From Trichoplax adhaerens (lineage: Eukaryota > Animalia > Placozoa), in contig NW_002060945.1 in NCBI RefSeq assembly GCF_000150275.1, positions 9,192,011 through 9,256,010 of the forward strand: 64,000 bases of DNA, written 5' to 3'. The notes below the pieces were generated by a model. The model saw nothing but the letters and a program-made list of their open reading frames with translations. It made no database searches and was not told the origin of the DNA. Below, piece after piece: positions 1 to 64,000 of this stretch (the first letter of the stretch is position 1; each line of letters opens with the position of its first letter). The translations under genes and the position numbers were made by a program.

Positions 1-416
1 CTGCCTAAAACCTAGATTATTGTCATTGCATAATAATATGGAGTAAATCAAAGTTAACAACATTTACAGGAAATGAAAAATATAATTTCCTTGAAAGTCC
101 ACGCAATCACCTAATACTAGGCTCGTACTTGGCTGTATTTTTAGTTCTGATTCCTTATGAATTGTAATAAAAAATTGTCGATCATCTATGGAACCTTCTA
201 TTTTAATACTAGATCGTTTTTCTATAGGAATTCCGTATGATAAACTAGATTGCCTAATCGATTATTGCTATCATATTTCATAATATTGAAGTATGAACTT
301 TTCATGGCTGAATGCTTATAAAATAATACTATTCATCTTGATTTTTTTCTAAAGATTTAACGGTAGGAGATTTGAAATTATAGCACTATAATCGAAGAAC
401 AATTAAGAAGTGAAAA

Positions 417-2896
417 ATGCCGACAGCTTTCACCATTGGAATTATCCAAATAACCTCAGGTGTGGTCAGCACCATTTTGGCAATATTGGGATGGATACTA
501 CTAGATGAAATTCGTCATGAATATTTGTTAATTTCCACTGCTTTACCTACAATAGCGGTAAGTTTAGCATTTTTCGTCTAATATAAGTACATTGAGTATT
601 TAGGATAGAGAGCATACATTAACACAATTTATTTTTTACCAATTCCAGTGTGCATATTGTATATTCTGTTCGATACTCTTTTCATAACGTGTAAAGAAGT
701 TTAATTAATTAATATTACTTTTTATAATTTCACTGTAATGTATCGAATAGTAACGCAACCTTGATAAAATTTTAATTCACTCACTGATATTGCTGTAGAT
801 GTTCTTATGTGGTATGTGCGCCATCGGTTTCGTACGAAAATCTTTGCATTCTCTGGTAAGCTAGATCATGAGCTACAATCATGATACAATTTATGATATT
901 CAAATTCCGTGTCAACAGTTTCGCGGATGTTAGCAATTTTAAGACTTTATAGAGTTTAAACCTTTCAAAAGTCATCCTAAAAGAATTATGTTAAAGCAAA
1001 TAGAATCAGGAATAGATAAGCATGCATATAGTGCGTGAATCAACAATGAACTGTATTAACAATTTTCATTTTAATTTCATCTAGTTAATTGGCATCATAT
1101 TTTTTGCAACGATTTGCGTGGCTAGCGAGATTTTCAGTATTGCGTCTCACTCTTACATCATTTACATATTTTCAAGAAGGAATTCCAAAGTTGTCGAGCT
1201 AGCAGTTGCAAGTATTTCGCTTATTCTATCGTGTATTTTTGGAGTATTTAATGGCTATGTCATTATCAAGTTTGCTCGCTATCTCGTTACCGTCAATGCC
1301 TCATTCGAAGGAGACGCTACACAAAGTAATAATCAACAATCTGGAATGGCTTCCACTACAACCCCAGTCGACGCACACTTTCTGTTCTTCGGATTATTCG
1401 GCCCAGGCTTGTTTCAGCTAGTATCTGGAGGTGTTACACTTGTACTTGGTATAGTTAGTCTAGTAGTTCTTCAAGGAGGTTTTGCACCAGCTACCTGCTA
1501 TCTCGGAAGTATTGTAAGTATTCCACAAGACTAAACTGTTTTACGTAACCTGCAATCTTATAAGTACTAACACAATGATCGCCTAATTATTTCTCATATA
1601 TTTGCTGGATCGGGAATCAGATGATTGCGAGCGGTACCATTACTCATTTAACTCAAAAGTTAAGAAATATTAAATCATTGGTAATATCCCAATAAGTGAT
1701 TCTTATTTTTGCCGAAGAGTGTAGCAAACAGTATCATACAACTAAAATCATATATTTCCTTCTCCTGGTTTAGACTACCTGGTCTTTGATCACTTCGAAA
1801 TGGGCATGTCTTTGGTCTTTTGCTCTAATAGTTTCATCCACACTTTATCTCGTTTTTAACATCATTGGAAGACAAATTTTTGCGGCCTATATTGCATTTT
1901 ATGTTTTAGTCATGATAGCTGGTTTGCTTAATTTGGTGGGTTCAGCAATCATTACCTTCAAAATGGCGAGTTTGGAGGAAGTTCCAGTTTTCAAATTGAC
2001 GCTATTTAATCGATTACGAATGCCAATAACATCACAAAATATCACTTTTGGCATTACTTTATGCTGCTTTGGCTTTCTCTTTATAATTGTTACATTTATA
2101 GAACCTTTTGTTGGAATTCCAACACACCTACTATATACTTTCGCTACTGGCTGCCAGGTAAATAAATAGATAATAGGGAAATGCACTTATTCTAGAAAAG
2201 TTGCTGCGTGAATAGAATTCTTATCATTAACAAATTTTATTCTCTTTAATGCAATTGTAGTTAATATTAGCTGGCCAATTAGGCAATAACTTGGCATTTA
2301 AATATTCGGAAGATTTGGTACGTAGATATTATTAACGGCTATTCAATGTACTATAATTAATTTCTATCCGATATTGTGCTAGCAAGCGCTTGCTTTAATT
2401 AACATTCTACATTTAACGGATATTAACTACTTAGGTGGCGTCTTATTTTATCATAAATTTCATGGCATCGGCGTTTATTACAACTTATCTTGGATTACTA
2501 ATTGCTGAATATACATCACTGCCATTTATCTTAACACAAAGACCAGCATCAATAGCTATGGCTATAGTAAATTTTGTCTTAATAGCGCCTGCCTTAATTA
2601 TCAGCTTATATGAAACTGTAATTACTGGATATCGTTCAGGAATTTGTATCTGTGGAGACAGGCCTGCAATCGCTATGGTAAAATGCAGTTAATTTAGAAT
2701 TATTTCGTATATTGGTCCATGTTTTATAATAATTATATTAATTCTATACTCCCTATCGTAGATTGAGAATACTTATGATGCTAGCGAACAGGCTCAAGAA
2801 ACTAATTCACCAATAGACAATCTTAACCATACTTTTGCTATACAAGATGATACGAAACATTCCATTCAAGACATATCTGGAGAAACACAGATATAA
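417..2896 (+). CDS. Triple CD20/MS4A-like domain membrane protein (about 12 TM, 501 aa), paralog 1
   Basis: Eight GT-AG exons, all introns phase 0: 417-557, 799-855, 1085-1513, 1621-1680, 1774-2157, 2261-2317, 2435-2677, 2762-2896 (TAA). An in-frame TGA lies two codons before ATG417. There are three repeats of a TM1 motif (IGIIQITSG / PGLFQLVSG / FGITLCCFG), each followed by a 57-60 nt mini-exon (MFLCGMCAIGFVRKSLHSL, MIASGTITHLTQKLRNIKSL, LILAGQLGNNLAFKYSEDL). These resemble the 19-aa YIISGSL-type exon of vertebrate MS4A genes. The family call is by recognition, not a database search. Confidence 0.85.
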
Positions 2897-5800
2897 TCAA
2901 CGATTAAATAGGGCGTAAATTGAAGTTAAAACTTGCTTGACAAAATTAGAGGTCAATTGATGCTAATAGTTGTTATCATAGGTTTATTCATTGTGCATAA
3001 GTAGATTAGTGTGTATAAAGAATCTACTTAACTTCCTTATTATAATCGTAACTGGTATGCAAAACTATATTGATAGTCAATCTAACGGTAATATTCGACT
3101 ATAAATACGTACAGGTAATCGAAAGGACAAATGCATTATCTACATATGCAAAGTTCGACGTAAGTTTATGTTTTAAATTGGTCAGCTACTACAAGAGTGC
3201 GGTTAGTAAGCACGTCTAAAGCATCGGGCTACAACGTTTCTCTTTTTACGCGTTATCGAAAATGATTGTGTAGTTACTTTGCATTACCGTATCGTAAAAG
3301 ACAATTGGTGTAAATCCTTTAAACTTATCAGGTATTAATTTATTGAGGGTCGTTTAATATAGGTACCTATGAATTTGTGAACATACTGCTATTTAATATT
3401 CGAAAGGTTTTAACAGTATTTCATAGGTAGTTGTGTCGTAACCCACTGTGCAGCAATATCTTTTCAACCATGTCATACTTGTACAATATGTTCATACCAT
3501 AAATTTCGCACTTAGATGATCATATTGGTTTACGAGTTGTACTTATTAACTTTTGTTGCCATCAAGTTTGTAATCATAACAGTAATACCGTTGTAGCCCG
3601 TAGTAAATTGTAATTACTCAGAATCATATTGCACCTCGACTTGGATTGTTAATTGACTTCTGCCAACACCTTTAATAAATACGATACAGTGTGATGTATC
3701 AGAGTTTCACTAATACAATTTTGTTGCATTCAATTACTTGGCTTTAATGAGTACTTTGAAGATTAACGAGGACGATGATATGTAAATGCTGTGTATATAA
3801 CATATATATTAATCATTTCGCAAATACTAGATAACTGTATCTCTCAATTTCTTATATTTTTGTTATACATGACAACCTCGTCTTGCATGGTCAACATTAA
3901 CTAGATTGGTAGTCTATATAGGACATCAACCTCACTTTGTTCATTAACTAGTAGTAGATTATACTAGCTATTATATTTATCTCGAGATGTATTTGTTTGA
4001 AACTTAGCAAGAGCAGTAATATAGAAATGCTGATAGCTATTAAAATTTGATATTTGCTACGATGTCAACCAACAAATGCAATCATGCCATAATATTTTAC
4101 TAAAAGAGTTCTATAGAGTAGTACTAGGATTAAATATTAAATATTCATTCATGATCGATGTAGAATTTCAGTCCTTATTCTATTCTAACAATTGATTATG
4201 AGTACAAACCGAACTTACTAGAAATTTACATTTGCTATGCATGCCATAAGAATTAATGCAAACGTTACCATCATTAGTAATTCATTTTACCAAAAATAAT
4301 ATGTATAACAATAATGGATAATTTATTAATCGACATATTTTAGCTGAAGCTTAAATTAAGATTTAACATTTGCTGCACTTGTTAAAAATCTCGAGATTTC
4401 ACCAGTGGTGTAATTTTTTGTAGCTTGTTTCAATTAGATAGATATTAACTGGGAATTTGCAATTCCATACGCGCTCACTGAGCAACAAATGAAATCATTA
4501 CTAAAGTACAATTAATATTAGATCCTTTATTTACAGATATTAATAAAGCAATCATGAATTAAAATTGATATGTCACATTATCATAAAGTATGCTAGTCAG
4601 GTTAAAATCGATTAAATTAACGTAGCAACTTATATAATATTTACTACTAAAATCTGACATAAGTCTTTATTGTTGATTACAAGCAAGACATCCATCATCG
4701 GAATGAAACATTATTGAAAAAGAAAACAAAGTGATGATTACAGTAATAGAGTATCTTTGCATTAACTATTTCGAAATAGGCTGATCAATTATAATTAAAT
4801 AAACAATAAAATAGTATTTAATATAAAATTGATGTAGATAGTCGAGTTGTAAAGTCTCTATTGCCAATCAATAACTGAAAAAATTTTGTCTATCATAAAC
4901 TAACCTCAATGAACGTCCTGTATTCCACTTTGAAAGGAATATCATCATGGTATTCATTTATAGCCACAATAATCGTAAACTGTGTAAGACAATACAAATT
5001 ACTTTCAATGATTGCAATTTAACCTACATTGTCTACCTAAGTTGAATAACAAGATGGTAAAATTAAAGCGTGTATAAGAAGTACAATATCAAGAGCGATC
5101 AATATTTAATTAATGCAGCTGGAATTTGGATTTGATATGCGATACTGAATGCCTATCATTGTTTAAATTGTATATAAAAGTATTTAGCTAAGAGAAATAC
5201 GGTACCTACTCGAATAAGGTGAAAGAAAAGATATCATCCTTGTTCAATATTGCCTATGATGGCTTTAGGCAGTTGCAAGTAATTGGTATATTTTAAATAA
5301 TTTAAGCTCTTATTTCAGTTAATCAGTATATTGCCGATAAAGGCGTGATTAAAAATAACCTTACTGGCTGTTCGATTAAAAACGGAGTTGGCAAGCATTT
5401 CAAAATAATTTTGACTGTAGTAAAGGTGTAATCAACGGTCGTTATTATTCACAATTAGGTTTAAGCCATGCTGAAGAATATTTTAAAATATTCTAGACAA
5501 TTTCTTTTTCAAAATATATCAGTATAGATTATACCGATTTGTTAACACACACGACAATTGCGGAGTATCAGCATCAGTCATGGTTGATATTCATAGAAAA
5601 GCATTAGAGATAAAATAATTCAGACTTTTTCTTAGTGTATACAAGCAACAAAAGGTGCGATCGAATAACAATCATAACCGATGATTCAAATGGAGCCAGG
5701 GGTAAAATCGTCGGAAAAGAAAGAATTCAGTAGTCTTTCTTAGAATTTCTATCATTCAACGAGCAGTACGATCAAAAACCGCAAAACCTCGGATTAGAAC

Positions 5801-7202
5801 TAGAGGTGGGAGCAATTAGAGAATCATTTTCGATTCTTAGCATGCATATGTTGCAGATGACAAAAAGGCTAAATTTAATTGCAGTTATTGCTAATAATGA
5901 AGTTACTGTGAGTTGAATATTAATTTTACTAGATTAATAAGGAACCCTCTAGCTACGAAGATTGAAAGAGAAATGAAAAAAGACGTGATAGCTCTAGCTG
6001 ATCGATAACTGACAAGTAATTGCAACTTCTGCTACTAGTTCCATTAGAGTATTACGATCAGCCTTGGGTCTTGACATTTTCAAGATTAGCAAGACAACAG
6101 CTAAGATAAGTGAAGATCAAGAATCTATATGATAAACTCTATTTACTTACCAATCATGCCTTATTTCTGCTACAATCATTGAAAATTCATTTCTACCTAT
6201 CTTATGCAAACATATAGTACCCTAAAAATAATTACTTTGGGCTACTGTATTTCACCTATCTTAACTCAAGGTCGATCCTTTTTAGCGAGCAATTATCGTG
6301 GACGTATACTATCGTATAGCCCCATGAAAGTGAGCGAAAAAAGAAAAGAATGTCAACATATTTCTTCCTAGAAGCAAATCAAAAGTGGTTGGGATGGAAA
6401 AATTTCTTTCTTACGAATACAATCCAATGATTTCAATGTAATGGTTACTATCCACTATTTTACTATTGAACTTTATATAGCTATAGCTTGGCTATTTTTT
6501 CCCTTTATCTACATTCAACCTGAATGTTATTGTTTTATTATTGATTAAATTATAATCTAATTGATAACAGTCTAGTTGAATACAATCATTGACAATTAAT
6601 TAATATTGTTGATAAGATAAAATAGTCTAGATATAAACGAAACAAGTCATCAACAAAATAACAGACAATGCCATTGTTTTAAACAAACTTCAACTTATCT
6701 CAATTGAGTAGTCGATGAAAAATTATTTAGTTACAGGCCTTGCGCGATTAAAGCTGATTCAATTCTACTGATTTAAGAGCTATTTTCCCCTTGATTTAAG
6801 ATTGGCTATCTTGAATAATCAATATCGGTATCTTTTTCCAACCCCAATGAAGTCATCGAAAGTAAGCTAGTAGCTTAGAACAGAAGAGCAAATACCAACA
6901 AACCTATTGAACTACCGTAGTCAAGAAAAAATAATAAAGATTAAGAATTTGGAAAGACTGCCATAAATAAAATTGACTATGGTCATTCGATTCAAGTTAT
7001 AGTGATTGGACTTCAGTATTTTTTAAAAGGTGAGTTAAAAATGAACTGAGCGATAGAAATAAGAGAGAGTAGGTAACTGAGATAGCCTAAGGATGTTTTT
7101 ATACGTAAATTTTATTCTATTTTGTCATTGGTAAAGTCTAATTTCTTAGATTACTCTAAAAGAAGAATATATTCAATCATTATCTCTTTATTAATTCTAT
7201 CT

Positions 7203-8020
7203 ACTCTTTGAAAGAGAAAAATTGATCAAGCAAATTATCATGAATAAAAGCAAAGTGGTAATATCACAACATAACACAAATTCTACTATAGTATGTTTAA
7301 ATTACAGTAAAAGCAATGGATCAATGATTGATCCTCTCTCTCATCAAATGATCAGAAGTCAGATTCTAATCGAGTTATACAGGAGAGTAAAATTCGAAAA
7401 CGACAATAATATAGATCGCTAATGACAATTACGACATGAAAGAGAAATCTAGATGCAGTACATTACAAGGAAAAATAAGATGGCAGTACACAACATACAA
7501 CTTCTATCTTAGTAGTTTTAAACTATAGGATCAACAATTGATAGATTCATTTATCTTTCATCTTTTCACTTCAATGATTACAAATTAGTCCAATCGATTG
7601 GTAAATAAATGTCAATATAGCGAAAGATAAGACTCAAATTTTATATCGTCATGTTAAACGATAGTCCAAGCACTTGTTCGGTTAATTCTTCTTCTATCTT
7701 CTTGCTTAAACGATTGGAAATTAGTTCCGTATTGATACATAAAAAATTAGTCTAAACTTAGTAAATGACACAACGTAACACAAAATCTACATTAAACGTT
7801 TCAAACTGTAATACAAGTAATTGATGAATTGATTCTTCTTTCATCTTCTCATTTAAATCATCGGAACTAAGATACGTTCGATTTAAATAAGTATAAATTT
7901 AAAAATTGACAACATTAATGGTAGTCTGCATTTACTTTTGGAAAGAAAAAAACCGATCAAGAAAGTTATAATGAATAATAGTAAGGTGACAATATCACAA
8001 CATCACGTTAATTCTGCAGA
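7203..8020. repeat. Diverged ~85 bp direct duplication (7203-7290 and 7931-8018)
   Basis: tttgaaagagaaaaattgatcaagcaaattatcatgaataaaagcaaagtggtaatatcacaacat aligns with tttggaaagaaaaaaaccgatcaagaaagttataatgaataatagtaaggtgacaatatcacaacat. Confidence 0.6.
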
Positions 8021-10464
8021 TGCTATTTCAAATTACGACAAGAGGAGTTGATTTATTGAATTCTTCCTTGACCTTCTCACCTATGTCATATGTAAAGACC
8101 GAAAACAGTGTTTGTAAACGATCTTTCATTTTTAATAAAATAGAACATCCCTGATCATTATATATATATAACATAACATATACATATTGTTTATAGTCTC
8201 CTGTCTTCATTGAATGCCATTTAGATCACAAATACCTTAATAAGGGCTTAATGATACAACATTAAAAGATGGCAAGATCATTAACAGCTCTAGATTTCAC
8301 TCACTATGCAAGCAAATATTTCTTCCCTATTTGTGAAGTAGGAACAACTACGATACTTTTCGTCTTTTCACACTCTATTTTGATCATCAATGGAAAAGAA
8401 ATAAAGTAGATGAAGATATTTATAGCCAAGAAGTAATTAATAAATCGAGTAATTACATTTTGGTTTGATGGATTTCCACTAACTGGCGCTCTTTAAAAAT
8501 ACTCCAGTATAGCTACAGCATAGAAATGACGTACATTTTATCATCTTTTTCGTGTTCACTTTTGCTTTAAGAATGAAGAATTAGAATTAGCTAGAGATAG
8601 TGATGAAATGATGCTAAGGCTAGAAGATAGGTTACTCTCTATTACATAATATCAATCCAGACCGATTTATCTTTTTCATATTATATCCAATCACTATTAA
8701 AGTATTGGCGTATAACGAAGCAGACTCATCTATTTCAATCAGACATGTATTAAACTAGATTTTTGCCTATAGTACAAAATCATCTTTAAACACGAATATT
8801 TCCATTTTTGATTATAACTTTTTATACTCAGCAGAAGAGGAAATAATGAAATCGAATTACGAGAGCCATTATAGTATCACTTTATGCCCTTAAATGTAGT
8901 AGCATTCAAGCTATTAAAACTATCATTAGCTCTACTCGTTTTATGATGGTATAGTGATCAACGATATTTCATAATTTTCGACCTTATTTATGGTAAATAC
9001 AGCTAGCTTTTTCGGTCGTATAAATTAACTCTAGTGCCTCCGCACTTATTCATCATTAATTAATAGCTATAAAAGCGAATTACTCATATTATTGATGGCT
9101 TTATTACTCCAGTTGAGATACTGGAAGACTTTTACTAAATGTAGCAAACTAACCGCAGTCGTATTAATTTCTTGAGCGCCTAACTTTCAATTTACTCAGT
9201 TAAAACATGATTTTTGACCCTTACTTACCCAATCCTTTAGCAGTGGTATTAAGATGGTGATTTAGAATCAAATAGGTTTCTAAAATAATAGTAAAATGAC
9301 GGATGAGCAAGATGTTAGAATTAAATTTTTATCTTAATCTAGACACGGATAATAGTAAGATTCTATCAGAAATTGACTTTTCAATCCTTTTAAGATAAGA
9401 TGGATAATTACCCGCATTATTCTGTTTACTGACGATCTTTCGAATAAATTTTAGAACAAGTTAGAATAATCATTACCGCAAACATTCACGATTGAATTTT
9501 AATGAATACTATTTTATAGTCAGAAAGCTATGTGATAATCATAATCTAAACGTGATTCCCTCATCACTTCTCATCATAATGACTGATTTATGATCGACTC
9601 ATGTGAAGTAATTGTGGAATAAATCCAAATAGAAATATTATCTAAATATGCACTCGATTTAAAAATAATTATCGATGATGATTATTGCTAGTTAACCATA
9701 CCCTGGATAATACGAATTAATCATAGAGAAAGAGGTATAGATAATCGAATAATTATGATCAATCACGATCAATAAGTATAGATGATATAAAGTTATGATG
9801 GAGATGAAAATCTTTAATCTATAAGTTGCTTTTGTAAACGATTGTTCGTTATTCATTTGAAAGGTTAGAATTGGTATCAGCATGAGATAATCATCTTATA
9901 GAATTTCTAGAAATCTGCATGATCTTATGGTACGCGTGTTATTGCCTCTACATATGCTCGATTTTTCTACTCATGATTAAATTCAGTTTATCCTTAACCC
10001 TTAAAATACGTACCCGTAAAATATTAGCTTTAAAAGTTAGTATTTGCTGGTAAGCAATAGCAGAAATAACTCCAGAAAGCACAATTAGAATATCACTATC
10101 TTGATACCGGTATACCTACATTCGATTTCCTTGATCATAATGAAATTGAATTCCACTTTGGCTTAATAATATACATACATAGAAACCAATGCCTGTTAAA
10201 TACCAGCATTATTAGATTCTTTGGATAATTAGTTGAAGAAATGGGTTTAAAAAATATTGCATTTGCGAAATTTGCCTTTTAAAGTCTTATTTTAAATATA
10301 TGTTATGATATCCTGTATCCGATTACACACCCTAGACGATCCGCGGTTATATAAATCATTTTCCTTTAAATGATAATAGAGTCACAGATTTACATTTTGA
10401 ATTAAAAAGATTGGAAATGATTTCCAAGTAGAATAGAGTAAATTAACGCAAATCGTCAAGGGTA

Positions 10465-10760
10465 ACTATAAAACTAGACTATAAGCCAAAATGGTTAGAA
10501 TGAAGCGAAACTAAATGCGGTAATCAAGAATGATCATAAAATTAGACTATAAGCTAAAACTGCTACCAATGACCTACAATAGAACAAACCAAGTAAATCA
10601 TCAAAAATATTAAAAAAACTAGGCTATTGATCAAAAGAATTAGGATGATACATATATAAGCGGAATAGCATGAGGCTAAATAAGTTATCAAAAATAGCAA
10701 TAAAATCTGAATATACCTAGGCTAAAATGGTTACCATGAAATACAAGCAGAATATTGCAA
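10465..10760. repeat. Degenerate tandem repeat, unit roughly 70-100 bp
   Basis: The motif actagactataagccaaaatggttagaatga recurs as attagactataagctaaaactgctaccaatga, actaggctattgatcaaaagaattaggatga and cctaggctaaaatggttaccatga. Confidence 0.5.
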
Positions 10761-13215
10761 GTATAGTAAATCATCATTAAGCTCATCTGCAGAGCTTATA
10801 ATCTCAAATCTTACATACGATGATTAATCGAGTGTCAGTATTATTCATATCGAGTAAATATGATGTGAAAAATCTGCGGTAGCATAAATTATTTCTATCA
10901 AAATAAATCTAGAACTGCTCGTGTAAAATCCGATTGCAAGAGAAATAGCTGGAATGATAGTGAGTAGAACATAGTAAGGCATATTATCACTATTACTATA
11001 AATAATTCAACCATTGGCTATAGTTTAGCTTATTAATTAAGATTATACTTTATAGCTTTTATAATGAAGATTGTAATCGTTTAAGTATTAAAAGAGGGGA
11101 GTTTCTGACGATACTACTATAAGATATTCATCTTTAAAATACGAAAAAAGGTGGACGATAAAAGATAGGTAGTATTTCTTAGAATCTTTGCTAAAGCATC
11201 GGTATTTCCATACCGACTTAAATAACAGACTGTATATCACTTTTTACTTTAGATTGTTTAATTTAATGCTGATAAATAGTTTTGCCATGGTAATAGTAAA
11301 ACTGATGCATACACACACTAAAACATTTCCCGATTTACAACAATTTAAAAGTAGCAAGATTAACTGATATAATGGATGATGAGACTCCAATGACTTTTAC
11401 TCTATTTTAGCGACTTTATTTGTAAGATATTTTACAAATTATCGTCAATTTACGGATGTCACGCAGCCTTTATTCATTTTCTACATAAGTTTTATTCTAC
11501 AAGCACAGGAATTATGAGAGCATGGATTGGTTCATTGTCCTTTTCTGAAAATAAAATTGTTAGCTGCTACGTTAGTAAGGTTTAAAGTTGAATAAACCAC
11601 CATCAGATTGATCAGGAGTGATTATTTAAACTTAATTTGTTTTGTATGGTATAACTTTATTCATCTGCCCGAAAAACTCTTAATTAAAGCTATTTTGCTA
11701 TCCTCATTTATGCCGTAGTAATTACGCGGAAAAACTACAAAGATGGAGGAATGACTGATTATTTGTATATTATATATATATACATTATTAGCACTTCAAG
11801 TAACCCATCACACCCAAAATTCTCAAAAATATGCTCTGACGAGGTAAAATTAAGCAGAGATTTTATACTCACTATCAGAAAATGATTGATCATCTTTATA
11901 TATTACTATCATTCTTATTAATCTACTCTATCAATTCGTTATAAACACACTCCCAAAATGTAAATTAAACGAGTGTAGATGGATCTGCATACCATTTTTC
12001 TATTTCATTAGCACTCTTTTAACGTATTAAATTAAATTTCTTCAAGTATCTTCTTACGATTCATTGGTCATATCCATTTTTAATACTCATATGAAACTGT
12101 CAAGTTTGATCTGTTCTGATGACGCCAAATAAACACTCATCTGGTTAAAAGCCAAATTCATCACATTTTTACAGATAAAGGCTAAATAAATCTATAAATC
12201 AAGAACTTTCTACTGAAATAATCAATTAAAGCTAAAAAGAATAAAATATTTACTATTAAAGTTATGATAACTAAGTTATATAATATCTAGATTGCCCATT
12301 TCCGTATGGCAGCTCCAGAAATAATGAACAGCATCAGGAAGGAAATGCTATATACGCTTATTAAATTAATTAAATGTCTAGAAAGATCACTATTTTCTTT
12401 TCATTTCCTACTATACAATCCTCGATTTGATCAGGTAATATTTTGACTGGATTTTTCCATCATCAACTTTCTTTGCATTGATTCGATTATTTCCATCAGA
12501 ATTAGCCTAGATGAATATGCTATTTGTTCTAGCCTGGAACAAGATAAATTTGAAAATGGTGGATACGCATTGTTTATAAAATTAAATTAATGCAATTCTA
12601 TTCTATCACTATTTTCCTCTATAAAGAAAATATCTCAAACATGCCTACCATTATGTACCCGCATATCCTTCCTTTTATCCTGTTTATTCCCACCAATTTC
12701 AAAGAATAACGATAACTTACAGTATTCTACCTACTTAATCCTGTATAATAATTATAGACAACGGATAATAATTAATCAATATAAGCTTTGTCGCCTTTTT
12801 ACTATCTCTCATTAAATGTTTAAACTTTTCAATTATTTCCAATAATTCGATTTATGTCATTTGTATCTAAAACTTCTTTATAACTAGACGAGAATCCTCC
12901 TTGTCCAGTATCAACTAACAATAGCAAATTTACAAGCATTTTCCATCACAGGACTGAGAATATGCTGTCTTATTTTATCACCATTACTTTAACTTTTATT
13001 TCAATATCAGATTCTTAATGACTGATAAGAATTACTTTTTAATGCGGTATCTTTGACAACAGGAGAGTTTATAAATGCTTTCATTTTTATTGCTGAAGAT
13101 ATGTAAAATGGACTATTCGATCCCATTATTTTTATTTCGATCTTTATCAACTTCAAATTCTTGATAGTCAATTAGTGATAACCAAATTATATATTATGGC
13201 ATATTTACCGAGATT

Positions 13216-13560
13216 ATCAATCCAAGCCAAGATATAATTAAACAGAGAAATACCTTGATTGATATTTTATACCGATACTTTTCATTGAGTTATTCGCTAC
13301 AATCTTTTTAATATGTTAATCGTTTAATACTACATCATTCTGTATCGCTAATTGTCCGAATAGCTTATAATACATTAGAATTGCAGAAATCTATGATCCA
13401 AGCCAAACCTTACAATATAATAGTTAAATGTATCGATAAATATTTTATATCAATACTTTTCGTCTTGCTATTAGTTATAATATCTTAATTTATCTATCAT
13501 TTAATATTTCGTATAATTATACTTGACTTATTACTTAGATCGTTGAATTATTCAGTATGC
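13216..13560. repeat. Diverged two-copy tandem duplication, period ~177 bp, upstream of paralog 2
   Basis: atccaagccaag...tattttataccgatactttt near 13220 and atccaagccaaa...tattttatatcaatactttt near 13396. Confidence 0.55.
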
Positions 13561-13727
13561 TCGTATACATTATAATCTTTTTTCCATTCCTATAGTCCCA
13601 AAAGATCATCGACACAAACACTTCAGCTAAAAATAATTGTATGATCTGCTAAACAACTATTGTTATCAGATATTCCTAAATTATTGCAAGAAAGGAAAAA
13701 CAACCACCATCTAGAGTAAATCTAAAG

Positions 13728-16700
13728 ATGATTGATAAAAACTTACTTCTAGGAGTAGCTCATTTGATCCTAGTAGCAGGTAATGCAGCCATTGCGGTGG
13801 CCGGTTGGATTATCTTAAAAGAGTATAAAAGTGAATACCTTTATGTTGGTATGTTACTTCCATCGATTGGGGTAAGTCAAGTTACACCTTAATAAATCTA
13901 TTATTAATTAGCGCTTAGCTACCAAGATAGCAATTTTATTTGGTATTTACTCTGCTGAATATTAAAAGCGATATTATTTGACCATATTATTACTTTGACT
14001 GATGTCCTTAGTTATAAATTTCGCTGCACATTATGGAGAATTAAAATAATCTATAGGGATATTTAATCATATTTTTACTACACTGATAATCATCAATGAA
14101 TGCGATATAGATTTCCATCATCTTGACGATGATAATCTATTTTGATATTGCTATAGTTAACAGGGGCTGGATTCTCTACTTTTGCCTACCGAATCAAGCC
14201 ACAATGTTTTACGGTAAGCCGATTTTATAATTTCGCATCGGATCAACTGGAATATATGATCCAAACGTACCCGATGTCAATCAAATTTATTTAATAGACT
14301 AACTTTTAACCAAAACTTCTGTCTGACTTATAATTATTTTTTCCATTTATCTTTATTCTAGTTAATTGGTATTATAATTTCATCCGTGCTCTCTGTTATT
14401 GGGGAAATCTATACCATTACTGCTTTCTTTTTCGCATTGGGCCTATATCATTACCATGATAGTGGGCAAATGCTGGCAGTTACTCTAATTACCATTCTGC
14501 TGTCATTGCAAATATTAATCTTCTCAATTTATAACATTGTACGATGTTATCGCCATATGAAAGCTTTATACGCTTGCCGAGAACGCTCTCAAGAACACCA
14601 CAATACTGTTAATGAAAGTGATGAGACGTCGTCGCTTTATACAGATAAATTTTGCTATTCTCCCTCTTCTATTACTTCTTCCTTTAATACTATCGTACAT
14701 AATCATCGAATTATGGGTATTGCACAAATTATTACTGGCACTATTTCATTTGTACTTGGATTAGTATGCTTGTTTGTACTTACAGATGCATTTACTTTGG
14801 CCAATAGCTATTTGGGTGCAATGGTAAGTAGCGTGCATAGCCTAATTATAATGGAGAGCGTTATTGATGTTAATTGATGGTTACTAGTTCGATTCATTCT
14901 TTAGAGGCTATGCATTGGATAAGAGTTTTGCAGTTAGCAATCATGTAATTCTGAAATAGATTTAGAATGCCTAATTTATTGCATAAACACTCTATTTGTA
15001 GGTGATTACATCGGGTGCAGTAACATTATTATCCCATCGATATCCAAAATTATCATCCACGGTAAGTTTAGTATTAGCTATTTACTCGTGCAAAGTACAA
15101 TATGAAACCATTAAAAAACTACTTCAAAATTTAGCAATCTCGTGCATGATTGAATCGAATCAGTATTGCCCCTATGTGTGCATACTTCAAGCAATTGCTA
15201 ATACGTAGAATACGCGTAGATGAAAAACAAGTAGGCATAAGATAAATCTAATTATGTATAACATCAATTCTGAGAACGTTTATTTAAGAAGACTTTAATC
15301 TTTAATGAAATAAATTGATATAGAATGATGCAGAAATGTAATAGAGTAAATTATTTCTGTATATTTCATACAGAAAAAGATTCTAAATTAAATTTATTGG
15401 ATATTTACTCTGCCCATCCTGTATATCTCCTAAAGAAAATGATTACTTTTAATGATGAGAAGATTTGCTCCAATTCCTACAATTTATATAGTCATCACAA
15501 ATGAATAGTTGTAACAAGAATCGAAACTCCTTCGAGCCCACTGTTAGGCTTGTCTTTCTCGATGTTTGCCCATAGCACAGCTCAGAGATACTGACAACCT
15601 CCCATTTTAGTAGGCCACTAAGTATCTACCCTAAAATAAGTTATGAACATAAATTTCATTGAAAATCGGCTAGTGTTTGGTATAGACATATATAAACAAT
15701 CGGTACTTGTAGAAATAACCTTATGAAAGATGGTAATTATCTATACAAATATGTATGAAGTATTAGATGATGATGTTATTATCGAATACAAAATTATTTT
15801 ATCTATTGAAAATAAGATAAAAATTGGTTTATGAAAAGTTATTTCGTGATAACAGTATAAGAATACTGTAAACGATATTTTAAAAATAAATTCGGATGAT
15901 AGATTGAACTGATTACATTTTTCATCTAATCATTTTTAGTCTCTTTGGTCACTCATTTTAACAAGAGCATCATCATTATGGTCCATTTCAACAACCTTTT
16001 CATCTTTACTTTATTACCTATCTACTGCTTTACGCAGGGAAACTCATTTAACTTATACAGTTTTATTTATCATTTCATTATGGGGAGCTGTTGGTAACTT
16101 TATCATCTCTATTTGTATCACTGTTTTAAAAGTTAAGCGCCAACGGTCGCCATTCTTTACATTTATCATCTTTAATCAATTTGGTTCGACAACAACTACT
16201 GGCCAATTAATGATTAGAGCATGTTTCGCTTTTCTTGGATTATTGACTCTAATTGTGGGTGTTGTTGAATCATTTGTTGGCACTTCCTCTCACATTTTCA
16301 TTGCTCTTGCAGTTGGATGCCAAGTAAGTACTCTTGTCAACGTCAGTGCATAAATACGGTAAATGAACTAGTCACTAATCATAGTTACTAGCGGATTGCG
16401 TTATCTCCAACTAGAATCAAGTTACAGAATCTACTAATTGCTTAAATCGAACTTTTTCATAGTTTAGCATAGCAAAGTGTATTGATAATCAATCCAATTT
16501 CAAATTAAATTAAAATACATCATTGCATCATGTTGAGTGATAAATTGTTATTTTATTAGGTTAATACTTTTACTTATCAGTATTACTTCAAAGCTAACTA
16601 CATTAATTAGTAATAATTATAAATTAGTGAATTTTAGTCTATCTCTTCAAGTAAAGTAGCATATAGAAATAATATAGTACTAACTCAATTTTTCAAATTG

Positions 16701-17534
16701 GTAATTAGTTGATTCTAACTGGTCATTTTGGCAATAATCTTGTCATCAAAAATTTAGAAAATGAGGTAAAACATAATTCATCTGGTTTAAAATACATATT
16801 CTATACAATCAATCGATGTTGTAACATTTCACTTGCTTCATTATTTGTTTTACATACTTAATTTTAGGCTATTGCTTATTTTATCTTGTTAACAACATCG
16901 CTGGTCTTTATCGTCGGCTATATTATATTAACCATTGCGGAATTTACTACCTTATTGAGTTTGCAACCACAATTGGTCAACACTGGAGTAGTCGCCATGT
17001 TTTGTGTTAATGAAATTATATTATTGCCAGTGCTTATTATTTGCATATATGAAGCAATAACTTGTGGTCATCAAGTCGGATTATGCTCTAGGGATAAGTT
17101 TTCTGCGGTAAGAATAATTACATCCATTTTCGCGTATAAAATTTCCAAGCAAAATTGAGTTATTCACTGCAAGTATAGAAATATTCATACAGTATCGTAT
17201 ATCATTGCGCTGGAAACGATAAAATAAAATGATAAAGTTAGTTATTAAAAAAGCAATACACCGCCTTAAATTATTATAGGCTGAAAAAGGCAAAATTTAC
17301 AACTAAAGTTGATAATACCCAATTTATATTGATCTATGATCTCGTTTATCGCGATATACACCAAAATGTAAACGGTAAAAATCATTTCTACTGAAGATCA
17401 TTTAGTAATTTTGGCTAAAATTTTCAAATTTCTTCTTCTAGAATTATCATTTGCCGAAAGAACAACCTTGTCAACGAAGTATGGTCGCCATGCATAATGA
17501 TATTAATTTGGAAATAGTGGAGGCCAAGGTCTAA
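13728..17534 (+). CDS. Triple CD20/MS4A-like domain membrane protein (about 12 TM, 498 aa), paralog 2
   Basis: Eight exons, all introns phase 0: 13728-13871, 14157-14213, 14362-14823, 15002-15061, 15940-16323, 16709-16765, 16868-17107, 17442-17534 (TAA). Exon sizes 57/60/384/57 are identical to paralog 1. Shared motifs include LIGII, YLG(S/A), WSLI, E.FVG...H, GCQ|LIL.G..GNNL and IYEAITCG/LYETVITG. Confidence 0.85.
15513..15740. mobile_element. Possible short non-autonomous (HINE/DINE-1-like) element in intron 4 of paralog 2
   Basis: It begins AACAAG followed by a palindrome TCGAA-actcc-TTCGA, contains AAATTTCATTGAAAATCGG, and ends in an imperfect inverted repeat ATAACC...GGTAATTAT. It is locally GC-richer. 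This intron is 878 bp versus 93 bp in paralog 1. Confidence 0.3.
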
Positions 17535-18389
17535 TCTAATGAAAAAATTATTATTTGTAGTCGAATAGTTGTAACCATAATTTTATTTGAAAATGAGAAA
17601 ATCAATGTCTCCTATAAGTTCCAATCGGCTATTATAGATAATATATAATTTCTGATTTTTACATAACTGTTTGAATATATACAGAATACTAAACAAATTT
17701 ATGATATTAATCATTTGTTTATCATTGTTATTAATTCAATATTTTACGAATCGTAAGTAAATTGATAGAGCACGATAATTAGGAAAATATTAATACGTGT
17801 GTTTCTTCTCTTAGCGCTATACATTAGTATGATTAGTTCATTTTTTTATTAATCTGATATTGTATATGTTGATCTCTCTGGATGATTACATTTGCATGTT
17901 ATAGTCAAAATATTGATTCTAAATGTTACCCTCCATGTTCTAAGTTCTATTATTGATTTGGCAGGATTATACTGTTTATAATTTCATCGTTATTCTTATT
18001 TCTGCAGAAGAGAGTACATTAATTCTTGTATCCATTTTCGCTTTTGCAATAGTCGTTGTTTTCCTTGTAAAATTTTTCAACATTTATACCCTGTAGGTTG
18101 ATGAAGATTTTTACCTCTTCATCGATTAATTAATTATACCTTTAAAATGGAATTTGGTTTATCGTATGTTAGCAACTACATTGATTCTATCGTTGTTTTT
18201 AATTGAAGTTGTGCTTCTTTGCAAGCTGTAGAATCAAGTATTGTTGTTATTATACGTTAATTATGACTATGCACATCTACCTTGAAGGATAAACTACTAA
18301 AATATCATTGAATGACTTAATTCTATTTTATAGTTTAACAAGCAATTTTTTTTTTGTAAAATATTACTTCTTTTACATACCTTCTATAC

Positions 18390-20050
18390 TAGTAGGGGGA
18401 AAAATTGATCCTATTCAATAAATTGTTCAATTAATATCTTCGTAGTAAGACAATCTATGTTGACCAAAATGGGTGCTTGGGATAGAATTGCATGTCTTTT
18501 ATCCCTACGGCACATGTTAAATAGTTGTATCACTTGAGTATTGAATCGCTGTATCAATCTAACTATTGCAGACACAATTGTTATGAAAAGTGTCCAGAGC
18601 TGGATCAATCTACGCCATCACAGCTTCTTGTCCTATCACAGAATTGTGCCAAGATTGCCTGGAAGGGATTTATTAAGCAAGATTTGAGTGCTTCCCCCAA
18701 AGAGCCATTACCTTAACCCTAACATATGACATACTGTCCCATATAGTAGTATCATTGATGATACCAGCCGCAATCTTTCAATATTTTAATAGGTTGAATT
18801 GACTATACCATAGTAAATGGTATAGTTGAGTTTACTGCATTTTTTGTCCATATCTTTAAAGTACCATGGACTACAAGAAGAAGGCCTATATTCTGCTAAT
18901 GGTCTGTAAAAGTACACACCACTACTGTTATGAGGTATCATGATGATAGTAGCACCCTGATTATTGTATAGGACGTATGATAAGTTCATTACCATGATGC
19001 AAAGTGGAAATTGCTGCTTGGTCTAAGATATTCATCGTTACCCTTCCATGATCAAGACCATGGCCTAATGCTATGGCTGATTTGATCTCGATGGCTACTT
19101 ACAGCATCGACTGTAGTGTACAGGGCGTATGGAAAGTCATTTGCGATTGGTGCAGTACTGTCGTTGATAATGTACTTTTGGGTGTCTCCTCTTGCTCTCC
19201 CTGTAGTCGCTTTATTTCTCTCCACTTCATACCCTATTTTTCGTATATTATTATTATTTCTGAGCTACTTTATGCCATTACTGTCTACCATACAGTATAA
19301 GCAATCCATCTCTCGACAGGACCCATCGATCAGTGGAAGACTAGCCAAGAATGTGCTTTCCATTTTTGAAAAAGTAACCTTCTATTCATGCTATCCTCCT
19401 TGCTACTGCTGTTTACTGTAAGACTAGCATAGACTAAGAAATACTCGTATAATATCATCTAGTCCATGTCGATGGTCAGAGTAGTTTCAGTGATGGCATT
19501 GCCCTAGTTCATGGATGCCATGATAGAAGAAATAGCTTTTAATTGTATTGCCTGCATGATACTGTGCATTGAAATGGTTTGACGTTCCTTCCATTTGTCG
19601 AGTTCAAGTTCATCTTTCCTGTACAAGGTCATGGCTCAAGCGATTGCACTGTTTCGACACAGTGTAAAGTGTACACGAGAGCCCTTGATGCAATGCGGTA
19701 TAGGCAAAGTTGGCGCATTTCCTCTTCCTTTTTCACCTTGAACAACTCAATGAATATCCTCATCATTTCTATTTTTCTATAATGTACTGCACTGAGTCTG
19801 CATGAATTCATGGCGGAAAAGGTGGCTAGCTCATTTTGCAATTGATGAAGAATTTCTTCTTGCAACATCAGCACAGGCGTTGACCATGCAACAACGCTGT
19901 GACAGTAGTGCCTGGAATGACACTACCACAACTACGTCATCCAACACGCCTGAACATTGTACAAGTCAGCCAGTCGTAGCCCGCTACTGTACTGGATTTC
20001 TATCAAGTCAACCTGTCGTAGAGTAAACACACCGTGGGTGTGATTGGTCA
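18390..20050. other. GC-richer unassigned segment with fragmented ORFs (decayed element or non-coding transcript?)
   Basis: There is a compositional shift from the AT-rich flank and several 60-100 aa ORFs on both strands interrupted by stops. I recognise no domain and could build no consistent spliced model. Confidence 0.2.
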
Positions 20051-20079
20051 GCAGTGACCATTGAACTTCACTCTGAACG

Positions 20080-20990
20080 CACAGTACTGTAGACTGTAGA
20101 CTGTAGACTGTACAGTACTGTACTGGAGTGGTGTACTGTACTGTACGTACCATCCGTACTCTCCGTATCGGTTTTGTTGGGCAAGACTAACAGCAAGACT
20201 GGTCAACACCACAGCGAACGACCCCTTGTTAGTTGTTAGTACTGTACAGTATACTGTAGTAGGAACGTACAGTGTAGAGTCGATGTTATTGCACTGTACT
20301 GTACAGTGTATTGTACTGTACTGTACAGTACAGTACAGTACTGTATTGCAGGTCGTAGTGTACTGTACACTGTAGAGTATGTACTGTAGTACTGTACGCA
20401 GGTTTTGTTGGGCAAGACTGACAGCAAGACTGGTCAGCACCACAGGGAACGACCCCTTGTCTGTACGCAGCATAGTACGAAAGTAGAGGACAGCGTCACG
20501 ACGTCCGTCTCTCCTTGACTAATAGACGGTGTCCCCGGGTGAGTCGATGTTATTAAACTGTACAGTGTACACTGTACAGTAGACTTGTAGTGTACTGTAC
20601 TGTACTATACTGTACTGTACTGTACTGTACAGTATTGCAGGTCGTAGTGTAGTGTACTGTACACTGTAGAGTATGCACTGTAGCACTGCACACAGGTTTT
20701 GTTGGGCAAGACTGACAGCAAGACTGGTCAACACCACAGCGAACGACCCCTTGCCAGTACGAACCATCGTAGGAACGTAGAGGACAGCATCACGACGTCC
20801 GTCTCTCCTTGACTGATAAACGGTGTCCCCGTGTGAGTCGATGGTATTGCACTGTAGACTGGTAGTGTATTGCAAGTGGCGTACAATACAATGTACTGTG
20901 CACGGTAGAGTATGTACTGTAACACAGCGCACGGTCCAGTACTGTACCATACCGTTACTGGGGACAGCGTTGTACTATACTGTAGTCAGC
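20080..20990. repeat. Composite tandem array: 3 copies of a ~59 bp GC-rich core separated by (ACTGT/ACAGT)n microsatellite
   Basis: The core GGTTTTGTTGGGCAAGACT(G/A)ACAGCAAGACTGGTCA(A/G)CACCACAG(C/G)GAACGACCCCTTG occurs at ~20170, 20401 and 20695. The spacers consist of TACTG/TACAG pentamers. Confidence 0.9.
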
Positions 20991-23222
20991 CAACACGACC
21001 GTGCGTCGTTCTTCTCAAACGTCATGTCACAGTCAACCACCAACGACTGGGTCTGAGTACTGGACGACCTGACCCGAGGTACGCGTCGAGTGGACGAATA
21101 TTAGCAGAGATTTTCATTCTTCACTTTGCTCTTGCATGCTGACCTTATTGTGCAAAGAAAAAGAGGAAAAAGGAGGAAAAAATTGATACAACTGCTTGTT
21201 ATTTGGATGGATTAGCAAAGAGTAGAGATTGGTGAGGTCTAATTGATTGTATCTTGAGCCATTTTTGCGCTCATTCAAGAGATCAATCTCATTTTAAGCT
21301 TCATTACCAGCGGACACGCTGCTAGCGGTAGACGCCTGTCAACTGGGATTTTTTTCATTGACTACCCCCCCATTTCGACTGGCGTCATCATTTTGACCAC
21401 TAAGTGGATTCTACCAGCGCCATTGCACTAAATTAGCTTGTAAGTCAAGTTGAAATAAACTGTCTTCGCTGTAATAACCAATATCAAATGGATACCATAA
21501 AATCATTGAGTTAGGAAATGAAAGTCTTTGAAACGTCGATGAAAATCAAGACGTTATTACAGTAGATATTGGATACAGTTGTTCTTCCTTGACGCTTGTC
21601 GACTCGATAACCACGATTGTGCCTGGCCTACAATCTCACTCCATGATGGATACGAACCCAAAAAAAGACTCTCCTACAAGCAGTGATGAGATCAATGAGA
21701 GAAAAAGTTCAATCATGATACTTTTATCTAGATAAACTAATATGTCCAACTTTTAGCATAGGTCGATTGATGACTTTGAAGTTGAATTCTTCTTCTAGTT
21801 ACCAATTTCTTTTTTTTTCGCATTGGCCTCCTTGGACGTACGTACTGTAATTGTATTCAACACTTTGATCAGGACAATCCATTCTTCACTTTTTCTATAG
21901 ATTCATCTTGGCGCTCCAACCTTGACTTCAAATCGATCCAACCTTGCATTGCGTTAATTTGATTGACTCATTCTGTCTTAACCTTATCCGTTTACCTTGG
22001 TTCTATTCTCGTCGAGCCTTGATTTCAATGTGGGTGATATGAGGGATTTTGAGGAATTGGTAAGTTGGCACCCATTCAACCTCCCCAAAATTGTTGCTAT
22101 TTCGATACCGATAATATCATTCGATCGTCCACCAAGGATACTACTTGTGTAATGCTCAATCATAGAGTAGAGAGTACATACAGCTACTAATTTCGCCACA
22201 AGAGCAATCAATACATGCCTTACATCAGTCAACAAAGTGTATTTTTGGGGGCTCTTATTTTCCCCTGCTACAAAATCAAATTGAGCTCTTGCAACGATAG
22301 CAGAAACGTACAGTACTATACAGTATAGAGTCTCCTACCAATACCCCCGTAGATCCGTAATCGATGCCATCGTCAATGGCTCAATGACTTGGGCCGTACG
22401 TAGGCGAGGGGCATCATTGCTTTCTTATGCGATCACATAGCAATATACTCTATACATATTCTACTGGACACTTAACGGATGTCTACTCTAATCGAAACGA
22501 CACCTATTTTACTGTCTACTCTTTTATTACATTACGATTGTTACATTCAAATTTTTGAATATAATCTTGATCGATCAAACTACCATAGACGAGTATTCGT
22601 CATAGGATAAAGTCTATTTTACCTATAGCTTTTGTCAAAATGATACCCACAATTATAGGTGCAGTGTACACTAATACATCAAATCCAATCATATGCTCAA
22701 ATCAATTGTTCTATTCTCAATCTATTTGCTAAATTCTTTACTTTAATGTGTACGTTTATCTTTATAGACAGCATACTTAAAAAAAAAATTGTCCATTTTA
22801 CAAGTCGTGTGTATCGGTCTTGCATGACAAAAATCTTGACAAATGATAATCCTAACAGTTTATCTACTTTATCCTAATCAGTCTCTAAGCTCATCGATAT
22901 CCATGAATGTTGCCATTTTTTATCGTAAAACGATTAAAAATTGAAATTGTACCATATTATCTTTATAGCATGTGCTTTTTTCAATATTCGTGCAGTAATT
23001 AGGCTATATTCCAACTCACAAAGTGGTGTAGTAGCCAGTCGTAGTTACACAATTATACTGTACTGTACAATAACCAACATACGATATGAATGCTGATTTG
23101 GACAACTAGCCTTAAATGTGAATAATTTTCATTCTAGTTTTCTTCTAATGTTGTGGTACTATTGAAATCTTCTATCGTTTAAACTCGAATTCTAAATAGA
23201 TGAGTAATTCTTTTCTATCTAG

Positions 23223-26200
23223 CCACCTATAATCCAAGCCTGCTTTTTTGGCGACCTCGACAAAGTGAGGACGTTATGTATGCAAGGTGATAATGTCAAC
23301 GCACAGGTAAGACAATGTGTCAGTTGATTTCTTTGTCTGTTGATGCTTTAACTCTAGTTGTGATAGTCGAATTTGAAGGAGTGATTCAGCAATGGGTTAT
23401 ATTGTTTTAAACTACGATCATTATTTGATTGCCTTACTATACAACTGTTATGTACTGTTTTTTTTCCCCATAATATAACGTTTACTTAAAGTTATTTCTA
23501 CTTCGAGGATGATAATCAGTATTAATTGTTATGATGATAATTAGAAATAATAATCATGATGGCGATCATGACGAGAAGAAGGATACAAACTGTAAAGCAA
23601 AACTCGAATACCTACTGTACTAGTCGTTCGTCATCATTTGCCAATATTGATAAGTTTGACACTATTTTAGCATCATTCGTTTTCTACTTCCATCGATCTT
23701 TATCACTGCATCATAGCAGTCGTACACAACAGTGCATCACTAAATAAGTGCAGGTCCGTAATTATATTACAGGCAAAGTTATCATTAGCACCGTCTGTAC
23801 AGTATACAGTACTATAATTATGATTTCAAGATTGGACACAATTATGCGTACTATCATATCTAGTTTCGTTTATTGATTAATGATAGCATACTACGCGCTT
23901 GATGTTTTCTATAGAGGCAGTAGTCTGTCTTCTTGTATTCGTTTTACATGACATACATGCACAGGATAATCTCCGTCTATCTTTCTCACTATGATCCCAC
24001 TGTTCATGATTCATACTAGGTATAGTCTATGAAAAATAAAGTATCGAAACACTGTACTATGCCACTAGTACAGTATAGAGCATACAGTATGTAGTTTGAT
24101 CGATGTCTTGCGATGTACTCTACGGTATATTTTGAGTAGTATGTTATCGCCAAGACGAATTAAAATGCATCTTTATTTTAACTAAAAGACAATTCTTTGA
24201 GTTATTACAGTTATTGCGATGCCTTTTCAATCTCTAGGTGAATTAATGACAGACAAACATTTAATTTTCAATTTTCATTTTGCATTTCTTTACTTTAAAC
24301 AATATCATGAAATAATAACTTTCTAAGCGATTGTTAACCCGGAAAAGCTAATTGCCAGACTTGACCTACTCATCAAATTTTAACTGTCCTGACTTGTACT
24401 GTATTAGGCATAAAGTACAGTGTCTGATTTTTTTTTTTTTAATTCGATCAAATGTTTTTCATATATCAAATTTCAACTTGAATTTCACTTATTATTTCAT
24501 TTACTTTATGTATGCAACTTTATTCAGGTCGCTTTTCAGTTCATGTAGGTAGTATCCAAAAGTCTATTACTGTACATAGTTTTCATTCATTGTCCTAATG
24601 GGTATTATACTATACAGTACTGTGTAGTAGTAATTATATCAATTATTGTTACAGTAGGTGCTGTCTAGTTTGGCAAATCCCTCATACCAATATGCTTAGA
24701 TTATCCTAACGGTCTCATGCTAGATGTACAGCATTATTAGAAAGCATCTCTTTCTTGAATATGCCTAGACATCATAAATGTTAATGCTGCAGAATAGCTA
24801 AAAGATTTATCAGACTATTTATCGTTCAATAGACAATGCCCACAGGGTGACTGTAAAATACCGTTACCCCACTGCATCGACTTTTTTTCTTTTACCGCTA
24901 TGATTGAATCGATCCCGGGTAGTGTATCTCGTGTTATGCGCCTTCGCAATCATTTTTATAATAATAATAATAGAGCAAGTACAACAGTTAACTTCCAAAT
25001 GAATGCATATCAACTGTACACTGTACAGTGGGGAGTGAAGGGCAAGAAGCAATCGAAATGTAGCTCCATTAGTAAAATGGTATTCTATTTTATCGATATA
25101 AATACAAATCCTTTATTAAATTATGATATTCCACTAATCCGCATAAGAAGACAGATAGATAAGATGGCCTAATTTAATGACCAACTACTTTGACTATTTC
25201 AATTGTTTGCCTACCACAGTTTTTAACTTAGTAATTTAAGAGCTATTTTTCCCTTTACTTTTTCGACCACTAATAATCAATTTTTTATCCCTCGGATACC
25301 GCAAATTTATCGGTCAATTCGATGATAAATAGTATAATAGTTGAAATCGAAATGAACGATATACAGTATCTTGGAATTTATCTGTAGTAACATCATCTAT
25401 CTATAAGACGATATCGCTATTACAGTATACATTACGTGCGAGCATAACGGTACACTTTTATGCTTCGAGATAACGTTAAGATATTTTCTGACTTAGCCAT
25501 TAGATTTGAGATGCTAATATACCGTACGTACATCTTTGCGGTAATGATCGTTGACAGTATACGTACTGTTTGATAAGATCATCTCTAAAGAGGATAGGAT
25601 CATATGCACATGACCAGCACAGTATACTATTTATAAATCTATTGCAATTCAATAACAAGACTTGTTAGGTCCTAGACAATATCTTGAATTATATTATCAT
25701 AAACTTCAATAATTGTAAACAAGGACAAAAACATACAGTATCCAGAATTGAATACTTTTGAGACACAACTACTGCAGTCTACAGCCGCATAACGTTGTAC
25801 TATTCGTCTATTACTCCAACTATGATATTGTCAGCGTATCGAATCTATAATTTTACCCTACCGTACTGCTTGATCTAGGAATTTTAAATGGAATAGGCCA
25901 TCCCTAAATATGCATATGTCAGCTGTTATCATGTTTGCTGTTAGTAAAGTTTTCATAGTTGACTTTCATCATCAATGATCATTAATACGATATTAATTTT
26001 GATATAACGGTAAAAGTACACTTATGTTCAACCCTTAATATCGATCAATCAAGTCAGTATACTATCTGATCATCTGTTATATGGTCTGTTATTCAGTATT
26101 GGCTTATGTATATAGTCTGATATCAATCCATTATTACTTATTAAGATGTTTTTATAAATAAATATATCAAGTCTTAAGTCTAACTCGCACACTCAACTTA

Positions 26201-29200
26201 CGTATACTTTAACACTGAAAGGATATTACAATGTACGACAACGATACTCGTATATTCATGTAATTTTTTAGCTATTATCACTGACTACGTTAGTTGTTAA
26301 AATTGACTAGAAGACTTTGATAAGTAATTATATATAATCGAAAACGTTAAATTTTTTTGCTATGATAGCGATGAAGTGGTATCAATAGACCGTAGTAACT
26401 ATACTTTTTAGGAACATTGTAATTTTAATTCCACCGATCAATCAATTAATTACTGAATGAATTGATCTCAGTGTACGTACTGTCTAGAATTTTACAGTTT
26501 ACGACATAAAAACTAGGCAGATTGACAAACCTTCCGGTTGCTATCTAATTTTTATGAAATATGATTGTAAAGTCCCTTTATCACTATTCTATCTGTCAAA
26601 TATTGTTGCATTGACTGAAGTAGTAGAGAAAACAGCTAATTTCTTATTGATTACAATGTACTCAGCATAACCATGATAAATTCCTAACTATAAGAATGCA
26701 CCTTACACAATTTTAAGAAATATTGACGATCAGATTGATAGTGATAATTTTCGATAAATAAAAATTAAAAAATTTTAGGATGCCTTAACAAATATCGATT
26801 CAAAATAGCGATTATGGCATCGTCAAAGCTATTTATCTACGATTCTACTTATGAACTGTTTGATCGATAGAGTTTATTGATCCAAGACCATACTACTGTA
26901 ATCCAAGAATTGAAAACGATCACTATATTACTTAGACGAATTAATATTAATAAACAATTATTGCAGTTAACATATGTGCTGCTGAACATTCAAAGCTTTA
27001 GTGATAATTATAATTAATTCTTTTAAATTGATGATTGCGTTGGTGTAGCCATCGCTTGTCTATTTAATATTACAAACATAGTTTGGAACAGATAAAAATT
27101 GAAATCCTTGCTCTAAAGTAAATTTATGTTATTTGATATGTTTACTTACGATTTGTAAAGCATATTGCATTGCTAGGCGGTACAATACTGTGTGTTTGTA
27201 TACTAATCACTAAAACACACGCACATATATTCACAAACAATTATTATTATTAAAATTGCTTGTGTTATTACGTTTAAATATTATTGCTATCAGTTTTTTT
27301 TTTTAAATTCAAAATGTGTATATTTCTTATTAGGATGAGGAACGCCGTACGGCTTTACATGCGGCATCATTCATTGGTAGTACAGAATGTATGGCAATTT
27401 TAATCGTCTACGGTAATGATTTATGCTGATTTATAAATTAGATTAATGTTCAATAATATTAATAACCCCTGAAAAATACAACAAATAGTGGACCTATCTA
27501 CTGTACAACTAGATGGTGCAGTAATAAATTGTATATAATGGTAGTTGCCAGTTATAAATGTATCGTTCTTTTAATTTTTATTTTTTAGATATAATTATAG
27601 AGTATATATTGGGTAGATTTACTAGTTATGTATTTTTAGGATTTACGCAAAATTTAAAATTAGTAATCCTGATCGTTACATCTGATAAATAGAAATAAAT
27701 CTATACTCTGATGAAATTTCCTTGCAATCATGTCACAATTACTCAATTGATAATGTCGTCCTTTTTTTTTCAAATTTACCGTTTCGTCTACATATGCCAA
27801 AATAGGAGCCAATGTTAATGCTAAGGATAGTAAATGGTCGACGCCATTGCATATGGCATGCATTGCAGGCAAAGAGGTACATTTCTGTAAAATGTGTTGC
27901 TGTTATTAACTATCTGTTAGATTAATAGTTCACTTTATGAACAATTTCAGACTTTAGTAGATATTTAATATAAATCAGATATTATTGATTTCTAGTCTAT
28001 TTCGAAATAATTAGACGGTTATCTTAAGTATTTCATAAATATTGTATTTTACCTACAATAAACCCCATCCTAATCGTTTCTGTTTTATGAAATCAACATA
28101 GGAAGCTGTAGAACTTTTATTGCAGAATAAAGCAGAAGCAAATGCAAGAGAGAAAAATTGGAGATTACCAATTCATGCCGCTGCGTCACACAATCATATT
28201 GGTTGCGTCGGTAATATAGTCGCAAAAGCTACATATAAATATTTAAACTTGTAAACAAATATAAGAGATCTATAATACGTATTTTCCTCGTTGATAACAT
28301 GTGTACTTTTTATTGCAGTGTATTTATTTGTTATATGCATTTGTTATATCTTTCAGAACGATTATTGCCACTTGTTAGTAATATTGATATCACTGATCGA
28401 TCTGGTAGCACATGTCTACATTATGCTGTCTTTGGAGGACACCTTGAAGTAATGACAAGCTTAATTATTTGTGCTTAATTCGAAGTGTGTTCCATTAATA
28501 TTAAGCAAGATTCTTTAATAATTTATTGAACTGATTATTAAATTATACTACATTATAGATGGTTTCCTTATTGCTACTAAAAGGAGCTAATGCAAATGCT
28601 AGCAATAAACAACATAGAAGACCTATCCATTTTGCGTCTTACATGGGTTAGTTACGCTGTACACTAATTGATGAATGATATTATTGGCACAGTTGTTTTT
28701 TTTTTCCCCTGTTTAATACTTACTGGTATAATACTACTACAGGCCATAATGAATGTATATCTGTTTTAACTGGGAATGGAGCTGATATTAATTGTACAGA
28801 TAAAGCGGTAATGACATCTAAATACCTATCTATGAATATTCGTAACTTTTGATAATTTTACGGAAACATAAAACTCTTTCAATTAATTTTTATCAGTACT
28901 AAATTATTGTTATAGCGGTAAAATTTACTAACTAAGATCTTGATAAGAAATATTTTTATCAATTATAATTGTGTAATTATATATTTAGAACTATACACCA
29001 CTTCATATTTGTGCTGCAAGAGGACATGCAAGTATCGTAAAGATGTTACTTGATCACAATGTTCAGGTTAGTTCGGCATAGTCGATAATATTAAAACAGT
29101 TGATAATATAATTGTAGATATAGTTAATTCTAATAACAATACGCTTAGGTGTAACTATTTACATGGATAGTAAAACATACAACGTCCTTCTTTAAAGTCA

Positions 29201-32200
29201 TTTTGCATATACTGTAATATTTTTACTTTTACAGAGCGAAGCTTCCAATATATACGGAAATTTGCCTTTACATGTTGCTTGCTTAAATGGACAAGATGCA
29301 ATTGTAGCAATGTTACATGAGCATGGAGTATCTTTGCGAGCCGCTAATCATAAAGGCCAAGTAAAAAATTTGCACTTAATAATATGTATATGATGTATAT
29401 CTATTATATTTAGCATTTGATAGAAGGTATACATCCGTATGCAATGCTGCTTTTATAATTACTGTTTGCCTATTTTAGACTGCATTACACTTAGCTGCTG
29501 CTACCGCTGAGAGCACAGAGTGTGTGGAATTTTTACTCAAAAATGGAGTTAATCCTAATAGCAAGGTAGGTAGAAAATTGCATAATTTTATATCAAGATT
29601 TCATACATTAAGCAGGCTTTGATAAAATAATTGTCATAGGCCAAAGATGGTCGCACTCCATTGCACTATGCAGCCATGTGTGGAAATGCTAATAGAATCG
29701 AAAAATTATTGTTTTATGGTAAAGTTATTTTGATTTTCGATAATACACGATTTAGGTTGATAAGCTTAAAATCAAAAATTTTTTATTGTGTAGATGCTTC
29801 AGCAAATGAGACAGATACTTATGGTAATACAGCTTTACACTTGGCAGCGAGATATGGTCATGAGGGTACGTTAGTGATACTATTGGAGCGTGGAGTTAAT
29901 CATTCAAGGTAATTATCTATTTTAATTTATATTATATGCTAATATACTGTATGCATAAGTTTCCTTACCATTCATCTAAGATTGTTAGAATATTTTGATA
30001 ATTGTATAATTGTTTATATTCGCTTCCAGCCAAGGTGAATGTGGGATGACACCGTTACATATGGCAAGTCTGTACGGGTACGCTAACTGTGTGAAGTTAC
30101 TTTTAGATTATGGTAAGTCCTCTGTAACTCTTAGCGATCTATTTCAAGTTGGTGAATTATACTATTAAAAGTTATGTACAAGAATCCCTATTATAATGAT
30201 TTAACATACATGTTTGCATAGGAGCGGATCCCAACGTTCGGGATGTCGACGATAGAACTACTTTGCATGCGGCAGCATGTAGCAGGTATTTGGTTTGCAG
30301 TTGATATAAAACAAGTTTAACTCTATTGACCTATATGGCATTGATAACATTTTGTTTTGAAGCTCCTAATCCTTCAAAAATTTGGAATTTACTATTATAG
30401 TAGTGCGTATTGCGTAGATCTTCTGATTGACTGTGGTGTTGATATTAATGCCGTTGATAAATATGGAAGGTAAGCTATGAATCCGATTTAGCGAATGCCT
30501 TTTTTATACATTTTAAAAAAAACATGTCCTTCCCTTTCTCTCCAATTAAGGTGTTAAGCAACTATCACATTCGTATATTTTACAGTTAATATGAATATAT
30601 TATTTAATCTTGTGTCTACTAGATCGCCACTGCATTACGCTTCAGGCCATGGACATTACGATAGTATATGCTCTCTTATTGATGCTGGAGTTACTATTGA
30701 CGTAACAGACCATTTAGGATGTTCATCTCTACATTATGCTGCATTTGCTGATTCATCAGCTCGGTACGTTGATTTGGCAAGTGTTTTGTTTGTCATTGAT
30801 TTTTTGTAAAAATAGGTTATATAAAGCAGTTGATAAGATGGAAACATTTATCGATATCTTTCGTTTTTAGTTGCATTGAACTTCTTATCCATCATGGTGC
30901 TCGTGTAACACGAACTACGAAAGAAGGATTTACACCATTTTATTATGCTGCATACAGTGGTCATGTTCTCAATTTAGAAGTGGTAAATAATTCAGCTATT
31001 TGCACTAACAGCATAATAACTAAGCTAATACAACTTATTCGATGTTTGTTAAATAGTTAATAGATGTTTGTAGTATCCGTGAACATACGCGATCGCGTGT
31101 TAAGCAACCATCAACTACACCTTTACATTTAGCGGTTTGTTATCATTTAACAATTAATTACAATTTGGCTACAATTCACAAATTAGCATTAACTATAACA
31201 TAACGATATATCTATATTTATATACAATTAAATTATCTCATATTACAGGCATACAATGGACATGCCAGTGCTGTAGGTTTATTGCTTAAAGTGATACCAG
31301 ACGCCAATGCTAAAGATGTTAAAGGTTTTATTTTCGTAACTTTGTTTTGTAATTGGAGCTTAATAATGAGTTATAGCGAGACCATAAAATATAAATTATG
31401 TTGTTTTTCTATGTCATGTTTAGGTCGTTTAGCGTTAACTATTGCATCGAACGAAGGCCACTAGTAAGTTTACAAATAGACACGATCGTAACCTACATAG
31501 TTTATAGGTTATAAAAATAGTGGATGTCGTTAACTGTCAAATTCTATTTTGCATTAGTACGTCATAAACTGTAAAATATTGTTAATAGATTTATTTGATT
31601 TATGATTTTAATATTCAATTTTGTCGCTTACAAAGTGACTGCATTGTGGAATTATTGAAATTTGGAGCTTCCATAACTGCTGTCGATGAAAGCGGTCACA
31701 ATTCCATTCACATTTCAGGTAGCTGTAATAGTACTAATTGGTTAGTTCAGTTTTAATATTTAAGAGAATGGAATATTAAAATTTTCAGTAATTTCTTTTA
31801 CTTTCAGCTATGTGTGGTCATAGTGATTGCTTAGGCGAAATAATAAAACATGTAGCTAGTAGTAACGATTTGGATATCACTGATTACGCCGGAAGGTAAT
31901 TTCGTATATATATTTGTAAAATTATCGCAGTCAAATGTACATCTCCTATACGTGTATTTATTTCTTATATTTATCAAAAAATTAGAACACCTATGATGTT
32001 AGCTGCTGAAAATGGTCACAGTGAATGTTTAAGCTTGTTACTCGAGTCAGGAGCATCAGCTAAATTGGCTGATAACGAAGGATTTAGCTCGCTTCATAGA
32101 GCCGTAAGTTTGCTATATAGCTATACTGTTCTGGATTACTATTGGGAATTTATTAAGATTTCTTATACGCAATTTGTCAATGAATTGGTTTCATCTCATT

Positions 32201-33989
32201 AGGCTGGCAATGGACATGAGAAATGTGTTGAAGAAATGCTATATCGTGATATCGATTTCAATCAAAGGTTCTATTGTATTAGTAGTTCCATATAGAGTAA
32301 TTTATACCTCACAATAAACTGACATAAGTTCGTATATGTTATAGTAATAAATATGGACGAACTGCTACCCATTTAGCAGCTATGTTTGGTCATGCTGGCG
32401 TGTTAGCAACTTTATTACAATTTGGTGCTTCTATGTCTAAAATGGATTCTCAGGGTTGCACACCACTTCATTGGGCTTGCTATAAGGGTATCTATCTATA
32501 ATTGCAATTGCTTAGAAGAAAGTATAGACTTGAATGATACTAATGTTGAAATTATTATTCGGTGATAATTTTCTAGGCCATGAAAGTTGTGTTGATGTAC
32601 TTTTAGAGGTAAATATTCTACAGAAAATGATACTATTGTGGAAGAATAAATCATTTTATATCTTTATCTGAATGTTTTGGACTAGGCACATAAAGGCAAC
32701 TTGAAAGGAAATAGATTCAGTCCACTGCATTGCGCTGTGTAAATACTATATACTATTCAATATAATAACCTGTACTACTACGTATGTAACTGAGCCTAAA
32801 TTAAATACTTTTCACTTCAGATACAATAATCATGAAGCTTGCGCCGAGCTACTACTTGATAATTTAAATCCTGATATTATATATGCAAGTGATAAATATA
32901 ATAGGTAATACTGTAATAGTAACCTTCTGGTATCAATTATGATGTTGATAAGGAATTGTAATTATGATCTGCACTATTGTATCGTAACGATTTATTTATA
33001 TTGGTGTTTATATAGAACGGCTTTACACGCCGCCGTGTTCAATGATCACAATGATTGTGTCGAAATGCTTCTACATTATGACGTTGAAGTAAATGCTTTC
33101 GACAGTTATGGAAAGACAGCCTTGATGATGGGCGCTGTAAGAGGCAATGAGAAATCAATAGGTTTGTTATAAATGTAATAATTTTCTCAGCTGTATCACT
33201 TGCAAATATATTGGATCAACTAAATTTTTACAATTTGATGCTCTTTTTGTATTAAATTAGAAATTTTAATTAGAGAAGCTGAAGCTGATACTAGTTTAGT
33301 GGATAACGAGGGCAATACAGCCTTGCATCTTAGTTGTATCAATGTACGTAATACGCTTTGAACTTACGTAGTTTTAGGTGTTATTAGATTCATTATTAAT
33401 TTATCTTGTTTTATTTTGTACAAATACAGCAGCATAGTTCATGTGCACTTATCATAATGGAAAATTGTCCATTAGAAGTCTTATCAATGAAAAATAAGCT
33501 AAATCAAACGTAAGTGTTATCATACTTTTGTCCTCATTTATTAACGATTTTGCGTTGACTATCTTTTCAAAATCCATTTTTATTTAGTGCTTTGCATCAT
33601 GCAGCACATAATGGACTAATAGATGTAGTTAAAGAGCTACTCTCACGCGGTTGTAGCGTTCTTTCTAAAGATACTAACGGTAGGTTATAGTCTTGATAAC
33701 GCAAGCTAAATAATTACAACTACGAAGTTGTAATTTTTTATCGTAATTTACTATAAATTATTAATAATTACTTCAGTATTAATACCATCATTCACTGTAT
33801 TCTATTTTTTCTTAAGGATTAACACCATTGCTAGCTTGTGCTCCAAATCTACAAGTTTCTGAATGTATGAAGGTACTTTTAGACGAATACTTAGCTTCAG
33901 TATTCCCTAAGAAATGCGAAACTGATATGGAAAAACAATCAAAAAGCGATATTAATGTGAAATATAATGAATTTGAAAGTAGGACATAA
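23223..33989 (+). CDS. ANKRD28: Serine/threonine-protein phosphatase 6 regulatory ankyrin repeat subunit (ANKRD28/44/52 family)
   Basis: 33 in-frame GT-AG exons traced: 23223-23306 (PPIIQACFFGDLDKVR), 27334-27412 (DEERRTALHAAS), 27806-27876 (GANVNAKDSKWSTPLH), 28102-28210 and onward to 33818-33989 (GLTPLLACAPNLQVSECM...TAA). It is colinear with the vertebrate motifs PPLVQAIF, AKDSKWLTPLH, GNTPLHIAARYGHE, FSPLHCAV and TPALACAPN. The start exon is upstream and uncertain; one candidate is MTWA|gt at 22384-22395. It is probably co-orthologous to all three vertebrate genes. Confidence 0.93.
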
Positions 33990-36309
33990 AAATATTGATT
34001 GAATTTTCAATTAATTACGCTTTTTTGAGCTGTTACTCAAAGTAACCAATAACTGATTAACAATACTTGCAGATGTTTATAGTTTTCTTTTTGTGATGCT
34101 AAATGTAAAGATCGTCTTTGTAATATTTTCTGTTTTCAAGAATTTCATAGTAGATGCAAAAACCTGTTACTTACCCGCTAGATTATTTCTTTCTTCCATT
34201 TAATATCGAGCTAAGGCAATATAATTATCATCTGTAGTTTACATTATCATAACACTTGCTAATTGTGATATATAATTGATTAGTTGTGATATCATAAACG
34301 TCACTGCAGTTATTAATTGGAAAACAAAAATTCGCCTATTAGGCTTTATGACTGTTATTCATCAAGTCAAACGATATACGTTGTAGCCATTTCGTAGTAA
34401 GATTAATTGTTTTTGGCCTTTTTTATATCACCTGGAATGTCATCTATGCCTTTTTTGTTCGACTGATTAATTATGTATTTGCTTCTATGCCTGAATTTTT
34501 AACTTTGTTTTATTTCATAATATTTTCTCCATTATTGAAGTAATCTATTTTTGAGGTTCCCGTTATTACTATTCGACCATGCTGCCGTTGTAATTTCAAG
34601 CCACAATTATCTCTAAAAATGCTGCAAAATATTTAGCTAGAAATACAGCAGAATGGTATTTCCGTTTCATAAAAATGTTTATTTCATGTTGGAGAGTTCA
34701 ATTTAGGGATTTTTTTTATGTCATATTGGTGACATGGAATTTACTATAATCATAGCATAAACCTATCTAGGTATATTATTGATTTGATCATTTGACGTTT
34801 ATACATACTATTATGAGTGTTCACTCGTTGGATTACTTTCCTTACGACTTCTGTCTTTGTATTTACCATCTGACCATGTCCGTAATAATATTCAATTCAC
34901 TAAGTAATTAAGTCTTTATAACTATTACATTATTAGATTTGTATCTGCCATTTTGATATAGGATTATGCTGTAATGTATACATGAAGGACTTTTGAATGT
35001 TATCATAAGACTATGCCAAGGGTGCATTACTCAAATATCAACATTTAGGCTGTCTAAAGAAACAAATTACGAATGTAACTAAATAAAAAATAAATCAATG
35101 TCTTACTACAGAACTTTAACTAGGATTTTTGATCGTGCATTATTTAAATGCACGTATACCGACATAATGTCGTCATAACAGCTGTAGTCTAATTAATACG
35201 TAGTAGGTATTATACGCTTGGACTGTCTATTGGGCACTAGGTGAGGGGGTAATTTAGTTCATAGGGAAGGAGCAGTTAGCTGAGTCGATTCAATATGTGG
35301 GTATGCTAATGAAAGACCGTGATATCAAGCTCTCTATTTCCAGTAATTTTCAATGTTGCAGTTTTTTAGTCACACTTTTTATTAAATTAATAAATCCCGT
35401 AATTTACAGACAATCACCAAGTTCTATTTTATAAACGCACACCCCAATGATATATATATATACACACAAATGCACAATACATCGCTTCAATATTATGCTA
35501 ACTTGTACTAATCACCTAACATTATACTTTTTAAAACAATAATGACAACATTCGTTGCATACTCTTTCTTTCCTTCTCGAATCAACTAATTCTCAACTGA
35601 TTCTAATTATGATAAGTGAGTGCAACTTTTATAAGAAAGATTATAATATCTAGAAGATTAATGAAAACATTTTAAGCATTGAGTTTACTTTAGGAATCTG
35701 CTCATATTGTATTTTTAATCCATATCCATTAAAGTACAAAGTATCGTCATTTGAACGGATAAACAACTATTGTTTGATTTATCCCCCCCAAAATTGCGAG
35801 AATTATCTAAAGTGAGTGTGAGAAACGTAAATGGCAGCAACTCGAATAATAAGGAGTAAAACATTGATACAAGATACTGCAACTAACCCTCTGTATTAAA
35901 AACTCACAAGCAATTACATAGTCATACTTGTATTCGCTACCTACAGTTAGTTACGGCTATATTATGTTATCCTGCTACAGTATACGAAATGTAGTAAACA
36001 ATAAATTAATTTACTAGATAGATAACTATCGAACATTTATATTATTCAGTTATTAATGCAGTATAGTACGTCTAGTACAATATACGTTGGTGTCTATGTT
36101 ACATAAAAGGATATCAAGCTATATCATTTTTCGTTACAAAACTGTCGATATTTCTTTGCAATTGCAATTACTAAAGCGCACCGATATAGGTAAAATTAAA
36201 CCCAATTTGGTTACTTTCTTTTAATCTAAGAAATACATGTAAAATGCTAGTAATATGAAACGATTATTACTGTATTTATCGTATCCCTTATAAATCTACA
36301 TAGGTTGAA

Positions 36310-39300
36310 TCAATTAATGGTTGAAACTAGATGCGTTTTCCCTTTTACTTTATCTAAACGTCTATTTAGACGACTATTTTCCGATTTCACTTCATCTAAT
36401 TCTTCCGTTAATTGGCGGACCTGAAAAATGAACGTTATCCGGTATTAAGTTTAATGGAGCAGCGATACCGATTTTACCATAGCTCAAATTGATCTTCAAG
36501 CGTTACTAACAATATACTACATCAATACTCATATACACAACATCTACGATGTATAAGTATTTTTTAATCCTACCTCACGTTGCAATCTTCTTTTCTCCGA
36601 TTTTAATTCATTGTTTGTATTCTCCTAATAGATGGAATAAAATGAAATACCCCATTAATTCCCACAATAGCAGTTATAAATGCAAGATATGTGTATTCTT
36701 ACAAATTCTTTTATTTGATCAGCGGAACGTACGGCCTGATTTTCAAGTCGTGAATTCTATAAATTATTGAAATTGGAATTTTACCCGAAGTTAGTCGATG
36801 TTATATATATATATATATATTCGTATAGTTATTGGGATAGTAAAATAAGAATACAATAATAATTACGCTAGTTTCCAAACGAGTATTTTCTTGTTCCAGT
36901 TTTTGAACTTTAGTTTTCAGTTCGTTCACTTGCTTACCAAATTCGCCTGATAATATAATCAAAATCAGTAACAGCATTTTTTATCATGGAAACAAATACT
37001 ACACCTTCCTATGGCATAACCTAATCACGTAGCTAGCTGATAATTTCCTTACGTTTAATATTATCGATTTCGACTTTGACATCAAAAGATTGATTTTCCA
37101 TTCCAGATATTTTCATCTTTGACTCATGCAATTCATTTTTCAGCCTGGAAATCTAGTATTACATCAATTTAAAAGAAATTCTGAATAAATGACTGCAAGA
37201 GGATAAAAACAATTTTACTTTAAGGACTGATGAAGTATTTTATGTATAAACCTCATGTAATAAATCTTCTCTTTCCTCTTCTGTAAAGGATAGTAGTTCA
37301 TCATTAGGTGGTGGTGTTTCCTCTTGTTTTTCTGATACAATCCTTTCTTCAACTTCTCCCTAGAATAAACAATAAGGATAACTTTCTATCAATGCGTTGC
37401 GCTGGCTAATTGTTATTCCTTCATAGTTAAGATTTATCGAGCTAAATTTTTATGTTCCTATTAACTACTCACAGCTTCGTTGATTACAACATATTTTTGT
37501 AACTCCTTTGCTAACATTTCTACACGATATTCCAATTTCTTATTTAACTTTAGTTGGCGTTCCAAATCCTGTCATATTTACATCCAATTTTAATTTATTT
37601 TTAAAGTTAATAAGATTTTAAGGCTGAATATAGTAATCGGTTACTGTAAGATTTATGATCAATCTTTTAGCTTACAAACGTCTTCTTTTTTAGATGGTAC
37701 TTAGCATCGCTCCAGTCTACTTCCAAATCGTCAATCCTACATGTATCCGTTGATAGAATTAGAACTGATATATATGTACTTGAAAAGGGACTAAAAGTAT
37801 TGTACATGATAAAAATATACGTTGGAGATAATCTTACTTGTCTTTTAAAACATCTACTTCGAACAATAATTTAGTTTTCTCATTGACTAATTGTGAATTT
37901 GATAACATAGCTTTTTTGAAGTTTTCTTCCAAGGCTATAATTTTTTCCTACCACAACAACAAAATAGGATTGAATATGGACGGCAATGTATTAAACAGTC
38001 ACGGCTACAAGTTTATAATTCTTAAATGCCGAGTACATCAGATATACTTTTATAGATTACCTTACTCCTACTAGATTTAGAATCGTCGGAATCCATTGAA
38101 CTTAAAGATGATTGATCAGCTTTAACTAGGCTAGTATTTACAGCAGCTACCGCCGTTCTCCATGCATCCTAAACAAGACAATAAGAATCTTACATTAAAA
38201 TAGATTATATCTTGACAGAGTAAAATAGGAGAGGTAATACCGTATTGATAACACATCAATGTTGTAAATCACAATTTAGAAAGTTTAATTGATTGTAATA
38301 TTCTCAACCTCATCAAAGACAATATATCTCTGTCCTAAATATATGACTATTATTACTTACTCTTGCTTTATCATTATCGGTTACATTACTATCAGTCATT
38401 TTTTCTGAATCTTCATCAACCTATAGATTTCATAGATAAAAGAGGAAAACGGATTATTACTTATCTATTTTCTTCATACCGATCGAGTCTAATTAATGAT
38501 TGTTCATAAAAAAGCTGTCAGTAAGAGGTGCTTTTAAAAGTGGAAGTAACTATAAATCAGAATAGTTGTACGGCGATAGTGTCTCATAGCTAAATCTTGA
38601 GTGATGAATATTCAATGTGTATCGCTGAATGATAATATGCTAGTGTACTAGCGAGATAAAGATATTACTAACGATGAATGACTCCAAATAAAGAATATAA
38701 GAAAAGTAGCAAGCAGCCATAGCTATTCCATCAACGACTATCATAGTATAACATGTACAATTTGAAATTTCTTGATTGATACCCGTGGTATTAATACTCG
38801 GTCGTCGATTATAGTTTGAAACTTGAATTATAATTATTCGTATACGTAGAACTAATTCAATTTAAGTAACTAGTAGTATCGATAGTATTAATACTGTAGA
38901 TTGTAGTTTGAAACTTTCATTATTAGTAGAGTATATGCGTATGTATGTAGAACTAATTCCCAATAAGCTGCTAGTAGTATCGATGGTATTATACAAATCT
39001 ATTGAGTTGGAAATTTTAGTTCTTAGTAGAGAGTATGTGTTAACCTTTGTGGAATTTGTCCACTTCTAGCTACTAATCGCATCGATCGTATTCATATAAA
39101 ATCGATTTAGTTGGAAACTATAGTTTACAGTAGAGTATATGGAGAAGTAATTCACTTCAATATTGAGATCTAGATCATCATTATTGACCAAAAGCCTACA
39201 GTACTTCTGCCTACCCGTCGCATCGACGGTCTTCCAATATAAAATCGATTTAGTTGGAAACTTTTGTTATATATATGTCGTTTACCTTATAGATAATCGG

Positions 39301-42300
39301 TCATTTTGCAAAATGATCAATTATCTATACGGTAAACGACATATATATATTATTAAGGGAGTATATGGAGAAGTAATTCACTTCAATATTGAAATCTAGA
39401 TCATTCTCATTGACCAAAGGAATACAGTACTTCTACCTACTAGTTGCATCGATGGTAATCATCTATAATATCGATTGAATTGGAAACTTTAGTTATTCGT
39501 AGAGTATGGTATACGTAGACCCTAGTGGAACTTCATTTACTTGTAGCTAATACTGTAGTCGCACCGATAGTATTTGTAGAAATAAAATGGATTTAGTTGG
39601 AAACTTTAATTATATCTCTATATTATTAACAGAGTATATGGAGAAGTAATTCACGTCAATATTGAAATGTAGATCATTTTCATTGACCAAAGGCATATAT
39701 TACTTCCATCTACTAGTCGCATCGATGGTATTCATCTATAACATCGATTGAACTGGAAACTTTAGTTATTAGTAGAGTATGGTATAAGTAGATCCTAGTG
39801 GAACTCATTTACTTTTAGCTACTAATGCAGTTGCACCGATAGTATTTTTAAAAGTAAAATGGATTTAGTTGGAAACTTTAGTTACGAGTAAAGTATATGG
39901 AGAAGTAATTCACTTCAATATTGAAATGTACATCATCGTTATTGACCAAAGGTATCCAGTATACATCACAACGCATATCTTATTGCATTAATTAGGCTTC
40001 GTCAATTTAAAATAACAAATAGAAAAATGGCTTAGCTGGATAGTTTATATCAACAATGATTCACCATTAGATCGAGAAAGGATAACCCTATCTAAACAAT
40101 AACTAGCTTGGAGAGCAAATTACACTACGACTGCATGCATGGACTGATGGAAGAAAAAATTGTAAATTGTACGGTAAAATACTGTCACCATGTTTGATTC
40201 TCCAAATGGGACGCCAAGTGCTCGTCACTTATTGCTTCAAGATGGGCTAAACTAAAAAAGATTAGATTCTATCTTTCGTTGGATGCAGTAATTCTACACA
40301 TCAATACAGTAGTATCTCTTGGTACACCGCATGCATTTCTACGCAATCTGTCTACAATACTAAATAAAATGGTTGATTGGAGATCCAGTTCGTTCTATAG
40401 AGCACAATAGTGTGTTGGATTGGTATGCAAAAAGCAGACTCAATTTGGTGTTAATTCTCTTCTATACGATGAGATTACCGTAGCGATCAGCTTCAATAAT
40501 AAACATGATCAATATACAGTCGATTAGAGTAGAGTTACTGCATGCTAAGAATTGAAGAATTTTTCCATCGATGTTCGAGTCCAGTGTTAATCTAAGCTAG
40601 CTTGTGGATGACTTTGTATCTCTTGTCTTTTTTTTGCAACTGTGTTAACAATACGAGTATAAGCGATTCTTCATGGAAAGTAAAGGTACATTCGCTTGAT
40701 TGATTGTAGCCTCTATGTGGAGGACACTACTGTATCTATTTCAATCAAGGAATCTGACTGCACTTGTGTCTTAACATGGTAGTCAAAAGAGCTTTACAGG
40801 CTCAAGAGAGTAGATGAAAGTGGAGTGAATATAAATAATTTATGATTACTATTGCTACAACTACAACGACAGCCATGATTGTTCTGGATAATAGACTTGG
40901 TTAATTGGATAAGCTCGTTGAAAATGGAGTCAAATCACACCAGTCAGTCATTACAGTACCCATCTAAAGTATCTCTGCTAGCAATAAATCAATCCATCAT
41001 GGATAGAAATTTCGAAAATCCTACTTATTCAACAATCTAAAACAATGATTATTGTTGAAAAGGCCATCTAGGCCTATTCTCACATGATTTGTACACTTGT
41101 TCAAGTCTATATACATTGCCATCAAGAAAGCGTCGAATGTTGTATGATTACATGGTAAATTGATGAATAGAATTGAAATTGGAAAAAAAAAATGAGAAGC
41201 AGAAAAAGTGGAGTAAAATATCAATACAGATATCCAAATACACATAATAAGCAAGATGTAGAAAAAGACAGTTGGCCAAGGGATAGACGATCATCGTAGC
41301 CGCGTTTTTACTACTGTCATCATCATCTTTACGATGTCTACAGTATACTATAGCGCGGTTCATACAGTAAAATAGACTTTGCCTCAAAGATTGACCGAAC
41401 TAAAATGGAAAAGGAACACTTTTCACGATCAATATCATGAGCGTCCATGTAGATCGACGAGTATGCCAATCAATGCCACCAATCATCTGGTTGAATATTG
41501 CACTGAGAGTGAGTTTTTGTTGAGGGAGGATGATCTGGATTGTCGTTATTGAAATTGTTGCATAACAATGATTTCAATTTACTGTGTTGCAAGGGATGAT
41601 CAAGACGAATTGACGAATGGCAGCGTTCAAATACTAGTCTGAGAATTGGGCTAAAGTAAAGCATGGCAAAAGAGTATGGGCATAACGTACTGTAGATGAA
41701 AGAGAGTCATATTGTCTTAATACTAACGAGTCATTTCGCTACTAAGAGGACAGTTAGCCAAGATGGAATCTATCGTTTAGAGTAGAATTAATTTTCAGCA
41801 TAGATTTGTTGATGAGGATAAAGATGAATAACATGATACGGGTATAAAATTGAATGATATCGTTGTACTGTAAGTAGGCGATGTGAAAAGTATACGATGT
41901 CAACTGCTCTCTTCTCATCATGGAGGATATCTCTATACGATGACTAGTAAGACGATGGTTAGCCAAGACTGAATTGATCATTTGGAGTAGGGTAGATTTT
42001 CAGGGCAGGTTTCTTTATTAAGATAAAGTTAGAAAATAGGGAAATGGAATGATATCGTTCTACTATAAGTAGTCAATCTGAACATAGACGATGTCAACTG
42101 CTGTATTTTCATCATGGAGGATATCTCTATACGATGACTAATAAGATGACGGTTAGCCAAGACTAAATCTATCGTTTAGAATAGTGGATTTCTTGGTGAG
42201 GATAAAGAGTAGAAAATGATGGGTATCAAATTGAATGATATCGTAGGTGATCTGAAAGTATACGATGTATAGTGCTGTATTCTCATCATGGAGGATATTG

Positions 42301-45300
42301 CTACACGATGACTAATAAGATGATGGTTGGCCAAGACTCAATCCATCGTTTAGAATAGAGTCGATTTTCAGGACAGATTTCTTTCTTAGGATAAAGAATA
42401 GAAAACGGTGGGTATAAAAATGGAATGATATCGTTATGAAGCTCAGTCATCAGGCGATGTGAATTATTTCCTTCTCATCATCAAGGATAAGGCTAGACGA
42501 TTACTAATATGATGGCTAGCTCAAATTGAATACATTGTTTCAATTATCGAACTGGCTTTCTTCATAACCATGAAGATTGGAAAATAGTCGGTACCAAATG
42601 CATGGATATTGCTGTCCTAAAAGTAGATGATGTGAACTACTCTGTTTTCATCATGGAGGCTGGAAAACATCGGTAAGCCATTTGGGGCGGATTAGACTAG
42701 AATAGCGACAATCTGCAAGTCAGACTATCCATCTGGAATGGAATTGATCCACTGGATGATGATGAGCATGGGGCGATTGTTGTTGTTTTAACATGGAAAT
42801 CCAAAAGGATATACAGTACTGCAGTTGTTACCCCCCGATCGGTTACTTAAGATGACTCTACTAAAATGATTTACTGGCCATCGTGACTATCGTTTAAGCT
42901 GGCTATCCATAGGGGGGCAAAGGGGGGAAAAAAAGGATTCATTTAGCTAATTTGAATGGCACACGATCTCTATCCATAGTACAGTACAAATGGAATTGGA
43001 ATGAATAATGTCGTTGTAATACGATCCGCCATTGTACAACTAGCAAGTTGTAGTCTAGGATCAACATGACAGTCGTAACGTAGACGGATGATGGTCCTCT
43101 CCGCCATCATCTATTTTCATCGTAGGGTTATGGTAACATGATGGATGATCGAGTCAATCCTTCTTGATGAACAAATCTCTTTCTCTACCCAATAACATGG
43201 TGATGATTGAGATCAAGAGTCTGCTACTAGGTTATGTACAACTAGCAAGTTGTAGTCTAGGATCAACGTGACAGTCGTAACGTAGACGGATGATGGTCCT
43301 CTCCGCCATCATCTATTTTCATCGTAGGGTTATGGTAACATGATGGATGATCGAGTCAATCCTTCTTGATGAACAAATCTCTTTCTCTACCCAATAACAT
43401 GGTGATGATTGAGATCAAGAGTCTGCTACTAGGTTATGTACAACTAGCAAGTTGTAGTCTAGGATCAACGTGACAGTAGTAACGTAGACGGATGATGGTC
43501 CTCTCCGCCATCATCTATTTTCATCGTAGGGTTATGGTAACATGATGGATGATCGAGTCAATCCTTCTTGATGAACAAATCTCTTTCTCTACCCAATAAC
43601 ATGGTGATGATTGAGATCAAGAGTCTGCTACTAGGTTATGTACAACTAGCAAGTTGTAGTCTAGGATCAACGTGACAGTAGTAACGTAGACGGATGATGG
43701 TCCTCTCCGCCATCATCTATTTTCATGGTAAGGGTTATGGTAACATGATGGATGATCGAGTCTATCCTCCTTGATGAACAAATCTCTTTTTCTACCCAAT
43801 AACATGGTGATGATTAAGATCAAGAGTCTGCTACTAGGTTATGTACAACTAGCAAGTTGTAGTCTAGGATCAACGTGACAGTAGTAACGTAGACGGATGA
43901 TGGTCCTCTCCGCCATCATCTATTTTCATCGTAGGGTTATGGTAACATGATGGATGATCGAGTCAATCCTCCTTGATGAACAAATCTCTTTCTCTAGCCC
44001 ATGTCATGGCAATGATTGAGACAAGAGTCTACTACTAGGTTATGCATCTATTTTCATCATGGATTGATTGGACTTACCTCTTGTGTATGCTTGACTAATT
44101 CTTGCATTCTGATGGATCGAGCTTCAGCACGAGCAGCTCTTTTAGCCACTAATTCTTCTTCAGCCTAAGCAAAGAATGGAATAAAAGAATAAACTCAATC
44201 AAGGCTGATTATGCCATGGTTGCATTGATAGTAGAAAAGGCCATTTGCCCTTGTCAATCACAACGTTTTCCACTTTGTCAATGATTAATGGTGACTACAA
44301 GAATCTTTAGAGTAGGAAAAGGATCGAGGAGAGACGATTAAATCTAGTTTTGCCTTCCAAATAAGAGCCGCAAGTAGATTGCCAACTGGGCCATACTACT
44401 GGTCCAGTTGGGTACGGTAGACGATCCACTTGGTGCAGTAGTCCTCGCGTTCTATGACCTATTGGCATACTGAAGGGTAGATTGTGGAGTGTGTTTTCAG
44501 GGTAGTGAGTGTGGATAGAGCGAGTAGGTTACAGTAAAACGAACGTCGCCAATCAGTGCCTCATCGACGAGACAAGGCATGACATCATTTTACTCGATAT
44601 CCCATAGTCTAGTAGTCCATTGAATAAGAAATGATGTCGCCAATGACACCCAATAGAGGACAACGGGAGTGACATGACTTTTAGACAGTGCTGGATATGG
44701 ACTGTAATCATGGAGTAGCAAGTAGAAAAGAAGATACCTCGAATCAAATACGACTACAACAAGACCCTTTCACTCCATCGAATTTGTGTGGTAGCACTGG
44801 GCGATCTAGTTTGGCCAAAAAAGGGTTGGAAATGCCTCCCAAAAGAAGAAACTACTCTCATGCTCAGTCAAAGTAGGCTGCAATGCCGACTGGCCCGGTC
44901 TGGTACGGTAGGCGTGGTGGCTTCCAAGACCATACCGACTGTATGTACACGAGTTGGTATCGACATCGAGAAGCTTGGAGTAAAAGCAACGTCGCTAATC
45001 GATGGATCATAGACTAGAAAAGGTATGACATCGTTTTGCTCAAGAAGGCATGACATCATTTTGCTCGATAGCCTATAGTCTAGTCGTCAACCAAGCAATC
45101 GTAAATGACGCCTAATATGGGACCAAGGCAGCGACATGACTTTTGTACACGAGTCCCACTATGGTGGAGATCGACCATAATTATGGAGTAGAGAACAAGA
45201 TACTTGTAGGCCGATTGGACTAATCAAAAAGACAGCAGCATCTTTTTACTGCATAGAATCGATGTAGTAGCACTGTGCGATCTGGTTTGATCAGGAAAGG

Positions 45301-48300
45301 ATTGTACAATGCCTCTCAAAAGAAGAAACTAGTGAGTACAAGACCTATTGCCATACTGTAGTTGGTCACGACATCGAGTAGCTGCGAGTAAAAAGAATGT
45401 CGCCAACTGATGCCAAAGAGACTAGACAACCTAGAACATCATTGTGCTCGATATCCTATAGTATCATAGTTAATGAAAGAAGAAATAATGTCGCCAATGA
45501 CGTCCAATATAGGACTACGGGAGCGACATAACTTTTGTACACGAGTCCGACTATGGTGGAGATCGACCACAATTATGGAGTAGAGAACAAGATACTTGTA
45601 GGCCGATTGGACTAATCAAAAAGACAGCAACATCTTTTTACTGCATAGAATCGATGTAGTAGCACTGTGCGATCTGGTTTGATCAGGAAAGGATTGTACA
45701 ATGCCTCTCAAAAGAAGAAACTAGTGAGTACAAGACCTATTGCCATACTGTAGTTGGTCACGACATCGAGTAGCTGCGAGTAAAAAGAATGTCGCCAACT
45801 GATGCCAAAGAGACTAGACAACCTAGAACATCATTGTGCTCGATATCCTATAGTATCATAGTCAATAAAACAAGAAAGGATGTCGCAAATGACGTCCAAT
45901 ATAGGACTACGGGAGCGACATGACTTTTGTACAGGAGGAAGGAAGCACTCGTCGAGATGGACTACAGTCATGGAGTCAAGGACTCGAAAAACAAGATAAC
46001 TTTAGGCTAATAAGACTACTAAAAAAATTCAGCAACATCTTTTACTGCATAGAATCGATATAGTAGCACTGTGCGATCTAGTTTGATCAGGAAAGGATTG
46101 TACAATGCCTCTCAAAAAAAGAAACTAGTGAGTACAAAACCTATTGGCATACTGGAGTTGGTCACGACATCGTGTAGCTGCGAGTAAAAAGAATGTCGCC
46201 AACTGATGCCAAAGAGACTAGACAACCTAGAACATCATTGTGCTCGATATCCTATAGTATCATAGTCAATAAAACAAGAAAGGATGTCGCCAATGACGCC
46301 CAATACAAGGCAGCAGGAGCGACATGACTTTTGTACAGAAGGAAGGAAGCACTCGTCGAGATGGACTGCAGTCATGGAGTCAAGAATAGACTCAAGAACT
46401 CAAAAAATAAGATAACTTTAAGCTAATAGGACTACTCAAAAAATTCAGCAAAACCTTTTACTGCATCAAGTGTATGTGGCAGCACTGTGCGATCTAATTC
46501 AATTAGTAAAATGCCTCCCAAAAGAAGAAACTAATGGTGGCTTGTAGATCGCCTTTCTACTCTTGACTCAAGTGCATCGTTGGCTGGCCACTTGCAATGC
46601 AGAAATTGCTTCCTAGCTACTTCCAGCTCGCTATCAAGACTGCTAAAAGAAGGAAATGAGAGATTTCCTTCTACAGGGAATGGATGAATTGTTCTACCTC
46701 GACGCTACCGTATTCGTCAATAAAGTCCATAAGCGCCATCATGCTGCTCTCGTCTTGTCGTGACTGGCTATAGAAGTTCATAAACCGTAAGCGCCCATTT
46801 GTGTTGGATAGGTCGATGGCATATTAGCATCGCTGGGTAGCACAGCAGTTAAGCTCTAATTCAATTTTCACTTGATTCAAAGCAATGGAATGAATTTGAT
46901 TCAATGGGAAAAGCCTTCAAGAACATTCAACTAGGATGAAATTTCCTTCACTCATAGTGATCAGCCCAGTGTGGTGTGCACACTCGTTAACAGTCGATGC
47001 CTGGCCAAAATATCCACACCAAATCACCAATGTAGGACTTTATGAGTCAGCAGCAAACTCAAGCTGTGACTTGTCAATACTATTTTGTTAGTGGTCAATA
47101 TCCCTAAAAGGATTAGTAAAAAACTTCAACTAGAAAGGAAATTGCTTAGCCTAGCCGCTAAAACGGCTTTATTCAGACACAGCATCGATGTACACTTGCT
47201 CCCCTGGTACAGCACTGTGTGCTCAGCTGCTGCGCCTTGTGCGACCCATGCTAATGTCAAAATACGATAGAAGTCTAGCAGGAATTGCTGGAAAAATAGA
47301 CTGGTAAAACAGGACTAGTTTACTTTTAAAAGATAGACCTCTAGCAAGGATTGCTGGAAAAGTGGACCGGTAAAACAGGACTAGTTTACTTTTAAAAGAT
47401 TGGCCTCTAGCAAGGATTGCTGAAAAAATGGGCAGGTAAAACAAAACTAGTTTACTTTTAAAAGACAGGCCTCTAGCAAGGATTGCTGGAAAAATGGGCA
47501 GGTAAAACAAGACTAGTTTACTTTTAATAGATAGGCCTCTAGCAAGGATTGCTGGAAAAATAGACTGGTAAAACAGGACTAGCTTACTTTTAAAAGACAG
47601 GCCTCCAGCAAGGATTACTGGAAAAATAGACTGGTAAAACAGGACTAGCTTACTTTTAAAAGACAGGCCTCCAGCAAGGATTGCTGGAAAAATGAGCAGG
47701 TAAAACAAGACTAGTTTACTTTGAAAACATGAATCTTTGGAAGTGATTGCTGGAAAAATTGGCAGGGTAAAGTGCGACTAGTTTACTTTTGAGAGGCTCT
47801 AGTAGACATAGCATGACTAGTTTACTTTTTACATTAAGGTTAAAAGACATACTAGCAGCAATCAGTGGAAAAGTTGGCAGATAAAACATGACTATTTACT
47901 TTGGAGAAACAGATCTGTAGCTAGCAGCAATTACTGGAAAATGGGTCAATAAGACATGACTAGTTTACTTTGAAAAGACAGACCTTTAGCGATCGCATGA
48001 AAAATGGGCAGGTAAAGGTAAAATACGGCTATGTCAAAGATAGGCCTCTAGCTAGCTGCAATGAGTGGGGAAAATTGGCTAGACTATACCATTATGCTTT
48101 GCTAAAGGCTACAGTGCCGTCTATCGCGCAAATCCAGTTAGTCATAATCATGATGGAAAACTACAGTGCTACCCTAATCTCCAATGTGCACGCAGGATAG
48201 TATAGCGGTGGCAAGGTGTGTAGTTTACTTGTAACACAAGATAGATCAAGGCGATTTCATTTCTCAGTTATCTTCAGACGCTGTCATTATCCACTGTTAG

Positions 48301-50086
48301 TAAATTGCATGGAGAAGGTTAATTGTAAGAACGAGCTCGAGCATACAGTATTGTAGAATAATCCGATTTCACACTCTTCTAATCCATCCAACTTCTATAA
48401 ACAATGTCCAAGGTGCAGTTTATTTAACTCCTTCTGTACACACAGTCATGACACTACAGGACATGGATTGAGTTCTATTAATGTCGATGATAATCGAGTG
48501 CAGCAGGCATTCAAAAAAGTGCCCAAATTCAGACGTTGAGACAGCTTCAATCTTGTACTCTTTCAATCACTATTCTTGATTTTATGCTCCCATCCTACTA
48601 CAGTTTATCCGTCATGTCGAGATGGTAGTAATAACCATTTCAAAGCATGAGCGGGCAATCGAATGGCAGTGCAATATTTGTTGGGCTTGGTCGAGTTATT
48701 ATTGACTGACAAGAATAAACAATTTCAATATCGATGCAAAAGTGGATGGCATACCATCCATGGCAATCGATACTCTTGTCAGTCTTTTACAATTTGATCA
48801 AAGCAATCTATAAAGAAAGACATGAGTAAAGGAAGCAACACAGAGTCGACAATGCTATTTCACGCCATTTTTAGCCAACGAATCTATAGAGAGAGGCATC
48901 AGTAAAGAGACGAAGGCGTCGACAATGCTATTTTCAAGCCATTTTTGGGGGGGGGGGGGTATCTAGGAAAGAATAGAACGCGTAATGATGATGGTAAACG
49001 TGATCTTCCTCTTCAACGATAGCGATACAGTCATGGAGTTAACGTCGACATTCACAAGTCTACTTTGAATGCATGGACTATTGCCATCGGGCGAATTAAC
49101 CGTTCCATTTTCCATTCTTAATCACCACAGCAACAATACAGTTGACAAGGAACTCAGCCTGTTTATCCTAAAGAGCAGTAAGAAATGCTCTCTTGATTCA
49201 TGAATCCTGTCTACCGTTGTGGTTGGTTGCATCAAGTTAAGATGGACGCTAATAGCCTAGCCCTAGACAGTATGAATACTGAGTCATTGTAGAGTTTGAT
49301 GTAGAAGACTTGGAGCTAAATCAAACTCACGGTGTCCATTAGCGTTTCTAGATTGGAAGTGGGAAACAACCTCCCCCCCCCCCAAAAAAAACAATCCATA
49401 TTATAGAAACTTCCGCTTGACTGTCATCCTATCATAACCATGTAGACACTAGCACTACTGTCCATTAATCGACAGTAAACTCTTCTACTGTCGATGGATG
49501 GAAAAAAAAGCAGCAAAAAAAACAAGCGGTAACGTCGACGCCTATCTCCATCACTGTCTTTGTAGTGTCCAAATAACATTGAATCATAATCGCAATTGAA
49601 GACGATGAATGGAGGATATAGACAGCACGATAGACTATCGCTATGGAAGGGTAAGCAAGCAGCCATACTGTATTCCACTCTATTCAGGCTTTCTTTGCTA
49701 AACAGATCCTGTCATGCTTGACAATATCATCAATCGGACATACTACTGTCGACATGTTGTCAAGGTAGTTTTTGTCCAATAGTTAAAAAACACTCTGTTG
49801 GAGAAGACCATTGGGGGGAAAAAAACATCAAACTATCCGTCTACAAGAGTTGTTGTTGATGATAGCCTACCTTACGACTAATTTTATCTAATGCTTGATC
49901 TTCACCACTATAATTCTTGGCGGCGATCATGGATCGCTTTCTGATCAGACCAGACGATCTGCGATCACTTTTACTTGTTGTTTCATCGTGATCATCACCA
50001 GGCGTTGTCATGCTCTTGTTGGCATCATCGCTTGTATTTCCTACACTTGTATTGGTATCAGCAACTTGATTCTCGCTATCATCCAT
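36310..50086 (-). CDS. LRRFIP2: Leucine-rich repeat flightless-interacting protein (LRRFIP1/2 ortholog), ~413 aa
   Basis: Exons (minus strand): 50086-49871, 44164-44078, 38420-38361, 38168-38061, 37947-37838, 37736-37676, 37568-37473, 37359-37252, 37152-37053, 36946-36867, 36756-36703, 36624-36574, 36420-36310. Signature peptides are SGEDQALDKISRK|AEEELVAKRAARAEARSIRMQEL, LEENFKKAMLSNSQLVNEK and ELKSEKRRLQRE. Confidence 0.93.
38800..39950. repeat. Degenerate composite tandem repeat (period ~225-275 bp) in LRRFIP intron 2
   Basis: (G/A)AGTATATGGAGAAGTAATTCAC(T/G)TCAATATTGA occurs at ~39134, 39359, 39632 and 39891. A shorter sub-unit (gcatcgatggta...gttggaaacttt) also recurs. Confidence 0.85.
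41760..42660. repeat. Degenerate tandem repeat (period ~172-194 bp, ~5 copies) in LRRFIP intron 2
   Basis: An ATCATGGAGGATATCTCTATACGATGACTA-like motif occurs at ~41917, 42111 and 42286, with weaker copies at ~42477 and 42649. Confidence 0.8.
43033..44044. repeat. Near-perfect 202-bp tandem repeat, 5 copies
   Basis: The unit start TGTACAACTAGCAAGTTGTAGTCTAGG occurs at 43033, 43235, 43437, 43639 and 43842. The array ends ~33 bp from the LRRFIP exon 2 donor. Confidence 0.97.
44530..46535. repeat. Tandem repeat of ~390-420 bp units (3 close copies plus diverged flanking copies) in LRRFIP intron 1
   Basis: TCTTTT(T)ACTGCATAGAATCGAT occurs at 45241, 45633 and 46038, with diverged versions at ~44766 and ~46454. 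Confidence 0.9.
47272..48080. repeat. 66-bp minisatellite (~7 good copies, decaying to ~48080) in LRRFIP intron 1
   Basis: CTAGCAAGGATTGCTGGAAAA...ACTAGTTTACTTTTAAAAGA units occur at 47275, 47341, 47407, 47473, 47539, 47605 and 47671. This array produces the repetitive 161-aa minus-strand ORF. Confidence 0.95.
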
Positions 50087-50529
50087 TTCTTTTCAATCCT
50101 ATTTTGAATACAAATACAACTATTTTACTTTGCCTGATCATCGTATTATCGACGAAAAAGGTTCCATGCTGATGATAGATCGGCAGTCCTTTCTCATCCT
50201 TAGTCAATATTCAACTTAATCCCAACACCATCATGAAGACCAACAACACTTTTAGACTGTCCAACCTACCGTCAAGATGATGGTGGCGTCTTTCTTGCTC
50301 GCTCTACTCGTATAATACGGATTGCAAACTATCAACAGTGTTGTACAATGGTTAACGGCTTAATCTACAGGTGGATTAAGCTAATACAGCCAAGTCGAGA
50401 GGCTAATTTTCTCCAATCAACAATTTGGATGGACAACTTGGGCCTATGTCGGCAATAGTCTGGCTAGGCAGATTGGCCAAGGAGAAAATGCTAACCCACC
50501 CATCAACGTCCGTCCGTACTATATCCAGA

Positions 50530-52350
50530 TCGACACTGCGTTGTAAGCTACCGTATGCGGAGTGCAAGTGGACGCTCAGCTTGGCTTCCATGGTAGTCGA
50601 GATACGCAAACAAGGTTTTGATGCGTATACTGCATCTATTCTAAGGCGGGGAGCAGTGGTGTTGGCTTTTGCAAGCTGTCTGCAAGTCGATGCAAGGCTT
50701 GCCACCGATGGTGGTCGAGAAATTCAAACAAGGCAAGCAATCCTATGCTGCATCCACTGCAATGCGATGCAGCGTTTTAATCTAGTGCATGTTGTGCAAT
50801 TGGATGCAAGGCTTGGTAACGATTGCAAACAAGGAATTGACTTCCACACAGCATCGACTGCAATTCGATGCAACGTTGTAACCTATTGCAAGCCATCTGT
50901 AAGTTGATGCAAAGGCTTGGCACCGATTGCAATCGAGAAACGCAAAGAACGGATAGACTCCTATACTGCATCCACTGCAAAGCGATGCAGCGTTCTAACC
51001 TAGTGCATGTTGTGCAATTGGATGCAAGGCTTGGTAACGATTGCAAACAAGGAATTGACTTCCACACAGCATCGACTGCAATTCGATGCAACGTTGTAAC
51101 CTATTGCAAGCCATCTGTAAGTTGATGCAAAGGCTTGGCACCGATTGCAATCGAGAAACGCAAAGAACGGATAGACTACTATACTGCATCCACTGCAATG
51201 CGATGCAGCGTTCTAACCTAGTGCATGTTGTGCAATTGGATGCAAGGCTTGGTAACGATTGCAAACAAGGAATTGACTTCCACACAGCATCGACTGCAAT
51301 TCGATGCAACGTTGTAACCTACTGCAAGCCATCTGTAAGTTGATGCAAAGGCTTGGCACCGATTGCAATCGAGAAACGCAAAGAACGGATAGACTCCTAT
51401 ACTGCATCCACTGCAATGCGATGCAGCGTTCTAACCTAGTGCATGTTGTGCAATTGGATGCAAGGCTTGGTAACGATTGCAAACAAGGAATTGACTTCCA
51501 CACAGCATCGACTGCAATTCGATGCAACGTTGTAACCTACTGCAAGCCATCTGTAAGTTGATGCAAAGGCTTGGCACCGATTGCAATCGAGAAACGCAAA
51601 GAACGGATAGACTCCTATACTGCATCCACTGCAATGCGATGCAGCGTTTTAATATAGTGCATGTTGTGCAATTGGATGCAAGGCTTGGTAACGATTGCAA
51701 ACAAGGAATTGACTTCCACACAGCATCGACTGCAATTCGATCCAACGTTGTAACCTACTGCAAGCCATCTGTAAGTTGATGCAAAGGCTTGGCACCGATT
51801 GCAATCGAGAAACGCAAATAACGGATAGGCTCCTATACTGCATCCACTGCAATGCGATGCAGCGTTCTAATCTACTGCATGTTGTGCAATTGGATGCAAG
51901 GCCTGGTAACGATTGCAAACAAGGAATTGACTCCCAATTCGACACAGCGTTGTAAGGTAGTTATAACCTACTGCAAGCTATCTGTCACTTGTAACCTACT
52001 GCATGTTATGCAATTGGATAGAAGGCCTCGTAACGATTGCAAGCAACGGATTGACTCCCATACTGCATGTACTGCAATTCGACGCAGCGTTGTAACCTAC
52101 TTGTAACCTACTGCAAACTATCCACAAGTTGACACAAGGCTTAGCACCGATAGTAGTCGAGAAACGCAAACAAGGATTGACTCCTCTCTTGCATCTACTG
52201 CAATATGCGACACAGCGTTGCAACTTAATGCGTACTGTCAACCATCTGATGCAGGGCCTCGTACTAATTAATTCTAGTCGAAAAATGCAAACTAGGGATT
52301 GACTGCCATGCTGCATCTACTGTACTGTATATCGACACAGGGTAACAAGG
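50530..52350. repeat. 218-bp TGCA-rich tandem repeat (~5.5 near-identical copies at 50742-51950, with degenerate flanks) upstream of LRRFIP
   Basis: Identical ORFs recur every 218 bp (50868, 51086, 51304, 51522). Each unit is itself two diverged ~100-118 bp sub-units (GATGCAA(A)GGCTTGG..CGATTGCAA appears twice). Confidence 0.97.
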
Positions 52351-53245
52351 AATCGTACAATCGCCAATAGATAGTGTAATAATCTACCAGTATTCTCAAT
52401 ACATTCTCCACTAAAATATTTCTCCCCACGAATACTACCTACAATATATACAAAATGACTGGTTGCTATTGGAAAGAAATGATTTTTATTTAAGATAGAA
52501 TGAAACAATATCAACATAATTTTGTTTCTTTAAGGTCGTAAGATAATTTCCATATCGTTTGACAACAACTTATAATGCTCCATCAACTATAGCAAACCTT
52601 CATAGTACATCTCTTATCAATCGCGTACTACAGTACAATACAATTAATATTAGACTAAAAATGCCAATTCATCAGCTAAAATGCTTGACATTTTACATGA
52701 TAAAGTGAGTTAATGGTACTCTGTACATTTATACATTAGTCATGTTCATGGGAAAATGTCATCAATATACTTACTCATCTAGTAGTAGTATTATACGACT
52801 GACAACAGTAACTAACAGTAGCTGACTGTAATTCATAAAAAAAAATAATATCATTTAAATACTAAATTAAGTGTCGGATAAATTCTTTGGAAAGAAATCT
52901 TAAACGTGGTACTTTCCATGTGGAAATGATTGATAAACATACCTTTTAGCTAAGGTAAGATTTATAATATACAACTACTTTTTTAAAAGCGTTGCTCAAG
53001 CATAGCATTGTTCATACTAGTCAAACTAAAATCTACCCGGGTATGTCGTCTCTATATTACTGTACATACAAACTACAGACGAGCATAACCGTAGTCTAGT
53101 AAAACCATAGTGTCCCAATCTTATTACATACATTTAATAAAAGATTACACTATAGGGTAAAACACAGTAGCCCTTTCTAGTAGCTCTATGAAAGGATATG
53201 GATACATTCGAAAAGAATAACCACAATCCAATTACTGCATTACAA

Positions 53246-56200
53246 TTAGCACTTGTACGCGTATGCTGCTCCAGCAACATCGGTACTTTCAATCTCGCAT
53301 CGTTGCATTGAATTACAACCGTCACAATCGTGTAATATATGATTTCCAGCTACATTAGCGGCAGCACATTTGAGATTTTCAAATAATACATCCAGTTCTT
53401 CTAAATACTCTTTAGTCCATTCAAGAGTATCAGGCTCGTTAAAAACGCTTTTTATCTTCTGTAGAACATGGAATATAATACGACATTAAATTATTATCAT
53501 TATCACCAGTCGAAATCTTGACTACAGTAACGTCGACAGAGATTTGACGCCAACATGACACTACAACTCCTTTATAACTGTATACATAAATAATCCAACA
53601 ATTTACTACCATAGTGTATGCGTTAATGAGATAGACACGTCTATCATTAACCAAAAGTAATAATTAATCTCACCTTGAATAGATCTCGAATAGCGCTATT
53701 GAGTATATCCGATCTAAAAAATAAAAACAGAAAATAATAGTATGAAAGGATAGTTCAATTCCAATACGTGATGTTACATCCATTCAACATACACCAATCA
53801 ATACTAAATTACCAAAGGTATAAAGGATCAAGTAATATGCACAATTTTACTAATGACAACTTTCACTAGACCATAGATATTATATTACTACCACTCTTAA
53901 GTAATTTCTTACTTTGATTCTAACATTCTAGTATCCTCTCTGCCACTAGCGATCTTCACCAAATCTTCAACACTTGAGTTTACATGAAAGCATTAAAAGA
54001 CAATTTTAACCAAGACAGGATTGAATAAAACTATAACCGTCCGACATAAGATATTTATGCCTTCCTATGGCTACAATTATACTGTTCAAATGAAACGCCG
54101 GCACCATTTAGCCAGTAGAAAATGCAAAATTTAAAGTTTGTATAGCATCTATGGTAGGCACTAAAAAATAGTATAGACCAATAGCTTACCAGCTGTCAAC
54201 TCTTTTGCACAATCGCACCACGTCTTTAACAAATTCACGCGAACGAAGTTGGATAACATCAGCCATGACAGTAGAGACTAACTTCTCAGTTAAATCGTGA
54301 CATGTCTACATGTAATGATAATAATCAGCAAAGAATCTCAAGTAAATCATATGCTGTACTAGTTTTTTGTCTACAGTAGTAACATATCATGTCCAGCTAG
54401 TACCCTACCTTTAAGATTTTCACGCAGATAGGAGTTAAAACCCTGTGTAAATACAACGAAACGAATTAGTCTATTTTACAGCATCCTTCAATAGAGACTG
54501 TATAATTTTGAATGTGTTCTATATTAGTAACAGTCTTATTTTACATCATACGTATACAGTGCTATAGCAATAAAGTTTAATAACAACATGATTAACTTCA
54601 ATTCACGTAAAAAGGCAAGAATCTTAACAAAGATTCATTATCTTTACTGATGGCTATATTCAACTGTACTGATAGCATTGATTTTTTTCAGTATCATCTT
54701 TGTTTAATGTTACATCGCACTAGTAGTAGTAGTAGTAGCCTTAACGCAGTACTGTCCTTGTAATCAAGCGAATGCAATAGAGTTCAGTTATCTTGCTAAT
54801 TGCTAATGGTAACATTCAATTCTATTGATATGATCGGCTCTTAAGAGCTGTCTTCCTTCACTTTTATAATATACTAGCAGCAGCTTTGTTATGTACTAAA
54901 TATTAGACAAGTTCAATAGCACCATATAGCACAGTCTATTCGTATTAAAGGGCAATATTATCGCAATTTCTTATAATAATACAGCAAATATAATAAGACT
55001 CATTTATCTTTGCTAATGGTAATCTTCAATTTTACTGACGTCATCGACTTTAACATTATCTTCGTTCACTGTTATACTATATTAGTAGTAGTTTTATTAT
55101 ACAAAAGATATCAGTAATATTCAATAGCACTATCAAAAGGCAATATGATTGCAATTTCTTGTAATAAAGCAAATGCAGTAGCCCTCATTTATCTTTGCTG
55201 ATCGGCAATACTCCATTCTACAGAGGCCATTGATTTTCTAACATTATCTGTACTTATAACATACTAAGCTAGCTATAGAATGCACTAGAAACTCTTTACC
55301 ATTACTTGTCTGAAGCTACTAGTAAAATATAGTATGATTATTCAACAACCATGAAAAATACATCTTCATGTAGCTATAGGATTGTAGAGGGATACCTTAC
55401 AGATGTATACTATAATATAGCTACTAGTACTGTTCGGTAAGAAATGATATGACAATTGGAGTAATTTTGGAGGAAAGTTTTTTAACGCAAAGTGATATGA
55501 TTGTCTTTCTACTGCTTTAGTATCTGCTACCATAAACATACCTTGACGTCTCACAGAGGCCGTTATCATTTAGTTCATCGTCGTCAAAATCAGGCTGTAA
55601 ATGATTGTATAAAACACATTATTACTTTGCTAGAAAGTATTTCATTTCATTACTTTCATAGTATTTGTGTAGTTTAATAATGACTAAGATAACTCGACTA
55701 GTTTTCAACTTGCGCAGCAAATTCCAAATGAATATCGATTGTTATTTAAAGTAATTGTAAGACTCTAGAAATCACGAATAAACATAACACAACCTATAGT
55801 AATTGTTGATATGATGCTTGATAAAAGTACAATCATTTTATCGTATATTGCTTTAACGTTACTAGATAGCTTTCTATCCAATATTAAAAAACTAAAAAAC
55901 TGATATTATAGCCATAAGGTAGATATTTGAGAATAAAGTATTATGTAGAGCTACTTATCCGAAAGAGTAATAAATAGTTACAAAACGTAAACACTCTCAA
56001 CGAGCGCAGTCATCCTTTCTTGGGAGTGGGTTCGAATGAACATCGATAGTAATTTAATATAGTTTAATGACTTTAGTAGAGATCTCTTGTAATATAATCC
56101 AACGTAAAGTCTCTACTGCCTGATAAAAGTATCGTTATTTAATTGCTTTATCTTGTGTTCATTAAAATTGCTAGACAGATTACTATGAAACATGAAAAGG

Positions 56201-57739
56201 CTTGAAATAAAACATGTAGTTGTATAATAGATATTTCAGTCCGAAGAATGGTCCATAGTTACATAGCTCAAAAAAGCTGATTGTAAAATACAGTAAAACC
56301 ATAATACCTTCTGGAATAGCCTGACTGCAAACGTAACTGATTCCTTCTCAAGTAAACCATATGACATACGACAAGTAAAATTGTATTTATTAGCGCTAAA
56401 AACCTTATCGTAATACAAACCTGATAGACATCAACTTGTCGTGAATTGGGTAAAATATGGCTGTTCGTATCATCACTATTTCGAAAGTAGGAACCAGGAG
56501 TAAAATCATCACTGTAAATAGAATACCATTACACCAGTGATAAGTTAGTAAGCGATACTTTAACGTTTAGCTATTACATAGATAATGTATATCTGTAAAA
56601 GTCATGCATCGCATATTGATTACTGTATACTGTATTTGGCCCTTTTTTTTTAAGTTGTAGTATGGTAGGGCTTTACTTATTCTATTTCAATAGGGATTGG
56701 GCTATCTTGTTGTCGCGATGCTATCGCACATACCGCGGTCAATTTCAACAACAGATTCGTAACGACATTGGACGTTTATTTTGGCCTTTTTATATTACGG
56801 TTTTCATGAATTACAATTAGCAGAATGGTGTGGTGATAATTTTACTTCTTTACAGCGAGTAAAATGGCCACTTTTACATCATTACTACTGGGTATTTGTG
56901 TATTTATTCAATTTCTTATTAACTTAACGTCAGTAATTAACCCGTTAGCAAATGTTGAATACATATTCAACAATAGACAACTATCGTAAACTAAGCAAGC
57001 ACTATTGAGTCTGATCTATATCAATTTAGTGATAGGTTGTCCTTTTAAGAGTAAACTAGTGCATGACTCAACCCATCAAGTGTTCATCTATCCAGCCAGT
57101 TTGCAATGTTCTATTTTGATTCCTTCGCTGGCGTATTTTAAAATACGTCTTGATCTATTAGTAGACTACCTTGGTGGGACAGTCAGTGGAGAGTTGATTG
57201 ATGAATTGATGTAAAAGGAGTCATCTAGTCTAGACACATGCTTTAGCGAAAAGAAATTGGCTAGTATCACCATGCAAGTTTCCTTCCAATCCGCTACCTT
57301 CACTAGCTCGATCACTCTACTATTGAAATCGATATACAGGAAAAGTACAACAAGAAGCCCTAAATCCCTATTGCCTAAGCATGCAAGCACTGACAAAAAA
57401 AAACCCAAAAACTCTCTACTACGTGATCGATTCAACCCGATCGAAAACAATAACAATAAAGCTGTTCAAGAAGACGTTGAGTACTTGAAGCGAGATTAGA
57501 GTCGTTGGAAACGATTCCCTTGACCTATTTCAATTTCTTTCTCTTACTCTAAACTAAGCTGATGGCTATTGATTTGTTGACATCATTGAAATGGAGATGT
57601 ATTACCTTAGTTTTAAGTTCTCCGTTAAATCGACCTTTCGGCAATATCGATGTCGACATACTGCAACAAGCGCGATCGCGGCCACCACAAACAGGAGAGA
57701 AAGTAAAACGATCGGAATGGCGATCAAAGTATCAATCAT
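53246..57739 (-). CDS. TMEM98: Transmembrane protein 98 ortholog, 246 aa
   Basis: Exons (minus strand): 57739-57606, 56511-56421, 55594-55542, 54442-54409, 54305-54190, 53972-53913, 53713-53674, 53458-53246. The N-terminal TM is followed by LVAVCRHRYCR (vertebrate LVLVCRQRYCR). ICVKILKTCHDLTEKLV matches vertebrate HCIAILKICHTLTEKLV, and VEDLVK is also present. Confidence 0.92.
54630..55270. repeat. Old degenerate tandem repeat (~150-215 bp period, 4 copies) in TMEM98 intron 3
   Basis: ca(t)ttatcttt(g/a)ct(a/g)atgg...ttcaa(t/c)t recurs at ~54637, 54785, 55000 and 55185. ttcaatagcac...aaagggcaatat occurs twice. Confidence 0.65.
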
Positions 57740-58162
57740 CGTTCTATTGCATGAGCACCGTATGTGTGCAACCTCTCTCTATGAATCAAAAGCAAATTTA
57801 GCAAGCTGTTTTTCCTGTCCTTGAAACAAATCGTTGACTTTAACCAAGAAGACTCAGAACGCGTTGCAAAAGCCGCTGAGTAATGCCGATTGATTTTCCT
57901 CCTATTAATTAATTTATTTACGGCACAGTACAGTCCTGGATTATTTTGGGGGGGGATTTTTTTTTTCCGCTGTCTGGTGTCCGTCTGCGTGGATGTCTGT
58001 AGACGGTACGCCTGGCGTCCGGTTCAAGCAAGCTGGCTACCAACAGTGCCGAGTGTACCGTTTCAGTCTGCTGATACAGTAAAATGACCAGGAAAAAACA
58101 GTCGGCATCCTATTTTGGCGGAGCGTCGTCGTCCTCTTGCGTGGACCTGGATTAGCCATGGA

Positions 58163-59110
58163 ACTGCTCGAAATTCGCATTTCCAGTAGCTCTTGTCTGG
58201 ACTAAATATCATCGTAGTCCTCAATAATGTCTTCCTCTCTCTTTGGATATGGAGTAGTTATGGACCAACGACTGCTCGAAATTCGCATTTCCAGTAGCTC
58301 TTGTCTGGACTAAATATCATCGTAGTCCTCAATAATGTCTTCCTCTCTCTTTGGATATGGAGTAGTTATGGACCAACGACTGCTCGAAATTCGGATTTCC
58401 AGTAGTTCTTGTCTGGACTAAATATCATCGTTGTCCTCAATAATGTCTTCCTCTCTCTTTGGATATAGAGTAGTTATGGACCAACGACTGCTCGAAATTC
58501 GGATTTCCAGTAGCTCTTGTGTGGACTAAATATCATCGTAGTACTCAATAATGTCTTCCTCTCTCTTTGGATATGGAGTAGTTATGGACCAACGACTGCT
58601 CGAAATTCGAATTTCCAGTAGTTCTTGTCTGGACTAAATATCATCGTTGTCCTCAATAATGTCTTCCTCTCTCTTTGGATATGGAGTAGTTATGGACCAA
58701 CGACTGCTCGAAATTCGAATTTCCAGTAGTTCTTGTCTGGACTAAATATCATCGTTGTCCTCAATAATGTCTTCCTCTCTCTTTGGATATAGAGTAGTTA
58801 TGGACCAACGACTGCTCGAAATTCGCATTTCCAGTACCTCTTGTGTGGACTAAATATCATCGTAGTCCTCAATAATGTCTTCCTCTCTCTTTGGATATGG
58901 AGTAGTTATGGACCAATGACTGCTCGAAATTCGGATTTCCAGTAGTTCTTGTCTGGACTAACTATCATCGTTGTCCTCAATAATGTCTTCCTCTCTCTTT
59001 GGATATGGAGTAGTTATGGACCAACGACTGCTCGAAATTCGCATTTCCAATAGCTCTTGTCTGGACTAACTATCATCGTAGTCCTCAACAATGTTGTCCT
59101 CTCTCTTTGA
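58163..59110. repeat. 108-bp tandem repeat, ~8.7 copies, upstream of TMEM98
   Basis: ACTGCTCGAAATTCG occurs at 58163, 58271, 58379, 58487, 58595, 58703, 58811, 58919 and 59027, with a degenerate continuation to ~59380. Confidence 0.97.
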
Positions 59111-61852
59111 ACCTTGAGTATTCATCAACCAAGGACTAACTATCATAGTAGTCCTCAATAACATCGATGCTAATAGGCAGGGACTAGCAAAAATGAAAGA
59201 AACGCGAAATACGGATTTCGAGTAGCCCTTGCATGGACTAATTATCATAGTAGTCCTCAACAATGTTGTCCTCTCTCTTTGGATATGGAGTAGTCATCAA
59301 CCATGGACTAACTATGATAGTAGTCCTCAATAACATCGATGCTAATAGGCAGGGACTACCATAAATGAAAGAAACGCGACTGCCAACGCCTGCTGGCTAT
59401 ACTAATAATGTGTTCCAATCTGTCGATACAGTAAAATAACCAGGTAAAAATAGTCGTCGGCATCTCATTTTAGCAGAGCTCAGTAGTTTCCCGTCGTCCT
59501 TGCTTTTGTACCAACATGGACCTTGAGTAGCAAATGCATTGCATTGTCGGCAAATATGGCAATCCGAATCCAACCTGACCCGATCTAAATATGGATCCAT
59601 TAGTATCCTAGTACGGTAGTGCTAAATAACATCGCCGCTACAAGCAGAGATTAGTAAAATGAAAGAAACAGGACTGCTAACGGTTGCTGATGATACTCAT
59701 AGTGTGCAGGCTGATTATTTTATTGGCCATTTCAACTGAATCGTATACCCTGTAATAACGGCACACTCTATTGTCCGTGATTGATATCCAAATTAGCTGC
59801 TAGGTTGTTGATTTTGTGCAGCATGTAGTACGGTTTCGTTGATACCGTATAATAGTAGAACAAGCGGAAAAAGGATAAATCTTTGCATTCTTTTGCACTG
59901 ACGGCCGTTGCAAGTCCCATTTCTTTCCTTCTGCTACAGGTTACGGCACCAGTCAGATGTAGCCAACTTGATCCGTAAACTTAAGCATTCCCTTCAATTG
60001 AACGTGTTGCTATCTAGTGTATTTAATTAGAATCAGCCGCAATAATGGGCTTATAAAGCAGGGTGCTCTATCAGTATGCAATAGAGAAAGAAGATTTTAC
60101 AAGAGTCGATACCAACTTCAAGGCAGAGGTTTGGATTGCCTCGATGCTAGGTAGAATGCACCCTTGCAAAGTCGTATCGATCTAAATCTACCGTCGATTG
60201 CAGTTCCGGTGCTAAATCCTCAATTATTGAGGTCTCCATTGGGTAAAGTAGATAGCTGTAAAAACAACCTCTGTACTACTAATAATAAAGCATTTACATC
60301 ATGAGAACGTTTATTTTGACGTATTTTAAACTGAAAGCAGATGATATCGACTTGAGCAATGTCGTACAGCTTATTCTCAATATAGTAGAATGGATACGCA
60401 CCTATGCCAATGCCCTAGATCGGCGAGCATTATTGCGTATTCTTTTTTTCTATTTTACGGAAGTTGCCACAACTTCTATTGCTTGACTACTCTATCTAAT
60501 TATTTATTGCATGATATCTTTTCCTTCTCCGAGTATGACAACTTGGTATACAGTTTTTGCAATTTTGGAGAACAGATGCGGCCAATCAGATTACTATCCA
60601 ACTGAAATTACTCATAAATGACCATCTACAGCTGTAGTACTGCATAAATGGCTCTGTAATAAATTTAATATCATGACATCGCTAAAGTACGTCACAAGAA
60701 ACAGTATGGGTCCTTGGTGAAATGATGCTAATGGCGATAGGTATCTTGATTTAACATACGCCGGCATAATAATATCAATAAATACGCGTACAGTAATATT
60801 TATGTTGTCGTGTAGATCGTCTTATGGCGACTACTGTTGAAGATCAATTACACACTACACCATAATATATCAATGTAATGGAACAGATTTTAATTTGATA
60901 CTGTTCTGCTGGAAATATCTTATAAAGCAATCATACTGTCCGTCATTAAAAACTGCCTGACTGCGCCCTCGCTTAAGAAAAGAAATAACCAATGTTCAAA
61001 TTTCATTCATCGATTGCGATCACGGCAATACCCATTCTCTCTCTATCTATAATAACGTATCATTGAATAGTCAATCCAAACAAGATACAGTAGCCTACAA
61101 CATTGTTCATACGCTTTGGTCTTTAATATAATCGCTACTCTATGTAAAAAATAGCTATATCGAATAAAAAGTCAAAACAATAAAAAAATCGAGATTTCTG
61201 TACTGATGAGCATAATCAAAGTAAAAGTAAGATATGTCATCGCTAGTCAAATTTGAGTTTCGTTTAAACGTTCTACACATGGTTAATGCCCATTAGAATA
61301 ATAAAAAAGTATAGCATATCCTATAACTAATATAATTAATTCCTCAATCTTAGCTAAGACTATACAATGTACAGTTTATAACACTAATGAGTGTAACGCA
61401 ACATGAGCTACAGATGGTTACAGTATCAAAGTATTTAAAAGATTGCATTCATGCTCAAAATATGTAAACAATCTTAATTCTAAATAAGCGTAATGTCGAA
61501 TCGATAAGCAATTTCAACAAAGACATGTTCAAAGAAACTAGAATAGATTTTCTACGAAATATTGTGGAAGACATTATGATCGCAGCGTTGTACAGTATAT
61601 TGATAGGCCAGCTGAAGGTCGTCGAATTATGGTAATTGTATTAATCTCTTTCCACACTAATTCTGCAAGCGTTGAAGAACAACATGTAAAAAAGCTGTAA
61701 ATAATAAAGTAGAGAATCAAATTTACAACTCCTAAAGCCTATGCTGTCTAAATTTTAATATTCATTACTACTGCTAGCACAATAAATCAATCCTTTGACC
61801 AAGGTGAAAAGTGTTGAAATGCAATCTTCAACAACGGTGGCTCCAGTAACCC

Positions 61853-63199
61853 TTAGAAAACTCCAGGATTATACGTGGGTGGTTTCGGTGGTGATGATTT
61901 GAATGAACGATTAACAAGTAAATATCCTGCCAAAAAGCCTACAATGATAACCAGGATAGCCATGGTATTTCCCATTCTCGGTGCTAATCCAATGTCAGAA
62001 TAGTTTTGACTACAAAGATTAAATCAACAACATTACACGTGTTAATTGTCATCCAAGCGATTTTCTTCCATTTTTCCATTTTCTATCATTAATATCAACA
62101 TCTACAAAACCTACACTATACATTGTTCATTGTAAATACTAATGTTAATGACGTCGGGAGACATTATTATCAACACCAATACAACAAATTGAAAATCTGA
62201 AATTATCAGCTGACTTACTAAAATAGCACTAAATGGTCAAAAGCACCAGTTGAAACGGAAACCAATGAAGTTAAATAAGCCGCGGCGCCAAAGAAGCGAT
62301 GGAAAGGTAAGAATTGTTTGCGTTTAGCTTGGGATACCATTGATTCCGGCAGCAGGAAATAAATAACGCCAAAGACATACTGAATCATGCAAATACAAGT
62401 ATTTAAAGATAGTATGCTAAAAAAAAAGTATGTGCAAGTACAATATCGCGATACTGTTTTTCAGACAAAGCGAGTACTATCTACACGACGCTTAAATTGT
62501 GCTTCTACATTATGATAATTGTCGAGACATCAGTTGTGCAAACTCATAGGAAAGCCAGTACTGCATCAATAGTGCAGCGGGCATACACATATTTGCAAAT
62601 CCGGGATATTTTTCAATTTTATCTTGGCATGACAAATTTGCAGCACCGTATCAATACGTCAGCACTGACTTTTCTACATGCAAAGCAGTTATTGACAGTG
62701 TCCCTAGTCATACAGTAAATTCCAGCTAGAATAGGTCTTGTCCTTAATACCATAAGCACTAGCGATGACGATATTTCCCCAAGCTGTGCATATAAGTATA
62801 GTATGTACAAGCGTAAAATAGCTATTTGTGTTGTTGCATAACTTTGAAAAGCATCTTGAATTAGGATGAGTAATAATCCAGCTGGTCAAAAACATATTAT
62901 ACAGGTACAGTAGATGCATTTTCTTGATGATTCACTCTAGTACGAGATCATAAATTGAATTTAAACTAATGTACTACAATCAATAAATACCTGCACAAGA
63001 TAGCAAGCCAAGACCAACAGGCCTATCCAACTATGAGTTGTAAAAAAATTGGCAAGAGGCTTCTTTCGGTCATTCTTGAAGGAAATCACCGCTACTAGAG
63101 CGACTATTGAAAACACTAACGTCAAGGTATGTAAAAGTACGTGACCATATTTGACCCATTTCCTCTCCATATTGCGAAACATACGAAATATAAGGACCG
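61853..63199 (-). CDS. CYB561: Cytochrome b561 family protein (CYB561/CYBRD1/CYB561A3-like), last three exons; 5' end not found and probably beyond the window
   Basis: Exons 63199-62991, 62379-62219 and 62009-61853 (TAA). Three of the four heme-ligand His motifs are present: KYGH, NFFTTHSWIG (cf. NLYSLHSW) and FLPFHRFFG. Confidence 0.9.
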
Positions 63200-64000
63200 C
63201 TAAATTCAAAAGACAACAAGAGAATTTCATGACCATACTAGGAGTAGAAAAAATTCTGATAAATAACTATGTTGGGCATCATACAGTAACATACTACCTG
63301 AGTAATTCAAATTAGCAAAGTCATGCTTTTCATTAATTGATAGTGTGATGAGGTAACGATTAGAGTATCAGACATGACACCTGCAAGGCTGTCAACTCTG
63401 CAAAAAGTAGGTCGAAAAGCCATTGAAATGAAAATGTTCCATTGCAGAGTCGATAGTTTGCATTTGCAGGTAGCAGGCCTAACGTTCTGATCATTGAAAT
63501 ACCAATTTGGAATGAGTCTACCCTATAATACATCTGTATTTATTAGACTAGCTATCGACACCTCCGATAATAATAATATTAATCTACTGTACTGACTATC
63601 CGTTCTTGCAGGCATCAAGTCTAATGCTCTTGTTATTAGGCTTTGGACACAGCCAACGGTAAGCATGACTTTAGTCGATTTTGTATCAATCCACCTGTTG
63701 GCACATGCATCCAATTTGAAGTCTTGGTCATTGGATTGATTAACGATACATGCAATTCAAATGTTTCGATCATTGGACCATGATAATAGCAACTTGAAAT
63801 CATAATCTTAGCTCATTTAAAACAATCCACCGTCTAATCGATGTGTCTTGATGGGCTTTCTACTCATCGACACATTGATCTCTGTGCTGAATGATATGGA
63901 CTACTAAAAGTTCCACGGGGAACAGTTAGTAGTCCATGGATAAACAATAGAAATCGACTTGGTTATCAAACAATTAGCTAGCCAGCTAGCTACAGTAGTC

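Follow-up and report, generated by a model that had tools for sequence, protein, structure and literature searches.

A placozoan gene with three head-to-tail four-helix modules, a probable CD20-like concatemer

In the window, that is, the whole stretch of 64,000 nucleotides of Trichoplax adhaerens DNA that was analysed, a gene on the plus strand (417-2896) consisted of eight exons separated by phase-0 GT-AG introns and encoded a product of 501 aa (Table 1). All exon lengths were multiples of 3, and the spliced frame was open over 501 codons. Since an in-frame TGA was located at 411-413, the start was assigned to the ATG at 417. The seven exon joints were recovered in transcript contigs from runs X4, X5, X6 and X11, which belonged to four separate studies. 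Namely, contigs of about 2.13 kb from X5, X6 and X11 each contained all seven joints within one record, which spanned 355-3220; in X4, recorded as RNA, the seven joints were distributed over at least two contigs (one of 260 letters covering 355-556 and one of 1,503 letters covering 1084-3090). The joints 557/799 and 855/1085 were present in four runs. The genome assembly held intron-containing copies alone, and the spliced form was therefore RNA. All the long RNA contigs began to fit the genome at 355 and had about 245 letters more upstream, the last 30 of which mapped to G000:C1412:9188711-9188740, 3.3 kb to the left of the window. The triple gene was thus confirmed as real and conserved, and its exons were joined in one mRNA. 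The sequence-only reading had described one gene encoding one chain and had named splicing as a point to check by RNA; the single open frame and the transcript contigs bore it out.

Table 1. Features of the triple gene and of its neighbouring paralog (positions in the window)
Feature	Position	Strand	Content
5' UTR, 3' part	355..416	+	acceptor of a ~3.6-kb 5' UTR intron at 355; preceding UTR exon left of the window
Exon 1 (47 aa)	417..557	+	start codon, module 1 TM1 (G-I-I-Q-I-T-S-G), outer loop, first part of TM2
Exon 2, 57-nt phase-0 mini-exon	799..855	+	rest of module 1 TM2 (Gly at position 5), basic inner loop
Exon 3 (143 aa)	1085..1513	+	module 1 TM3 and TM4, linker of ~45 aa, module 2 TM1 and start of TM2
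Exon 4, 60-nt phase-0 mini-exon	1621..1680	+	module 2 TM2 (M-I-A-S-G), basic loop
Exon 5 (128 aa)	1774..2157	+	module 2 TM3 and TM4, linker of ~27 aa, module 3 TM1 and start of TM2
Exon 6, 57-nt phase-0 mini-exon	2261..2317	+	module 3 TM2 (L-I-L-A-G-Q-L-G-N-N-L)
Exon 7 (81 aa)	2435..2677	+	module 3 TM3 and TM4, then juxtamembrane Cys cluster (G-I-C-I-C-G)
Exon 8	2762..2896 (stop included)	+	acidic C-terminal tail, end E-T-Q-I
3' UTR	2897..3220	+	extent to which transcript contigs follow the genome
Paralog gene 2	13728..17534	+	exons 13728-13871, 14157-14213, 14362-14823, 15002-15061, 15940-16323, 16709-16765, 16868-17107, 17442-17534

Hydropathy of the product revealed three blocks of four hydrophobic segments, as had been proposed from the letters of the gene, with TM2 weakly hydrophobic in every block. 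The three mini-exons (57, 60 and 57 nt) lay exactly where the sequence-only reading had put them, each at the same place in its block, inside the second hydrophobic segment. The 501-aa product was a single chain and probably a polytopic membrane protein, in which three diverged CD20-like four-helix modules followed each other head to tail; the total would be 12 TM helices. The modules were each encoded by a TM1 exon, a phase-0 mini-exon of 57-66 nt inside TM2 and a TM3-TM4 exon, the plan of single-module genes in the same genome. Counted on the translation, 13 K and R residues lay in presumed inner loops or linkers and 6 in outer loops, a distribution that favoured an N-in orientation. Helix picking by hydropathy only missed the weak TM2 helices, and its in/out parity was unreliable and was left unused. 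With four helices per module, both ends of every module would be cytosolic and the three modules would share the same orientation. The outer loops were very short, about 3-15 aa.

The same plan was found in other genes. Gene 2, a paralog located about 11 kb downstream of the triple gene, had exon lengths of 144/57/462/60/384/57/240/93 and was collinear with gene 1 (the triple gene) in exon-by-exon tblastn at 28-56% identity. Gene 3, a paralog on another scaffold, had exon lengths of 153/57/432/57/381/57/255. Orthologs L008 and L004, on contigs from two other samples that we took to be from other placozoans, shared the same 8-exon geometry; the orthologs of exon 3 were P0001 in L004 and P0003 in L008. 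Exon 1 was 77% identical in L008, and exon 6 was the most conserved part of the gene (100% identity in L008, 95% in L004 and 56% in gene 2). Modules of the paralogs matched by position, with E values of 1e-12 to 1e-26 between genes 1 and 2 and of 5.6e-5 between the first modules of genes 3 and 1. The recurrence of the 8-exon geometry in paralogs and orthologs was far beyond chance. The triple architecture was probably older than the split into the three paralogs.

Single-module genes of the family did occur in tandem (A-B and D1-D5, see below), and it could be argued that three adjacent 4-TM genes had been misread as one. However, the junction of modules 1 and 2 fell within exon 3 and the second junction within exon 5, in one open frame without a stop; all joints occurred in one RNA contig each in X5, X6 and X11, with the same joints spread over several contigs in X4; and the fused exons were kept in gene 2, gene 3, L008 and L004. 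On the strength of the intra-exon junctions, the one-record transcripts and the conserved fused exons, we rejected the reading as three separate genes, and such an artefact of the gene model was scarcely conceivable.

At least eight single-unit 4-TM genes with an exon plan identical to that of the modules were identified in the genome. Genes A and B were located on G000:C1409, gene C on C1408, and genes D1-D5 formed a cluster on C1395. Similar to the modules, these genes had four helices, the TM1 motif G-x-x-Q/H-x-x-x-G and a basic TM2-TM3 loop. Their TM2 likewise contained a phase-0 mini-exon of 57-66 nt with Gly at position 5, both intron positions were identical, and a Cys cluster followed TM4 (C-D-C-G and C-D-C-C in genes A and B, compared with G-I-C-C in the triple gene 3); hhalign related them to the modules at 94-96%. 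They differed in that each comprised one module with a start and a stop of its own and, in most cases, a longer TM1-TM2 loop, and their identity to the modules was about 20%.

The single-module genes provided the link to the Pfam CD20 profile, PF04103 (gathering cut-off 27.9 bits), whose superfamily comprises MS4A, sarcospan and TMEM176. Gene A matched the profile in two collinear pieces, at profile positions 2-40 (21.7 bits) and 42-93 (23.2 bits, P0004), with a sum of 44.9 bits, and the TM1 exons of genes B and C also matched it. A PF04103 search of the whole genome matched three exons elsewhere and gave no match inside the window. The first exons of D1-D5 had no CD20 match in Pfam, and these genes were tied to A, B and C by hhalign alone (98.8%). 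Pfam scans were run exon by exon, a mode in which the matching gene A itself yielded just 21.7 and 23.2 bits per piece, and among the exons of genes 1-3 and the orthologs none reached the CD20 profile (best was exon 7 of L004, 14.1 bits, E 0.049). Of 11 TM1 segments compared with Pfam CD20, one gave a very weak match, at E 0.018.

In profile-profile comparison by hhalign, all modules matched genes A, B and C at 94.4% (E 8.5e-8, 130 columns in register; reversed control 0.4%), genes D1-D5 at 94.3% and all eight single-module genes at 96.5% (E 8.6e-10), values to be read with the caveat that composition can inflate profile comparisons of helical membrane proteins. All reversed-template controls were at or below 1.2%. 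The native helix order was the best among 24 block permutations, with the TM1 block alone already giving E ~1e-4. Partial alignments matched as well, the TM1 parts at 57% (E 1e-4) and the TM3-TM4 parts at 65.5% (E 5.8e-5). When 14 modules were aligned with the 8 single genes by sequence only, intron 1 shared a column in 21 of the 22 units, and intron 2 deviated by no more than one column in any of the 22. Additionally, exon 3 of gene 2 was used in a language-model search, in which CD20 clusters came out on top (0.88, 176 shared features), followed by TMEM196 and MLC1.

It was likely, judging from these sequence comparisons, that the gene encoded a CD20-like (PF04103) triple concatemer. We placed it in the wider CD20-like family and not in MS4A proper. 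The kinship with CD20/MS4A in the sequence-only reading stood as far as the profile-profile match and the introns shared with PF04103-positive genes were concerned; the direct Pfam matches of exons were absent or very weak. A 12-TM protein of another fold, in which the likeness to CD20 came from helix composition and convergence, would agree with the lack of a significant direct Pfam CD20 match or of a PDB match for the triple-gene exons, and short MS4A-like similarities in invertebrate proteins have also been seen in unrelated membrane proteins (PMC2826416). However, the modules shared two introns in position and phase with PF04103-positive genes, the profile match was in register across all four helices and was lost on reversed templates, and the exon scans of genes 1-3 and the orthologs showed no transporter family (MFS or other) at E up to 10. 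Another fold was thus improbable.

Broader searches returned few sequences. Six profile searches of PDB sequences found no CD20 and no other relative, with weak ND1 matches only, and exon 5 of gene 1 had no match in the Atlas. HMMER with exon 3 against 1.84 billion proteins had as its sole match an ortholog on another sample's contig. Word-index searches, run with profiles of exon 3 and of exon c of genes A/B and with the gene C TM1 exon, yielded only placozoan-type fragments, no full-length protein and no vertebrate CD20 sequence. In the language-model search mentioned above, an Atlas feature search, clusters of MLC1 (modulator of VRAC current 1, 8 TM) stood at ranks 4 and 11, and one cluster was annotated both as Membrane_MLC1 and as CD20, as might be expected if the gene were an MLC1 relative extended to 12 helices and not built of MS4A-type single units. 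Against this, the Atlas scores of MLC1 (0.85-0.87) were below 0.9 and counted as leads only, and the modules matched 4-TM genes of the same genome and had their introns. Such a kinship with MLC1 was very unlikely, and it may be compatible with the CD20-like concatemer if MLC1 itself consisted of CD20-like halves. Similar to the triple genes, MLC1 spans the membrane more than four times, and it adjoined CD20 clusters in the language-model search; it differed in having 8 helices, not 12, and no sequence-level match was obtained. It is reported to be oligomeric (PMC8633789).

The modules of gene 1 resembled each other weakly. Plain blastp among the three gave nothing significant, hhalign of module against module within the gene gave E values of 0.003-0.011 at a probability of 4-11%, and none of the modules was closer to the other two than to the single-module genes. 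For this reason, the internal triplication of the sequence-only reading was indistinguishable from fusion or unequal recombination of tandem single genes. Junctions lying within exons 3 and 5 would be expected from unequal recombination or from tandem segmental duplication, with putative break points after TM4 and before TM1.

The unit size, the four helices and the TM1/TM2 motifs were similar to those of CD20 (MS4A1), FceRI-beta (MS4A2), sarcospan and TMEM176A/B, and the link of the triple genes to these proteins ran through gene A with its two collinear PF04103 pieces. Unlike CD20, the triple genes had no long extracellular loop; compared with members of the PF04103 family, they had no ITAM in their tails and their own exons were below the Pfam profile. 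We did not expect them to be orthologous to any vertebrate MS4A gene. Literature searches found nothing useful on MS4A in Trichoplax or CD20 in placozoa, no paper on a 57-bp MS4A exon, and nothing useful connecting MLC1 with MS4A or CD20.

The sequence-only reading had regarded the architecture as undescribed. This did not hold in general, since Zuccolo 2010 (PMC2826416) had reported long MS4A genes from chicken, opossum and platypus in which 2 or 6 units stood in tandem; the authors took the tandem units as support for an oligomeric function. These vertebrate genes, whose predicted polypeptides likewise each combine several four-helix units of MS4A type, are a precedent for a tandem CD20-like architecture. 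In contrast to the placozoan genes, they had units that were alike within a gene and were known from gene predictions in few vertebrates (PMC2826416); the placozoan genes had three strongly diverged units, occurred as three paralogs and on contigs of two other samples, and were represented by spliced transcripts. Orthology between the two groups is not implied. The same study saw clear MS4A genes in jawed vertebrates only (PMC2826416), and CD20-like genes in a placozoan run counter to its conclusion that invertebrates were without MS4A-like genes. Taken together, the triple and single-unit genes indicated that one of the earliest-branching animal lineages already possessed a CD20-like family, two intron positions included. 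We consider the significance moderate: neither the domain family nor the concept of tandem units was new.

The assembly of CD20-like/MS4A proteins has been debated, with dimers, tetramers or hetero-oligomers proposed and with the protein seen as a pore or as a mere regulator. The triple chain may be a natural concatemer in which three different CD20-like bundles would be assembled at a fixed ratio of 1:1:1. Because the fused chain was expressed and conserved, we argue that such a fixed stoichiometry would be functional. A fused chain of three diverged units that fixes one stoichiometry would also allow structural work and electrophysiology on a single construct. In analogy to CD20, FceRI-beta, sarcospan and MLC1, we tentatively suggest that the chain could serve a surface complex as a membrane organiser or as a regulatory subunit, and not as a pore of its own.

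Alternatively, the three modules could surround a central path as a pore-forming pseudo-trimer, and the chain would conduct ions (Ca2+ or other cations) or act as a chemoreceptor. A link to cation entry has been made for several MS4A/TMEM176 proteins, and the most conserved element of the gene, TM2 of module 3, had an unusually polar face (H, T, C, Q, Q, N and N around the motif of exon 6). MLC1, an Atlas lead, is reported to be trimeric (PMC8633789). On the other hand, outer loops of the observed length were poor for binding an extracellular ligand, and the polar TM2 of module 3 was not retained in gene 3. The solved structures of CD20 were compact dimers with no evident pore. A pore or chemoreceptor was therefore unlikely. 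A broader proposal, which we regard as a long shot, is that an ancient placozoan family of concatemers with at least three paralogs hard-wired three different CD20-like bundles at 1:1:1, that the ancestral CD20-like unit was a trimer round a shared axis, as reported for MLC1, and not the dimer of CD20, and that a path for conduction or for a ligand would be lined by the conserved polar TM2 of module 3.

Under the organiser reading, the chain may be anchored via palmitoylated juxtamembrane cysteines and via its C-terminal S/T-x-hydrophobic end, which resembles a PDZ ligand. The C-terminal end was E-T-Q-I in L004 as well and E-T-H-V in L008.

Gene 1 of the window had eight exons, each with a length divisible by three, and each intron had GT..AG ends. 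The joined frame was open for 501 codons, and an in-frame TGA at 411-413 fixed ATG 417 as the start. The product comprised three blocks, every one with four hydrophobic segments. Segment 2 of each block contained one of the short exons (57, 60 and 57 nt, in order), and the two block junctions lay inside exon 3 and exon 5.

Coordinates and exon lengths of the triple-module and single-module genes (G000, the Trichoplax assembly; the window is G000:C1412:9192011-9256010; gene 1 exons were read in 1-3600 and by translation)
Gene	Location	Strand	Structure
Gene 1	window 417-557, 799-855, 1085-1513, 1621-1680, 1774-2157, 2261-2317, 2435-2677, 2762-2896	+	141/57/429/60/384/57/243/135
Gene 2	window 13728-17534	+	144/57/462/60/384/57/240/93
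Gene 3	G000:C1403, locus L018, plus-strand coordinates about 4941-7970 of L018	minus	153/57/432/57/381/57/255, all phase 0
A, B	G000:C1409:5090000-5097000 (L010, L024)		single-module, tandem
C	G000:C1408 (L011)	minus	single-module
D1-D5	G000:C1395:1020001-1080000 (L019-L023)		single-module, tandem cluster

Transcript contigs of four sequencing runs, each from a different study, were compared with window 101-3300. In X5, X6 and X11, a single record of ~2.13 kb carried all seven gene 1 joints at the exact places and spanned 355-3220. X4 was recorded as RNA; there the seven joints were split over at least two contigs, one of 260 letters (355-556) and one of 1,503 letters (1084-3090), and thin contigs retaining introns were also present, as expected of pre-mRNA. 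The spliced form represented RNA since the assembly contained intron-bearing copies only. The three modules with phase-0 mini-exons of 57-60 nt noticed in the sequence-only reading were confirmed; its interpretation of the gene was supported in part. The possibility of three separate genes was ruled out by the presence of all seven joints in transcript contigs.

About 245 more transcript letters were found upstream of 355, and their end mapped 3.3 kb left of the window. Therefore, gene 1 had an intron in its 5' UTR and started outside the window. At the other end, the X5, X6 and X11 contigs departed from the genome at 3220 and resumed matching from 3373. The ~152 nt skipped had no visible GT-AG or CT-AC ends; an indel polymorphism, the path taken by the assembly and an atypical joint in the 3' UTR are possible causes. 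A separate contig of 266 letters ran from about 3191 to beyond 3300, with a depth of 122.9 against 87.2 for the gene 1 contig in X5, 22 against 54.1 in X6 and 58.8 against 84.2 in X11; it may represent an adjacent transcript or one that overlaps.

The same triple plan was found in other genes. Searching the window with the gene 1 exons (tblastn) identified gene 2, which was collinear with them at 28-56% identity. In the whole assembly (105.6 Mb, 1,414 contigs, ~31% G+C), a profile of eleven TM1 segments led to scaffold C1403, which carried a third triple-module gene that was more divergent. This gene 3 had three mini-exons of 57 nt and fused TM4-linker-TM1 exons, and its sequence was read as far as G-I-C-C-S-E. 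A whole-library HMMER search using exon 3, and a profile search, recovered only the database proteins P0001 and P0003. Their contigs were L004, taken from a Logan run, and L008, a metagenome scaffold from ENA; both carried orthologs with the same exon boundaries, canonical splice sites and 56-100% identity per exon. Between paralogs the modules paired by position, therefore the triple architecture predated the paralogs. A small scaffold (L006, G000:C1226:1-2966 and beyond) duplicated the region of gene 1, and its exon 5 and TM1 segments were identical. The scaffold's variant of the 5' UTR had two mismatches and matched the allele in runs X6 and X11, and an allelic scaffold was more probable than a second locus.

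The relation of the modules to CD20/MS4A, also proposed from sequence, was partly upheld. Pfam searches of genes 1-3 exon by exon gave no CD20 match; the best direct CD20 scores were 14.1 bits (L004 exon 7) and E 0.018 (one of the 11 TM1 segments). PDB sequence-profile searches returned nothing relevant. A language-model Atlas search placed CD20 clusters at the top for gene 2 exon 3 (0.88, 176 shared features), ahead of TMEM196 and MLC1, and gave no match for gene 1 exon 5. These direct tests were weak; stronger, though indirect, evidence came from single-module genes, hhalign comparisons with them and common intron positions.

The CD20-like Pfam family PF04103 picked three exons in the whole genome, all of them elsewhere than the window. 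Building outward from these and from TM1-profile genome matches, we assembled eight single-module genes; there were at least eight in the genome. All eight shared the plan of a TM1 exon, a 57-66-nt phase-0 mini-exon starting Y-x-L/I-x-G, and a TM3-TM4 exon. In the D genes the ends were rich in Q/P and the loop between TM1 and TM2 was long; on their own they gave no Pfam CD20 match. For gene A, the first exon matched PF04103 positions 2-40 (21.7 bits), and P0004, a database protein joining its mini-exon and last exon, matched positions 42-93 (23.2 bits). The two pieces were collinear and their sum exceeded the 27.9-bit cut-off; on this simple sum, our own approximation, gene A is a member of the CD20-like family. 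In gene C, the intron between mini-exon and last exon was filled by a tandem repeat of ~100-150 nt, which showed up as the same peptide strings recurring in each of the three frames.

Fourteen modules cut from joined exons were compared with the single-module genes by hhalign. The probability was 94.4% against A/B/C (E 8.5e-8), 94.3% against D1-D5, and 96.5% against all eight (E 8.6e-10, 119 columns, four helices in register). Reversed templates gave at most 1.2%, and among 24 helix-block permutations the native order scored highest. Part of the signal was one motif because TM1 alone gave E about 1e-4. Separate partial alignments agreed with the joined modules (TM1 parts E 1e-4, TM3-TM4 parts E 5.8e-5). 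In a sequence-only MAFFT alignment of 22 units, intron 1 occupied the same column in 21 and intron 2 lay within one column in all 22. We accepted the homology mainly because common intron position and phase were independent of helix composition.

The modules were weakly alike (hhalign E 0.003-0.011; blastp E 1e-3 for module 3 of gene 3 against module 1 of gene 1), and no module was closer to the other modules than to the single-module profile. The fused TM4-linker-TM1 exons would be the expected remnant of a tandem segmental duplication, but would equally be expected from unequal crossing-over of tandem single genes if the breaks fell after TM4 and before TM1. Both routes fitted gene 1 equally and were not separated by the data.

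The sequence-only reading knew of no description of this architecture. However, long MS4A genes in which 2 or 6 units stand in tandem were described from chicken, platypus and opossum and were read as supporting oligomers (Zuccolo et al. 2010, PMC2826416), so the general tandem-unit architecture was already known. The same study concluded that MS4A-like genes are absent from invertebrates. As regards the wider CD20-like family, the genes found here and their common introns speak against this absence; our literature search returned no paper dealing with CD20-like genes of placozoans.

Four helices per module would give all three modules the same orientation. By our own count, the gene 1 translation had 13 K/R in and 6 out, a distribution that would fit cytosolic ends, linkers and TM2-TM3 loops, similar to CD20. 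The outer loops were short, conservation was highest in the polar TM2 of module 3, and a Cys cluster followed TM12. The last four residues of the tail were E-T-Q-I for gene 1 and L004 and E-T-H-V for L008, a PDZ-ligand-like end. Because of the common orientation and these features, we favoured a fixed CD20-like assembly of three parts that would serve a surface complex as its organiser or regulatory subunit; a pore was a possible alternative.

Between genes 1 and 2 (2900-13700) there was no open frame of at least 75 aa. Both G+C and GC skew went up around 5000-6000, so this part may contain a short-exon gene. At 20048-21142, both strands had long open frames with repeated peptide blocks, among them 'KGSFAVVLTSLAVSLAQQN' and Y-S-T-V-Q runs, and the region was more suggestive of a repeated DNA element than of a gene.
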